Below, piece by piece: positions 1 through 64,000 of a stretch of 64,000 bases of DNA. The notes beneath the pieces were generated by a model. That model made no database searches and was not told where the DNA came from. It saw only the letters and a list, made by a program, of their open reading frames with translations. The DNA lies in assembly GCA_963833465.1 (NCBI GenBank), contig CAWHXW010000002.1, positions 288,523 to 352,522 on the forward strand. The letters are read 5' to 3'. Position numbers and translations under genes: made by a program. This DNA comes from Ignavibacteriota bacterium (GTDB taxonomy: Bacteria > Bacteroidota > Ignavibacteria > UBA10030). How positions within the stretch are numbered: the stretch's first letter is position 1; each line of letters begins with the position of its first letter.

Positions 1-257
1 TCTGATTCTGTTTCTCCGTTCATCTCGACTTGTACGTAAACGACAGAGGGTGTTACTGTTTTCCCTACATTATGAAAAGCTTCATTTAATGCCTGCAATG
101 TAGAATTCGGTTTAGCAAACGTTTGTTGAGAACCAAGTTTGACGTCTTCACCGGCAAATGAAAAATCAACTCCCTTAAAGCTTGATACCAACACGACTCC
201 AAAAATAATTCCAAGACTAATTAAAAAAATGGCGGCTAACACTGATTTTGATGACAT
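1..257 (-). CDS. HtrA/DegP(Do)-family serine protease, N-terminal part (runs off window)
   Basis: Manual translation MSSKSVLAAIFLISLGIIFGVVLVSSFKG...LQALNEAFHNVGKTVTPSVVYVQV. N-terminal TM followed by the F..V...V.PSVV segment typical of HtrA N-termini; GGAGG RBS upstream. Catalytic domain not in window. Confidence 0.7.
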   Translation of the reverse strand, partial: MSSKSVLAAIFLISLGIIFGVVLVSSFKGVDFSFAGEDVKLGSQQTFAKPNSTLQALNEAFHNVGKTVTPSVVYVQVEMNGETES

Positions 258-271
258 ATTGTTCCTCCAAT

Positions 272-1075
272 TTATTTTGCAGCTTTTTTATGATTAAATA
301 ATTCTGTCGATTTCAAAGGTTTTAATCCTTCAAAGTGATATCGTAAATATAGACGTAAAAACTCATCAATTTGGTTCCCGACATCATTATCAAATTCAAG
401 ATTGCCAAGAGTAGGTATCTGTGAATTCAACAGCCGCCGCAAAATTTGTAATCCTTGAATCGTAATAGAAATAAATGTCGCATCCTGGTCGATACGCGTT
501 GAAAAAGTATTTGGTGAACAACAATTATTGCAAAAGACTGCCCCTCGAGTTACTTGAAATGCGAATTGCTTCTCGCCATTGTTTATTACGAGATGATTAC
601 CACACTCGCCACAAATTTCAAAATTCGGTGCATATCCAAACAGTGAAGCAAGTCGTAATCGGAATGCATTTAAATATGATTGATAATTTTTGGAACTGGA
701 ATTAAGCGCTCTCAATGTTTCGCAGAGTAAAGTGAATAGCGCAGGATTTTTCTCTTCGTCATGCGTAACTTGATTAATGAGTTCAATCACCGCTAATGCC
801 ATGGTCATTCTATCTAAATCTTCAGTAAGGTTTTTAAATGGAATTATGGAATCACATTGCGAAATCAGATGAATATCTCGGTGCTCCTTTTTGTATATAA
901 CAAGCATCGAATGTGTCATCGGCTCTAATGCCGAACCAAATTTACTTTTCGCTGTTCGCGCTCCCTTGGCAATCCCTTTCAGTTTCCCAAATTCTTTTGT
1001 ATAGAAAGTGACAATCTTACTTGTGTCACGATATTTCATCGATTTGAGAATTATAGCTTCTGTCTTAATAAGCAT
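272..1075 (-). CDS. recO: DNA repair protein RecO
   Basis: N-terminal KTEAIILKS..YRDTSKIVTFYT.EFGKL.GIAKGAR OB fold; CxxC...CxxC Zn finger; C-terminal LKS. Confidence 0.95.
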   Translation of the reverse strand: MLIKTEAIILKSMKYRDTSKIVTFYTKEFGKLKGIAKGARTAKSKFGSALEPMTHSMLVIYKKEHRDIHLISQCDSIIPFKNLTEDLDRMTMALAVIELINQVTHDEEKNPALFTLLCETLRALNSSSKNYQSYLNAFRLRLASLFGYAPNFEICGECGNHLVINNGEKQFAFQVTRGAVFCNNCCSPNTFSTRIDQDATFISITIQGLQILRRLLNSQIPTLGNLEFDNDVGNQIDEFLRLYLRYHFEGLKPLKSTELFNHKKAAK

Positions 1076-1081
1076 TGGTTC

Positions 1082-2137
1082 TTAGTACTTTGGTATTGAT
1101 GATTGGAGCGAACGAAGCGAATCATAAAATGGGGGAAATAAAATTCCCCGATCTGTAACAATCGCGCTTATTAGTTCGTTCGGAGTAACATCAAATGCCG
1201 GAGAATAAACCGACATGCCTTCCGGTGCGATTCGTTTTCCGAATATTTCCGCAATTTCTTTTTCATTCCGCTCTTCTATTGGAATATCTTTGCCTGTTTT
1301 TATTTGAAAATCAATTGTCGAAATTGGTGCAGCAACATAAAATGGAATTCCATGATGTTTAGCCATCACTGCAATATTATATGTTCCAACTTTATTAGCT
1401 ACATCGCCGTTAATAGCTATTCGATCTGCACCGACAATAACCGCATTAATTTTTCTTTGCTGCATCAGAAATGCAGCGGCGCTATCCACAATCAGAGTCG
1501 CTGGAATTTTTACTTGCTTCATTTCCCATGCAGTCAATCGTGCACCTTGTAGAAGCGGCCTTGTTTCATCAATATATACATGCTCGAGTTTTTTATTTTC
1601 CCATGCTTTAGTGATAATGCCTAAAGCTGTTCCGCGTCCGCCGGTGGCAAGAGCACCTGTATTGCAATGAGTCAAAATGGAACAAGATTGCCGAAAAAGT
1701 TCAACACCAAAAGAACTAATACGCTCGCACATTTCAAAATCTTCTTGATGAATTAAAAGCGCTTCGTCAACTAAATGTTTTTGTAAATCGGCAATAGAGT
1801 TTGTCTGCCAAGAATCTATTACTCGGTGCTGTCGTTCCAAAGCCCAAAAGAGATTAAAAGCAGTCGGACGTGTAGAAGAAAGAATGTCCATTGCCGATTG
1901 AAGATAAGATCGTACACCGCCGACTTTGTTTCTTTTTAACTGAAAACTTGCAAGTGCAACTCCATAAGCTGCTGCAATACCAATTAGCGGCGCGCCGCGG
2001 ATTGCGAGCCGCATTATTGCTTCAGCTAAAACAGCAACATCACCAGTTTTAATAAATATTTCTTCGAGGGGAAGTTTCGTTTGATCAAGAAACCGGATAT
2101 TGCCGTCTATCCATTCTAACGGCTTCATATCATTCAC
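1082..2137 (-). CDS. mtnA: S-methyl-5-thioribose-1-phosphate isomerase
   Basis: LDQTKLP, IRGAPLIG, TRPTAFNL, THCNTGALAT, ETRPLLQGARLTAWE, NKVGTY, PAFDVTP motifs. Confidence 0.95.
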   Translation of the reverse strand: MNDMKPLEWIDGNIRFLDQTKLPLEEIFIKTGDVAVLAEAIMRLAIRGAPLIGIAAAYGVALASFQLKRNKVGGVRSYLQSAMDILSSTRPTAFNLFWALERQHRVIDSWQTNSIADLQKHLVDEALLIHQEDFEMCERISSFGVELFRQSCSILTHCNTGALATGGRGTALGIITKAWENKKLEHVYIDETRPLLQGARLTAWEMKQVKIPATLIVDSAAAFLMQQRKINAVIVGADRIAINGDVANKVGTYNIAVMAKHHGIPFYVAAPISTIDFQIKTGKDIPIEERNEKEIAEIFGKRIAPEGMSVYSPAFDVTPNELISAIVTDRGILFPPFYDSLRSLQSSIPKY

Positions 2138-3047
2138 TTCTCATCAAATCGCGATAAATCGCTGAAAGAATGAAAACGGTCATGAATTTTTAAGTAACTC
2201 AAATCACGCAAACTATCAACACTAAATTTTTCCACACAGAACGAAGCTAATGTACTGCCATATATGATGGCACGCTTTAGATTTTCGGAAGAAATATCGT
2301 CCGTTCGTGCAAGCCAGCCGATGAAACCGCCTGCAAAAGAGTCGCCTGCACCCGTCGGATCAAAAATTGTTTCCAGCGGATAAGCAGGCGCGAGAAAATT
2401 GTATCATCTGTTACAAGCATTGCACCATGTTCACCTTTTTTAATGATAATAATCTGCGGGCCCATTTTAATAATTTTTTTGGCTGCTTTGATAAGATTGG
2501 GTTCGTGCGTAAGAAGACGAGCTTCAGAATCATTGACAATGATTACATCCATAAATTTCATGGTTTCTGCCAGTTCTTTTGGTTTTGTCTCAATCCAATA
2601 ATTCATCGTATCGCCAACAACAAGACGCGGTTTCTTGATTTGATTTAAAACCTGTAATTGAAGCACCGGATCAATATTGCCAAGACAGACGTACGAAGAA
2701 GATTTGAATCTTTCGGGAATTTTTGGATCAAAATTTTCAAAAACATTTAAATTCGTAAAAAGTGTGTCGCGTACATTCAAATCGTAATGGTACTTTCCGC
2801 CCCATTGGAAAGTTTTGCCATTTTCGATTATCTGCAATCCATCCAAATCTATCTGTCTCGATTCCAAAAATTTAATATATTCTTTCGAAAAATCTCCTCC
2901 AACTACACCGACAAGACGAATAGGCACAGTCAAATAACTTGCGGATGCAGAAATGTATACTGCAGATCCACCTAAAGCTTTCTTTATATTTCCAAAAGGT
3001 GTTTCGACAGTGTCGAGTGCAACAGAACCAACTACTAACAGACTCAC
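2134..3047 (-). CDS. PfkB-family sugar/nucleoside kinase (one apparent 1-nt deletion near 2391; ~304 aa when repaired)
   Basis: MSLLVVGSVALD...LGGSAVY N-terminus. After the shift the frame continues APAYPLETIFDPTGAGDSFAGGF (PfkB anion-hole motif) to TGA at 2134-2136, overlapping the mtnA start. Confidence 0.9.
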
Positions 3048-3065
3048 TATGATATCCTTTCGATT

Positions 3066-3512
3066 TTAAATTGGCGCAATTTCTACTAATCCGGCGGTGT
3101 CTTTATTTCCAACTATAAATTCATTTACAATCTTAATAGAATGTTTTTGACCGGGCCACACAAGCCGTTTTCTTGCGTCTTGATATCTCAGCCATTCGAA
3201 CCTTTGATGTTCTTCAGATAATTGCAGTACCGAAGACGAATCGAGTTCAGCGGCAAAAACCGGAGCCAATTGAATCGTATCTTTCACCAGATCAAAATAT
3301 GTATCCACATACGGAACTGTCCAGCATCGTTTAGGAATCAAACCAGTTTCTTCTTTTAATTCGCGCATCGCCGCTTTTAAAGCAGTTTCGTTTTTTCTCA
3401 TAGTTCCCGTCACAATCTGCCAGAGTCCTGGATAAAGCTTATCATCCTTAGCCCTTTGAAGAATAAGAAAATGCGTTTCTGCATTAAGTTTTCTAAAAGC
3501 GCACACTTCCAC
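3066..3512 (-). CDS. NUDIX hydrolase (NudB/dATP pyrophosphohydrolase-like)
   Basis: WQIVTG...ETALKAAMRELKEETGL Nudix box and LSEEH motif; exact start uncertain. Confidence 0.85.
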   Translation of the reverse strand: MEVCAFRKLNAETHFLILQRAKDDKLYPGLWQIVTGTMRKNETALKAAMRELKEETGLIPKRCWTVPYVDTYFDLVKDTIQLAPVFAAELDSSSVLQLSEEHQRFEWLRYQDARKRLVWPGQKHSIKIVNEFIVGNKDTAGLVEIAPI

Positions 3513-3614
3513 AATTTGATTGCTAATACTTGACAGAATGATTCTTTCTTTTATTACGAAAAAGATAAACGAATTTTAATTGAATTCAAATTCCCGGATT
3601 AGAAGAATGAAAAA

Positions 3615-4403
3615 TTACTTTCTAACAGGCTGAATTCTCCAATTCGATAAAAATATTCCGCATGCGATTCCGACATTAAGTGATTCTGCTTTACCGAAAC
3701 GTGGAATACTTAAAACCTCATCAACTTGCCGAAGAATATCTGGATTCACGCCATGCGCTTCACTTCCTAAGATAAGAACAGATTTTTCGTGAAGTGTTTT
3801 GGATCCAAGCGGCTTTCCATCAAGTGCTGTTGCAATGAGTTTGAAACTTTCAGATTGAAGATGAGAGATTGCGGTCTTCAATTCAAGATTCTCAAATACT
3901 TTCAAATGAAAAATTGAACCCGAAGTCGCACGCACAACTTTCTCGTTATATACTGAAACACATCCTTCACTTAAAAGAACCGCATCAACACCAAACCAAT
4001 CGCAAGTACGAAGAATTGTTCCAAGATTTCCAGGATCATTGATATGGTCGCAGGCGACTATTAATTTTGCAAATTGAAGTTTTTCTATTCCGAATTCTTC
4101 AATTTGTTGATGGACAAGTGCCACAACTCCTTGAGAATGGACTTCGTCAGAAATTTGTTTTAACTGTACTTCTTTTAATTCTTTTATTGGAATATTGCGT
4201 TTTTTTGCTAATGTCAACAATTGCTGGTGTTCAGATTTCAGACTTGCTTCTGGAAGTACTGCGATGAGTTCGATATGAAAATCCGATTGTAAAGCATCCT
4301 GAAGCGGACGCCAACCCTCAAGAATAAATTTTCGCTCACTATCCCGATTTTTCTTCTGCTGAAATGAGCGAAGATATTTTATTTCAGATTGAGTTAAATT
4401 CAC
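3615..4403 (-). CDS. TrmH/SpoU-family RNA 2'-O-methyltransferase
   Basis: DPGNLGTILRTCDWFG, ILGSEAHGV, AESLNVGIA motifs. Probable start is GTG at 4403; the ORF extension to 4652 runs through repeat DNA. Confidence 0.92.
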   Translation of the reverse strand: MNLTQSEIKYLRSFQQKKNRDSERKFILEGWRPLQDALQSDFHIELIAVLPEASLKSEHQQLLTLAKKRNIPIKELKEVQLKQISDEVHSQGVVALVHQQIEEFGIEKLQFAKLIVACDHINDPGNLGTILRTCDWFGVDAVLLSEGCVSVYNEKVVRATSGSIFHLKVFENLELKTAISHLQSESFKLIATALDGKPLGSKTLHEKSVLILGSEAHGVNPDILRQVDEVLSIPRFGKAESLNVGIACGIFLSNWRIQPVRK

Positions 4404-4449
4404 AATGGAATATAGAGAAAAAGTGAAGGAGAAACAAAACCCATGAAAA

Positions 4450-4585
4450 TCGTAGCGTAGGCGAATAAGGTTCGTTAGTGTCACCTCAGCTTTAGAGCAG
4501 GAGGACCTGTTCTCCGTAGCTTTAACGCAGGAAAATCCCCGCCAAAAAGATGGCGGACGAGTCGACGGGTAAACCGACGGGCAGG
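4450..4585. repeat. Cluster of degenerate REP-like short palindromes and short direct repeats
   Basis: cctcagctttagagcaggagg and ctccgtagctttaacgcagga are two related AGCTTTA units. Hairpin CCGCCA-aaaaga-TGGCGG. Three GACG(A/G)G units spaced 8-12 bp. Confidence 0.5.
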
Positions 4586-4644
4586 AGTTCAGTATGACAT
4601 TGTCGTATTTTTGAGATATGTTCATGATAGAGCATGTTGTGTAG

Positions 4645-5073
4645 ATGCACAAACTGGCAGTTCATGCAATGGAACCAATGGTTCAACCTGAAATACATCT
4701 GATCCGGCCAGCGGAACTGGTAATTCAGACAAGAGAACTATTGATCCGGACGATGGAACTCATGGTTCGGACAGTGGAACTAAGAACCGGGACAACGGAA
4801 CTTGTAGCTCGGAACACGGAACTCATGGTTCAACCAGTGGAACTAGTAACAGGAACAACAGAACTCATGATTTTTCAAACGGAACTTACAGCTTGGATGA
4901 CGGAACTAATAGTTCGGACAGCGGAACTAATAACCCGGACAATGGAACTTGTGGCTTGGGCAACGGAACTTGGGGTTTTTTTGATGGATTTAACGGTTTC
5001 CGCTGTGTCACCCCGAACTCGTCCCGCTGTACGGGATGCCGTACAACGGCATTTCGGGGTCTGCTTTTCCTAA
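4645..5073 (+). CDS. Possible heptad-repeat protein (E-L-x-x-x-T-x)n encoded by the 21-bp array; coding status uncertain
   Basis: A 142-aa frame is open across the array, but it is antisense to all neighbours, has no clear RBS, and its tail runs through a REP. Confidence 0.3.
   Translation: MHKLAVHAMEPMVQPEIHLIRPAELVIQTRELLIRTMELMVRTVELRTGTTELVARNTELMVQPVELVTGTTELMIFQTELTAWMTELIVRTAELITRTMELVAWATELGVFLMDLTVSAVSPRTRPAVRDAVQRHFGVCFS
4651..4971. repeat. 21-bp-period degenerate tandem array (13 perfect GAACT cores plus 3 decayed units)
   Basis: GAACT at 4714, 4735, 4756, 4777, 4798, 4819, 4840, 4861, 4882, 4903, 4924, 4945 and 4966 (exact 21-bp spacing). Decayed in-phase units at 4651, 4672 and 4693. 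Approximate consensus GAACTnnTrGTTCGGACArcG. Confidence 0.95.
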
Positions 5074-5104
5074 AAAATGGATGCTGAAACAAGTTCAGCA
5101 TGAC
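5006..5104. repeat. Inverted pair of (T)GTCA-tagged REP-like palindromes; left copy interrupted by two 15-bp mini-hairpins
   Basis: TGTCACCCCGAACTCG[TCCCGCTGTACGGGA][TGCCGTACAACGGCA]TTTCGGGGTCT at 5006-5062 and GATGCTGAAACAAGTTCAGCATGAC at 5080-5104 (reverse complement GTCATGCTGAACTTGTTTCAGCATC). Confidence 0.8.
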
Positions 5105-5160
5105 TTCTTAGAAGCGTCGAGGTCAAAAGACTTTAGGGACGAGGCTAAGAGAACGATAAC

Positions 5161-5194
5161 CAATAGCCCCTTCCGGGTAACGAAGGGGCTATTG
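5161..5194 (-). terminator. Intrinsic terminator-like hairpin downstream of 5209..5928
   Basis: CAATAGCCCCTTC-cgggtaac-GAAGGGGCTATTG, a perfect 13-bp stem 15 bp after the stop codon; U-tract imperfect. Confidence 0.75.
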
Positions 5195-5208
5195 AAATTA
5201 ATAAACGA

Positions 5209-5928
5209 TTATTTCTTTGCTGTATCTGGAGATTGAGCAGGAACTTTAGCGGCAGTTGTTATATTCTTTTTAGCCCGCACCACCGCATAGCGCAGCGGTT
5301 TAATGGCTTCAAACTCTCCCAAAATTTCCGGCTTGTTATAGAATTGCGCAGAAGCCGCGCCGTAAATAAAGTCTGCCGCTTCTTCCACAGCATCCATTGC
5401 CTGCCATGCCTGTGCCGTGGCTTCCGGTACGTCTTTATGCTTCGCCGATTCCTGTGTTGAATCCACAGTACCGAGCGATGCCGCAGCAGCAACCAACGCA
5501 TCTTTATCTGTTGCCAACAGATTGCCTTTTGTGGTCAGTACCGCTGCATATTTATCCCATGTTGTTGCAATGCCTTTTGCCCACTTTATCAGTAAGGCGG
5601 TGGAATGATTATTTTTTTCACCGACAAAGAATTCTTTAAGCTGCGGACTTCCTTTCGGGAATGCACGTTTGGCTCCTCCTTGAATACGGCGGATTTCTGC
5701 CAGCGCTATGTCCCGCGCTTCAACTTCTTGTTCCGTTAATTGTTCTTTATCGGATGTTTCGCCGCCGGAAGCAGCGATTTTATCTTCCATCGTTGCCACA
5801 AGCCCGTTATAATTCGTAAGGAATTGCGAAGTAACGCCGCGCGGTTCTAATGTCGGAAGATTTGTTTGTGCAAGAATCGTAAGCGCTCCGCTTTCTTGCT
5901 TCAATCCTTGACTGGTTGGATGTGCCAT
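5209..5928 (-). CDS. Hypothetical all-helical protein with two internal repeats
   Basis: 239 aa, AGAGGAG RBS, Ala/Glu/Lys-rich. The halves end in similar motifs, GAKRAFPKGSPQLKEF and GAASAQFYNKPEILGEF. No signal peptide or TM. Confidence 0.85.
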   Translation of the reverse strand: MAHPTSQGLKQESGALTILAQTNLPTLEPRGVTSQFLTNYNGLVATMEDKIAASGGETSDKEQLTEQEVEARDIALAEIRRIQGGAKRAFPKGSPQLKEFFVGEKNNHSTALLIKWAKGIATTWDKYAAVLTTKGNLLATDKDALVAAAASLGTVDSTQESAKHKDVPEATAQAWQAMDAVEEAADFIYGAASAQFYNKPEILGEFEAIKPLRYAVVRAKKNITTAAKVPAQSPDTAKK

Positions 5929-5998
5929 AGTTAAAAGCTCCTCTATAAGTTATTTGTACGTTGTGATTTGGTTAGCGAGGCAGGAGAAACATTTACCC

Positions 5999-6739
5999 TT
6001 ATGATTTCTCCCGCCTCATTTTATTTCTTGTTGATATGATTCCGTCGGTGTTATCGTAATCCCAATCAATGCGAACTCTTGTTGCTGGTAGTCCTTTAAT
6101 TACAGTCGAAAATGAAGGGTCATTTGAAGATTGCTGATACCGAACTTGACCGTATATGTAAATGTATATTTCATATGTGTTTCCAACTTTTTCAACTTTG
6201 AGTAATGACTTGGTATTGGTACTTGCTCTTGGTTTGAAAACAGCAACCGCTTTAGGTTTGTTATCATCAATTATTTGTGGAGGTCTGTTGAATAACTCGT
6301 TGGGCTTATCTCCTTGCTCAATAATTTCACCGTTTTTGACTTGAAAATATAAAGGGATGGTTTGATAAGAAGCGACTTTATCTTTTTTCGGGTCATCTGC
6401 TTTGAAACCCAAACAAAGTTCCACGAGATGAAAACCATCTTCAATTGTATCTAGGGGTAAATTCATTTCTATGGTATTTGAACGAGTAAGTTTGCCAAGC
6501 ATTCTGTCATACGTTTCATTTGATTTTTTAAGCTTTGAATTCGCATGAAATTCAAATGACACGTCGCCATCTGCAACACTTTCAACTATGAGATGTATAT
6601 TTCCTTTTTTGTCCTTTTCTGATGTTGAAATGTTGACCTCTTTTAATTTAAAAGGTGACTTGATATCTTCTTGTGCATAGATATTGTCAAATTTCAAGAT
6701 GGATGCAATTATGATTGAAATGAATATGATTTTTTTCAT
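5999..6739 (-). CDS. Secreted hypothetical protein, probably a C-terminally truncated fragment
   Basis: Signal peptide MKKIIFISIIIASILKFDNIYA|Q and AAGGGA RBS. Ends abruptly just after starting a beta-rich domain (IYGQVRY...VRIDWDYDN). Confidence 0.7.
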   Translation of the reverse strand: MKKIIFISIIIASILKFDNIYAQEDIKSPFKLKEVNISTSEKDKKGNIHLIVESVADGDVSFEFHANSKLKKSNETYDRMLGKLTRSNTIEMNLPLDTIEDGFHLVELCLGFKADDPKKDKVASYQTIPLYFQVKNGEIIEQGDKPNELFNRPPQIIDDNKPKAVAVFKPRASTNTKSLLKVEKVGNTYEIYIYIYGQVRYQQSSNDPSFSTVIKGLPATRVRIDWDYDNTDGIISTRNKMRREKS

Positions 6740-6769
6740 GTGCTTTCCCTTTGATTTATATATTCCTGA

Positions 6770-7291
6770 TTATGGCTTTGGCAATGTAAAATATTGAAGT
6801 GGGCCACCAGGTTCAATCCAATTGATTTTTCTTAATTCCGGCGAGTCAATAGGATACATTTTAACACTGTCAGCGATAAAAATAGAGTCATACGCAGCAT
6901 TTACTGCAATGGAATAGTCTCCTGGTTTGAAGAGCAGTCTGAATTTCCATTCTTGTGTAAAAGGGGTTTCAGCTTGAAAATTAGTTCTGACCCGAATTTC
7001 TGTGTAAACTTTCAGAGTATCTCTATATGGGAATTCCAAAACTGTAAAATATTGCGATGTTGCACCAAGACTTATCGCCATCCATCCCGTTCCAGTAAAT
7101 TTCGGATAACAAGTAACCTTTAGTGAAATCGTCGTGTCTTCTATCGCTACAGGTGGATCAGCAATAATATCGTATTGGCGTCGCTCAAATGGGTACTCTC
7201 CTGCATACGTATCCTGATTATTGGTCGAGGAGTTTTTGCAAGAAGTGAATAAACAAATTATAAAGCATGCAAAATAGAATATGATTTTCAT
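6770..7291 (-). CDS. Hypothetical lipoprotein
   Basis: ATG at 7291 with AGGAGG RBS; MKIIFYFACFIICLFTS|C lipobox-type signal. Confidence 0.8.
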   Translation of the reverse strand: MKIIFYFACFIICLFTSCKNSSTNNQDTYAGEYPFERRQYDIIADPPVAIEDTTISLKVTCYPKFTGTGWMAISLGATSQYFTVLEFPYRDTLKVYTEIRVRTNFQAETPFTQEWKFRLLFKPGDYSIAVNAAYDSIFIADSVKMYPIDSPELRKINWIEPGGPLQYFTLPKP

Positions 7292-7718
7292 GTTTTTCCT
7301 CCTGTTCGTGAGTTTATGATAAACTTTGCTGTGAAATTCCTTTTTCTGTTTTAATGTTGTAGTACAAGAAACTGCAATACTTCCAACTCTTTTTCTGTTA
7401 TATTTTAACAAATGGTATGTCAAATTTTTCACTACTGCTGGGACTGCCATAGTTATTCCAGAATATCTCTTCTATGCATCGGTACACACCACTGCCTTGG
7501 TTGAAGAAAAACTTTTTTATAGTATCTTCTGTCAGAAAACGCATACACTTCTCTCCACAGAATAGAATAGGATATATTAAGAAAAGACCTGCCTACAGTA
7601 CCGCCCAACCAGTTTGTAGCTGGAGGAAATGTAGAAAATGTATTAGTGAATGTCAAAGAAAATTTGGATAATGTCTTAATTTAACATAGCTGGTTAGTGA
7701 AACAAAAGACTGCAACTT

Positions 7719-10109
7719 TTATCTCCACACTCTTTGTACCCATTGTTTGCCATCGCTTTCAAAGACGATCGCCCCTAATTTATCGGTTCGTTTAATTTCA
7801 ATTGAATGAGACTTTAATCGCCAAAGAGTGAATGGCGATGGATGATGAAATTTATTGTGATTTCCAACGGAGATAATGGCTATCCGGGGATGAACAACCT
7901 TTAGAAATTCCTCGCTTGAACTGGTGCTGCTTCCATGATGACCGGCTTTTAATATATCGCTTGAAAGAAATGCACAATAACGCGGCATCATTCTTTGTTC
8001 TGTCGCACCTTCTGCATCGCCGACAAACATAATCGATGTATTGCCATAAACGATTTTCATTACCACTGAAGAATTATTCAGGTTCTTCTCGGCAGTATGA
8101 TTCGAATCAGGATGCAAAACGTAGACGCGTGCATTTGGATCTATTTGAATCTGATTTCCAGTTCGTGCTATTTTTCCTTCGGTATGTCTCGCCTCAGCAA
8201 TTTTAAGTACATTTTTTACCTCAATATTGTTTATAGAAAGAGACGCCATTATAATCGTATCAACTCGAAGTAATTTAAGGACCGATCCTGCGCCTCCAAT
8301 ATGGTCACTGTGCGGATGTGTAATTAAAATATAATCGAGCTTTGAGATTTCTTTTCGTTTTAAGAATGGAACAACAGTCCGCATACCTGCATCAAATTGC
8401 CGGGACAATGGGCCTGTATCAATCAACATTCTTTTATTATTTGGGAATTCAACTAAAATTGCATCACCCTGTCCGATATCAATTGCCGTTACAATAAATT
8501 TTGGATGTGCCAGAAACCAAATATTTAAATAGATTGCATAATTGCTCAACATTAAAACAATAATGAGAATCCATGCGCGAACACGCGGCAAATTTAAATT
8601 GAAGATGCCGATCACAAAAATATAATATCCGATAACGAATACAGCGCTGAAGTGCCAAGCTTCCAAATATGCAAATGGAACACTCGCTGCTTGTTTGACA
8701 AATTCAAGCAGAAACCAAATTAAGAAATCATTTGCCGCTGCATATAATTTTGCAATCCACGGACTGATAGGATAAAACAAGATTTCCACCGCTCCGATAA
8801 ATGTATTGAGTCCGCTTATTGGCACAGCAGGGATATTCGCCGCAAAAGAAATAATGGATACAATGCCAAAATAGTAGGCCGTAAAAGGTACAGTTCCCAA
8901 TTGAGCTGCAAGAGAAACAGCTGATAATTTTAATACGGCATCAACACCTTTGATTTCTTCAAATCGTTTTGGAATTTTCTTGATAAGCGATTCAAGACGA
9001 GGATAGAAATAAACAATAGAGATGACTGCCGAAAATGATAACTGAAAACCGACATCGAATAAATTGTTTGTATTCCAGAAAAGAAGTATAAGTGCGGCAA
9101 TACTAATTGAATTATAAACGTCCGCCTTTCTTTCAATCAGCGTTCCGCATAGAAGAACAATTGCCATAACTGTTGCACGGACAACTGATGCGCTTGATCC
9201 TGTAATCAGCATATATGCTATAAGTCCCAGAATTGCCACGGCGCCGGTTGCTTTCCGAGACAGCCGAAAAAAACGAAGCACTGATAAAAAAATAAATGCG
9301 ACAAACGCAACTTTCAAACCGGATACTACCAAAATATGAATTGTGCCCGTGTCTATGAACGATTGCTTTACATCGGATGAAATATCTGCACGGTACCCGA
9401 ACATGATCCCTTTTAAGAAACTTGCATGGCGAGGAGAATGAAGGCGATCAATTATACGATACAAAGCTTGCTGCGCTGAATAAGTCCAAGTCTGAAATAA
9501 ATTTGCATTCACTTCTCCACCTACTCGAACATTAGCCAACCCTTTGACTGTTACTACACCTTGGATATCGTTCAACGCAAGATATTTTCCATAATCAAAC
9601 TCACCGGGATTTCGCTGAAACGGAAACGGCTCAATTGTTCCATGTATTTCTATTTTCTTCCCAAATTTAATTTTTCCTTCGTAATGATCTTTTTTATCAA
9701 ATTTAATTATGGCCATCACTCCGCGTGAATTCTGATCAATTTTTTCTTCACGAATAATGCTATCCGTGCAAACAACAAAACTGATCCTGCCAGCTTTTAG
9801 TTCTGGCTCAGAATCAATTATGCCGAAAAGAATCACAGGTTCATTGTCGGTACGCGGTTCAATCTCTCGTAAAGCAAAATTCGATTGTTGAAGTGTTTGA
9901 AGAAAAATGCCAAGCAGCACGACAGCACATTGGAGAAATATTTCAGCAAGTAATCTGAACTTTTCTTTCCAGAATAATATAGCAGAGATAAAAACAAGAA
10001 CAGCTGTAATTACAAGTAGATATACAGGAGAAAGTGAAATCCATACCGCAAGAATAATTCCCGTGATGAATAATAGAACTAACCGTAATGCGGGACGATT
10101 CTGAAACAT
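7719..10109 (-). CDS. comEC: DNA internalization competence protein ComEC/Rec2
   Basis: RNPGEFDY, GTIHILVVSGL, SVVRATVM, DVGFQLSF competence domain; metallo-beta-lactamase domain DIGQGDA, THPHSDHIGG, GHHGS. Confidence 0.95.
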   Translation of the reverse strand: MFQNRPALRLVLLFITGIILAVWISLSPVYLLVITAVLVFISAILFWKEKFRLLAEIFLQCAVVLLGIFLQTLQQSNFALREIEPRTDNEPVILFGIIDSEPELKAGRISFVVCTDSIIREEKIDQNSRGVMAIIKFDKKDHYEGKIKFGKKIEIHGTIEPFPFQRNPGEFDYGKYLALNDIQGVVTVKGLANVRVGGEVNANLFQTWTYSAQQALYRIIDRLHSPRHASFLKGIMFGYRADISSDVKQSFIDTGTIHILVVSGLKVAFVAFIFLSVLRFFRLSRKATGAVAILGLIAYMLITGSSASVVRATVMAIVLLCGTLIERKADVYNSISIAALILLFWNTNNLFDVGFQLSFSAVISIVYFYPRLESLIKKIPKRFEEIKGVDAVLKLSAVSLAAQLGTVPFTAYYFGIVSIISFAANIPAVPISGLNTFIGAVEILFYPISPWIAKLYAAANDFLIWFLLEFVKQAASVPFAYLEAWHFSAVFVIGYYIFVIGIFNLNLPRVRAWILIIVLMLSNYAIYLNIWFLAHPKFIVTAIDIGQGDAILVEFPNNKRMLIDTGPLSRQFDAGMRTVVPFLKRKEISKLDYILITHPHSDHIGGAGSVLKLLRVDTIIMASLSINNIEVKNVLKIAEARHTEGKIARTGNQIQIDPNARVYVLHPDSNHTAEKNLNNSSVVMKIVYGNTSIMFVGDAEGATEQRMMPRYCAFLSSDILKAGHHGSSTSSSEEFLKVVHPRIAIISVGNHNKFHHPSPFTLWRLKSHSIEIKRTDKLGAIVFESDGKQWVQRVWR

Positions 10110-10117
10110 AGAAAATT

Positions 10118-11056
10118 TTAAAAATCATGAAATAATTTGATGATCGCAGGTGTAACGTGCGTGAGATTTTTTATTCGCTTTGCTAATTGATGGCTGTGTT
10201 TGCCCGCAAGAATACACGGAACTCTATTGCGAGTGTGCGACTTGGTAGAAAGGTCTTCGATATTGCCATGGTCACTGACAATCATTAACAATGTATTGCC
10301 GGGATCGAATGATTCTAAAAAGCCGGATAAGAACTCATCGAAACGTTCCAGCACCTCCACTGCAAATGTCATCTTTTGACTATGACCGGCATGATCGGTC
10401 AGCCAGTACTCGAAAAGCGTGAAATCATGGTTGGATGCAACTGACGCGAAATGCTTTCCAGCTTCTTCCGGTGTAATCGGTTTGATTTCCGGATGTCCAA
10501 GTTCAGGCCATTGAGTTCGAATAAAATCTGCTGAGATTCCTTCATCCCGCTGGAGCTCTTGCGCAGTAAGCAGCGGAACGCCGGCGAATGAACACGAAAG
10601 TGTAGTTACTGTAAGCTTTCGTTTGGCGGATTCCGTATAATCAAAAAACCGCTGCGGAAAAGCGTTAGCGAACACTGCCGATTTGCCAATTGCTTTCAAT
10701 TGAGAAAAAATATTTTTTTCTGCAATAATTTGACGAAGGACGGACGGCGGATACGGACCAAAATGCCTGCCAAATTTCTTTGCTCCATTTACACCTGTAA
10801 AAATTGCAGTCTGTCCTGTTCCGCTTTGCGGCAAACCTGATACGCCAAGCGTTGCATTGACAGCAATTACCTCAGCTTTTTCTGTTGATTTGTTTTTAAA
10901 AGTTGAATATGGCAGTTCTCCTCCGCACAGTTTTGTAAGAGTCTGCATTCGAGCGCGAAAGAATGGATTGACGTCTGCATCTTTTTTTCCAATGCCGACA
11001 CCATCCATAAAGATGAGAACTACACGCAATTTAGTATATTTAGTTTCGCTCCCCAA
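10118..11056 (-). CDS. Alkaline-phosphatase-superfamily metalloenzyme (phosphoglycerate mutase/phosphopentomutase-like)
   Basis: FMDGVGIG, PQSGTGQT, TDHAGH, SDHGNIED, HTRN metal-binding motifs. Confidence 0.85.
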   Translation of the reverse strand: MGSETKYTKLRVVLIFMDGVGIGKKDADVNPFFRARMQTLTKLCGGELPYSTFKNKSTEKAEVIAVNATLGVSGLPQSGTGQTAIFTGVNGAKKFGRHFGPYPPSVLRQIIAEKNIFSQLKAIGKSAVFANAFPQRFFDYTESAKRKLTVTTLSCSFAGVPLLTAQELQRDEGISADFIRTQWPELGHPEIKPITPEEAGKHFASVASNHDFTLFEYWLTDHAGHSQKMTFAVEVLERFDEFLSGFLESFDPGNTLLMIVSDHGNIEDLSTKSHTRNRVPCILAGKHSHQLAKRIKNLTHVTPAIIKLFHDF

Positions 11057-11078
11057 AGTCAGATTTCCCTTACAACTT

Positions 11079-11528
11079 TTAATTCTTGCTTTCCAGCATT
11101 AAAGTCACAGGACCTTCGTTTATCAATTCAACATCCATCATTGCGCGGAAAACACCTGAGATAACATTTCGTTCACCTAAATTTTTCTGCAATTGTATGA
11201 TGAAATGATTGTACAATGCTTCAGCAATCTGCGGAGGTGCAGCATCTGTATAGCTTGGGCGGTTCCCTTTATGAGTATCGCCGTAAAGCGTGAATTGCGA
11301 AACTACCATCGCATCACCATTTACATCCATAACGGAAAGATTCATCTTCCCCGTATCATCTTCAAAAATGCGAAGTGTCGAACAGCGATCGGCAAGATAT
11401 TCCGCATCTGATTCTGTATCACCGTTTTTTATGCCGAGTAGGATTAGTATTCCCGTTTTAATGGAACTATACAGCTTACCATCAATAGCTACAGAACATC
11501 GCTTTACTCGCTGAACCAATGCACGCAT
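11079..11528 (-). CDS. dtd: D-aminoacyl-tRNA deacylase
   Basis: MRALVQRV, VSQFTLYG, GNRPS, NEGPVT motifs. Confidence 0.97.
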   Translation of the reverse strand: MRALVQRVKRCSVAIDGKLYSSIKTGILILLGIKNGDTESDAEYLADRCSTLRIFEDDTGKMNLSVMDVNGDAMVVSQFTLYGDTHKGNRPSYTDAAPPQIAEALYNHFIIQLQKNLGERNVISGVFRAMMDVELINEGPVTLMLESKN

Positions 11529-11644
11529 GGCTGGTAATTAATTATTTGCGATTAGAAATTTATTGTAAAGAAAAACTATATTTTAATCAGGAGCGACTTC
11601 TGAAAAAAGTAAATGTTAATTCATACAAGACACAAAGTAATAAG

Positions 11645-12562
11645 TCAATTTAGATTTATCAAATTAGACGGCAAACCAGTCCAAATTCCGGAAACAACGC
11701 GTGGTATTCCCTGTAAATCATCTGTTATTTGAATCTGCGTCATTCCGGAATTTTTCAATTCACGCGCAATTTTCCCTGCTTGGTTTAACCCGACTTCCAA
11801 CATTATGCTGCCGCCGGGTTTAAGAATGTCGGGAATAATTCCAATGAGACGATGATAGAATTTTAGCCCGTCCTTGCCGTCGGTCAATGCCACCGACGGC
11901 TCAAAATCACGCACTTCTGTTTGCAATTGTTCCCACTCGTCTTTCGGAATATAAGGAGGATTACTCACGAGAAGATCGAACCGTTTTCGGAATATTTCTT
12001 TCGTTTGATCAAATATATCAATTAATGAAAATTGTATTTGCGAATTAACGGAATGCATTCGCGCGTTTTCCTCTGCTACAATCAACGCTTCTTTGCTGAT
12101 GTCGATAGCTGTAACGTGCGCCTGTTTTATGTATTTTGCAATTGATATTGCAATATTTCCGCTTCCTGTCCCGACTTCGAAAACTTGAATCGTCGTATTG
12201 CTCGGATAACGCTGACACAACAACATCGTTTGTTCGATGAGGGTTTCCGTTTCAGGGCGTGGAATAAGTACCCTTGAATCGACAGCAAATTGAAGCCCCA
12301 TAAAATTAGTCGAACCAATAATATACTGCACCGGCTCTCCCTTTAGTCGTCGTTCGTATAAAGATCGGAATTGTTTAAGTTCTGTAGATGATATCGGTTT
12401 ATCAAAATTGAGATATAATTGAATGCGCTGGAGATCTAATGCATACGCAAGAAGAAGTTCAACGTTAAGACGGGCATCCTCAAATCCTTTTCGCTGAAGA
12501 TGTTCCACTGCAGACTTCATTAATTCACGAATTGTCCATACTCGTGTTTTATCTTCCAGCAT
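11645..12562 (-). CDS. prmC: Release factor glutamine methyltransferase
   Basis: GEPVQYIIG, VLIPRPETE, GTGSGNIA, SNPPY motifs. Confidence 0.96.
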   Translation of the reverse strand: MLEDKTRVWTIRELMKSAVEHLQRKGFEDARLNVELLLAYALDLQRIQLYLNFDKPISSTELKQFRSLYERRLKGEPVQYIIGSTNFMGLQFAVDSRVLIPRPETETLIEQTMLLCQRYPSNTTIQVFEVGTGSGNIAISIAKYIKQAHVTAIDISKEALIVAEENARMHSVNSQIQFSLIDIFDQTKEIFRKRFDLLVSNPPYIPKDEWEQLQTEVRDFEPSVALTDGKDGLKFYHRLIGIIPDILKPGGSIMLEVGLNQAGKIARELKNSGMTQIQITDDLQGIPRVVSGIWTGLPSNLINLN

Positions 12563-12568
12563 GCTGAT

Positions 12569-13111
12569 TTATTTTTTGCCTCTTTTATTTTTTTTTAATT
12601 TTTTATTTACGATTAGTTTCGTTTGTTTTGTTGATTTAGATTTCTGAAAAGAACTCTTTTTCTTATGTGTTTTCTTTACAGATTTCTTTGATACGGCATT
12701 TGTCTTCTTATTCACAGAAATATTTTTTGATTTCACTACATGGCCCACAAACGCTTTTCGCCGAATACTTCCTACTTCCTCTTCCTCTTCATTGATGACA
12801 GTTTCGATAACGCGTCTGTTTCGCAGCTTAACACGATCTTCCGAAAAGAAACCGAGATTTTCCATGTCTGAATCTTCTATTTCGGCATCCGATAAAATTT
12901 CTTCATCTTCCTGAATTTTTACCTGCGCAGGAATAATTTGGAAACGATTATCACCGTCAAGCATTGCACTAAAATCCGATAAAGATGCAACTTCGAATCC
13001 CTTGATCTTGGAACGTTCAACGATCTCTTCCCACACTTTGCGAACCGGAATTAAAGGTTCTTGTTGAACACTGAGAATTAATTCAGCCTCATTTAAACAT
13101 TTCTCATACAC
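12569..13111 (-). CDS. Hypothetical protein with acidic middle and Lys-rich C-terminal tail
   Basis: 180-aa ORF, GTG start with AAGGAG RBS, co-oriented with prmC. Confidence 0.75.
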   Translation of the reverse strand: MYEKCLNEAELILSVQQEPLIPVRKVWEEIVERSKIKGFEVASLSDFSAMLDGDNRFQIIPAQVKIQEDEEILSDAEIEDSDMENLGFFSEDRVKLRNRRVIETVINEEEEEVGSIRRKAFVGHVVKSKNISVNKKTNAVSKKSVKKTHKKKSSFQKSKSTKQTKLIVNKKLKKNKRGKK

Positions 13112-13165
13112 TGCCGGCTCCTTTATTGGATATAGTAATAAAAATCCCCTATGAAAAATGTAAAG

Positions 13166-14413
13166 TTATTTCGAGGAAAGCGCAAGCATATCGTTACGCG
13201 GATTTGGTGTACGCACTAAAAGAACAATACCAATAATGCCGACAATCAATGTAATTACAAAGAGAAAATTATAACCGTAAAGAGCGCACAAGAGTCCGGC
13301 AAATGGAGTGATGAGGTAAAACGGAGCAAACCAGGCATTCATCAATCCTACATACATTGGACATTTTCCATCAGGTGCGCATTCAACTGCAAAATTATAG
13401 CGCATAGCTGTCTCAGCGCCAACATTAACGCCAAAGAAAAGGAAAACAAAATAGAACCAATTTGCGGATTGCGCTGACAACGCAATTGCAATTGCCAGCA
13501 ACAGACTTATACCGCAGACAACGAGGGCACTTTTAGTCCCTTTTGTATCGGCAAGCCAACCTAATAGTACACCACTAATAATCTGCCCCATAATCATCAG
13601 GATTGTAAAAATCCCAACCACATATTCAGAAATATCAAAACGCTTCATTGCTGCAATAGTAAAGAATGCAGCTGATGAAAAACTTATTGTAAGTAAAGCC
13701 GATGCGGTTAAAAATTTTCTGTAAATGCGATTGCCTGCAACAATTGTCCGTACATGGGAAAATAAATTCAAAAGATGTACTGGAGTCGAAACTGGCGAAG
13801 GAGTCGCTTCTACAACTTTTTGCTGTGCCGCTAATGAACTCGTTTGAAATAAAAATGCGAGGCCAATAGCTGAAGCATAATTATATGGAAACCGGAGCAT
13901 CGTTAGCATCGCAGTTAATATGAAAGCATTTACTAATGCAAGCAATGCAGAAAGAGAAACGCGCCAGCCCATTATTTTTCCTCTTCTTTCTGGCGAAGTA
14001 GTCTTTGCTAAAAAATCCATCCAGATTGGAGATATAGAACCTGAAGTAGCTTGGTTGGAAATATATAACAAAAACAGCAACGTGAGAACAAGTGTCGGTT
14101 CAGAAATTCCCCATATCGCAATAACAATTGCGAGCAAAAGAATATGCAAACGTTGTATGAATCCAATTTTAATAACTGCGGATTTTCTATATCGAGACGT
14201 ACCAGAATAGTTCGCCGAAATAATTTGCGGCAAAAAATAAGCAAGATATACAATAACAGGCCATGTGCCGATAAGTACATCGCTTCCACCCAGCCGCTTA
14301 ATCAAAGCAGGCATCATAGTCTGCACTGGAATTAAAGCTGCGGTACTAACGTAGAGAGCTCCTTCGATTATGTGGTAACGTTCATTCCTCGATTGCAAGT
14401 CGTGCAAATTCAT
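13166..14413 (-). CDS. MFS transporter
   Basis: About 12 hydrophobic segments; PERRGK..G and GWLADTKG MFS loop motifs. Confidence 0.88.
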   Translation of the reverse strand: MNLHDLQSRNERYHIIEGALYVSTAALIPVQTMMPALIKRLGGSDVLIGTWPVIVYLAYFLPQIISANYSGTSRYRKSAVIKIGFIQRLHILLLAIVIAIWGISEPTLVLTLLFLLYISNQATSGSISPIWMDFLAKTTSPERRGKIMGWRVSLSALLALVNAFILTAMLTMLRFPYNYASAIGLAFLFQTSSLAAQQKVVEATPSPVSTPVHLLNLFSHVRTIVAGNRIYRKFLTASALLTISFSSAAFFTIAAMKRFDISEYVVGIFTILMIMGQIISGVLLGWLADTKGTKSALVVCGISLLLAIAIALSAQSANWFYFVFLFFGVNVGAETAMRYNFAVECAPDGKCPMYVGLMNAWFAPFYLITPFAGLLCALYGYNFLFVITLIVGIIGIVLLVRTPNPRNDMLALSSK

Positions 14414-14427
14414 ATTCTCTTTATAAT

Positions 14428-14455
14428 AAAAAAGGTCACGCTCGGTGACCTTTTT
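14428..14455 (-). terminator. Intrinsic terminator
   Basis: AAAAAAGGTCAC-gctcg-GTGACCTTTTT downstream of the response regulator. Confidence 0.75.
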
Positions 14456-14483
14456 CTATTCAAAATCATTGAGCACTTTTCTT

Positions 14484-14888
14484 TCATTTCTTCATTTTAT
14501 CGGCGAAGAGCTGGGCAACTTTTTCAATATCATAACCGACTTTCGGCAGATATATGCCGCCGTATTTTTCTACCATCGATTTCAATGTATCGTATGCATC
14601 GGCACTGCAAAAAAAAGTAGGCGTTGCCCGATTCGGACCATCTTTCTTCGCTAATTGAAGAAGCGCTATGCCCGGAAGATGTCCTTTTAAATTATTATCC
14701 TTAAAATCGTTATCAAGAATTATCAAACTGAACACTTCGGATTTTATCTTCGCCCAAGTCTCTACGCTTGTTGCAGTCTCTACAATTTCGATTTCGTCTT
14801 CTAAAATAGCAGTAACTACTTCAAGCGCAAAACCATGAGATTTACGCTGACCTTCATCGTCATCTGCTACGAGAACTTTATAAGGCAT
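14484..14888 (-). CDS. Single-domain response regulator (CheY-like)
   Basis: KVLVADDD, LIILD phosphoacceptor, CSA, YLPK. Confidence 0.85.
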   Translation of the reverse strand: MPYKVLVADDDEGQRKSHGFALEVVTAILEDEIEIVETATSVETWAKIKSEVFSLIILDNDFKDNNLKGHLPGIALLQLAKKDGPNRATPTFFCSADAYDTLKSMVEKYGGIYLPKVGYDIEKVAQLFADKMKK

Positions 14889-15124
14889 TAGATCTATATC
14901 TCAATTATAAGTACCTGAAATCTTTGTTCCCATGCTACAAACTTTTCAGGGAAAAAACAATAACCCTGCAAAGAAAGCCGATAGTCATTTATACCTAAAA
15001 AGAAGCCCGATTTTGCAGTTTTAAAATCGAGCTTTAACTTTGTTAATAACTGAATAATGTGTATTTCACCAACATCGCCGTACAAATAACTTTAGTAAAA
15101 TAATTCTTGATAACAAACTTTTTG

Positions 15125-15526
15125 TTACCTGTATCCCCGAATTACTACTGGGAAACCATTGTATGTTGTTAAAAATAAACCACCTATAACTACATAGTTA
15201 TTTGTTGGATAAATACTAGTCCAACCAGCATTGCTGCCATTTAATGATTGAATCTCAGGATAAGAGTGCCGGCTTGCACCATTATAATGAGCAACCTCAC
15301 CTCCGGGTGTTACATCAAATATATCCTTTTGAATAATGCCACGAATACGTGATGCAGTATATGTTAATCCCTTATTGATTTGTGAACCAATATTTAATGT
15401 CATAATATGAAGTCCACTTCCTCCATCAAGATAAATCGAATTTATATTATCAGTCCAAACAGTTTAGTGCACGAATGCACAATATTTACTTTTCTCAATA
15501 ATTGCGATCTTTTTTTTAATTGTCAT
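15125..15526 (-). pseudogene. Probable remnant: C-terminal fragment of a beta-rich secreted protein
   Basis: The 92-aa ORF extends upstream in frame to a TAA at ~15464-15466 and an ATG at 15526. Sequence (GEVAHYNG...NYVVIGG...VVIRGYR) looks like propeller blades; no signal peptide. Confidence 0.4.
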
Positions 15527-15745
15527 ACCAGCAGATTGAAAGCGTGCATTTAAAATAAAGATTTCCTTATTCTTGACCATGCGAAACCATCATTGTGAAC
15601 ATTTCGCTTCTATCGTTGATTGTTCAACCTGCAAATGATTTTACAATTAGTTTTCAACAGTTTCTTGCTTCCGCTCCAATATTCTACTAACTTACTTATG
15701 TATAGCAGTTATTATTCCAGCATAAACGATTCAGAATGAAGATTT

Positions 15746-18700
15746 ATGAAAAAAATTATTCTCTTTTATTTTTGCATTTCATTTTTTTGTGCATTTCAAA
15801 AGACTCTTGCTTATTCCAGTGAACAATCTCCATTAAAAAAAATTCTAATAGTTGTTCAGGGCACATCAAGTTTGAAAAACTATGCAATGGGAGACGGCCG
15901 CCAACTTGCCGCATTACTCGGACATTTTCATACATTGGTAACCATTAAAGGCGATAAGGATTACAAGTTCGGCGAGCTTAACAATTTTGATTACATTTTC
16001 TATATCGGATTTGAAGTTCGCAACGATGTTCCAACAAAATTTCTTTTAGATGTATATAATACGGATAAACCTGTCATCTGGCTCAATACAGGAATGGTAG
16101 AATTTTGCCGTCGGTACGATATACGGAAAAAATTTGGTTTCAACGTTGCTAAAATTGATTCCGTAATAAATTTCGATCGGGTCATATCAAACAGTACGGT
16201 ATTCACAAAAGGCGAATCTCACCTCGGCATAATTCATATAGGCAATCCGGCCATTACAAAAGTTATTGCTAGGGCATTCTCAACCGCAAAGCAAAAAGAA
16301 TCCCCGTACGCAATTTCAACAAAAAATCTTATGTACTTTGCCGATTCACCTTTCGCTTATGCCGTGCCCGGAGATCATTACAATTATTTTGCAGATTATT
16401 TGCATGACATTCTTCATGAGAATCATGAAACTTCGCATCGCGCGATGATTCGAATTGAAGACGTAACGCTTTTCGATAATCCCGACAATCTACGTGAAAT
16501 AGCCGACATCCTCTCGGGACGCGGTATTCCATTTATGGTCGGCGTGATTCCGTTTTTCGTCGATCCGGGCGAAGGTATTCGTTTAAGTTTATCCGATAAA
16601 CCGGAACTTGTAGATGCGCTGCAGTATATGGTACATAACGGCGGAACCATCGTAATGCATGGTATCACTCACCAATACAAAGGCGTAACCGCTGTGGATT
16701 ATGAATTCTGGGATGATAATGCTAACGGACCAATAAAAGGCGAGACTGAAGAAGGCGATGCTCGAAAAATTGAAATGGGAATTCAAGAATTTATGAAAAA
16801 CGGGCTTTACCCTCTCGTTTGGGAAACACCGCATTACACCGCCTCTTTCATACTGTATAAAACAATTGCAAAATATTTTAGTACCTGCTTGCGAGCAGCG
16901 GCTTTCTATAGAAAATGCCGACTTCAGTCAGTACTTCCCGTATATTATTAATAAAGATTTATTCGGACAAACGATCTATCCCGAAAATCTCGGATATGTT
17001 CCGTTAAATTCGGATAAAGCGGCAAGCCGCGCGTCCGTTGATGAACTTTTGAAAAATGCAAAAGCACAATTATATATTCGTGATGGAGTTGTTACTGCAT
17101 TTTTCCATGCCTTTCTCGATCTTGATCTATTGAAGCAGCTTGCAGATGGACTTGAAAAACTTGGATATACTTTTCTCGATATGCGTGAGGAAACAAATTG
17201 GGTAAAAACTAAGGATAGGGTAATCCTCTCCGGTACACAAGATTATTCTATCAATCTCGAAGATCAATATTTATTGGAAGCTTATTTTGATAAAACAGGA
17301 GAGCTGCGAGATCGAAAACTTTCCGAGAAACGCCTTCTTGGAAATATTACCAAACATATAATTTTAGCGCCGGACGAGTTTTATAAAGCCGAGCCCACTG
17401 AATTTAGAGAACACGAACGGACATTTGTCGAAAAAACTATATCTCAGGCAGAACGGATATATGATAATCTTTTTGTCAAAGAAGACGAATGGAACGCGGC
17501 GCATGTTCTAATTTTGTGGAATCATTTTGCACGGGGCGCTTTATTCAATGATCAGGCATCATTTGCGTCCGCGCTGCGAAGTGTGAATATAATAGCGGAT
17601 ACTGTTTTTCTCGGACAGCCGATTAATCCGTCGAAATACAATCTCCTAATAGTGCCGGCAGCAATAGCTGATTCACTTACGCCGCAGGATATTTCTATTG
17701 TGACGGACTACGTTTCTTCAGGCGGCAATATTATTCTCGACTCAAAAACCGATTTTGCTGAAGAATTTGGAATTCAATATGCCAGTACGCGCATAAGAGT
17801 CCGTCATATTCGTGACAACTTATTTCCTGAAGAACAAATAGTCTGGCGTGATGCCGAACTTGTTAACAAATTTGATGTTGATAAAATTGATAAAATTTTC
17901 TGCATCGATGAAGCGTCAGAATATCCGATGGTTATAGGCAAACGCTTCGGCAAAGGAAAAGTTTTGTATATCAACTCGCGATTCGATCCGCATTCACAGC
18001 AAGGATATTCAAATTATCCGTATTTAGTTGAATATATTCGCCGTTATTTTCAATTGCGCCCGATCGTAAGGCGCGAACAGCTTGAAGTGTTCTTCGAGCC
18101 AGGTATCCGGCGCACGTACGCTATTGAAGATCTGATTAAGTCGTGGGTCTCGAATGGAATTCGCGTTATCCATGTTTCCGGCTGGCATGAATATCCAAAA
18201 TACACATATAATTATGCGAGCTTAATCCGTTTGGCACACGCAAATGGAATACTCGTTTATGCATGGTTAGAACCGCCGCAGGTAAGTCAAATGTTTTGGA
18301 ATAACCATCCTGAGTGGCGCGAAAAAAATATTTTCGGTGATGATGCGAAACCTGCTTGGCGGTACCCAATTGCACTCACGGACACACAATGTGTTCAAGA
18401 AATGACCAAAGAGTATCGTTCGCTCCTTGAATCTTTCGATTGGGACGGTGTTGATCTTGCCGAGCTTTATTTTGAATCAGGGCGCGGTCTTGAAGAACCG
18501 AAACAATTTACTCCAGCTCATCCATCCGCAAAGCTTGAGCTAAAGAGAAGATTTGGAATTGATTTGAAGGCGGCTTTCGATTCACTTTCACCATCTTATT
18601 GGAAAACAAATGCGTTCGTAAAAGAAACCATCACTAATTATAGAGTTGAGAAGATTAAACATATATATGAAACGCTTCTCGGTGCATTTTCTGAAATCAA

Positions 18701-19709
18701 AAAAATCAAACCGGGCTTTCAAATCATTGTTACGGCTTTGGACAATCTTGGATCGCCGGAACTTCGAGAACAATTCGGCATTGATATGCAGGGTATTATA
18801 GAACTGCAGAAGCAATTCGGGTTCACTTTACAAGTTGAGGATCCGGAAACAAAATGGTCCAGCGACCCGCACAGATATATCGATATGGGGAAACAGTACA
18901 GCAGACTTGTTGATTCTTCCAAGCTGATGTTAGATTTAAATATTCTTACTTTCCGAAAAAAGGAAACCGTTATTCCATTTCCTACATTGATTCAAACAGG
19001 AACAGAAAGTTTTAATCTCATTCGTTCTGCTTCGCTTGGGGCATCGCGCCTTACGATTTACTCGGAAGCAAGCGTGAATCCGCAGGATTTAAGCTTCTTT
19101 GCTAATGCGCTCTCAAGTGACGTGCGTTACCATTTTACTGAATCTGGAATTAGTGTGCAGGCGCCGAACTCATTCGTATTGCGCCTTCCAAAAGAAGTAA
19201 CTGAAATCACATTGGATGGAGCACAGCTGCCGCCTTTTCGAGATAATCGGTATATAATTCCGGCGGGCGAACATTCGATAATATTGACACCGCAAACCGC
19301 AAGTAATTTTTCAACACATGAACTCAAAACTCGCCTTATGTCTGAAACCGGAGAAATAAAATCTCTGAATTACGGCCTGCGCGATGTTACTCTTGAATAT
19401 GCTTCCGAAACACGAATGTTGATATCCCTTAGTAAAGCACCTACTTCAGTAACGATAGATGACGAACCGATAAATTTTACTGTGATGAAAGGAAACGATT
19501 GCTTCAGTATCTTCCTTCCGACCGGCAGCCATAAAGCGAATATTATAGTCGGCGACCGGTTTGCGTACGGCATCAATTATACGAGTTTCTGGTCAACTAC
19601 GGCAATTTCTGTATTTAGCGCGCTTGCAATTTCAATGCTTATATTGATGTATATATTTTTGAAATTTGTCAGGCGCAATTCAGAAAATCGAAAGGCATAT
19701 AATTTATGA
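15746..19709 (+). CDS. Large DUF2334/YdaL-like polysaccharide deacetylase fused to a glycoside-hydrolase-like barrel (one apparent +1 frameshift at ~16885; ~1320 aa repaired)
   Basis: Signal peptide; NodB-like motifs IRIEDV, MHGITH, WETPHY, FFHAF. Removing one C gives continuous KYFSTACEQRLS. Later AHANGILVYAW...WDGVDLAELYFE barrel and a C-terminal TM helix. Confidence 0.82.
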
Positions 19710-20983
19710 CTGGCTTTGAAGTTGATCTTAGTTTCCTTTTTGTTATTGCTGTTATTTTAATTTGGTTCACAATCGCGTATCAGTTTGTATTGACAGTATT
19801 CGGTTATATCAACTGCGTTCGTTCGCTTCGAGAGAAACGAAATGTTGATAGGCGTTCATTCGATTATCCTTCGTGCTCAATTCTGATTCCAGCACACAAT
19901 GAAGAGAAAGTAATCGGTGCAACAATCGAATCGATGCTTCATCTTGATTATCCTAAAGATAAGCTTCAGATCATCGTTATTAATGACGGTTCAAAAGATC
20001 GTACAAAAGAAATAATAGAATATTATGCAAAGTTAGATGCACGTGTGCAATTGTTCGATATACCACAAGGCGAAGGCGGCAAAGGGAAATCCAGGACGCT
20101 TAATCTCGGTATTAAACAGGCTAAAGGCGACATAATCGCCATTTACGATGCTGATAATACGCCAGATAAAGATTCACTTCGATATCTAGTTGCACAATTA
20201 TTAGACAATAAAGACCTCGGTGCTGTAATTGGAAAATTCCGCACAGTGAATAAAAAAGCATCTATTCTAACACGCTTCATCAACATTGAGACTCTAAGTT
20301 TCCAATTGATGCTTCAGGCAGGCAGGTGGCAAATGCATAACATTTCGACTTTACCGGGAACAAATTATGTGATGTGGAGCCATATAATAAAAAAACTTGG
20401 CGGCTGGGATGAAGAAGCTTTAACGGAAGATTCAGAACTTAGCATTCGGATTTATGAAGCGGGTTACAGAATTAAATTCATCCCATATGCAATCACGTAT
20501 GAACAAGAGCCGCAAAAGTGGGGAATTTGGATTCGGCAGCGTATGCGATGGGTGCGCGGCAACAATTATGTCGCAAAAAAATTCTGGAAAGAAATTCCGC
20601 ACTTCAAAAGTAAAAGGTTGGCATTCGATCTTTTGTACACTTTATCGCTTTACTATATTTTCTTCTTTGCTGTCGTTTTCTCGGACATTCTTTTTATACT
20701 TAGCTTGTTTCAAGTAGTAGCAATTTCTTTACCGGGTCCATATACATTTGTATGGATAACATCTTTAATCTTGTTCATCTTTGAAATTTTTCTTTCTATT
20801 TCTTATGACGATGAAGATAATTTTAAAAATCTCACAATTATCGTTTTGATGTACTTCTCCTACTGTCAATTGTGGATTTATGTGGTAATGAAAGCAGCAT
20901 ATCAGGATTATATTAAAAAAGAAAAACACATCTGGGATAAAACAATACGGTTTGATCCGCTTGCAGCGCCGCCGAACAAATAA
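19706..20983 (+). CDS. Processive GT2 polysaccharide synthase (YdaM/IcaA-like)
   Basis: IPAHNEE, NDGSKD, YDADN, LTEDSEL and QRMRW (D,D,D,QxxRW signature); TM helices; ATGA overlap with upstream gene. Confidence 0.93.
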   Translation: MTGFEVDLSFLFVIAVILIWFTIAYQFVLTVFGYINCVRSLREKRNVDRRSFDYPSCSILIPAHNEEKVIGATIESMLHLDYPKDKLQIIVINDGSKDRTKEIIEYYAKLDARVQLFDIPQGEGGKGKSRTLNLGIKQAKGDIIAIYDADNTPDKDSLRYLVAQLLDNKDLGAVIGKFRTVNKKASILTRFINIETLSFQLMLQAGRWQMHNISTLPGTNYVMWSHIIKKLGGWDEEALTEDSELSIRIYEAGYRIKFIPYAITYEQEPQKWGIWIRQRMRWVRGNNYVAKKFWKEIPHFKSKRLAFDLLYTLSLYYIFFFAVVFSDILFILSLFQVVAISLPGPYTFVWITSLILFIFEIFLSISYDDEDNFKNLTIIVLMYFSYCQLWIYVVMKAAYQDYIKKEKHIWDKTIRFDPLAAPPNK

Positions 20984-21060
20984 TAAAATGTAAAATTCGT
21001 TCTAGAATATTTCATTGCCTGCAAATTGTTCATAGCTCGAACAAAATAGAGATACCTTCA

Positions 21061-21109
21061 GAAGGCGATAAAATAGAAACACGCAATGCGTGTTTCATTA
21101 TCAGCCTTC
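21061..21109. terminator. Long hairpin between convergent genes
   Basis: GAAGGC.GATAA....GAAACACGCA-a-TGCGTGTTTC.TTATC.GCCTTC. Confidence 0.55.
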
Positions 21110-21133
21110 CAGCCCTTCCGAAGGTTACACGGA

Positions 21134-23218
21134 TTATTTTTTATCCAAAACATCTCTCACTATTCTCAAAACCTTTGTGAGATCATACGGTTTGTAGAGA
21201 AAATTGTCTATCCCTTCTTTTAAAAATTTCGCTTTCATTTCCGGATCAAGAAAACCTGTTGCAAGGATGAGGTTTTCATCCGGATTTATTTCTTTAATCC
21301 GTTTACACACTTCCAGACCGGTTATATTAGGCAATCCAAGATCAGTCAGCACAAGAGAAATATCTTTCTTTTTTTCTTGATAGATTTTCAATGCCCTCAG
21401 TCCATCCTTGGAAGAAAGAACTTTATATCCCTTTTCAATGAGTATCATCTGGAGAGACATTAATAGCATCTCTTCATCCTCCACAATCAATAACGTCTCT
21501 GTTCCACCTTGTATTTCTTCCAACGCTTTTTCTTCTGTTTCCTTGACCGGCTTTGCCACTTCTGTAATAGGCAGATATAGGTGGAAGATTGTTCCTTTGC
21601 CAAGCTCACTTTCCACATCAATAAACCCTTTATGGGATTGTATTATTCCGTACACCACAGATAATCCTAATCCTGTACCTTTGCCTATTCCCTTCGTTGT
21701 GAAAAACGGCTCAAAGATACGCTTGCGATTTTCTTCAGTCATTCCTTCACCTGTATCACTTACTTCAACACAGACATAGCCGCTCGCATCAGCATTTGGG
21801 TGCTGATTACGTAAACTCGCGGCAGATACCATGCGAGTATTAATAGAAAGAACACCTCCATTCGGCATTGCATCGCGTGCATTGATACAAAGATTCAACA
21901 GGGCTTGATGCAACTGTGAACGATCGGCATTAATGTAAGGGATAGATTTTTCAAAACTCTGTGAACAAGTTATAATTTTGGGAAATGTCTCCATAACCAT
22001 GGTAACAGTTTCCATAACAACATCATTCACATTCACTGCTCCAAATGCAGTTTCCGTTTTTCTAGCAAAGGTCAATATTTGTTGAACGAGTGTTTTTCCA
22101 CGTTCCACAGCCTTCACGATGGTACTAACAGCAAGATCTAGCTTTGTTGTATCATCTTTAAACCGTTTAGCGCTTGTGATGTATGCCAGTATAATTCCGA
22201 GAATATTGTTGAAATCATGTGCGATTCCTCCGGCAAGCGTCCCTAATCCTTCCAACTTTTGCATCTGGCGTAATGCTTCTTCTGTCTGCTTACGCTCGGT
22301 GATGTCATGTACTGAGCCGATCAGATGCGTGCAATGCCCTTTATCATCAATAACAGGTGCAAAACTGACTTCGCCAGTCAACCGTCCCTTTGGGTAATTA
22401 GAGGTTTCTTCCCAGCGGATGATCTTCTTTTCGTTAATTGCTTGTTTGTATTTCCCTATCACCTTTGTTAGAGATGGCTCAGAGATCACTTCGTTCACCA
22501 ACTTGCCGACTACTTGCTCCTGGCTTAATCCAGTAACATTGCAGAATGCTTGATTGATCGAAATAAAACGATATTTTCCTTCAGCCTCGACTGATAATTG
22601 GTAGATGATATCGCCTACAGTATCATAAATAGAGGATAGCTGTTGTTCTCTCTCTCTCAACTCCTTCTCAATACGCCTAAGTTCTTCTATATCCTTCTCG
22701 AGTGCAGCATTTTTTTGCCTCAATTCTTTTTCTGCCGCATCAATTTGATTCATTTTCTTTTCGAGCTTCCTAACAAGGGCTTCGTTATATTCTTTCAAAA
22801 ATACCTTCTCTTCAGATGTAGGCGCTGGCATCGGCTGTGCCGTTTTCGTCCGATATGTCCCGTACGTTTCCCTTATAATTTTAAGAAGGTCGTTTGGTTC
22901 CTGTGGTTTGACAATAAAACGATCTGCACCTAAACTCAGAGCAAACTCTTCGTCTTTTGGATCTGTGTATGTAGCGGTATAAAAAATAAATGGTATCTTT
23001 TGAAGTATTTCGTTCTTTCTCCATTCGCGGCAAAACGAAAAGCCATCCATAACCGGCATGAGAATATCAGAAACAACCATATCGGGCGGACTTTTCAATG
23101 CAATGGCGAGGGCTTCTGCGCCGTTGGAAGCAGAAACAGTTGTATATCCTTTTCCCTGAAAAATTTTTTCAAGGAGGTAAAGATTCTCTGGTTTATCATC
23201 GACAAGTAAAATTTTCAT
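21134..23218 (-). CDS. Hybrid sensor histidine kinase (REC-PAS-HisKA-HATPase-REC)
   Basis: N-terminal REC (VSDILMP), PAS, AGGIAHDFNN H-box, NLCINARDAM, FFTTKG.GKGTGLGL, C-terminal REC. Confidence 0.95.
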   Translation of the reverse strand: MKILLVDDKPENLYLLEKIFQGKGYTTVSASNGAEALAIALKSPPDMVVSDILMPVMDGFSFCREWRKNEILQKIPFIFYTATYTDPKDEEFALSLGADRFIVKPQEPNDLLKIIRETYGTYRTKTAQPMPAPTSEEKVFLKEYNEALVRKLEKKMNQIDAAEKELRQKNAALEKDIEELRRIEKELREREQQLSSIYDTVGDIIYQLSVEAEGKYRFISINQAFCNVTGLSQEQVVGKLVNEVISEPSLTKVIGKYKQAINEKKIIRWEETSNYPKGRLTGEVSFAPVIDDKGHCTHLIGSVHDITERKQTEEALRQMQKLEGLGTLAGGIAHDFNNILGIILAYITSAKRFKDDTTKLDLAVSTIVKAVERGKTLVQQILTFARKTETAFGAVNVNDVVMETVTMVMETFPKIITCSQSFEKSIPYINADRSQLHQALLNLCINARDAMPNGGVLSINTRMVSAASLRNQHPNADASGYVCVEVSDTGEGMTEENRKRIFEPFFTTKGIGKGTGLGLSVVYGIIQSHKGFIDVESELGKGTIFHLYLPITEVAKPVKETEEKALEEIQGGTETLLIVEDEEMLLMSLQMILIEKGYKVLSSKDGLRALKIYQEKKKDISLVLTDLGLPNITGLEVCKRIKEINPDENLILATGFLDPEMKAKFLKEGIDNFLYKPYDLTKVLRIVRDVLDKK

Positions 23219-23613
23219 GTTATCCCTCCACTCGTTCCACTTTGCGATAGTGGAAGATATTCTTGAAGTTGCGAGATAAACGTATCCGGATTGATTGGTT
23301 TCTCGATATATCCAGTCGCACCTGCCGCAAGAATACGTTCTTTATCGCCTGTCATTGCGTATGAAGTAACGGCAACAATTGGGATATTGGCTAAAGATTT
23401 ATTCTTTCTAAATTCTTCTGCCACTTGATATCCATTGATTTCGGGAAGTTGGATGTCCAGGAGAACGACATGCGGTCTTGCTTCCTGTGCAAGTCGAATA
23501 CCATCCTTCCCGTTTCTTGCTTGAACAATTTCATAGCCATTATTTTCAAGAAGGAATGTCATAAGATACATATTCTGTTCATTATCTTCAATGATAAGAA
23601 TTCTATTCTTCAT
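23215..23613 (-). CDS. Single-domain response regulator (DivK-like)
   Basis: IIEDNEQN, LLDIQLP, AVTSYAM, EKPI. Confidence 0.93.
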   Translation of the reverse strand: MKNRILIIEDNEQNMYLMTFLLENNGYEIVQARNGKDGIRLAQEARPHVVLLDIQLPEINGYQVAEEFRKNKSLANIPIVAVTSYAMTGDKERILAAGATGYIEKPINPDTFISQLQEYLPLSQSGTSGGIT

Positions 23614-23617
23614 TGTT

Positions 23618-26122
23618 TTATCCTTCGATTATGGGTAATGCTACTCTAAATGTACTGCCGGTACCAACCTTGCTTTGTATAGTGATGTTCCCACCTAACT
23701 TTTCGACAAGCTTTTTACAGATCGATAAACCCAAACCTGTTCCTTCATACGCTCGGGTTGTTCCTGTATCTATTTGGCTAAATGGCTTAAAGAGTTTTTC
23801 TAAATCTTCATCTCGGATTCCAATACCACTGTCCGTGATGCCTGTGACGAGCATTTTATTGACAATTTTGCATTCAACATGTATCGATCCTTTTTCTGTG
23901 AATTTTATTGCGTTGTTCAGTAGGTTCAGAAAAATTTGTTCCACTCTTCGTGAATCACTCACGAGTGTACTTACTTCGGGAGAGATGTTTGTTTGTAGTT
24001 CCAATCCTTTACGTTCGATCAATGGTTGAATAGAGGAGATAATTTTTTCAATCGATTTTCGGAAATCATAATTCTTGATCGCAACTTCCAATTGACCTGC
24101 TTCGATCTTAGAAATATCAAGTACGTCATTGATAAGCGCAAGTAAATGATGGGCGCTATTTTGAACCATACCCAATTGCTTTGTTTGCTCATTGTTAAGC
24201 GGTCCGGCAAGACCCTGAATGAGTATTCCAGTAAATCCGATAATTGAATTGAGTGGAGTTCTCAATTCATGCGACATCGTTGCAAGGAAAGCGGATTTGA
24301 GCTGATCGGCGGATTCTGCCCGCTCCTTGGCTATCACTAATTCGGCTGTCCGTTCCTCAACCATTTCTTCAAGATGTTTACGATACTTCTGCAATTCTTC
24401 TTCCGCACGCTTACGCTGGGTAATATCCAGCAGCGAAGCAATGCTTCTTTTCGTACCCGGTATAACATCGATGGTAAGTAAGATGTCGCGAATATTCCCA
24501 TCTCTCGGGATAAACCTGAACTCATATTGCTTCAACGCAGTTTCTTTCTTCTCCCGCCTTAAAAGATGCTGGGTTCGCATCCGATCAAGATCTTCCTTCA
24601 GTACAAATTCCGTCCAGCTTTTCTTTCCCTCTATTTCCTGTTTTGAGTATTGCGACAGTCTTTCATATTCTGCGTTGGCTATGCTAATGATCATATCTTC
24701 TTCAATCAAAACAGTTGCGGTTCCAGTGTTTTCAAAAACAGTTCTATATAATTCCTCGCTTTTCTGGAGAGCGTTTTCAACTCGTTTGTTTTCAGTGGTG
24801 TCGTTAAGAACAGCAATACGCGCTGCACGTCCTTCATAAGAAAATCCATGTGAATGTGGTTCTACTGTTATTTGCGTTCCATCTTTTTTCAGATGATGCC
24901 ATTCTCCAACATAGGCATGTCCATGCAAAGTCTTAATGAGATCAGCAATAGCTTTCTTTTCAGATTCCGGGTAAAGATCGGTGAGATTAAGCGCTAACGC
25001 TTCAGCTTTGCTGTAACCGTAGTGCGTTACAAATGCATCGTTTACTGCAAGGATGTTAAGACTGCCCAACTCGTATATCAACATAGGCATAGGATTCTGT
25101 TCGAATAAATAGCGATAATGAGCTTCACTTTCCTTAAGGGCAGTCAAAACAACTTCTCGTTTTCTTTGTTCTCCAGTGATTACTTGGAATCTGACAATGA
25201 GATACATGCAAATCACACAAATCATCAACAATGCGATGGTTACCAAAAATAAGTTTGTTTTAAATCCCGATAAGGAAGCAAGAACCTCATCTTCTGGCGT
25301 AGCAATGACGATAGACCAGAAGGTATTATCAAAGGAGATAGGCATATAGACTGCATTCTTAAGAACTTTTTCTTCAGATGTATTCCGGATTCTATTATAA
25401 TTGTATACTGTAACTCCTTCTTTCCCTTTGAGCATTTCATCAACCATAGAAATGATTTCAGGGAACTCCTTGTACGTATCGTAGACATTTTTACCAATAT
25501 GATCAGGGAACGGGGAAGAAATTTCTATCCCTTTCTCACTAACAACCCAGGCATATCCGCTTTCTCCAACGCGAATATTTTCAATATACTTTTGAGCGAT
25601 CTTATCAAAGGATAGAAGGAATGCTATTGTCCCGTCATATGCACTATGCTTAAATACGGGAACATGGACAGCTACTGTTCTAAATCCCTGAACTGCTGCG
25701 AAGACATCGCTGACAACAACCTTATGTGTCTTTATACTCAAGCGAATATGATCCTGGTCCGAGATATCTTTTCCAATGGATTCTTTGAAAGGAACTGTAT
25801 AAATGATTTTTCCTTGTGCATCGATGCGCGTAATACCTTTTATCTTATCTGAATTAAGATTTTGATAGTTCATCAAGATTCGTTTGCCCCGAGTATTCAG
25901 TTCGATAATTTCTGGAAAGTGAGAGAAGAAATTCAGCGTGCTGATAACATTAGTCATGTAGTCTTTAATCCCAACCGCAGCTTGTTGAGCAAGTATTTTC
26001 TGACCGATATTCATGTCTTGTATTGTTTTCTGTTTAACATTAGAGTAGATAGTGTACAATGCTACAGCGAACAGGATCAATACACTTAGAAATATTAGTA
26101 TGAAGTATTTTCTATATTTCAT
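23618..26122 (-). CDS. Membrane sensor histidine kinase (TM-Cache-TM-PAS-PAS-HisKA-HATPase)
   Basis: Two TMs flank a Cache-like region; two PAS domains; [26 protein letters not shown]. Start is ATG 26122 or 26155. Confidence 0.95.
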
Positions 26123-26748
26123 GCTGGTAATCCTAAATTGCAATTTGCTTTGCATCTGTCAGGATGAAAATCTTGGCTGCATGAAAAATGAGTAATGCCG
26201 AGTAAAATAATTTGAAAAAGGAAATATGGTATTACAGACGTTGGATTATTATTAAACACAAACAGTGGGAAAACTGACGATAACCTTTTAACACTTATTC
26301 TCGTGTGCATACTCTTTTATCCAACCCCATATGGTGTAGAGAGTTATAACACTACAAGTGTAAAAGTAACGAACCGCCAAGTGAATAGCAATATGCGGAT
26401 TTGTCAATTTAGATTAGCAATGAGAATGGAACTTCGTTTCCTATCAACAATTCAAGTTTTTGAATAAGCTGATAGTATTGCCTATCTTAAAAATTTCTTG
26501 CCTTCACTTACTTTGATTTCAGGAAAATATTTTTGTACCTTGATACACAAGGAAATTCAATCAAAACTTTTATAATGAAAGAATGTTGGATTGCTCTCTA
26601 TCTCTTGCATCGCATTAAGAGCGCGTAATTGAAAAGTTAAGGACATTCGCTTTCAAGTTGTAAGATAGAAAAATACTTCAAGCAAAAGTTCAAGCAATGT
26701 TTTGTTTGAAGGGTGATTTAAGGCGTTTGTAACAAAAAAATTATTATT

Positions 26749-26821
26749 TGCCCCGTAGTGTAATTGGCAACACGCCTGACTCTGGATCAGGAAAGTCTAG
26801 GTTCGACCCCTAGCGGGGCAG
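26749..26821 (+). tRNA. tRNA-Gln (CTG)
   Basis: TGCCCCG/CGGGGCA acceptor stem; CCTGA-CT CTG GA-TCAGG anticodon arm; GGTTCGAC T-loop. Confidence 0.96.
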
Positions 26822-26885
26822 CAAAATAATTATGAATTTCGGATTCTTAATTTTGAAATTGAAAATTTGAAATTCCTAATTAAAT

Positions 26886-26958
26886 GGCCTTATCGTCTAA
26901 CGGTTTAGGACGTGACCCTCTCAAGGTCGAAATACGGGTTCGATTCCCGTTAAGGCTA
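26886..26958 (+). tRNA. tRNA-Glu (CTC)
   Basis: GGCCTTA/TAAGGCT acceptor stem; TGACC-CT CTC AA-GGTCG anticodon arm; GGTTCGAT T-loop. Confidence 0.95.
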
Positions 26959-27292
26959 CTGCTTCAGTTTTCCCCTTTTTGTTATTTATACGGTTTTACC
27001 ATCTCAAATTCAAAATTTTTAACAAATTTTATTTGCTCCATTTTTTATCCATTCTCTGTATAAAACAAATTCAAATATCTTGCTAAAACCTGCGATTTAT
27101 GCGTTTTTATCAAATATTCGGCATTTTTACTTCAATATTTTCACTTTTTTAAAATCAAACATTTCATTTTTTAAATTTTTCTTATCTATTATCGTATGAT
27201 TTTCATTTTTTCTTAAAATTTTATTTGCTCATTTCATTAAGAATCAATATTTTCCACAACGTTTTCTTACCACCATATAAAAGTGATATATT

Positions 27293-30200
27293 ATGGCAAT
27301 TGATTTGCTTGAGCAGATACATCCGCATATAAAAGATTCAATCTATCCATTGCGAATTACTCTTCCGGATTGGAGGATGAAAGAGGGAGATATTCCTGAT
27401 GCTGCATCTACTTCGCTGCATGATAAATCGTGGACATCAATCAGAGTTCCATTTCAATGGGGAAAATACGATAAAACGTACTGGTTTCGGCAAACGATTA
27501 CTATAACACAAAATTTTTCAGGAAAACCGCTTGTCTTGCTTCTTGATTTTCCCGAAGCGCTTCTTTACATCGACGGAAAACCATACCATGGCATAGATTT
27601 TAATCATAAAGAAGTTTTGATTTGCGAAAAAGCAAAGCTCAATGAACAATTCATCGTTGCCATTCAAGCGTACAGCGGACGAAAATATGAGCATAATACT
27701 TTCTCATTTGCAGAATTAGCAGTTCTTGACACAACAGCGCGCCGCCTTGACAGTGCTTTAACTGTTCTTCAAGAACTTGATAAGTTAATAGATCATGGAT
27801 CGTACGAATCGAAAAAGATTCGCGACCTTATTCATCGAACTCTTATTTTTTTAAAATACTTTAAACCAGGCAGCGACGAATATCCCAATGCAATCCGCCG
27901 GGCTTATAATTTTCTTCTCAACACACTTGAAACAGAACTTAAAACTGCAATTCCTGGACTCGTCCATCTTATCGGTCATTCACATATTGACATCGCATGG
28001 CTGTGGACATTGCGCGAAACATCTAGAAAGTGTGCTCGTACATTTTCATCAGTATTGAGATTAATGGAAGAATTTCCGGAATTTAAATTCTCTCAAAGCC
28101 AGCCGATTCTTTATGAATTCATTAAACAGCAATATCCAGATTTATACAAACAAATCAGTCAGCGTGTAGCAGATGAAAGATGGGAACCTCTTGGTTCAAT
28201 GTTGACCGAAGCCGATTGCAATATTCCGAACGGTGAATCACTCGTTCGTCAAATTGCATTCGGAAAAAAGTTTTTCAAACAAGAATTTGGAATTGCTTCA
28301 AACATTCTCTGGCTTCCTGATTCGTTTGGATTCAACTGGTCGCTGCCTCAGATACTTAAGAAATCCGGAATTAAATATTTTTACTCCTCCAAACTTTTAT
28401 GGAATGATAAAACAAAATTCCCATATACATCGTTTTGGTGGCAGGGAGTTGATAAAACAAAAATCATTGCTCATTTATCCCCAGTAGGACTTGAAGGACA
28501 AATAACACCAAAGTCTATTCTGAAAAATGTAATTCCAGCACAGCAAGAATTGCCTGTACCGCCCACACTTCAAACATATGGATTCGGTGATGGCGGCGGC
28601 GGTCCAACAAAAGAAAACCTCGAATTCGCCGTCGTACTAAAAACGATCGTCGGATTGCCATCCTCGCCGCTTTCGTCTGTTCAAGAATTTTTCAAGCAGA
28701 TAGAAGAACAATCTGAAAATCTTCCAACGTGGAATAACGAGCTTTATCTTGAGACTCATCGCGGAACGTACACGACACATGCTAAAATTAAAAAAGAGAA
28801 CCGCGAATGCGAGAATCTTCTTTATTCTTCAGAGCTTCTTTCCACGCTTGCAATGGTGTTCGGAAAGAACACTGCTGCACGGTATTATCCAAAACAGAAA
28901 CTTGAAGAAGCATGGAAGAAACTGCTTCTCAATCAATTTCATGACATCATTGCCGGAGTTTCAATTAGCGATGTGTATAGAGACACACAAATAGATTATC
29001 AGAATATCAGGACAATTTGTTCGGAAATTATTGGTAATTGCATTCAAAGGTTATCTCTGCCCGCAAAGAAAAGTAAAACGGAATTTCATTTTTCTCTATT
29101 TAATTCATTGGGATGGCAGAGAAATGATTACGTAGAAATTTTTGTGAAGTCAAATAAAAAGAATTTTTTTATTGAAGACTCGGATGGAAAACCAGTTCAA
29201 TATCAGATTGTTGAACATGCAAAGGCAGGGCAAACACTGCTTTGTTTCGTAGAAAATCTTCCAGCATTCGGATTCAAACATCTTATTGTCCGCGCACGCT
29301 CAAATAAACCGGAATCAATCGAACCATGGGCTGCCGCGTCAAATAAATTAGAGACACCTTATTACAGGGTTCATATTGACAGCAAGGGCGCTATTAAATC
29401 GCTTTATGCAAAACAACTAAGGCGTGAATTATTTCAAAAGGGAAAAACAGGCAATATCTTTGCAACATTCCGCGATGTTCCTAAGCAGTGGGAAGCATGG
29501 AATATTGATTCCGAATATGAAAAGCATCGAATAGATTTATGGAAAATAAAGCGATATAAAATAACTGAACAAGGCCCGCTGCGTGCAACGATCCGGCTTG
29601 AACTTAAAACTGAAAACGGTTCTGTTCTATCACAGAATATTCATTTTTATCATCACTCACCTCGAATAGATTTCCAAACATACGTCCGTTGGCAGGAAAA
29701 ACAGGTATTGATGAAAGTCGCTTTCCCGTTCAACATGAAAATATCGAACATAACATACGGGATACAATTCGGCGCAATAAGCCGATCGTCGAAACCCCAT
29801 TCAGATGAAGAAAGCGCAAAGTTTGAGGTGTCGGCTCAACAATGGGCAGATATATCTGATGCGAAATACGGCGTTAGTTTGCTGAATGACTGTAAATATG
29901 GCTACAGTGCAAAGGAGAATGCACTCCAATTGACTTTATTAAGATCGCCGCATTATCCAAATCCTATCGATCCAATTCATTGTGACGAAGAATTAATAGA
30001 CCAGGGCGAGCATACATTTTGTTATTCTCTTTTCCCTCACGGCGGCGATTGGACGAAAGGAGAAACAGTTCAAAGAGCGCGTGAAATTAATAATTCTGTA
30101 TTATTTTTTCAAAGTCTTCAAACGAAAAATATTCCATCAATCCTTGAATCCTCGAAGCCGAACATTATTGTCGATGCCGTCAAGAAAGCTGAAGACAGCG

Positions 30201-30415
30201 AAGCCGTTATTATAAGAATGCACGAGGCGCATGGTGTTCCAACTAATACATCCCTCCGATTCGGTATTAATGTACCAGTCGCAATAGAATGCGATTTATT
30301 AGAGAATGAAGAAAAGCAACATAAGATTATCAAATCAAAATTGGTTCTAAAATTTAGACCATTTGAGATTAAAACACTCAAACTGGCAGTAAAATCATCA
30401 AGAAAGAATCGTTAA
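27293..30415 (+). CDS. GH38 alpha-mannosidase
   Basis: GHSHIDIAWLW, WLPDSFG, GFGDGGGGP, ELYLETHRGTYT, NQFHDII, SLLNDCKYG, LTLLRSP. Confidence 0.95.
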   Translation: MAIDLLEQIHPHIKDSIYPLRITLPDWRMKEGDIPDAASTSLHDKSWTSIRVPFQWGKYDKTYWFRQTITITQNFSGKPLVLLLDFPEALLYIDGKPYHGIDFNHKEVLICEKAKLNEQFIVAIQAYSGRKYEHNTFSFAELAVLDTTARRLDSALTVLQELDKLIDHGSYESKKIRDLIHRTLIFLKYFKPGSDEYPNAIRRAYNFLLNTLETELKTAIPGLVHLIGHSHIDIAWLWTLRETSRKCARTFSSVLRLMEEFPEFKFSQSQPILYEFIKQQYPDLYKQISQRVADERWEPLGSMLTEADCNIPNGESLVRQIAFGKKFFKQEFGIASNILWLPDSFGFNWSLPQILKKSGIKYFYSSKLLWNDKTKFPYTSFWWQGVDKTKIIAHLSPVGLEGQITPKSILKNVIPAQQELPVPPTLQTYGFGDGGGGPTKENLEFAVVLKTIVGLPSSPLSSVQEFFKQIEEQSENLPTWNNELYLETHRGTYTTHAKIKKENRECENLLYSSELLSTLAMVFGKNTAARYYPKQKLEEAWKKLLLNQFHDIIAGVSISDVYRDTQIDYQNIRTICSEIIGNCIQRLSLPAKKSKTEFHFSLFNSLGWQRNDYVEIFVKSNKKNFFIEDSDGKPVQYQIVEHAKAGQTLLCFVENLPAFGFKHLIVRARSNKPESIEPWAAASNKLETPYYRVHIDSKGAIKSLYAKQLRRELFQKGKTGNIFATFRDVPKQWEAWNIDSEYEKHRIDLWKIKRYKITEQGPLRATIRLELKTENGSVLSQNIHFYHHSPRIDFQTYVRWQEKQVLMKVAFPFNMKISNITYGIQFGAISRSSKPHSDEESAKFEVSAQQWADISDAKYGVSLLNDCKYGYSAKENALQLTLLRSPHYPNPIDPIHCDEELIDQGEHTFCYSLFPHGGDWTKGETVQRAREINNSVLFFQSLQTKNIPSILESSKPNIIVDAVKKAEDSEAVIIRMHEAHGVPTNTSLRFGINVPVAIECDLLENEEKQHKIIKSKLVLKFRPFEIKTLKLAVKSSRKNR

Positions 30416-30459
30416 GAATTCTTTCAAAATGTTTATGACTGAGATAAAAGAATTTTGCG

Positions 30460-31332
30460 ATGGAACTTACAGAACTGCTCGCTCGCTTCAAAAAAGGGAT
30501 ATCATTTGCTATAAGTCTCGTAATTATCGAGCACGTTGCATGGATTGTTGAACCGGCCGTATTTGGAAAAGTAATTGATGCTTTAATCGAACGTGCTTCT
30601 GGTCAGGTCGATAGTTTAAATACATCATTGTTTCCTCTGTATTTATGGATTGGCGTCTTCGCCATCAACTCCGGCACTGGAGTTATACGGCGAATCGTTG
30701 ACCAAAAAATCTATCTTGAAATGTTCACTAATTTGGCAACAGACATTTCTACTGTTGCGCAGGAAAAAAAATTCAGCATTTCTAAAACTGCGGCGCTTGC
30801 TCAGTTATCAGAGCAGTATATTACTTTTTTCCAGTACCGCGTTCCGGAAATTATTGAGCAGGTTGTCCAAATCGGTGGGGCTGTCATCGCACTTGCGGTG
30901 TTTGATTGGCGAATCTCCATTACATGCCTGACCATCGTTTTTCCACTTATGTTGATAAACAGGATTTATATGCGAAGAGTCAGTGCGCTGCAAAAAGATT
31001 CACATGATACATTTGAGAACGCGTACGATGTGTTTTCTACACAGAGACCGGAAGAAATCCATAATTATTACGCAAAATCTGCAAGCATTAAACAGAAGAT
31101 AGCAAATTGGGGTGCGCTTAATTTTGGGATGATGCGGTTTATTTTACTTTTTATCTTTCTTGTTGTTCTCTACATTTCCATTGATCTGGACGATTTTTCT
31201 ACAGGCAGTATCTATTCTATCGTTGCATACATTTGGACATTTATAACATCCTCCGAGTATCTTCCGGAATTGATGGAAAGCTGGACATCTCTAAAAGATG
31301 TTTCCAACCGTTTGAATCAGGCATCTCTTTAA
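30460..31332 (+). CDS. ABC transporter six-transmembrane-domain-type protein (no ATPase domain)
   Basis: Six TM segments; P.VFGKVIDAL and RRIVDQKIY pattern; 290 aa. Confidence 0.75.
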   Translation: MELTELLARFKKGISFAISLVIIEHVAWIVEPAVFGKVIDALIERASGQVDSLNTSLFPLYLWIGVFAINSGTGVIRRIVDQKIYLEMFTNLATDISTVAQEKKFSISKTAALAQLSEQYITFFQYRVPEIIEQVVQIGGAVIALAVFDWRISITCLTIVFPLMLINRIYMRRVSALQKDSHDTFENAYDVFSTQRPEEIHNYYAKSASIKQKIANWGALNFGMMRFILLFIFLVVLYISIDLDDFSTGSIYSIVAYIWTFITSSEYLPELMESWTSLKDVSNRLNQASL

Positions 31333-31339
31333 TAATTGT

Positions 31340-31723
31340 TCATTTTGTTGATCCATCGAGCAAACCACGAACTATCGTAATAATTTGTGTTGAGTTGTAC
31401 GGTTTTTGAATAAAATCCACTGCGCCAGATTTGATTATATCATCTCTTAACTCCGAATTAAAAAAACCACTCGCAAGAATTCCTTTTAATTCTGGATTAA
31501 TCTTCTTCATAATTAGGAATGCCTCCCAGCCGCCGAGACGCGGCAAACCAAGATCGGTTAACACTATTCCGATTTCATCATTATGCGCTGTGAATATTTC
31601 CATAGCTTCCACACCATCCACTGCCACAAAAACTTTAATTCCATTTTCTTCCAGTACCATTCTTAGAAGATCTCTCAGATTATCCTCATCTTCTACAATT
31701 AGAACTGTACCTCGGTTATTCAC
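31340..31723 (-). CDS. Single-domain response regulator
   Basis: VLIVEDE, LTDLGLP, LASG, QKPY. Confidence 0.9.
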   Translation of the reverse strand: MNNRGTVLIVEDEDNLRDLLRMVLEENGIKVFVAVDGVEAMEIFTAHNDEIGIVLTDLGLPRLGGWEAFLIMKKINPELKGILASGFFNSELRDDIIKSGAVDFIQKPYNSTQIITIVRGLLDGSTK

Positions 31724-32002
31724 AAATTCTAATTCCCATTACGTTGTAATTCTAAATAAAGTATCTTATTTATGTACCTTTATTGAATTTCTTAATGACA
31801 ATGCTTAAGTGTAATTGTTCTCATCAATATGAAAATCTTTTGGGTACGCCTGCACACGAAAATGATTCAGCATATAAGTGTGTTTCCCAATTAAAAGATA
31901 TAAATGGTAGAACACTTTCGCCTGTTTGCTTCATTTTGCGGCAGGATTCATTTAATTTATATTAGTGTACCTTGAATATTACGAAAATGCAATACGATGA
32001 TT

Positions 32003-33560
32003 TTAAAAAGGAAAATCTTGCTTGCTATCGAATGACGGTTCAATCTTTTCAGACTTAGGTTTCTTTGCTGTCATATGAACAAGATTGCTGTTCACGTAAA
32101 TCGCCTTCCTCGGCTGAACCGGACAAGCATGTTCACATGCACCGCAACCAATACAGATTTCGTCATTAACCTCTGGAATAACAAGCTGCTGCTCGTACGG
32201 GACCATCTTTACAGCTTTTGTCGGACAATGCTCTGAACATGCGCCGCAGTCTTTTTTCTTCGTAAACACGATGCAGTCGTCTTTAATAAATTGTGCTTTC
32301 CCAATTTGAACTTGTTTTTTAGTATTTGAATCGAGCGGCAGAATTGCACCTGTCGGGCATACCTGCCCGCAAATGACACAATCGAAATTGCAATAGCTTG
32401 CTGCATAATTCATTTTCGGTTGTAATATTCCTGCAATTCCATAATCAAGAAATGACGGCAGCAATACCTGTGTTGGACAAGAGCTGACACACAAATGACA
32501 TGCAGTGCAGTGGCTTGAAAAATGCTCTACACTTATCGAACCGGGAGGTGAAATTGGATGTTTATGACTTTCATCAAAATCTCTGTGATTTATCACTGCG
32601 ATGCTATCATTATCTGGTTGCGGCAACAGCAAACAGATTACAGGTAAAACAGATGTCTTTAAAACTTTCCGACGTCCCTCATTTATTATCGGTAGAATAT
32701 TTGAAGTTTTTTTCCATCTTCCTTGATAACTCATTCCAACTGTCGGGCAAGCATCAATGCAGTTGAAACATCCGACGCACGCTGCAAAATCAACTTCTAA
32801 TAAATCACTATTTATGCAATTTGCTTTGCATACTCTTTCGCATAATCCGCATTCTTTACAATTACTTCTATCTATCACTATTTTGAAAATTGAGAACCTT
32901 GAAATAATTCCAAGCAATGCTCCCGCCGGACAAAGCAAATTACAAAACAATCTTCCATGTCTGTAAGAAAGATATAAAACTAAAATAAGAAAACTTACAG
33001 ATGAAAGAATTGAGATAATCGTAATGTGAAGAAGTGGAATCTGAAAAAGAAAAATCAAACCGAAAAGTCCAAGAATATTCTCCAGTACGTTATTTGCCAG
33101 GTACTACAGATGGGCTGACCAGATTAGAAAGAATTCTGCCGTAATTACTAAATGGCTCAAAAAGATTTAGCAGAATTATGCTTCCCGTAAAAGAAAACAC
33201 TGCTGTGAAAAGAAATAATGTGTAATGAATTGAATAAGATTGCTTTTTAAATTTGAACCGACGGCGGCGATTGATTTGTTTGGCAATTCTAATGAAAATA
33301 TCCTGCAATATTCCCAGCGGACAGATTATTGAACAATAAACTCTTCCATATAGCAAAGTTAAAAGTAGAACAAAGATTACTCCAAATGATGCACTGCTGA
33401 ATAAAATCAAAGTTCGTATTAATGAAGGTACAAGCTGCGTTGAAGCCAGAAAGGTATGCAATCCTAATGGAATTATATTGCCAAAATCAAGAAAGAGGAA
33501 GCTTATTGAGATAAAAAATATGATCGCAAAACCGACGCGAACTTTTTTTAGCCACTGCAA
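32003..33560 (-). CDS. Membrane polyferredoxin (NapH/NapF-like 4Fe-4S protein); one apparent frameshift at ~33100; ~518 aa repaired
   Basis: GRVYCSIICPLG and GRLFCNLLCPAG motifs; several CxxCxxCxxxCP clusters. Removing one C joins PSVVLANNVLENILG. Confidence 0.88.
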
Positions 33561-33569
33561 AACATCACC

Positions 33570-34493
33570 TCAAACCGTCATTCGCTTGATACGGATGTTT
33601 TCCAAATCCATTCTGCCAACTTTTTGATCAGCAGCAAGTTTAATATAACGAACATCAGATGGATTCAATCCAAATAGTTTTGTTGCAGCAGTATCAATAG
33701 CTACTATATCCGTAGAAATCAATAAAGATTTCATCATTACTTCATCTTCTACAGAGACACCGCGAGGCCCGTTTTGTTTCATAACATTATAAGCATCAAC
33801 CACATTGAGTGCAGGCTTGCGGAAAGTCGCAAAGTCGGCAATGCATTGATGCAAATCGTTACTATGCCAGTTACCACGATCCCAAACATTGCCCATTAGA
33901 TTTTTCATCGCAATTGTCAGCCGAGCACTATTATGAGATTTAAGGACAGGAACGTTAATAAAAACGTCTGCTCCAAGAATAAGTTCGTGTTCTTTTGCTT
34001 TCTTAAGACTTTTACCATTTGGTATTGAAACCTCATGATAATAACTTTCAGTATGTGCTGGCGCAATTTTCCCTCCCGAATCTTTGACTGCCGATTCGAT
34101 CCCACTGTTTTTGTAACACCTTTGCCAATTATCACACGTATGGTCAAGAACATAGATTTCACTTGCGCCGGCGTTACAGCATTGTCGAACAATTTCCGCT
34201 ATCAATTTTGGATTAGTATTACCTGCACGTTCCGGACCGACATCCCATCCAATATTCGGCTTGATGACAACTTTCTGACCTTTCTTCACAAACGAACGGA
34301 TCCCGCCGAGCACTTCTATTCCCTTTTGAAACATCGCATCCGGCTCACCGCCTTTGATGGCTACTAAATCAAATTGAACCTTATCAGCAGAATCATAGAC
34401 TGCTGAAAAAAGATTTTCATATTTACCCGCGAGTGCCGCACCAGCGACCACAGAGGCACCAAAACTTTTTTTAAAGAATGTTCTTCGATCCAT
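33570..34493 (-). CDS. DUF362 family protein with Tat signal
   Basis: MDRRTFFKK twin-arginine leader; VIKPNIGW, NVPVLKSH, KNLMG, DIVAID. Confidence 0.88.
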   Translation of the reverse strand: MDRRTFFKKSFGASVVAGAALAGKYENLFSAVYDSADKVQFDLVAIKGGEPDAMFQKGIEVLGGIRSFVKKGQKVVIKPNIGWDVGPERAGNTNPKLIAEIVRQCCNAGASEIYVLDHTCDNWQRCYKNSGIESAVKDSGGKIAPAHTESYYHEVSIPNGKSLKKAKEHELILGADVFINVPVLKSHNSARLTIAMKNLMGNVWDRGNWHSNDLHQCIADFATFRKPALNVVDAYNVMKQNGPRGVSVEDEVMMKSLLISTDIVAIDTAATKLFGLNPSDVRYIKLAADQKVGRMDLENIRIKRMTV

Positions 34494-34559
34494 GGTGAAC
34501 TCCTATATTTTAAACCAGAATATATTCAAAGCATGCCATACATTCAGTGAATATAATCC

Positions 34560-35138
34560 TTAACGCATTTTTAATCGACGGCAATAAGCATGTGCTATCG
34601 CAGCAGCACTGATAATCTTTACTCCATCCCACCAAGAGAATATTAAAAATCCAGATTGAAAAGAACTCAGCCAATTGTGAAAATAGAGAAAGTTCAGTTG
34701 AATAGTTCCAAATAAAAAAATAATTAAAGAACCGATAGACATTGAAATCAGCATCCACCAGTATTCCTTGCGAATGCTTGTAAGGTGACCAACTATAAAT
34801 GCTGCAATCGGAAATGAGAGCAAATATCCGCCGGTCGGCCCTAATATTCTTGTAATGCCAAATGCAGTGCCTGAAAATACCGGCAATCCAATTGCACCAA
34901 GGAGTAAATAGAAGCCCATGCTAATAGCACCGCTTCGTTTTCCAAGAAGCGCACCAGCCGAGAAAACAAAAAATGTCTGCATAGTAAATGGTACCGGTTG
35001 GTTGGGTATTTCAATTTGTGCTCCGATTGCCATAAGCACTGCAAATGTGAACGCCCAGAAAGTCTGAATAAATATTCTTTCATCTTGTAGACTTAGCACT
35101 TTTGAAACAATCTGGTTCCTTATCTCGATCATTTTCAT
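34560..35138 (-). CDS. bioY: Biotin transporter BioY
   Basis: PVPFTMQT, GAIGLPVFSG, GPTGGYL motifs. Confidence 0.93.
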   Translation of the reverse strand: MKMIEIRNQIVSKVLSLQDERIFIQTFWAFTFAVLMAIGAQIEIPNQPVPFTMQTFFVFSAGALLGKRSGAISMGFYLLLGAIGLPVFSGTAFGITRILGPTGGYLLSFPIAAFIVGHLTSIRKEYWWMLISMSIGSLIIFLFGTIQLNFLYFHNWLSSFQSGFLIFSWWDGVKIISAAAIAHAYCRRLKMR

Positions 35139-35308
35139 CTCCGTTTTTATTTACTTTTCATTGCACTGAATTCAAATTAGACAAATGTGGCAATAAAATC
35201 AAACCTCGATAGTATTCTTTTCTTGTTTGACTTAGAGGTGTTTTTTCGATATATTTTTTAACCAACTCTTTATGGAGTTGGTTTTTTATGGTGTAGTCCA
35301 GATACTAT

Positions 35309-35380
<72 letters not shown>

Positions 35381-35434
35381 CATGGATTTGTTTTATAAGA
35401 AAAATAAAATGAATATTATATAAATAGGAAGACG

Positions 35435-36379
35435 ATGAGTGAGCTGAAGATTTTTTCTGGACGAGCAAATCACCCGTTAGCTGAGAAAATTTGCGAGGAA
35501 GCAGGTGTTCCCCTTGGAGAAGCCGCAATACAAACATTTAGCGATGGCGAACTTTGGGTCAAGTATATCGAGAACATTCGAGGCGACGATGTTTTTATCA
35601 TCCAGCCAACACAACCGCCGGCAGAGAATTTGATGGAGCTATTGATTATGCTCGACGCTGCAAAACGCGCATCAGCAAAACGTGTTACAGCGGTTATTCC
35701 CTATTTCGGATATGCACGTCAAGATAGAAAAGACCAGCCGCGCGTGTCTATCAGCGCAAAGTTGATTGCAAATTTAATTACAAAAGCCGGTGCTGATCGT
35801 GTGATAACGATGGATTTGCATACAGCACAAATCCAAGGATTTTTTGATATCCCGATGGATCATTTATATTCATCTGCGGTACTAATTGAATGCTTTAAGA
35901 AGATGAATATTTCAAATTTTGCAGTTGCTTCTCCAGATGTCGGAAGTATAAAAATGGCGCGTTCCTATGCCAAACGGCTTGGTGCGGATTTGATTTTAAT
36001 AGATAAACGCCGACCAAAACCGAACGAAGCAGAGATAATGAATATTATCGGCAATGTCGAAGGAAAAACTATTCTTATTGTTGATGATTTAATCGATACA
36101 GGTGGAACATTTGTCAGTGCAGCGCAAGCATTGCGCAACAATGGAGCGAAGGAAATCTTCGGTGCTTGCACACATCCGGTTCTATCCGGTAATGCTTATA
36201 AAAGAATTGAAGAATCAGTAGTTAAAAAAGTTGTTGTTACAGATACACTTCCACTAAAACAAACTTGTGATAAAATTCAAATTCGCTCAATAGCGCACAT
36301 TTTTGCGGAAGCGATTCTTCGAACACACCGGAACGAATCCATCAGTTCACTATTTGATATTGATAAAGATAAGACTTAA
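35435..36379 (+). CDS. prs: Ribose-phosphate pyrophosphokinase
   Basis: FSDGE, PYFGYARQDRK, MDLH, VDDLIDTGGT. Confidence 0.97.
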   Translation: MSELKIFSGRANHPLAEKICEEAGVPLGEAAIQTFSDGELWVKYIENIRGDDVFIIQPTQPPAENLMELLIMLDAAKRASAKRVTAVIPYFGYARQDRKDQPRVSISAKLIANLITKAGADRVITMDLHTAQIQGFFDIPMDHLYSSAVLIECFKKMNISNFAVASPDVGSIKMARSYAKRLGADLILIDKRRPKPNEAEIMNIIGNVEGKTILIVDDLIDTGGTFVSAAQALRNNGAKEIFGACTHPVLSGNAYKRIEESVVKKVVVTDTLPLKQTCDKIQIRSIAHIFAEAILRTHRNESISSLFDIDKDKT

Positions 36380-36393
36380 CAAGGAGATATACG

Positions 36394-37107
36394 ATGTCTG
36401 AAATAACGCTAATGGCTGAAATTCGAAAATACGTTGGCAAGCATGTCCATGCTATCCGTAAAACAGGCAATGTGCCTGGCATATATTATGGGCATGGCCA
36501 GCAAAACATTCCCGTGTCGCTGCCGGCACCAGCACTTGCACCTTTGTACACAACTTCAGAAACACACGTTATCAATTTAAAACTTGATGATGGTTCATCT
36601 CACTTATGTGTTTTAAGAGATGTGCAGCTGGATCCGGTTACTGAGAAACCTGTACACTTCGATCTGTTTGGATTGAATGAGAATGAAAAGCTCAATATCG
36701 AGATTCCTGTGAAGCTGACCGGCGGTATTCCAAAAGGTGTTCGCGAAGGTGGAATTTTACAGCACGTTTTACACAAATTGAAAGTTTCCTGTTTGCCAAA
36801 ACATATCCCTGATCATATCGAAATTAACGTGGAAGAATTGTCTATTAACCATTCCGTTCACGTGAAAGATTTATCAATTCCAAATGTTACAATTATGGAA
36901 AACGCGACCAGCACGATTGTTGCTGTTGTTCCGCCTGTGGTAGTGAAAGAACCGGAACCGGCTGCTGCTGCCGCTGTACCGACTGCCGAAGCGCCTGCTG
37001 AACCTGAAGTTATTTCTAAGGGCAAGAAGGTTGAAGAAGGCGTAGAAGAAACAGACGAAAAAAAGAAACTTGAAGAAAAAAAGAAAACAGAAGAAAAGAA
37101 AAAATAA
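36394..37107 (+). CDS. rplY: 50S ribosomal protein L25/CTC
   Basis: VPGIYYG, QLDPV...HFD, GVREGG, LPKHIP; located between prs and pth. Confidence 0.95.
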   Translation: MSEITLMAEIRKYVGKHVHAIRKTGNVPGIYYGHGQQNIPVSLPAPALAPLYTTSETHVINLKLDDGSSHLCVLRDVQLDPVTEKPVHFDLFGLNENEKLNIEIPVKLTGGIPKGVREGGILQHVLHKLKVSCLPKHIPDHIEINVEELSINHSVHVKDLSIPNVTIMENATSTIVAVVPPVVVKEPEPAAAAAVPTAEAPAEPEVISKGKKVEEGVEETDEKKKLEEKKKTEEKKK

Positions 37108-37128
37108 TTTTTTGTTAATTAATATTAT

Positions 37129-37722
37129 ATGTACTTAATTGTCGGATTGGGAAATCCAGGAAACGAATATGTCCGAACAAGACATAATTTGGGTTTTCTT
37201 GTTGCCGATTCACTTGCAGCATCAATGGATAAATCATTTAGTGCTGGCAAGGGCGAGTTTTGGTTTGCACAATGTTCTTTGAATACGATTAATGTCACTG
37301 TTTTGAAACCGGCAACGTACATGAATAACAGTGGAATCGCTGTACGTGAATTTCTTGAGCAAAGTCAAATCCCAATAGAAAATATTTTAATAGTCTGTGA
37401 TGATTTTCAATTGCCGATAGGAACAATTCGATTGCGAAAATATGGTTCTGATAACGGCCACAAAGGATTGTCTTCTATTATTTATCATTTACAGACAGAT
37501 CAATTTGCAAGATTACGATGTGGAATTGCTTCGACAAGTATGCCGTCAGAGAAATCGAATATGAAAGATTTCGTGTTAGATAATTTTCCGGAGTCAGAAT
37601 TAAAAACACTGGAGATTATGGTAGCGTGTGCTCGAGACGTTTGCAAATCCTTTGTTCTAGATGGTATTGACCAAGCAATGAATAAGTTTAATACTAAACA
37701 ATCTGAAGAATTATTTACTTAA
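37129..37722 (+). CDS. pth: Peptidyl-tRNA hydrolase
   Basis: VGLGNPG, TRHNLGF, KPATYMNNSG, GHKGL, RLRCGI. Confidence 0.96.
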   Translation: MYLIVGLGNPGNEYVRTRHNLGFLVADSLAASMDKSFSAGKGEFWFAQCSLNTINVTVLKPATYMNNSGIAVREFLEQSQIPIENILIVCDDFQLPIGTIRLRKYGSDNGHKGLSSIIYHLQTDQFARLRCGIASTSMPSEKSNMKDFVLDNFPESELKTLEIMVACARDVCKSFVLDGIDQAMNKFNTKQSEELFT

Positions 37723-37724
37723 AT

Positions 37725-37795
37725 AACCCTGCCCTTTCATTTGAAAACTAATTTCAAATCGAAGTGCCTATTCATCACATGTCCAAAGGGAATAT
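37725..37795 (+). promoter_or_regulatory. Candidate S6:S18 autoregulatory leader hairpin
   Basis: CCCTGCCC followed by hairpin ATTTGAAA-actaa-TTTCAAAT directly upstream of rpsF; CCCTTT could pair with the AAAGGG RBS. Confidence 0.4.
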
Positions 37796-37799
37796 ATCT

Positions 37800-38264
37800 A
37801 TGGAAAAAAAGAAAAACATCTATGAGGCCACGTTTATTGTGAACGCTAGTCTTGACGACCCTCAGATCGATGCTGTAATCGATAAGGTGCAAGAAGTTAT
37901 CACAAAAAACAACGGCGAGATCATGGAATTAGCAAAATGGGGACGCAAGCGATTTGCTTATCCCATAAAAAAGAAAAATAACGGTTTTTATGTTGTCCTT
38001 GAGTTCAAGTCTTCTGGCGATCTCATTGCACGTCTTGAACGACACTTCCTGCTTGAAGAAAATATTATCCGGTTTTTGATCATAGGGTTAGATAAAAAAG
38101 CGCTGCAAGCCCGTATATCCGGGAACGATTTAATGAAACTATCGGCGCCAGCAAGTTTATCCGCGGGTGGTTCGCCGCTTATTGCGGCTATTCCCATTTC
38201 GGATCCCGATGTCTCTGCTTCTTCAGAAAATCCAATAGATTTTACAACCCCAAATGAAATTTGA
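37800..38264 (+). CDS. rpsF: 30S ribosomal protein S6 (with C-terminal extension)
   Basis: YEATFIV, WGRKRFAYPIKK, IIRFL; ATG at 37800. Confidence 0.95.
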   Translation: MEKKKNIYEATFIVNASLDDPQIDAVIDKVQEVITKNNGEIMELAKWGRKRFAYPIKKKNNGFYVVLEFKSSGDLIARLERHFLLEENIIRFLIIGLDKKALQARISGNDLMKLSAPASLSAGGSPLIAAIPISDPDVSASSENPIDFTTPNEI

Positions 38265-38298
38265 TTCTCACGAAGGAAAATAAAGAAGGATAAAAATA

Positions 38299-38664
38299 AT
38301 GGCAATATCATCTCAGTCGAAAACAACAGGTTCGCGAGGACATCAACAAAGAGGTTCGCAAGGAGGACCACAACACGGAGGAGCCGGCGGATATAGAAGA
38401 GATTCCTCTCCAAACGGACAACGGTCAACTAATCGTCAACAGCAGCAACGAAAAAAACGAACATGCAGATTTTGTGATTCAAAAGATGTTTATATCGATT
38501 ATAAAAATGAGAAACGCCTTCAGCGCTTCGTTTCCGAACAGGGAAAAATTATCCCGCGCCGTATAACTGGTACGTGCGCACATCATCAACGCCAGCTTGT
38601 CACAGCAATCAAACGTGCACGGCATTTAGCTTTGATTTCATTCGTTAATGAAGCTGTAAGTTAA
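38299..38664 (+). CDS. rpsR: 30S ribosomal protein S18 (with N-terminal extension)
   Basis: [31 protein letters not shown]. Confidence 0.96.
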
Positions 38665-38701
38665 GCGATTCTCTTTAATATTTTTTGTAAAAGGAGTTTT
38701 T

Positions 38702-39145
38702 ATGAAAGTGATTTTAAGAAAAGATTCTGAAAAGCTTGGTCACGTCAATGAAGTAGTCTCGGTCAAAGATGGATACGCTCGAAATTATCTAATTCCTCGG
38801 GGGATTGCGTACGAAGCGACCGACGGCGGTATTCGACAATTGGAAGAAGAAAACAAACAACAATTGCGGCGTGTCGACAAGGAGCATGGTCAAGCAATAG
38901 CTTTGGCTGCAACGCTCGACAAAATCTCTGTCACAATTAAGATGAAAGTCGGTGAAGAAGAAAAACTTTTTGGTTCCGTTACGGCTCAAATGATAGCTGA
39001 TGCCCTTATCGAAAAAGAAATCAAACTGGATAAACGGCAGATAGAACTTGAAGAACCGATCAAAGCTCTCGGCATCTACGATATTCCAATCAAACTTGCT
39101 GCCGGTGTAATTGGTAAAATAAAGGTATGGATTGTAAGAGAATAA
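38702..39145 (+). CDS. rplI: 50S ribosomal protein L9
   Basis: MKVIL, VKDGYARNYLIP, KLFGSVT, IKALG. Confidence 0.97.
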   Translation: MKVILRKDSEKLGHVNEVVSVKDGYARNYLIPRGIAYEATDGGIRQLEEENKQQLRRVDKEHGQAIALAATLDKISVTIKMKVGEEEKLFGSVTAQMIADALIEKEIKLDKRQIELEEPIKALGIYDIPIKLAAGVIGKIKVWIVRE

Positions 39146-39179
39146 TAAAGCGTTTCGTTTCAGTTATTGTTAGTAGAAG

Positions 39180-39210
39180 AAAAAAGGCAGCATAATACGC
39201 TGCCTTTTTT
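39180..39210 (+). terminator. Intrinsic terminator of ribosomal operon
   Basis: AAAAAGGCAGC-ataatac-GCTGCCTTTTTT. Confidence 0.9.
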
Positions 39211-39332
39211 CTTAACCAAATTGGGATTTATTTTAGTTATTTTAGTGTTTACAAAATAGAGATTGATAAATTTAAAACTGTTATATTAAGCGTTTTAATT
39301 TATTGGTTTATAGTATATCAGAAAGAAATCTC

Positions 39333-41177
39333 ATGGCAGAAAAAACACATCAGCACCTTGATGAAGTTACGATTCGTTTCGCTGGAGACTCTGGCGACGG
39401 AATGCAGCTAACCGGCTCTCAGTTCACTAACACTGCCGCTTTTATTGGCAATGATTTAAGCACGCTGCCTGATTATCCAGCAGAAATTCGTGCACCACAG
39501 GGAACCACTAATGGTGTAAGCGGATTTCAAATCCATTTTGGAAGCGTCGAGATAAACACTCCCGGAGATTTCTGTGATGTACTTGTAGCGATGAATGCCG
39601 CTGCACTTAAAGTCAATCTCCCTTGGCTTGTTAAAGGTGGTTCCATCATAGCAAATGTAGATGGTTTCAACGATAAAAATTTGAAGCTTGCCAAATATTC
39701 AACCAATCCTCTAAAAGATGGTTCTCTTTCTGAATATCAATTATATGAAGTCGATATCACAAAATTGACTACCATTGCACTTCAAGAAATGAACCTTTCC
39801 AACAAACTGGTCGATCGGTCTAAAAACTTTTTTGCATTAGGTATGATGTATTGGATGTACAATCTTCCTCTCGAAACGACACTTAAGTGGATCTCTGAAA
39901 AGTTCAAACTTAAACCAGACGTTCGGGATGCTAATATACGCGTATTGAAAGCAGGATGGAATTACGGCGAGACGACAGAAATCTTTAAAGTCCGATATCA
40001 AGTTGCATCGGCAAAACTTGCCCCAGGAAATTACCGCAACATCACTGGTAATCAGGCTGCTGCTTGGGGATTGATGACTGCAGCAAAAAAAGCAAAGCTC
40101 GATCTTTTTCTCGGCAGTTATCCAATCACACCTGCGAGTGAAATTCTACAGGAACTTTCCATACATAAAAATTTCGGCGTGAAAACTTTCCAGGCGGAAG
40201 ATGAAATTGCCGGAATTACATCTGCCATTGGCGCATCTTTTGCCGGCGCATTGGGTACAACTACAACAAGCGGACCCGGGCTTTCACTAAAAACTGAAGC
40301 TCTAGGACTTGCAGTGATGGTAGAACTGCCGCTTGTTGTTGTGGACGTGCAACGCGGCGGACCAAGCACCGGTCTGCCAACAAAGACAGAACAAGCAGAC
40401 TTGCTTCAAGTCGTTTATGGGCGCAACGGCGAAGCGCCGCTGCCAGTGATCGCCGCCGCTACACCAGCGGATTGTTTTAATGCCGTATTTGAATCTGCGC
40501 GTATTGCAATTAAATTTATGACTCCTGTTGTTTGTTTAACAGACGGTTATCTGGCCAACGGCTCTGAACCATGGCTAATTCCAAATTACAATAATCTTCC
40601 TGATATTTCTAATAATTTCATAACTAATCCCGAAGGATTTTCCCCTTACGTGCGAGACAAGGTGACTCTCGCACGGCCATGGGCAATTCCCGGCTCACCC
40701 GGACTTGAACACCGAATTGGCGGTTTAGAAAAACAGAATATTACTGGAAATATAGATTACTCACCTATTAATCATGATCTTATGGTTCACCTCCGAGCAG
40801 AAAAAATTGCCCGCATTGAAAACGATATCCCATCAGCAGAAATTGAAGGCGATCAACAAGGCAAGCTGTTAGTTGTCGGCTGGGGGAGCACATATGGGGC
40901 GATCAGAACAGCAGTGCAGCGACATCGCTTAAAAGGACATTCAGTTTCACATTTGCACATTCGGTATATCAACCCTATGCAAAAAAATGTAGGTGAAATA
41001 TTATCTCGATTCAAAACTATTTTAGTTCCCGAATTAAACTTAGGTCAACTTATCAAAATCTTGAGATCTAATTATCTTGTGCCTGCAATTGGATTCAATA
41101 AAATAAAAGGATTGCCATTCCAAGCAGAAGAAATAGAAATGAAAATTGAAGAAGTTTTACAAGGAGATAATTCATGA
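39333..41177 (+). CDS. korA: 2-oxoacid:ferredoxin oxidoreductase alpha subunit (fused gamma-alpha)
   Basis: FAGDSGDGMQL, YPITPAS, QAEDEI, TSGPG, QRGGPSTGLPTK; ATG at 39333. Confidence 0.93.
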   Translation: MAEKTHQHLDEVTIRFAGDSGDGMQLTGSQFTNTAAFIGNDLSTLPDYPAEIRAPQGTTNGVSGFQIHFGSVEINTPGDFCDVLVAMNAAALKVNLPWLVKGGSIIANVDGFNDKNLKLAKYSTNPLKDGSLSEYQLYEVDITKLTTIALQEMNLSNKLVDRSKNFFALGMMYWMYNLPLETTLKWISEKFKLKPDVRDANIRVLKAGWNYGETTEIFKVRYQVASAKLAPGNYRNITGNQAAAWGLMTAAKKAKLDLFLGSYPITPASEILQELSIHKNFGVKTFQAEDEIAGITSAIGASFAGALGTTTTSGPGLSLKTEALGLAVMVELPLVVVDVQRGGPSTGLPTKTEQADLLQVVYGRNGEAPLPVIAAATPADCFNAVFESARIAIKFMTPVVCLTDGYLANGSEPWLIPNYNNLPDISNNFITNPEGFSPYVRDKVTLARPWAIPGSPGLEHRIGGLEKQNITGNIDYSPINHDLMVHLRAEKIARIENDIPSAEIEGDQQGKLLVVGWGSTYGAIRTAVQRHRLKGHSVSHLHIRYINPMQKNVGEILSRFKTILVPELNLGQLIKILRSNYLVPAIGFNKIKGLPFQAEEIEMKIEEVLQGDNS

Positions 41178-42226
41178 CCGCTTTTATTAAAAATATCTCT
41201 GAACAAACAACGCCTTTCAGAAGTTCTAAATTCACTTCAAAGGACTTTCAGAGCGATCAAGAAGTTAGATGGTGCCCAGGATGCGGTGACTATTCGATCC
41301 TTGCTCAGGCACAGCGTATAATGCCGGATTTGGGTCTTCCAAAACATAATATAGTTTTTGTCTCCGGTATCGGCTGCTCAAGTCGATTCCCTTATTATAT
41401 GAATACCTACGGTTTCCATGGAATTCATGGACGGGCTACATCAATTGCAACCGGTATAAAACTCGCGCGGCCAGATCTTTCCGTCTGGGTAGTTACTGGA
41501 GACGGTGATGGTATGAGTATCGGCGGCAATCATTTGATTCACTTGCTTCGCCGTAACATCGATATCAATGTTCTCTTATTCAATAATCAGATTTATGGGT
41601 TGACTAAAGGACAATACTCGCCAACTTCAGAAAAAGGAAAGATTACAAAATCCACTCCGTTCGGTTCAATAGATTATCCATTCAACCCGATATCACTTGC
41701 TCTTGGCGCTAGTGCAACTTTCGCTGCACGAACAATTGATCGAGACCAGAAGCAGCTGCAATTGGTTTTAAAACGCGCTGCGGAACATATTGGAACTTCG
41801 TTTATTGAAATTTACCAAAATTGTAACGTCTTTAACGACGGGGCTTTCGCTCAATTCACAGATAAGGATACAAAAGACGACAATGTAGTTTTTCTTGAAC
41901 ATGGAAAGCCGCTTATCTTCGGTAAAGAGAAAGACAAAGGTATTAGATTGAATGGATTTACTCCTGAAGTCATCTCGCTTAAAGATAGTAAATATTCGAT
42001 CGATGACTTGCTTGTGCACGATGAGAACGATACAACACTTTCATTTATTCTTGCAGATATGACTTATCACTCGCATTTGCCCCGACCAATGGGTGTTTTT
42101 CTTTCAATTGAACGGCCGACTTACGAAACTGAAATGCAACAACAAATTGAATTCTCAAAAGAGAAAAAAGGCGAAGGAAATATAGAAGCGCTTTTAAATT
42201 CCGGCGAGACTTGGACAATTCAATAA
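41174..42226 (+). CDS. korB: 2-oxoacid:ferredoxin oxidoreductase beta subunit
   Basis: WCPGCGD, SGIGCSS, GDGD...NN TPP motif, YGLTKGQ.SPT. Confidence 0.93.
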   Translation: MTAFIKNISEQTTPFRSSKFTSKDFQSDQEVRWCPGCGDYSILAQAQRIMPDLGLPKHNIVFVSGIGCSSRFPYYMNTYGFHGIHGRATSIATGIKLARPDLSVWVVTGDGDGMSIGGNHLIHLLRRNIDINVLLFNNQIYGLTKGQYSPTSEKGKITKSTPFGSIDYPFNPISLALGASATFAARTIDRDQKQLQLVLKRAAEHIGTSFIEIYQNCNVFNDGAFAQFTDKDTKDDNVVFLEHGKPLIFGKEKDKGIRLNGFTPEVISLKDSKYSIDDLLVHDENDTTLSFILADMTYHSHLPRPMGVFLSIERPTYETEMQQQIEFSKEKKGEGNIEALLNSGETWTIQ

Positions 42227-42245
42227 TATTTTATATTTTATATTG

Positions 42246-42281
42246 AAAAGTGTGGTTTCACGGAAGAGATCACACTTTTTT
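42246..42281 (+). terminator. Intrinsic terminator after korB
   Basis: AAAAGTGTGGTTTC-acggaa-GAGATCACACTTTTTT. Confidence 0.7.
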
Positions 42282-42317
42282 CCTGTCACTATGGATTTAA
42301 AATAATAGGTATTTACT

Positions 42318-43313
42318 TTGCCATCTCAATTTGAGTTATTCCGGACAATTATCGAGTCGCATACACGTTTTGTACTGACAACACATGTCAATCCGGATGG
42401 TGATGGCCTCGGCACTGAAGTCGCTCTAGCCATTTATCTTCAGAAGCAAAAAAAACAAGCAACTATTTTAAATTATAGCGCAACTCCTAATAATTATTTA
42501 TTCCTTGCGCAGTTTCATCCTATTCTTCAATTTGATTCGACCCTGCATGCAGAAATTATAAAAGATGCTGAAGTAATTATTGTTTTGGATACAAATCATC
42601 CAGATAGATTAATGACGATGAAGCCGGACCTTTTATCGAGCCAAGCTATCAAAATCTGCATCGATCATCATATTGAGCCGGAAGAATTTGCCGATCTCTA
42701 CATCTTGGACGAATCATCCACAGCTACAGGAGAAATTGTCTACCGGCTTTTAAATTATTTGACAGGCCGTAATATCGAACGTGAAACAGCTGTTGCTCTA
42801 TATACGGCGATTATGACCGACACCGGATCATTCCGTTATCCAAAAACTGATCCTGAGACACATAAAATTATTGCACATCTTATTCAAATAGGGGCAGATC
42901 CAGTTGCCATTTACGAGCACGTCTATGAACGCAATTCTATCAATAGTGTACGTTTAATGGGATTAGCAATAGCAAATATGCAAATTACGCATAATGGAAA
43001 AATTGCCTACATTGTTCTTATTCGCGAATTGTTTGATATGACCAGCACAACGGAAGTTGATGCTGATAATATTGTGCCGTTCACTTTGACAATTGATGGA
43101 GTTCAGATTGGATTGTTGTTTTCAGAGATGGACGGAATAGTAAAAGTAAGTTTCCGTTCCAAAGGCGATATCTGGATTAATGAGCTAGCGAAAGAATTTG
43201 GCGGCAACGGACACAAAAACGCTGCTGGCGCACGAATACCAAACGCACAATTGGATGAAATTGTTTCACAGGTGCTCGAGCATGCTGGAGCATATATTAT
43301 TGAAAAGAAATAG
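42318..43313 (+). CDS. nrnA: DHH-family bifunctional oligoribonuclease/PAP phosphatase
   Basis: THVNPDGDG, IDHH, TDTGSF, SFRS, GGNGHKNAAG. Confidence 0.92.
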   Translation: MPSQFELFRTIIESHTRFVLTTHVNPDGDGLGTEVALAIYLQKQKKQATILNYSATPNNYLFLAQFHPILQFDSTLHAEIIKDAEVIIVLDTNHPDRLMTMKPDLLSSQAIKICIDHHIEPEEFADLYILDESSTATGEIVYRLLNYLTGRNIERETAVALYTAIMTDTGSFRYPKTDPETHKIIAHLIQIGADPVAIYEHVYERNSINSVRLMGLAIANMQITHNGKIAYIVLIRELFDMTSTTEVDADNIVPFTLTIDGVQIGLLFSEMDGIVKVSFRSKGDIWINELAKEFGGNGHKNAAGARIPNAQLDEIVSQVLEHAGAYIIEKK

Positions 43314-43327
43314 TAGAGTCTGCGCTG

Positions 43328-43362
43328 AAAAAAAAGCGCTTCCTGATTTAGGAAGCGCCTTT
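43328..43362. terminator. Bidirectional terminator
   Basis: AAAAAAAAGCGCTTCCT-gattt-AGGAAGCGCCTTT between convergent genes. Confidence 0.8.
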
Positions 43363-43399
43363 CTCATTACAATTAAATTTAATTTCCCTTTATTACAAA

Positions 43400-44891
43400 T
43401 TAGAGACCATTAAATCCAAATATTTGATTATATATACCTTTATCAGAAATTGTCTCGTACCAATTCTTTACACTAAAATTACTTGTCTTTGGGTAACCCG
43501 CAGGCGGCGAGATGGCTTGCTGTTGAAATCTTTGATCGTAATCATAATTTTTCTGGAACCGGATGAAAGAGTGCCAGAACCGGTAAAAGTACCGACAGGC
43601 TGCCGATTTTTTGCTTGTAATGCACCGACAAGGTAGATTGACCCATCTGCTCCCCGTGAATCATAATTTTCTGCTGTGAAGCCACCGTTTAAACAAAAAA
43701 TAGATGCATCTATCGTGATACCACTATTGTTGACAGAAGACATTGGATTTCCAGTAACCGGGTTTATAGGTTTGTCCGTTATTATAACACTGTTATCAGA
43801 GACAATTCCTAATTCGGATGTGCATGCAGCATTAATATTCCCATTAATATTTGGCGGTGTCTGCCCTTGTTTATTAGTTCCTGAAATTGCACTTGGATTT
43901 CCATAGGCAATTGATGAATCAAGATAAACATTGCTCTTGCCGCTTCCTGGAGGATTATCTACGCAACCAATCGTTGCGGTTCCATTCAAGACTCCTTGCA
44001 CATGAACCGGCATATTCTCAGCAAGTATGACGCCATTTGGTGCCATAGCCGCAACATTTGGGTACACTGTTGTTGTCGGCGATACTGTCACTGTGGAGCA
44101 CGCTTTTAGTCGCTGTATATACGGTAGCAGCAACTTGACCTGTAACATAAAATTCAAGATTAAGTTGTACATTTTGAGGATAAGTACCGGTATTTCCTAC
44201 TAAATCATATCCTCCATTAGACCCTGTGGTTCTGCCTAATGTTTTCACATCAGTACCAACTTGCAGGCATAGGTTGATTTACACCTGTATGCAGTCCGCC
44301 ATTGAAAGTTGGATGATCACTTGATCCATTCAGCTTATAGACACCCCAACCTACTGTCACTGCCCCTTTAAAATACGGATTCCCGGAAACACACAAAGTG
44401 TCTTGGCAGTGTAAAGCCCCTTTACAAGTATCCCCAGTAATCCAGTAAATTCCATTTTCAGTTACAGTGTACATTGCATACTGCGTAAAGGAGCTTCTGG
44501 CGAAATCCACTATTGTTTTAGAAGAAATTGTATATCCATTGATTGAGCCGTAAGATGAAGCTACAGTCAATCGCATAGTATCCGATGTTTTGAAAACTGC
44601 CGTGCTATCCAATGTTAATGAGAATTGCCCTCCGCCATTAGCAAATGTAGCAGGGAAAGTAATGCTTCCAGATGATGGAATCCAAACTGCGCCAGCTTTC
44701 TGCAAGTTAGTAATGTACATGCCATTGAGACCTATATTAGTAGCGCTTTGAGAAACATATTGCGCCTGTTCTATATTGTAATAAGCGATGTATTTGTTAT
44801 ATGCATCGGATACATGCTGGGATAAATTGAATCCCATCAGCATAAAAATGACATTAAAAATTATCACCATTAATAACGAAGTGCGTCCCAT
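43400..44891 (-). CDS. PilX-like/DUF4900-like exported protein; three apparent frameshifts (~44256, ~44105, ~43557); ~496 aa repaired
   Basis: N-terminal hydrophobic helix then EQAQYVSQSATN (PilX-like). IYWITGDT..G.LH; repaired C-terminus G.LQAKNRQPVG...GFQKNYDYDQRF...PPAGYP...NWYE ends at TAA 43400-43402. Confidence 0.7.
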
Positions 44892-44913
44892 GTTTCTACT
44901 CCTTGATTTACTT

Positions 44914-45546
44914 CTATCGCGGAAATCTAAATGCCTGCGATGTCATTCGCATTTCTTTCCAATACAACTGATATTCGGATGTATCATTCATATATTGCTG
45001 CTTCTGTTTGAATAGACTTTGAAGCTGGACAGTGAGGTCTGTTACGCGAATTGTTCCAAGATTTGATGAAGTAACAGGCGTTGGAATAGGATCCGGTGTG
45101 CCTTGATTATCCCAATATTTCAATCTGAACTGCGTTAATCCAAGATTCCACTTTGTAGCCGCTTGACTGTTCACTTGCCTGTATAGATAAAACATATTGG
45201 GATTGCTGGTACCTGCAAATTCTGAAGTTGATCCTGTCCAGTACTTAACCGTATCTACGAACCCATCAGGCGGGTCAACATCCGTCAGATATTGAATTGC
45301 CGTATCTGAAGCGTATAAAATTGAATTACCAGCTAAAAGAAGACTCGGGTTCTGACAATATCCAATATGTTTAAAATCATTTTCAATCATTAAGACAAGT
45401 GTAACTAAATTCGATTGGAGTACATAATTTGAATAATATGCTGCAGAATATTCATGAGCGCTCGCATTTAGTGTCAGCGCTGATATTAAAAGAATTCCAC
45501 CTACAAAAGTTGAGCCGATTATATCGAGAAATGTTGATGAACCCAT
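44914..45546 (-). CDS. Minor-pilin/pseudopilin-like protein (PilW/GspJ-like)
   Basis: N-terminal hydrophobic helix (STFLDIIGSTFVGGILLISAL), then IENDFKHIGY (cf. the pilin l..Dlr.aGy pattern), LYRQVN, FRLKYWD. Confidence 0.6.
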   Translation of the reverse strand: MGSSTFLDIIGSTFVGGILLISALTLNASAHEYSAAYYSNYVLQSNLVTLVLMIENDFKHIGYCQNPSLLLAGNSILYASDTAIQYLTDVDPPDGFVDTVKYWTGSTSEFAGTSNPNMFYLYRQVNSQAATKWNLGLTQFRLKYWDNQGTPDPIPTPVTSSNLGTIRVTDLTVQLQSLFKQKQQYMNDTSEYQLYWKEMRMTSQAFRFPR

Positions 45547-45553
45547 TTTCCCC

Positions 45554-46078
45554 TCACTGATAATAACTATATATGTAAGACATTTTTATTGTATCAACTC
45601 CTGCTGTATTGGTTCCGCCCATAATTCCTTGACGGCCTATATCCGGAATTACCCATACATCCATCTGTTTAAGCCAAGACGGAGTAGCAATTTTTGTATA
45701 AGCATTTTGATCAAGATAAGAGACAAATGCCTTTACTGTAAAAGTATCTACCGGCGCACCAATTTTGGCAACATACCCATTATAATCATCAAAATCATTA
45801 AACGTAGTATCAAGATTGGCTGTTTCTCCAGCATCGGGACCCAGAGTTGTTGATAAATCAGTTGTGGCAAAAGCCGGACCTGTTACTGCCGTATACTGAT
45901 CAAAATTTAAATTGCTTGCTTTTTCAAAGTAAGATGTCGCTAAACCGATTGCGTACATACCAATTTCTGTTTGGCGCAAAATTGTTCCCTGGTTTAAATT
46001 ATTACTATTCACCGTCAGTACGGTAACTCCAAGAAGAACAATGGCAAGTGCTGAAAGTAATGTTTGTCCAGTATTCAT
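45554..46078 (-). CDS. Minor-pilin-like protein (PilV/MshD-like)
   Basis: MNTG-QTLLSALAIVLLG hydrophobic helix, A..LA.S..E....FD, LGPDAGE and FNDFDDYNG motif. Confidence 0.6.
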   Translation of the reverse strand: MNTGQTLLSALAIVLLGVTVLTVNSNNLNQGTILRQTEIGMYAIGLATSYFEKASNLNFDQYTAVTGPAFATTDLSTTLGPDAGETANLDTTFNDFDDYNGYVAKIGAPVDTFTVKAFVSYLDQNAYTKIATPSWLKQMDVWVIPDIGRQGIMGGTNTAGVDTIKMSYIYSYYQ

Positions 46079-46465
46079 ATTCTTCCTTTACATCAATACT
46101 AAATAATAATTTAGAAACCTTTCATTTTATTTCTATTCTGGAAATTTAAATCTCGAGATAAATTACAATAATGTTTTACTTTCAAGTTGATGGAGTGTAC
46201 AAAAGCTCCTTATTAAAATCAAGTACAACAATCACTAATCTAAAAATTCAGTATTATTTACCTTTAGAATATTTTCAAAGAAATAATTTTATTTATTCAT
46301 TATAAAAAACCTCATCCAGTATATTAAACAAATTTCGTACCTGATTTTGATCTGTTAAATCAATCAGAATAATCCTATATCTTATAGTCTAATCTTCCCA
46401 CTTTGAGAATAAAGTAGAATTTACTGCATGATAACTTAACCTTTTTACAATCATCTCCTTAGAAT

Positions 46466-46999
46466 TTAAATGCGAGTTCGTGTTATCATCCAAGCTGCAA
46501 TTGTCATTCCATCCCAAATAACGCCTGAAGTAATTCTTGCATCCACTTCATCTGGTTCTAATGTTATAATTTCAAACTCTTCTGTCTCATCCGGCTTCGA
46601 CGGAACGACGACAAGGTTCTTTGCTATAAAGACACGACAAATTTCATCCGTTACACCATTGTATGGATTGAATTCACTAGCCAGCTGCAAATCATGCGGG
46701 ATAAATCCTGCTTCCTCTTCAAGTTCGTGCAAAGCAGTCTGTTCATAAGTGTGTCCGTCCTTGACGCCCCCGCAAGGAAATTCCAGACTTTCTCGATCAT
46801 TCAAGTAACGATATTGATTTACTAATACAATCCGTCCATCGTTTAATACAGGCACAATCATGCTTGCACCGTTTGTATGGACATAATGATATTCACCTCG
46901 CCTGCCGTTAGGCAGTATAGTTTCATCTTTTCTATATATCCACCAAGGATTTTTTAAAAGAGTTGTTTCAGAAAACTTTTTCCATTTTATCAGCGGCAT
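46466..46999 (-). CDS. NUDIX hydrolase (ADP-ribose pyrophosphatase-like)
   Basis: VNQYRY, LEFPCG, ALHELEEEAG, PDETE, IWDGMT. Confidence 0.88.
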   Translation of the reverse strand: MPLIKWKKFSETTLLKNPWWIYRKDETILPNGRRGEYHYVHTNGASMIVPVLNDGRIVLVNQYRYLNDRESLEFPCGGVKDGHTYEQTALHELEEEAGFIPHDLQLASEFNPYNGVTDEICRVFIAKNLVVVPSKPDETEEFEIITLEPDEVDARITSGVIWDGMTIAAWMITRTRI

Positions 47000-47039
47000 G
47001 CAGGATTTGATATTTGAGATTGAAAAAAAGAAGTAACTT

Positions 47040-47771
47040 TTAACGATTCTCGTTTATAAGATATTTAGCAGCCACGGCTTCAACTGAATAGTCGGACTTT
47101 TGACCTTGATTAAACAAGCGCAGTACCCGAAGATCAGATTCCCAAACACAATCACCTGGAGCAATCAAACAGACGCTGCCCGGTTCATATGTTAAATATA
47201 GTTTTCCATCCATAAAATAATAATGTTCATTACTTACTATTATAGGATAGACCTGCATCAATGGCGGGATATCACTTGGTTTGAACCATAGTTTGATTTC
47301 TCGTTCAGCATCTGTTTCCGTTGCAGAAGCGTGAATAAGGTTATCCATTCGTTCGCCAATGACTTTTCCAGTTCCATCTTTGACAGGTACTTTTGTTCCT
47401 AAAGCACGGATGCATCCTGGTTTATTTTCTCGCGCAATATGAGGATCTGTTGGACCAACAATATTTCTGATTTTTGCAATTGCATCCGGGCCCTGATAAA
47501 CAAGTGCTATCACTCTGCGCTTCCAAGGTTCATTATTGTAATGCTCGACACCCATTATATAATCTAAAAGCGAAGGGAAAAAAAATTTTCCCTTATGCTC
47601 TGCATAATGTTCAGAAGCAAGCATCTTGCTGACTTGTACAATTTTTGCTCCTGAAAAGTGCAAACCTGTATGAAATTCCGAAAGCTGAGAAATCACGTAA
47701 CCAGTCAAAGAATTTTTCAATGCATCGGGTTTAATAAGTACAAGTGTTTGTTCAGATCCTTCTTTATTCAT
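47040..47771 (-). CDS. ndk: Nucleoside-diphosphate kinase, long form
   Basis: EQTLVLIKPDA, HYAEH, GPTDP, PGCIR, NLIHAS, EREIKLWF. Confidence 0.9.
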   Translation of the reverse strand: MNKEGSEQTLVLIKPDALKNSLTGYVISQLSEFHTGLHFSGAKIVQVSKMLASEHYAEHKGKFFFPSLLDYIMGVEHYNNEPWKRRVIALVYQGPDAIAKIRNIVGPTDPHIARENKPGCIRALGTKVPVKDGTGKVIGERMDNLIHASATETDAEREIKLWFKPSDIPPLMQVYPIIVSNEHYYFMDGKLYLTYEPGSVCLIAPGDCVWESDLRVLRLFNQGQKSDYSVEAVAAKYLINENR

Positions 47772-47828
47772 AATAGAAATACCTTTCTTCTAAAAAATCC
47801 CATGCAGTCAATAATTCAATTTTATGTT

Positions 47829-48842
47829 TTAAATGCCGCTTCGCATTTTTTTCAATTTACTTTTGATACCCTTCTTACTCTTATTTCCTTTTGTTCTTCG
47901 CTTTTTCCATTTGATACTTTTTCTTTTTACTTCACCTATGCGAACTTTCTTCAATGCCTTCTCAATCGCATCGCCTATAACAGCGGGACTTTCAACTACG
48001 ATGATGCCTGCCTTGCGCATTGCCTGCATTTTTTCTTCTGCAGTTCCTTTTCCTCCGGAAATAATTGCTCCTGCATGTCCCATCCGTCGTCCAGGAGGCG
48101 CGGTTTGCCCTGCAATGAAGCCAATAACCGGTTTTCTTACATACTCTTTGATATATTCCGCTGCTTCTTCTTCTGCTGTTCCGCCTATTTCACCTATCAT
48201 GACAATTGCATCAGTTTTTTTATCTTCATTAAAGAGCTTGATGATATCTATAAAGCGCGAGCCGATGACCGGATCACCGCCGATACCGATACATGTAGAT
48301 TGTCCGATACTGTGTTGAGTAAGCTGCGAAACAGCTTCATACGTCAATGTTCCACTCCTCGAAACAACTCCAACACGTCCCGGTTTATGAATAAAGCCAG
48401 GCATAATTCCAATCTTTGCCGCTCCCGGAGTAATCACACCCGGACAATTTGGTCCGATGAGACGTACACCTTTTTTTGTGATATACTCATATACTTTCAC
48501 CATATCGCTGGTCGGAATACCTTCTGTAATTGCAACGATTATTCTTATTCCTGCATCAGCTGATTCCATAATTGCATCAACGGCAAATGCTGAAGGAACA
48601 AAAATAATAGAAACATTTGCTCGCATCTTCTGGACGGCTTCTTTGACCGTATTAAAGATTAAAATCGGATGTGGTAACGGATTTTTTTCATTGCCTTGAT
48701 AACTTATGCCGCCTTTTCCGGGAGTGACACCAGCAACTACATTTGTTCCGTATTCCATCATTTGCTTTGTATGGAACGTTCCCTCACTGCCTGTGATACC
48801 CTGAACAAGGAGTCGAGTATTTTTATCAACAAGAATGCTCAT
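47829..48842 (-). CDS. sucD: Succinyl-CoA synthetase alpha subunit
   Basis: [42 protein letters not shown]. Confidence 0.97.
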
Positions 48843-48869
48843 AATAATTTACATTCATAATAATTTATT

Positions 48870-50285
48870 TTAAGAAGCGATCTCTAAAAAATCTGCAACT
48901 CGCAAGATTTTCGGTTCGCCAAACTGCGGCCCAAGAATCTGCATTCCAATTGGAAGCCCCTGATGATCTTCTCCACATGGAATGCTGATACCAGGAATAC
49001 CCGCAAGATTTATAGATGTTGTATAAATATCGGAGAGATACATTTGCAAAGGATCATTTATTCTGTCGCCGGCTTTGAATGATGTGCTCGGCGAAGTAGG
49101 CGCAATCATACAATCAACACTGGCAAATGCTTTGTCGAAATCTTCCTTAATAAGCCGACGAACTTTTTGTCCTTTTCGATAATAAGCATCGTAGTATCCG
49201 GCTGAAAGAACATATGTGCCAAGCATAATGCGGCGCTTTACCTCTGCACCAAATCCTGCGCTTCGCGATTTGATGTACATTTCAGAAAGATCTGCTGCAT
49301 CTTCTTTTCTAAAACCATATCGAGCACCATCGTACCGGGCAAGATTAGATGATGCTTCCGCAGTGGCAAGTATATAGTACGTTGCAATCGTGTATTCGGT
49401 ATGGGGCAGGGTTATTTCTTCAATAGTTGCCCCATTAGAGCGCAGAATGTCGATCTTTTTCTCTATTGCCTGACGTATTTCAAAATTTAATGCATCTCCA
49501 AAATATTCTTTTGGAATTCCGACTCGCATACCTTTAATATCTTTTGTCAGTTGTGAAATATAATTTGGTACCGGTATTTTTGCCGATGTTGAATCGTTAG
49601 GATCATGACCTGCGATTACTTGAAGGACACTCGCTGCGTCTCTTGTTGTCAGCGCAAGAGGTCCAATCGAGTCAAAAGACGATGCAAAAGCTACAAGTCC
49701 ATAGCGAGAGACACGTCCATATGTTGTTTTTAAACCTACAACACCGCAAAATGCCGCCGGCTGGCGAATTGAGCCGCCGGTATCAGATCCTAAAGATGTC
49801 GTTGACATCCCGGCACGGACTGCAACTGCAGAGCCGCCGCTTGATCCACCAGGAACTCGATTTTCATCCTGTGGAAGTTTCACGCGTCCGTATGCCGAAT
49901 TCTCTGTAGATGAACCCATTGCGAATTCATCCATATTATTTTTACCGATGATGACAGCATCTGCATCACGCAGACGCTGAACAACAGTAGCATCATATAA
50001 TGAGATAAAGTTTTCGAGAATTTTAGATCCGCAAGTAACTCGTTCATCTTTTACACAAATAATATCTTTAATAGATACAACCATTCCTGCCAGCGCACCT
50101 GCATTTCCATTTTGAAGCTTCTTATCCACTTGTTTCGCTTGCTCTATCGCTTTATCGGAAAACACAGCAAGTAACGCATTCAAATGTTTTTTCTCTTCAA
50201 TCGTGTTGAGATATTCTTCTGTAATCTTCTCGCAGGAGGTAATTCCTTCAATTAGTTCTTTTTGCAAAATGTCAAATGATTTCAT
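48870..50285 (-). CDS. gatA: Asp-tRNA(Asn)/Glu-tRNA(Gln) amidotransferase subunit A
   Basis: NMDEFAMGSSTE, PGGSSGGSA, GSDTGGSIRQPA, EASSNLARYDG, EVKRRIMLG. Confidence 0.97.
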   Translation of the reverse strand: MKSFDILQKELIEGITSCEKITEEYLNTIEEKKHLNALLAVFSDKAIEQAKQVDKKLQNGNAGALAGMVVSIKDIICVKDERVTCGSKILENFISLYDATVVQRLRDADAVIIGKNNMDEFAMGSSTENSAYGRVKLPQDENRVPGGSSGGSAVAVRAGMSTTSLGSDTGGSIRQPAAFCGVVGLKTTYGRVSRYGLVAFASSFDSIGPLALTTRDAASVLQVIAGHDPNDSTSAKIPVPNYISQLTKDIKGMRVGIPKEYFGDALNFEIRQAIEKKIDILRSNGATIEEITLPHTEYTIATYYILATAEASSNLARYDGARYGFRKEDAADLSEMYIKSRSAGFGAEVKRRIMLGTYVLSAGYYDAYYRKGQKVRRLIKEDFDKAFASVDCMIAPTSPSTSFKAGDRINDPLQMYLSDIYTTSINLAGIPGISIPCGEDHQGLPIGMQILGPQFGEPKILRVADFLEIAS

Positions 50286-50337
50286 AGATATTGGAATGTA
50301 AATTGCAGTTTGAGCTTACGTTTTAAAAAACCAGTGA

Positions 50338-50541
50338 CTATCCTTGCAATTTTGTGTCGTTTTTCTCATCAGACTTCTTTATTTCTTTTTCAACTTCTGC
50401 TTGAACATCGCGCGCAGCTTTTCGGAATTCTCGTATTCCTTCGCCAAGCCCCTTTGCTATCTCCGGAATCTTCTTTGCACCAAAAAAAATAAAAATTACA
50501 AGTAAAATAAGAATAAGTTCTGGACCGCCTATATTGCCCAT
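50338..50541 (-). CDS. tatA: Twin-arginine translocase TatA/E
   Basis: IGGPELILILLVIFIFFGAKKIPEIAKGLGEGIREFRKA. Confidence 0.95.
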   Translation of the reverse strand: MGNIGGPELILILLVIFIFFGAKKIPEIAKGLGEGIREFRKAARDVQAEVEKEIKKSDEKNDTKLQG

Positions 50542-50605
50542 ATTATTTTTCCCATTTATATCTGAATAATAATTTCCGATTTAAACTAACTATTATATTC
50601 AATAA

Positions 50606-50812
50606 TTAGCCTTGCGGTTTTGTTTCGTTCTTTTCATCTGAGTTCTTAATTTCTTTTTCGACTTCTTCTTTCACATCGCGTGCCGCTTTGCGAAATTCAC
50701 GTATCCCTTCACCAAGTCCGCGCGCCAAATCAGGCAATTTTTTTGCCCCAAAGAAAATTAGAATAACGAGAAGAATAAGAAACAATTCCGGACCGCCAAT
50801 ATTGCCGAACAT
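50606..50812 (-). CDS. tatA: Twin-arginine translocase TatA/E (second copy)
   Basis: IGGPELFLILLVILIFFGAKKLPDLARGLGEGIREFRKA. Confidence 0.95.
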   Translation of the reverse strand: MFGNIGGPELFLILLVILIFFGAKKLPDLARGLGEGIREFRKAARDVKEEVEKEIKNSDEKNETKPQG

Positions 50813-50828
50813 AACAAGACTCCTTTAT

Positions 50829-51551
50829 TTAAACTTTTTGATAAACAAAACTTTGGACTATCGATTCAAATATCTTTTTGCCGTCTGTATGTTTTAAAAT
50901 AGTGTCAGAAGCTCGTTCAGGATGCGGCATCATTCCGAGCACATTTCCGGTTTCATTGATAATCCCTGCTATGCTGTTCATGGAGCCATTTGGATTTGCC
51001 TCATATGTAAGATTACCAGATGGATTGCAATAACGAAATATAACTTGTTGATTATCTTCTATCCGCCTAAGTGTTTCGGGATCTGCAAAATAATTACCCT
51101 CACCATGAGCAATCGGAATTTCAAGTACATCGCCGGATGTACACTGATTGGTGAACTTTGTATTTGCATTCTCAACTCTTAGATGCAAATATTTACAAAT
51201 GAAAAGTAAGGATTTATTTCGCAGCAACACCCCCGGTAACAATCCGGCTTCAGTTAAGACTTGAAAGCCATTGCAAATGCCAATCACTAAGCCGCCTCTG
51301 TTTGCAAACCTGACGACATCCTTCATTACAGGTGAGAAGCGCGCAATTGCCCCGCAACGGAGATAATCACCATATGAAAATCCTCCTGGAAGAATAATGA
51401 CATCCGAATCCCCTATAGATGTTTCTTTATGCCAGATGAGGCGGGCATCCTGTCCCATTATTGTCTCTACAACATAATGCGCATCGTGATCGCAGTTAGA
51501 TCCTGGGAAAACAACTATTCCGAATTTTACTTTTTCCATTTTGTTTTCCAC
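50829..51551 (-). CDS. purQ: Phosphoribosylformylglycinamidine synthase subunit PurQ
   Basis: [39 protein letters not shown]. Confidence 0.97.
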
Positions 51552-51806
51552 TTACTCTTTTACAGGTTCTGTTGTGAAGGAAAAGCTTTCCATAACAAGG
51601 TTGGCAAGAAGTTTTTCAGATATTTGCCTTGTCATACTTTCCGCTTCTTCTTTAATATCCGAATCAACATCCATCTCGATGTACTTTCCAATCCGCACAT
51701 TGCTGACTGATTCAAACCCAAGAGAATGGATGCCTTGCTCCACAGCTTTTCCTTGCGGGTCAAGAATGGATTTTTTCAGTGTCACAAATACTTTTGAATG
51801 AAACAC
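51552..51806 (-). CDS. purS: Phosphoribosylformylglycinamidine synthase subunit PurS
   Basis: LDPQGKAV, VRIGK, KLLAN.VME. Confidence 0.96.
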   Translation of the reverse strand: MFHSKVFVTLKKSILDPQGKAVEQGIHSLGFESVSNVRIGKYIEMDVDSDIKEEAESMTRQISEKLLANLVMESFSFTTEPVKE

Positions 51807-51839
51807 GTTCGTCTCCTATATTTCAGTTTTTGAGAATTC

Positions 51840-52586
51840 CTACTTTTTCATAGGTTCATTCTCTGTTTTTATGGTTTTTAACCAAACTACTGCCGATCTA
51901 ATTAATCCAAAAACAACAAAAAGCATAAGCATCAAGAAAAGAATATTTTTATCTAATAATAATTCAGAAATCAAAACAACAAGAAAAGCAAAAATAATTA
52001 TAATAAACTTAGATGGATGCGATTTCAACTGAAGTTTCGTGAGTTTTGGCATCGTGTCATACTTCACATGACTTACCATCAAGAGAGAAAGAGCAATAAC
52101 AAGTATGATTAATTCAATGGGTGCATAATTGTCGTTTTCGATTTTTTCTCCGCCAAATTGAAGAATGAATGCGCATAGTGTTATCGCTTGCATTGGAATT
52201 GGCAGACCATTAAAAAAGTCTTTATCAAAACCAACGAGTTGCACGTTGAAACGCGCTAATCTTATTGCGCCGAATAGGACTGGCAATGCGGCGATAATAA
52301 TTCCCCATGGTTCTATGGAATGTAAATATACTTGATAAACCATGAATGATGGTGCTACCCCAAAAGATACGACATCTGCAAGCGAATCTAGCTCAACTCC
52401 GAACTGGCTTGACGAATGTGTCATCCTCGCCATTATGCCATCCAGCGAATCAAAAACAGCAGCCAAAATAATTGCCCATGCCGCTACGCTGAACCGCCCT
52501 TCACTTGCGAATATAACTGAAAGAAAACCGCAAAAGATATTAAGTGCTGTAAATAAACCTGGAACTACCGCCCGAGTAATTTTCAT
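51840..52586 (-). CDS. pssA: CDP-diacylglycerol-serine O-phosphatidyltransferase
   Basis: DSLDGIMAR...FGVELDSLADVVSFGVAP, RLARFN, GLPIP; adjacent to psd. Confidence 0.94.
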   Translation of the reverse strand: MKITRAVVPGLFTALNIFCGFLSVIFASEGRFSVAAWAIILAAVFDSLDGIMARMTHSSSQFGVELDSLADVVSFGVAPSFMVYQVYLHSIEPWGIIIAALPVLFGAIRLARFNVQLVGFDKDFFNGLPIPMQAITLCAFILQFGGEKIENDNYAPIELIILVIALSLLMVSHVKYDTMPKLTKLQLKSHPSKFIIIIFAFLVVLISELLLDKNILFLMLMLFVVFGLIRSAVVWLKTIKTENEPMKK

Positions 52587-52591
52587 TTAGT

Positions 52592-53260
52592 TCATTTCTC
52601 CAATCCGACATTAGGAAACTCACTCAAAATTGTTTCACCAGCTATAGTAACGTCACCAATCTTCGTTCTTAAAATTACTGACAATGGTAAAAATACATCT
52701 AAACGAGAACCGAATTTGATCATGCCAAAACGTTCTCCTGCGACAACTGTATCACCGGATTTTAATGGACAAACAATTCTCCTTGCAACAAAACCCGCTA
52801 TCTGTTTGAACATCACTTTCCCTTTTGCACTTTCAATTCCAACAATCATCTGTTCGTTTTTTTCCGAAGCTTTATCTTCAAATGCTGCGAAGTACTCTCC
52901 TTTTACATATCTTATATATTTTACAACTCCAGAAATGGGATTGCGATTAACATGAACATTGAGCGGCGACATAAAAATGCTGATTTGCCAAACATCCGAA
53001 TGGAAGAATTCGTTATCATATTTTTTTTTTACGACAATAACTTTTCCGTCTGCGGGCGAAATAATTAAATTTTCGCCTTTCGGCGTTATACGTTCCGGAT
53101 CACGGAAAAACATCGTTGTGAAACCAAAAATGAAAAGTGAAACCACAATAAGCGAATAACGATATGATTTCGGTTCGATAAAAAGAAGTGCCAGTAAAAT
53201 GATAACAACACATACAGTGGCAATTGTAAAATAAATATCATATCCATATTTTGTAATCAT
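52592..53260 (-). CDS. psd: Phosphatidylserine decarboxylase proenzyme
   Basis: FFRDPER, SPADGK, IFMSPLNVHVNR, IKFGSR cleavage motif. Confidence 0.95.
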   Translation of the reverse strand: MITKYGYDIYFTIATVCVVIILLALLFIEPKSYRYSLIVVSLFIFGFTTMFFRDPERITPKGENLIISPADGKVIVVKKKYDNEFFHSDVWQISIFMSPLNVHVNRNPISGVVKYIRYVKGEYFAAFEDKASEKNEQMIVGIESAKGKVMFKQIAGFVARRIVCPLKSGDTVVAGERFGMIKFGSRLDVFLPLSVILRTKIGDVTIAGETILSEFPNVGLEK

Positions 53261-53267
53261 AAGATTT

Positions 53268-54129
53268 TTAGACCTGTCCTGCTGCGTGATATGAACTGCG
53301 AATTAACGGTCCCGATTCAATATGCCGAAATCCCATTTTCATTCCTTCTTCTTTCAATATCCTAAACTCATCCGGATGCACATATCTATCAACCGGCAAG
53401 TGTTCCTTCGTCGGTTGAAGATACTGACCCAGTGTCAGAATATCGCATACTGCAGCACGTGCATCTTTCATCACATCTAAAACTTCTTCCTTCAGTTCGC
53501 CGATACCGAGCATTAATCCTGTTTTAGTCACGAATCCTTTACGTTTTGCCCGCCTAAGCACTTCCAGCGATCGTTGATAATTTGCCTGCGGCCTTATTGT
53601 TTTGTATAACCTGGAAACGGTTTCCAAATTATGATTTAGGATATCCGGTTTAGAAGCAAGAACGAGATCAAGGGCTTCTTCACTGCCGTTAAAATCAGGA
53701 ATCAAAACCTCAATTTTACAATTCGGAATACGCTCGTGAATCAGCCGAACTGTTTCAGCAAATATTGGCGCGCCTCCATCTTTTCGCTCATCTCGGTTGA
53801 CAGACGTTATAACAGCGTGCCAAATTTTCATCAACTCAATTGCTTCCACAACACGGCGGGGTTCATCCCAGTCTAATTCGTCTTCCGGCCGACCGGTCTT
53901 GACAGCACAGAATCTGCAAGCCCGAGTACAAATATCGCCAAGAATTATGAAAGATGCAGTACCCTAAATTCCAGCATTCTCCCATATTCGGACAACGCGC
54001 TTCTTCGCAGACTGTATGAAGTTTATGGAAGCGCATTATGCCGGCGAGTTTTGTATATTCCGCTCCACCAGGAATTTTCGCTTTTAGCCAATCAGGACGT
54101 TTTATATGAATTGGTTGACTTATCTGCAT
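53268..54129 (-). CDS. lipA: Lipoyl synthase (one apparent frameshift at ~53962; ~286 aa repaired)
   Basis: [18 protein letters not shown]. Removing one base gives [21 protein letters not shown] (radical SAM). GQYLQP, RSSYHA. Confidence 0.95.
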
Positions 54130-54140
54130 TTCAAATTCTT

Positions 54141-54881
54141 CTAATTAGCATTTAATGCTGCTGCAGTAACTTCTTTTTTAGTTTGTGATTGAATAATGAG
54201 ATGTTCTATAATTGAGTTCAATTCATTTTTTTCCACCCACTTTACTTGCATGTCGAACATTTTCACAAACGAATCGGCTATTACTTTATTAACGGCATTG
54301 AGGGGTAATTCACAACCCAGAATTCTCTGCATCGATGTCACGCCTTTGTGAAAAATTCCGCATGGAATAATTCTATCAAACTTAGTCAAATCAGTATTAA
54401 CATTTAATGCAAATCCATGCATCGTTACCCAGTGGCTCACTTTCACGCCAATTGCAGCTATCTTTTCTTCATTGACCCACACACCGGTCATGTCCTTCTC
54501 GCGTCCTGCTAAAATTCCAAAAGCTGCCGACGCACGAATAATTATTTCTTCTATGCTTCGCAAATAACGGTGAATATCCAAAAAGTAATTATTGAGATCG
54601 ATTATTGGGTAGCCGACGATTTGTCCGGGACCATGATAAGTAATATCACCGCCGCGGTCGACGCGAAAAACTTCTATGCCCGATTGCTTTAATTCTTTTT
54701 CTGAGGCAAGCAAATGATTATCGTCAGTTGATTTGCCAAGAGTGTAGACATGTTCATGTTCGGTAAGAAGCAGTATATCTTGAATGGAGCCCGATGCCCG
54801 TAACATCCATATTTTTTGTTGAAGCTTCCATGCATCTGAATATCGTGTACGGCCAAGGTCAGAAACGAGAAGAGGAATCAA
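54141..54881 (-). CDS. lipB: Lipoyl(octanoyl) transferase
   Basis: [39 protein letters not shown]. Confidence 0.96.
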
Positions 54882-54899
54882 AATAATTCTCTTATAATT

Positions 54900-56294
54900 T
54901 TATATGTTAATAGCGACATCAAAAGCTTGTCCTGCGGCTTCCATAATCGCTTCCGACAATGTCGGATGAGAGTGAATCGTGTTATGCAGTTCTTCCCATG
55001 TCGTTTCAAGCGCTTTTGCAATCCCAAGTTCTGCAATTATTTCTGTTGCTTCTGCACCAATTATGTGCGCTCCGAGCAGTTCACCAAATTTTTCATCAAA
55101 AACTAATTTTACAATCCCTTCTGTTTCGCCAATCGCCATTGCTTTGCCGAGAGGACGAAATGGGTAACGCCCAACTCTTACTTTATATCCTTTTGCGACT
55201 GCCGCATCTTCTGTCAATCCTACACTTGCAACTTGCGGCTGGCAATATGTGCAGCTTGGAATATTCGTTCTATCAAAACCTTTTTTTGATTTTCCAGCAA
55301 TATGCTCGACCGAGACAATTCCTTCGTGTGAAGCAACATGTGCAAGCAATGGCGGTCCAGCAACATCACCGATTGCATAGATACAATCAATATTCGTTTT
55401 TCCAAACTCATTTACTGCAATAAATCCATGTTCTAAATTAATGCCGAGTGATTCCAACCCAAGATTTTCCACATTTGCTTGAACACCGACAGCCATCAAC
55501 GCTATTTCTGCGGAGATGTCCCTTTTTCCATCCTTATCTGAAATTGTCACAGTAACAATGTCACTAATTTTCACTCCCTCAACCTTTGTGCCTGTTAGAA
55601 TTTCAATGCCAGACTTCTTCAAGCTTGCTTCAAGAATTTTTGTAATCTCTTTATCTTCTATTGGAAGAATAGATGGAAGCATTTCAATAACAGTCACACT
55701 TGTGCCAAAGGAATTATAGAAGTACGCGAATTCTATGCCTATTGCACCGCCGCCAATAATAATCATCGATTTAGGTTGTTCCGTCAATGTCATAGCTTCG
55801 GAACTTGTAATAACCTTTTTTCTATCGAATGTAATACCTGGAATTGAACGCGGTCTGCCGCCAGTCGCAATAACAATATTTTTTGTTCTGATACTATCAG
55901 TTACTTTATTTTCTTTTACGATTTCGATTGAATTTCTTCCAGTAAGTTTCGCAGTGCCAGAAATAATTTCAATTTTATTCTTCTTCATTAAATATTCGAC
56001 GCCTTTAGACACACGGTCTGCTATACTGCGGCTTCGCGCAATGATTTTAGAAAATTCGTAAGACAACCCTTTATGAGTTATGCCATATTCTTGCGATTTC
56101 TTAAATGCATTATAAAGTTCGGCGCTTTTAAGCAATGCTTTCGATGGAATACATCCCCAGTTTAGGCAAACGCCTCCGAGCTTTTCACGCTCAATTAAAC
56201 CGACCTTCATATCTAATTGTGCCGCACGAATTGCAGCAGTATATCCGCCAGGACCGCCGCCAACGATCACTACATCGTATTGTAGTTCTTCCAT
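54900..56294 (-). CDS. lpdA: Dihydrolipoyl dehydrogenase
   Basis: GGGPGGY, GGVCLNWGCIPSK, GGGAIGIE, HSHPTLSE; ATG at 56294. Confidence 0.96.
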   Translation of the reverse strand: MEELQYDVVIVGGGPGGYTAAIRAAQLDMKVGLIEREKLGGVCLNWGCIPSKALLKSAELYNAFKKSQEYGITHKGLSYEFSKIIARSRSIADRVSKGVEYLMKKNKIEIISGTAKLTGRNSIEIVKENKVTDSIRTKNIVIATGGRPRSIPGITFDRKKVITSSEAMTLTEQPKSMIIIGGGAIGIEFAYFYNSFGTSVTVIEMLPSILPIEDKEITKILEASLKKSGIEILTGTKVEGVKISDIVTVTISDKDGKRDISAEIALMAVGVQANVENLGLESLGINLEHGFIAVNEFGKTNIDCIYAIGDVAGPPLLAHVASHEGIVSVEHIAGKSKKGFDRTNIPSCTYCQPQVASVGLTEDAAVAKGYKVRVGRYPFRPLGKAMAIGETEGIVKLVFDEKFGELLGAHIIGAEATEIIAELGIAKALETTWEELHNTIHSHPTLSEAIMEAAGQAFDVAINI

Positions 56295-56628
56295 AGCATA
56301 TCTTTCAAACAAAAAGTTTTAACTTTTATTAATAATATAGCCAGAAGTGTGACCAAAGGCAAAACAGCTAATTAGGCCGCTTAATGCATTCACGTTATAT
56401 CAGACTACAAATAGCAATATCTAAATTCCCATTCATTGAATATCATTTTTACTTCTATCAATATTTTTGACTCGCTGATCGCAAATAGATACTCTTTTGC
56501 AACTATCAAATTTCTATCAAAGGAAATTAAATTTTCGTTGTAAAAATTGATTATTTATTTCTTATAATATATTTTTAGTTTTACGATTGATTCTGTTTTA
56601 CTTTTCAGGTATGTTAAAATAAAAGCAG

Positions 56629-57090
56629 ATGTCTGAAGAATCACAGCGTATTTCCATTAGCAACCGCAAAGTGCGGCATGAATATTTTATTCTCGAAGGG
56701 TTAGAAGCCGGTATTGTTCTCACCGGCACAGAAGTTAAATCGCTTCGCAAGGGCAATGCAAATCTTCAGGATAGTTATGCTGAACTGCGAAGCGGTGAAG
56801 TTTGGTTAGAAGGAATGCACATAAGTCCTTACGATCAAGGCAATATTAACAATCATGAGCCGCGTCGCAAACGAAAGCTCCTTTTACAAAGAAAGCAAAT
56901 CCACAAGCTCATTGGCAGGATGAAGGAAAAAGGATTGACGCTAGTACCATTGTCAGTATATTTTAAAGGACCATACGCAAAAATCGAACTTGGCTTAGCG
57001 CGCGGAAAAAAGAGTTTTGATAAGCGGGAGGCAATTGCTAAACGCGATGCGGAACGTGATATTGCAAGAGCGAGAAGGGATAGAACTTAA
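56629..57090 (+). CDS. smpB: SsrA-binding protein
   Basis: NRKVRHEY, EAGIVLTGTEVKSLR, RKLLL, GKKSFDKR. Confidence 0.97.
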   Translation: MSEESQRISISNRKVRHEYFILEGLEAGIVLTGTEVKSLRKGNANLQDSYAELRSGEVWLEGMHISPYDQGNINNHEPRRKRKLLLQRKQIHKLIGRMKEKGLTLVPLSVYFKGPYAKIELGLARGKKSFDKREAIAKRDAERDIARARRDRT

Positions 57091-57092
57091 AA

Positions 57093-58298
57093 TTGTTTCC
57101 TACTATTAATGAACAAATGGATGTCATTAAGCGCGGTGCTTCGGAAATTATTCCTGAAGAAGACCTCGTTAAAAAGCTTGAACATTCAATTAAAACAAAT
57201 AAACCGCTTAATATTAAACTTGGCTGCGACCCAAGCCGTCCAGATTTACATTTAGGTCATTCGGTAGTTCTCAGAAAATTACGGCAATTTCAAGATCTCG
57301 GCCATATTGCAATTCTTATCATCGGCGACTTTACCGGAATGATTGGTGATCCTTCGGGGAAGAGCAAAACGCGTCCTTCGTTGACGCTTGAAGAAACGCA
57401 TCGTAACGGGCAATCATATTTCGAGCAAGCAGAAAAAATACTTTCTGCAAATAGAATATCGATGCAATATAATTCCGATTGGCTTAATAAAATGAGTTTT
57501 GCAGAGGTAATTCGACTTGCCAGTAAATATACTGTAGCGCGAATGTTAGAACGGGATGATTTTACAATCCGCTACAAAGCAGGCGAACCGATTAGCGTCC
57601 ATGAATTTTTGTACCCTCTTGCACAAGCGATGGATTCAGTTGCTATTCATTCAGATGTTGAACTTGGCGGGACAGATCAAAAATTTAATCTTTTAGTAGG
57701 TAGAGATATTCAGCGCGAATATAATCAAGAGCCGCAAGTCATTTTAACAATGCCGATCCTCGCCGGAACTGACGGTGTCGAAAAAATGAGCAAATCGTTA
57801 GATAATTATATCGGCATTAGCGATTCGCCAAAAGAAATTTTTGGCAAGTCGCTCAGCATTCCTGACAAATTGATCTATCAGTATTTTGAACTGGCAACCG
57901 ATGTTTCTAAAGAAGAATTAGCTAACGTAAAATCTTCTCTTGAAAATGTTAGAACCAATCCCCGGGACGTAAAGCGGTATCTTGGACGAACGCTTGTGCG
58001 GATGTATCATTCTCAAACTTCAGCAGATGATGCGGAAAAAGAATTCAATAAAATATTTATTCAGAAAAGCATTCCTGATAATATTGAAGAGTTCAAAAGA
58101 AGCAAATCAATAAATATTATTACTTTACTTACCGACACAAAACTTGCCTCCTCAAAGGGCGAAGCACGGCGGCTTATTGATCAAGGCGGAGTCAGTATTG
58201 ATGACAAACGAGTAACTGATCCCAATTTGCCTTTGCCGGATAAAGACGAATTTATCCTTAAGGTCGGAAAGCGGCGTTTTCTAAAAGTTAAGCGATAA
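57093..58298 (+). CDS. tyrS: Tyrosine-tRNA ligase
   Basis: DPSRPDLHLGH (HIGH), GGTDQKFN, KMSKS, C-terminal S4 domain ending KVGKRR. Confidence 0.97.
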   Translation: MFPTINEQMDVIKRGASEIIPEEDLVKKLEHSIKTNKPLNIKLGCDPSRPDLHLGHSVVLRKLRQFQDLGHIAILIIGDFTGMIGDPSGKSKTRPSLTLEETHRNGQSYFEQAEKILSANRISMQYNSDWLNKMSFAEVIRLASKYTVARMLERDDFTIRYKAGEPISVHEFLYPLAQAMDSVAIHSDVELGGTDQKFNLLVGRDIQREYNQEPQVILTMPILAGTDGVEKMSKSLDNYIGISDSPKEIFGKSLSIPDKLIYQYFELATDVSKEELANVKSSLENVRTNPRDVKRYLGRTLVRMYHSQTSADDAEKEFNKIFIQKSIPDNIEEFKRSKSINIITLLTDTKLASSKGEARRLIDQGGVSIDDKRVTDPNLPLPDKDEFILKVGKRRFLKVKR

Positions 58299-58326
58299 TT
58301 AATCATCATTATTTGGAGAAAATAAA

Positions 58327-58872
58327 TTGTTCACTCCCACAAAAGTTTTTTTTACCAAAGGCGTCGGACGCCACAGAGATTATTTGCAATCTTTTGAATT
58401 GGCTTTGCGCGATGCAGGAATAGAAATCTGCAATCTTGTTACTGTTTCCAGCATATATCCACCAGGTTGTAAGCGCATTCCGAAAGATGAAGGCATCAAG
58501 CAGCTAAGCGCCGGTCAAATTACATTTTGTGTGATGGCACGAAACGCAACAAATGAACCCAATCGTCTAATAGCTGCTTCTATTGGCGTTGCACAGCCGG
58601 CAGATGATTCGGTCTATGGATATCTTTCAGAGCATCATCCTTTTGGTGAAACCGACGAACGCGCCGGAGAATATGCAGAAGACCTTGCGGCTTCAATGCT
58701 TGCTACAACGCTTGGAGTTCAGTTCGATCCTAATACAGAATGGGATGAACGAGAAAAAATATTTAAAATGTCAGGTAAAATTGTTCGTACGTTCAACGTA
58801 ACGCAGTCTGCTGAAGGTGATAAAAATGGTTTATGGACTTCGGTAGTTGCAGCGGCAATGCTGCTTCCATAG
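58327..58872 (+). CDS. pdaD: Pyruvoyl-dependent arginine decarboxylase
   Basis: [17 protein letters not shown]|SIYPP self-cleavage site, [18 protein letters not shown]. Confidence 0.9.
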
Positions 58873-59398
58873 CTTGCTGCTGTAATTTATCATAATTTTT
58901 TTGAAAGGCAGTTTCCTTTTTATAAGTCGATCTATTTTAAATATTTTTGCTTTTAACTAGTTCACTTAATGATATCTTCATTCCTCATCGAGTTTTTACA
59001 TCCCATCATTCTCGAACACTTTAATTTTCAATCTTCCCAGTTTATGAAAGTGTAAAATAAAGGTTTAATAAATAGGGATAACTTAGTTTCCACCATTTTC
59101 CTCTTTTTATCTACAGAAATGTAAGCATAATAGACTTCAAATAAGGTGGTTTATCTATAATCAATTTTATTAATTTGGACACGGAAAGCAAATAGCAGGA
59201 AATTGATTTGTGTTTTTTTTAGTTCATTATGATTATTCTTGTGAACAGTCTAACTGAAGTTTTACTATATTATGGCTGTATGAATTATGGCACGGGAATT
59301 GAATTTTACTAATAATAGTAGATTAAATCGAATATAATTATATATCAAAATTTTAGGCGATGTATGATTTCTATTAAAGACACTACGTGGAGAAAAAA

Positions 59399-61618
59399 AT
59401 GAAATACTTAATGGTTGTGTTTATAATTTGCTTTACAATGTCGCTCTATGCAGATGACTGGCCGCGTGAAGTCCTGAGCACAGAGGGTACAATTACCATG
59501 TATCAACCTCAGATCGAATCATACTCTGGAGATTTTTTGAAAGCACGAGCCGCAGTTTCCATTACGCCAACCGATAAAGATGAACCTGTGTTTGGGGCAA
59601 TTTGGATAACGTGCAGAGTCCTAACTGATCGCCCTACACGAACAGTAAAGCTCGAAGAAATGGAAGTGCGAAGAATTAGATTTCCGGCTAGTACCGATGC
59701 AGATACAGCAAAAATTGCCGCAGCATTGGAAGAAGTGATACCACGTTCTGATCTGACTTTTTCGCTCGATCTGCTTCTCGAAAGTATTTCACTATCACAG
59801 AAAGAAAAGGAAAATACACGCGAACTCGAAATAAAACCTCCAAAAATAATCTTTATGGAACATCCCGCAGTACTCGTTAGAATCGACGGCGACCCGATTC
59901 TCGCAAACATCGAGGGAACATCGCTAAAGCGTGTCGTTAATACTCCCTATTTTTTAGTCCAAGATATTTCTTCAGGTAAATTCTTTCTACGCGGAGGCGA
60001 TATATGGTTCAGTGCAAGGAAAATAAATGGGCAGTGGAATCAAATTACAAACCCTCCGAATTCTGTTGTTGATCTTTCCGACAAAATGAAATCCGATGAT
60101 GAATCTTACGAAGATTCAACTGCAAATGATATTGTATCAAAAACTGGAAAAGTACCTGAGATTGTAGTGAGCACAGAACCGACAGAATTGATAGCAACCG
60201 ATGGACCTGTACAATTTGTACCGATTCAAGAAACCGAACTTCTTTATGCAAGCAATACTCCAAGCCGTCTTTTTCTTGAGATTAAAACGCAACAGCGCTT
60301 CATTCTTATTTCAGGAAGATGGTACACTGCAACATCTGCAAATGGTCCATGGGTGTTTATAGCATCAGAAAAACTTCCGGAAGATTTTAAGAAAATTCCT
60401 CCCGGCTCAGAGTGCGACGATGTGCTTGCCTGTGTTGCTGGAACAATACCGGCAAAAGAAGCTGTCTATGATACACAGATACCACAAATGGCAGAAGTGG
60501 ATCGCGCGCAAGCGACAACCCAGGTAGAATATGATGGAGAACCGCAATTTGAACCAATTGAGAATACAGGAATGGATTATGCAGTAAATACATCTACGGC
60601 AGTGATTCGCGTTGATGGGCGGTATTACGATTGCGATGAAGGAATATGGTTTGAAAGTGCGTCTCCATTCGGTCCTTGGATGGTTTGCATCGATGTCCCT
60701 GAAGTCATTTATACAATTCCTTCTCGATATCCCGTGTATAATGTACGTTACGTTCGTGTTTACTATCACACTGCCGATTTTGTGTATGTCGGATACACTG
60801 CCGGTTATACAGAATGTTTCGTCTACGGCAGAACAGTAGTATACGGCACAGGATATAATTATCATCCTTGGTACAGACACAATTATTACGCACGACCTTG
60901 GACATGGGGATTCAACATTTACTATAATCCTTGGACTGGTTGGTCATTCGGCACTGGCTGGGGACAATCGCACGGGTGGTTTGTACGCCATCCAAACGAT
61001 AATTACACAGGATGGTGGGGACCGGCAGATTATCGCCCAATCTATCATCCTCCTGCAAAGCCGATTTATCGTGATGGATATCATCCTGCATATCAAGAAA
61101 TAAAATCAAGCTCACCAGCTGTGAGAATATCGAACGATATAAGACGGACTACTGGTGTAAACCGTTCTGCAACTCTTTATGATAATAGGTCATCTGGAGT
61201 AAGACGTCCAATTGCGATTTCGACTCCAAGTCCACAAATTAAAACGAAGACAACTTCTCCAGAACTACGTCAGCCAGAAACTCGTACTTCCAAACCAGCT
61301 GCTCCTATAGTTTCGCAGCCTGAGCCACGACCTATTCCAAGTGTCGAAGCGCCGCAAATAATAACTCGTTCATCAACAAGAGAAAATAATGTATATGCGG
61401 CTCCGAATGGCAACATTATGCGCAGCACTCCTCAGGGTTGGCAGCAACGTGAAAAGAATACATGGAAAAATGCTGACGAGACACCAGCAAAACAAGAAAT
61501 AGTGCATGATAGTGAAGTGCGTCAACGTGCAGCAGAACGTTCATCAAGTCCTAGGCAAACCTTTACACCTTCACCTGTACCAAGGCGCAGCTCGGATGAT
61601 AAAGATAAAAAGCATTGA
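59399..61618 (+). CDS. Secreted hypothetical protein with three internal repeats, an aromatic-rich segment and a Pro/Ser/Arg-rich tail
   Basis: Signal peptide MKYLMVVFIICFTMSLYA|DD, WPR, YQPQ; ATG at 59399 (ORF begins at 59387). Confidence 0.85.
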   Translation: MKYLMVVFIICFTMSLYADDWPREVLSTEGTITMYQPQIESYSGDFLKARAAVSITPTDKDEPVFGAIWITCRVLTDRPTRTVKLEEMEVRRIRFPASTDADTAKIAAALEEVIPRSDLTFSLDLLLESISLSQKEKENTRELEIKPPKIIFMEHPAVLVRIDGDPILANIEGTSLKRVVNTPYFLVQDISSGKFFLRGGDIWFSARKINGQWNQITNPPNSVVDLSDKMKSDDESYEDSTANDIVSKTGKVPEIVVSTEPTELIATDGPVQFVPIQETELLYASNTPSRLFLEIKTQQRFILISGRWYTATSANGPWVFIASEKLPEDFKKIPPGSECDDVLACVAGTIPAKEAVYDTQIPQMAEVDRAQATTQVEYDGEPQFEPIENTGMDYAVNTSTAVIRVDGRYYDCDEGIWFESASPFGPWMVCIDVPEVIYTIPSRYPVYNVRYVRVYYHTADFVYVGYTAGYTECFVYGRTVVYGTGYNYHPWYRHNYYARPWTWGFNIYYNPWTGWSFGTGWGQSHGWFVRHPNDNYTGWWGPADYRPIYHPPAKPIYRDGYHPAYQEIKSSSPAVRISNDIRRTTGVNRSATLYDNRSSGVRRPIAISTPSPQIKTKTTSPELRQPETRTSKPAAPIVSQPEPRPIPSVEAPQIITRSSTRENNVYAAPNGNIMRSTPQGWQQREKNTWKNADETPAKQEIVHDSEVRQRAAERSSSPRQTFTPSPVPRRSSDDKDKKH

Positions 61619-61874
61619 GATAAGAAAGCTGATAGTGAAAGGTAATGAAACGTAGATTCCCACTATAATAATTTAAAAATGAACCGTTGCCTTTCACTTA
61701 AGAAAAATTCAATTACTATTTAATATTGATTATCAGTAAAGTGCTTAAAAGTAGAACTGAATTGAAAATTTTAAATAATTTTAGAATTACATCTGGTACT
61801 ACTTTTATTGTGCACTAATAAACATAAGAGAATTTTTATATTATAAAACCATAACTCAATATGATGGGATATAA

Positions 61875-62549
61875 TTACTTCCCTTCTATTACAATTACAA
61901 ATTCACCTTTTTTTCCATCTTTCAGAAACTGTTGATACAGTTTTGGCGGTGTGCTGTGATAAATTTCTTCTGAAGGTAATGTAAGGTCAAATGCTACGCA
62001 TATACGACGCGTCTCTCCGAATACATCAGCCATATCCCGCAAGAGTTGCACAAGACGATACGGAGTATCCATTAACACAATTGTTCGTTGTTCTTTTCGG
62101 AGATTGTGCAATTCGGTTAACCGCCGTTCGCGTTTTGGCGAAAGGAATCCTGCAAATACAAATTCTTTGATTGGGAATCCCGAGACAATGAGCGCCGGTA
62201 ACAGCGATGAAGCACCTGGTACTGGAACAATTTTAATTTTATATCGAATTGCTTTCTCTACTAATACCCTTCCTGGATCCGAAAACACTGGTGTGCCTGC
62301 ATCTGAAATCAACGCAATTGATTTTCCACCTTTCAATACATCAATCATAACGCTTGCGGCTGCGGTTTCGTTATGTTCATTCAACATCTCGATTTTTTTT
62401 TCAATTCCATATTGCCGAAGTAAGCGCAATCCTTCATTTCGTTCTTCGCATAAAACAACATCCACCATCTTGAGCACATCCAATGCACGCAGTGTGATAT
62501 CATCATAATTACCTATTGGAATCGCTACAAGATAAAGAGTACCTGACAT
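61875..62549 (-). CDS. rsmI: 16S rRNA (cytidine1402-2'-O)-methyltransferase
   Basis: GTLYLVAIPIGN..DITLRA, SDAGTP..SDPG, PVPGAS, F.GFL, KGE. Confidence 0.95.
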   Translation of the reverse strand: MSGTLYLVAIPIGNYDDITLRALDVLKMVDVVLCEERNEGLRLLRQYGIEKKIEMLNEHNETAAASVMIDVLKGGKSIALISDAGTPVFSDPGRVLVEKAIRYKIKIVPVPGASSLLPALIVSGFPIKEFVFAGFLSPKRERRLTELHNLRKEQRTIVLMDTPYRLVQLLRDMADVFGETRRICVAFDLTLPSEEIYHSTPPKLYQQFLKDGKKGEFVIVIEGK

Positions 62550-63865
62550 TATAGTGCCGCCGTGGAAGATCTATCGGTATGTATATTGACTCCGCGCCTT
62601 CGTGTTTCCCAATCTCTAATAAATAAGATGATTAAAGCCGTAGTCGGGACGGCAATTAGCAAACCAACGAAACCGAGAAAATACATAAAAATAAGCAACG
62701 AAAGAATAATTAAAAGCGGATGCATTCCGACTTTGCTGCCAATGATTTTCGGAGATAGGAAAGTCACTTCTGTCATATGAAGAACGGCGATAGACACGAC
62801 AGCAATTGATAGCTTTGTCAAAACCGGTGGATCACTAAATAGTGCGATGATTGCTGAAAGTGCCATAATCGCGAATAGACCAAAATACGGAACAAGATCG
62901 AAAACACAAGCAAGCAATCCAAGCAGAAGAGCATATTTTATACCGACAACGGAAAAAAGAACTGCAACAATAATACCCTGCAGAAACGCTACAGTCAAGG
63001 CACCGCGAAGATAATGTCCAATGAGATCATCGGCACGATTTATATAATCTTCCACCTGATCGCGTTTTCGTCTTGGAAAAAGCATTAAAAAACGATGCGC
63101 TATTTTGGGAAAGTCCGTTAAAAAATAAAATGTAAGAAACGGTATAAGAATTATATAAAATATTTGAGTTATGAAACTGGAAATGCTGCTCATCAGCGAA
63201 CCAAGCGCTTTGAGCAGAGTTTTAAGAATATCTTCAAAACGCGGAGTCAATTGATTCGAAAATGTATTACGAAGTTCGTTCACTGATATGCCGTAACGTT
63301 CCAGAATTTTGATAAGCTGGCTATCCCAGATCGTATTCCTATAATCATTAATAATTTTTGAAAACGTATCTAACACTCCTTCAAATTGAGTCAACGCTAC
63401 CGGCAGTATAAAAAAAAGGACAAGTGTTATACTAGTTATAAATAAAAGAATCAGCACAAGCGAAGAAACCCATCTCGGAATTCTCCATGTTTGGAAAAGA
63501 TCAACAACAGGGTTAAGCATGTATGCGAAAACCAGTGAAACAATAAATGGAGCAAGAATATTTGAAATGGAGTTTAAGAACCATAGTACAAATAGGATTA
63601 TAGCCAGCCACATGATATTTCTGGCAAGAACATAGCGCCTAAGCGGAAAAAGAATAAACAGGATGGCACCTAGAGCAAGAAATGGAGAAAGAATTTCATG
63701 AATCGTATAAATAAGAACCAATAACAAGAGCATGCCTCCAACAAGCAAAACGACTTCAATTCTGCCTAGCGATGCAAAAAGAGAATCCCAACGAACGTTT
63801 TGCTTTACTTTCGGCTCTGAGTAATTTACATGTATTGATTTCTTTGCTGCCCGTTGTCTGACCAT
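62549..63865 (-). CDS. AI-2E (PerM) family transporter
   Basis: AYMLNPVV, VPYFG, PKIIGSKVGMHP, GFVGLLIAVP. Start is ATG 63865; the longer ORF overlaps dut. Confidence 0.92.
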   Translation of the reverse strand: MVRQRAAKKSIHVNYSEPKVKQNVRWDSLFASLGRIEVVLLVGGMLLLLVLIYTIHEILSPFLALGAILFILFPLRRYVLARNIMWLAIILFVLWFLNSISNILAPFIVSLVFAYMLNPVVDLFQTWRIPRWVSSLVLILLFITSITLVLFFILPVALTQFEGVLDTFSKIINDYRNTIWDSQLIKILERYGISVNELRNTFSNQLTPRFEDILKTLLKALGSLMSSISSFITQIFYIILIPFLTFYFLTDFPKIAHRFLMLFPRRKRDQVEDYINRADDLIGHYLRGALTVAFLQGIIVAVLFSVVGIKYALLLGLLACVFDLVPYFGLFAIMALSAIIALFSDPPVLTKLSIAVVSIAVLHMTEVTFLSPKIIGSKVGMHPLLIILSLLIFMYFLGFVGLLIAVPTTALIILFIRDWETRRRGVNIHTDRSSTAAL

Positions 63866-63866
63866 T

Positions 63867-64000
63867 TTAGTTATTTCCTTTGGATATAACTCCAGTATGC
63901 CCGAAACCTCCGTCTGCGCGTGCAGAATCCTCAAGCGATGAAGATTCTTTCCATACTATGTGTTCATATTTTGTCACAACCATTTGAGCAACACGATCAC
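63867..64000 (-). CDS. dut: dUTP diphosphatase, C-terminal part
   Basis: Manual translation DRVAQMVV...[13 protein letters not shown] (dUTPase motifs IV and V); stop at 63867-63869. Confidence 0.92.

Follow-up and report, generated by a model that had tools for sequence, protein, structure and literature searches.

A strictly phased 21-bp repeat array linked to genes for two-repeat helical proteins in an Ignavibacteriota genome and at related loci

Iterons, as known from pPS10, F, P1 and R6K, are direct repeats of about 19–22 bp that are phased at about two helical turns, occur in about three to nine units and adjoin the gene of the Rep protein that binds them. The Rep initiators themselves are two-domain proteins of winged-helix type, with strands, that sit on a bipartite unit, and their specificity differs between replicons. 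In centromere-like arrays a small protein that is encoded alongside binds the cores cooperatively and thereby forms a filament or solenoid. The parC-ParR system of R1 and the omega heptad arrays of pSM19035, for example, use units of 7–11 bp and ribbon-helix-helix dimers, and their loci include a gene for a partition ATPase or actin-like protein. The type III toxin-antitoxin systems ToxIN, CptIN and TenpIN consist of two to six copies of a unit of about 36–45 nt, which form pseudoknots and always lie upstream, on the same strand, of a gene for a ToxN/AbiQ-like endoribonuclease. The sponge RNAs CsrB and RsmZ carry many GGA motifs within a few hundred bases and have CsrA or RsmA as their partner, and CRISPR arrays are built of direct repeats of about 23–50 nt and unrelated spacers of similar length, with cas genes nearby.

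Array-encoded RNA systems, namely CRISPR, TIGR (18 nt) and VIPR (5 nt), are described in section 2.3 of 10.64898/2026.10.21.760802. According to this section and the abstracts, VIPR combines the RAMP protein Vipr with a vrRNA of 5-nt GGY/NN repeats and is phage-encoded. Section 2.3 also presents arrays that continue into an inverted copy whose complementarity is confined to the fixed n-mers, termed ‘beads on a string’. Among the periods named in this section (60–79, 18, 5, 10, 8 and 7 nt) 21 does not occur, and section 4.19 of the methods states that periods that are a multiple of 3 and show a lag-3 peak were removed.

The locus discussed here lies in a 64-kb stretch of DNA, referred to as the window, from a 3.18-Mb Ignavibacteriota genome (G000). 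The window contains 13 GAACT cores, starting at 4714, 4735 and so on up to 4966, whose 12 spacings are all 21 bp, with zero indels. Among 200 mononucleotide-shuffled versions of the window, chains of GAACT reached two members at most, and in the whole genome this array is the only place where such a chain reaches four or more. When chains of at least five are counted over all 5-mers, the genome holds two at period 21, none at 19, 20, 22 or 23 and one at 24. The exact phasing described in the earlier note is thus borne out by counts and shuffles alike. The decay of three further units on the side away from the gene is real as well, since their consensus matches (Table 1) compare with mostly 13–20 of 21 positions in the core units; the full range in the core units is 10–20, and the 10 belongs to the gene-side unit at 4966, which is weak too. 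Of the 16 units between 4651 and 4986, four (4672, 4756, 4819 and 4903) have an exact copy of the inverted half-site GAAC-N5-GTTC, which the earlier note reported for several units, and a G+C content of 44–52% over 4400–5950 against 32–40% in the flanks shows that the block is indeed the richer one. The core is invariant, but the other 16 bases do not vary as freely as had been thought: they agree between units to 48% and yield the consensus listed in Table 1. The window array is a tandem repeat of degenerate kind, in which GGACAA forms another conserved block, weaker than the core. From the end of its last unit (4986) to the stop of the neighbouring gene (5209) there are 222 bp.

Table 1. Features of the array and its surroundings, with positions counted from the first letter of the window.
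Feature	Position	Strand	Remarks
G+C-rich hairpin, then GATTTTCC; terminator-like	4538..4557	-	7 pairs, 5 of them G-C; far side of array; single copy in genome
Weak sigma-70-like match ATGACA-17-TATGTT, 9/12	4594..4622	+	just before array; candidate only
142-aa open frame, heptad xELxxxT	4645..5073	+	ATG start, spans array; judged not translated
Three decayed units in the same 21-bp register	4651..4713		13, 12 and 11 of 21 positions fit the consensus
13 units of 21 bp	4714..4986		GAACT core invariant; consensus GAACTAATAGTTCGGACAACG; Tandem Repeats Finder picks up parts only
T-run and TTTTTGA-N3-GATTTAA element	4975..5000		gene-side array end; read by eye
Hairpins TCCCG/CGGGA and TGCCG/CGGCA inside CCCCGAA/TTCGGGG, then TCTGCTTTTCC	5012..5071		read from sequence
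Hairpin ATGCTGAA-loop-TTCAGCAT, then CCATTTTTTA; terminator-like	5081..5101	-	both sides changed in a related contig
14-pair hairpin; terminator-like	5160..5195	-	immediately after the stop codon of the 239-aa gene
Gene of 239-aa all-helical protein	5209..5928	-	two similar halves of ~100 aa and a disordered Lys/Ala/Pro tail
Shine-Dalgarno GAGGAG	5938..5943	-	upstream of the ATG of the 239-aa gene

The array is bracketed by hairpins, as the earlier note had observed, but these are not REP-like, as they are not dispersed in the genome: a blastn search of the genome with the flanks 4440–4600 and 4995–5110 returned no second copy except for one partial match of 31 nt. Contigs from other samples match 5006–5104 and then diverge, and in one related contig the hairpin at 5081–5101 reads GCCGAA...TTCGGC, with both sides changed. 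Near-identical DNA is present in sequencing runs from samples of freshwater-sediment and soil type. The T-run with its TTTTTGA-N3-GATTTAA element is seen by eye at the equivalent place in the window and in L006, L007, L011–L013, L015, L021 and L025. Sigma-70-like matches number two in the region, compared to a mean of 2.2 in shuffles.

The protein encoded next to the array gives a match to the PQLLE profile (NCBIfam NF052641) of 17 bits (E 0.0036), which covers positions 28–206 of 211. As the curated cut-off is 80 bits, it is not a PQLLE member by the NCBI threshold; judged from its sequence, it is a distant relative within the PQLLE superfamily. The relatives at L003, L002 and L005 are intermediate (34–58 bits, E 2e-8 to 7e-16), and the motifs SPQLKEF (95–100) and KPEILGEF (199–206) of the window protein are PQLLE-like and agree with a two-repeat, all-helical protein of about 210–240 aa. 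In paralogs D(K/D)PQLLE(A/I/S)LG is present. The superfamily comprises 219 representative clusters at E ≤ 0.001 among 1.84 billion proteins, and a literature search for ‘PQLLE’ returned no paper. No Pfam domain is found in the window protein, PHROGs gave no match, Foldseek gave none against the PDB at E ≤ 0.001, and the viral BFVD fold library none that is convincing. The best VIA-align hits in wide mode (Z 8.8) are generic helical bundles such as talin and vinculin, within the noise that the tool states for helical models. In the ESM Atlas only unnamed clusters were hit; the nearest Pfam-bearing clusters score 0.87–0.89, below the lead threshold of 0.9. With the search patterns used, no relative was found on viral contigs.

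The folded part of these proteins is acidic: for residues 1–215, 22 of the 23 members aligned show a pI of 5.1–6.6. The majority of PQLLE paralogs show a pI of about 5 and are without the basic tail. Lys/Ala/Pro tails were seen in three families. In H1-like proteins tails of this type bind DNA. The distribution of the family is patchy (5 of 61 relatives), and one genome, G097, holds 14 family matches, which represents a paralog expansion.

Within the genome of the window five regions are periodic at 21 or 42 bp. Three of these adjoin genes for helical proteins of 236–239 aa, namely the window gene (p1) and two others, p2 and p3; a fourth is an orphan p3-type array elsewhere on the chromosome, and the fifth is a coding Gln-rich stretch. 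Both of the period-21 5-mer chains mentioned above lie next to such helical-protein genes. The p2 array runs over 504 bp without an indel, and the p3 core is bipartite (GGaAA-N4-T..CAT). The p2/p3 family agrees with the window family in size, helix map and tail, and a sequence link between the two was not found by BLASTP (E 0.3–38) or hhalign (probability 3–8%).

Does the array travel with the gene? The earlier note had suggested that homologs of the gene be checked for a flanking 21-bp periodicity. By thresholds that were fixed only after the first arrays had been seen, an adjacent array of 21 or 42 bp occurs at 23 of the 25 loci of the own subfamily that have at least 900 bp of flank. These loci are the window, L002–L017 and eight metagenome loci, with arrays in the window, in all 16 of L002–L017 (weak in L010) and in six of the eight from metagenomes; L017 and L028 are identical in sequence. 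In the wider PQLLE family an array accompanies 22 of 30 loci, 21 of them detected by autocorrelation and L031 by its 5-mer chain, and the cores differ from locus to locus. The remaining 8 of 30 have none, and none was found at the homolog loci L020 and L024, each with 1.5 kb of flank. In the own subfamily the array is found downstream of the gene, which is convergent with it, whereas L005, PQLLE loci, p2 and p3 have it upstream, so the pairing is independent of relative orientation. Several arrays, such as L052, L035 and L056, are two-armed, with the unit motif alone inverted and the variable parts not. No neighbouring gene is conserved among 14 loci; genes for Type IX secretion cargo occur near 5 of the 14, which is unremarkable for the phylum, and the window gene has a SpoU methylase and orphans as neighbours. 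The gene-array pairing looks undescribed: literature searches on 21-bp repeats, iteron-like repeats and 21-nt periodicity returned nothing on it. The earlier note had proposed as much for the window, and the pairing recurs in the PQLLE family and in a second family that matches in size and in the layout of its helices.

Comparison between loci also bears on how the arrays change. Unit identity ranges from about 0.55 to 0.95 across arrays, and unit number is highly variable too. A pair of orthologous arrays shows an indel of 42 bp in the interior, a whole number of units, and also differs in the units present at the end nearest the gene; growth from one end, to which the earlier note pointed, is not supported by this pattern. 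Variable segments are kept unit for unit between orthologous arrays. The constant part of the 21-nt unit amounts to 5–8 nt. The core GT-Y-N-GG-R is common to the arrays of proteins that are at least 50% identical, and becomes CCGG(G/T)A at 36% and NGGTAAA at 25% protein identity. In G097, 7 of the 12 paralog loci that were fetched carry chains, with six different cores. Together this suggests that core specificity changes together with the protein. Conserved positions show a weak tendency to recur at a distance of half a unit: in circular autocorrelation, the information profile drops to -0.19 at lag 5 and returns to 0.02 at lag 10, and 9 of 36 arrays exceed 0.2.

Set against the described systems, the locus resembles iterons and their Rep proteins in repeat length, two-turn phase, the position of the array beside a protein gene and the two-repeat nature of the protein. 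It appears to differ in the window protein, whose model is all-helical, with no strand and no Rep Pfam domain, although fold hits confined to generic helical bundles would be compatible with a remote relation. It also differs in that the modules are chromosomal, with 13–24 units and at least three modules per genome (14 matches in G097), and in that no replication genes are conserved near these loci; the presence of several modules per chromosome argues against a role as origin of replication. Centromere-like arrays share the many short cores in strict phase and in direct or inverted order, but here the model has no strand, the units measure 21 bp and no partner gene is conserved. The likeness to VIPR, as far as section 2.3 and the abstracts describe it, lies in a protein encoded next to an array that combines a short constant motif with variable letters, and in Vipr protomers that polymerise at a fixed step. 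The period of 21, the helical-bundle model and the lack of a viral-contig relative with the patterns used set the present locus apart, and it does not fall under VIPR as delimited there. With type III toxin-antitoxin systems it shares tandem repeats by a single protein gene, hairpins, cognate pairs and a patchy, mobile distribution. The arrays here have 13–24 units of 21 bp in either orientation, with no fold signal and no ToxN domain; in the window there are 13 + 3 units, downstream of and convergent with the gene of a protein without a Pfam match. As the earlier note held, the array is not a CRISPR: the constant part is 5–8 nt of a 21-nt unit, the variable parts are 48% alike and there is no cas gene among the window neighbours.

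The window units carry two GGA-containing motifs each (TCGGAC and GGAACT), a likeness to CsrB and RsmZ; the arrays of other family members do not have GGA in common. A reading as CsrA sponge was rejected, given that PF02599 is absent from the 99.8%-complete genome (control genomes were positive), that no Rfam family matches and that the folding-energy z-score of the window array is -0.01. This value is for the plus strand, and for most arrays the z-scores are about zero on both strands. The best Rfam 15 scores over 4300–5300 are 12–18 bits compared to gathering scores of 50–97, and ten further loci yielded a single unrelated sub-threshold match, outside the arrays. Three other ideas were tried and rejected. 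An array antisense to, or template of, the gene found no match beyond 10 nt, and units taken as guides against the own genome gave no excess over shuffled units. A hairpin GTTCG-loop-CGAAC in each unit, for which L006 shows apparent compensatory changes, was dropped because the pairing register differs between arrays and the z-scores are near zero.

What, then, is the array? Translation is highly improbable. The plus frame across it would give a heptad-repeat peptide of 142 aa that partners the neighbouring helical protein, one of the three alternatives of the earlier note; it is open over the whole array from an ATG, an equivalent frame is open in many related arrays, the period equals seven codons, and in L011 and L012 the repeat products would be Arg-rich, the neighbouring protein being acidic. 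The codon-position check that had been proposed for this frame gives, however, an anti-coding pattern: GG at unit positions 5–6 is 93–94% conserved and position 4 is free, which makes the open-frame codon NGG (R, G or W), with a free first and a 94% fixed third base. Stops are judged not depleted (10 in frame A against 14.7 expected from column resampling of 20 arrays; 0 against 1.5 in the window, P 0.15). Internal stops occur in L003, L009, L010 and L013, that strand offers no open frame in L002, L003, L005 and L010, neither strand does in L003 and L005, and in 6 of 16 PQLLE arrays no frame stays open for more than 80% of the array. With no Shine-Dalgarno before 4645, whereas the 239-aa gene has GAGGAG, and no Pfam or NCBIfam match, the NGG pattern, the undepleted stops and the closed frames lead us to disfavour a peptide. 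That the array acts as RNA, close to another of the three alternatives of the earlier note, is unlikely, but this is the chief rival reading. Transcribed from its own promoter, it would give a phased-repeat RNA on which the adjacent protein assembles as a ribonucleoprotein, with protomers spaced 21 nt apart, each holding on to a fixed core, and the variable 13–16 nt perhaps displayed for pairing as in a guide array; in a variant, the RNA would keep the protein inactive, like a type III toxin-antitoxin or a sponge. A short fixed core and a variable segment beside a cognate protein is the anatomy of CRISPR, TIGR (18 nt) and VIPR (5 nt) as section 2.3 outlines them, and L052, L035 and L056 resemble the ‘beads on a string’ arrays of that section. 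Any relative orientation is tolerated, as for CRISPR arrays, a weak promoter-like site precedes the array and a T-run and hairpins follow it, and a fixed protein footprint on RNA would equally conserve the period; the patchy distribution, paralog expansion and raised G+C would fit a mobile conflict module. Against RNA, the variable segments are not spacer-like, with their 48% agreement and unit-for-unit conservation between orthologs; units find matches in the own genome at no higher rate than shuffled ones, there is no complementarity to the adjacent gene and folding is no better than in shuffles. One arm of the two-arm arrays would offer only the complement of the core, the acidic protein has no known RNA-binding fold, and RNA binding leaves unexplained why 21 nt are exactly two DNA turns. 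The most specific form of this idea, a new class of array-encoded ribonucleoprotein in which the helical protein polymerises at a 21-nt step and displays the 13–16 variable nt for nucleic-acid targets, we regard as quite improbable.

It is likewise improbable that the protein never touches the array, which would then be cis-acting or neutral DNA travelling with the gene, whether as a curved or stiff stretch, a hot spot of recombination or slippage, an insulator or a satellite of selfish nature. The great variation in unit number and homogeneity, the gene-less orphan array and the family members without an array would suit this, and contact between protein and array is an interpretation. A host-wide factor or physical property, on the other hand, would not need a separate core for each paralog in one genome, nor would it hold a core of 5–8 bp invariant while the rest drifts; away from the helical-protein genes, the only arrays of this period in 3.18 Mb are the orphan p3-type copy and the coding Gln-rich stretch, and the pairing survives inversion of the gene relative to the array. 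Most likely, the protein recognises its own array. The reading that we favour, at somewhat less than an even chance, takes the array as non-coding double-stranded DNA that serves as a phased, one-face binding platform for the adjacent two-repeat protein. It was among the three alternatives of the earlier note and draws on the linkage, the phase and the specificity that appears to change with the protein. Each unit spans two turns of B-DNA and has a short core and often a second, weaker block about one turn away, so that all sites would fall on one face of the helix. One two-repeat helical protein might then occupy each unit, with one repeat per block, and 13–24 copies could line up to form a nucleoprotein filament of 270–500 bp, in which the Lys/Ala/Pro tail would make further, unspecific contacts with the DNA. 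Gene and array behave like a self-contained, horizontally mobile module, and the complex may serve in self-titration or regulation, anchoring or silencing. Several points speak against such a platform: the window protein has no identified DNA-binding fold and its folded part is acidic, 13–24 sites far exceed the needs of a regulator, the T-run and hairpins next to the arrays would be in keeping with a transcription unit, and some family loci (L020, L024 and 8 of 30 PQLLE loci) carry no array.

These observations offer a first handle on function for a protein superfamily without known function, and they indicate that rare non-coding two-turn tandem arrays are fixed partners of one protein fold and not random satellites. 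If the protein binds DNA, its fold would be a new one for sequence-specific DNA binding, with many cognate pairs available from nature, six cores occurring in one genome alone, and would thereby supply an orthogonal set of proteins and sites as well as a model for the co-evolution of specificity. If its partner is RNA, the pairing would enlarge the small group of array-encoded RNA-protein systems, and in Ignavibacteriota, Kryptoniota and Bacteroidota a ribonucleoprotein class of this kind would stand beside VIPR, TIGR and CRISPR as their helical-bundle counterpart.

The 21-bp array beside the gene for the 239-aa window protein is real. As the earlier note claimed, 13 copies of GAACT follow each other from 4714, 4735 onwards to 4966, and each of the 12 gaps measures exactly 21 bp. 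The longest GAACT chain in 200 shuffles of the window was two, and elsewhere in the 3.18-Mb genome (G000) such chains have at most three copies. Considering all 5-mers, chains of at least five occur in G000 twice at period 21, once at period 24 and never at 19, 20, 22 or 23. The decay of the three units at 4651-4713 was also confirmed (13, 12 and 11 of 21 positions equal the consensus) and is shared by the unit at 4966, and the block 4400-5950 is indeed GC-richer than its flanks (44-52% vs 32-40%). What did not hold is that the other 16 positions differ freely: they agree between units at 48%, with the consensus GAACTAATAGTTCGGACAACG and a second, weaker conserved block, GGACAA.

The hairpins bracketing the array had been described as REP-like, a label that fails because the flanks have no repeats elsewhere in G000. 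For the hairpin ATGCTGAA..TTCAGCAT (5081-5101), a partial 87% copy is seen at G000 C4:642150-642180, ~460 bp before the array of p3, a helical protein discussed below; a related metagenome contig has GCCGAA..TTCGGC at this hairpin, with both stem sides changed. On the far side, the listed 345-aa frame of a SpoU-type RNA methyltransferase (3615-4652, - strand) has its TTG start inside the array region. The Pfam domains match what 3615-4400 encodes; the gene therefore probably begins close to 4400, leaving the array between genes.

The window protein, encoded at 5209-5928 on the - strand, belongs to no Pfam or PHROGs family and to none above threshold in NCBIfam. Its 32 relatives at 90% clustering are all unnamed or 'hypothetical', and a profile search recovers 219 representative clusters (E <= 0.001) from 1.84 billion proteins. 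The records with names are MAGs that carry the labels Candidatus Kryptoniota, Ignavibacteriota or Bacteroidota/Bacteroidetes; 5 of 61 related genomes have the gene. AlphaFold gives an all-helical model (mean pLDDT 82.5) with two similar ~100-residue halves and a disordered Lys/Ala/Pro tail; fold searches returned generic helical bundles only. A full-length but weak match (17 bits) leads to the NCBIfam PQLLE family (NF052641), to which intermediates form a bridge with E from 2e-8 to 7e-16.

Does the array accompany the gene? Homolog flanks were searched by an autocorrelation scan for 21/42-bp periods, a check suggested in the earlier note. At the first threshold, an array lies directly beyond the gene in 15 of the 16 loci L002-L017, and in the sixteenth, L010, it is present but weaker. 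Metagenome loci with enough flank contain it in six of eight cases; none was found in the ~1.5 kb flanks of L020 and L024. With the window, the own subfamily reaches 23 of 25 loci, L017 and L028 being the same sequence. The array of one relative, L022:1170-1604 (reverse strand), has a GGAGG resembling a Shine-Dalgarno sequence in each unit, 14 phased copies in all (for example ATTAGGAGGT).

PQLLE matches occur in 11 of 201 genomes of the phylum, with 14 matches in a single genome (G097). Among 30 loci returned, 21 have a 21/42/63-bp array and one more has it by a 5-mer chain, mostly immediately upstream of the gene. Chains were found at 7 of 12 fetched G097 loci, with the cores TATCC, TTGAG, TTACT (twice), CTCCT, TGCAA and CAGAT. 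No other neighbour is common to the 14 PQLLE loci compared; genes with a type IX secretion C-terminal sorting domain adjoin five, which is probably merely their abundance in the phylum. The paralogs at L063 and L064 (G097 C7 and C2) have identical protein sequences and nearly identical flanks (the printed 170 bp upstream, ~140 bp downstream), pointing to a putative recent module duplication; with the thresholds applied, no array was detected up to 1.5 kb away from either.

G000 itself holds further modules. Its only other period-21 5-mer chain (24 units, core aCACAAtG, 504 bp without indel) lies ~180 bp upstream of p2, which is helical, 236 aa long and ends in an Ala/Pro tail. A third array (~13 units, bipartite core GGaAA-N4-T..CAT) stands ~200 bp upstream of p3, a p2 paralog of 35% identity, and as in the window three hairpins separate array and gene. 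The fourth, p3-type but inverted (~23 units), sits on another contig, where tblastn found no p2/p3-like gene nearby; beside it a ~400-bp segment is duplicated (about C3:1024400-1024800 and 1025070-1025470). The remaining periodic region is one coding Gln-rich stretch. Neither p2 nor p3 resembles the window protein significantly in sequence; their model nevertheless equals that of the window protein in length and kind of tail, and the two helix maps match one for one to within a few residues. Orthologs of p3 retain the array with units aligning one to one, apart from one 42-bp indel and units at the gene-proximal end.

Coordinates of features in the window, its genome (G000; C, contigs) and fetched loci (L)
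Feature	Coordinates	Location
T-run		between window array and stop codon of 239-aa gene
Two small hairpins within closing stem		between window array and stop codon of 239-aa gene
Terminator-like hairpin	5081-5101	between array and gene
Terminator-like hairpin	5160-5195	between array and gene
Further hairpin	4538-4557	
Second module (p2)	G000 C4:600300-601693	L076:301-1694
Third module (p3)	G000 C4:642647-643849	L077:348-1550
Orphan p3-type array	G000 C3:1025570-1026060	L078:1571-2061
Two-armed arrays	L052:2131-2700, L035:2100-2900, L056:2131-2700, L053:900-1500	
Sorting-domain genes	L062:6870-10444, L066:7389-8915, L068:6694-9579, L073:3265-10016	beside PQLLE loci

Is the array translated? The frame 4645-5073 is open with a heptad pattern, but four lines of evidence count against the heptad peptide proposed in the earlier note. 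By codon position, across 230 units pooled from 19 related arrays, bases 2-3 of a codon NGG are best conserved (93-94% G) and base 1 varies freely (C 44%, G 34%, T 17%), which gives R, G or W at one position, the opposite of the trace that selection on a protein leaves. Stops are not avoided (10 observed vs 14.7 expected with columns resampled within each of 20 arrays). The corresponding frame has internal stops in L003, L009, L010 and L013; L002, L003, L005 and L010 have no open frame on that strand, and L003 and L005 none on either strand. Six of 16 PQLLE arrays lack a frame that stays open across 80% of the array, although four of the six are two-armed. No Shine-Dalgarno sequence precedes 4645, while the 239-aa gene has GAGGAG. 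A peptide is thus highly improbable.

We tentatively favour a phased DNA platform bound by the cognate protein. In favour of it, the period is two B-DNA turns in all families, irrespective of their cores. Conserved positions show a tendency to come back after half a unit, arrays tolerate every placement and direction with respect to the gene, Lys/Ala/Pro tails end the proteins of three families, and in several two-armed arrays the unit motif alone is inverted, not the variable sequence. The arms turn about a centre (for example GAGTAAC meeting GTTACTC), and their variable parts are not complementary. Against DNA count the acidic folded part of the protein, the lack of a recognised DNA-binding fold, and the T-run and hairpins beside arrays, which would be in keeping with a transcription unit; the period would likewise be fixed if a protein of constant footprint sat on RNA. 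The main rival is a phased-repeat RNA partner. Recent work on VIPR, TIGR and 'beads-on-a-string' inverted arrays shows that phased repeats with a fixed core and variable parts, next to their cognate protein, can act as RNA devices (10.64898/2026.10.21.760802). Against an evident structured RNA, there is no Rfam match, no CsrA partner, no complementarity to the adjacent gene and no excess of matches to the own genome, most arrays fold no more stably than their shuffles on either strand, and variable unit parts are inherited, not replaced, between ortholog arrays. An RNA partner appears rather unlikely, and protein and array without direct contact more unlikely still; what is left, a small share, goes to other explanations. 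We only infer binding, transcription and any biological role; the gene-array pairing itself is conserved across the protein superfamily and, within the limits of literature searches, appears undescribed.
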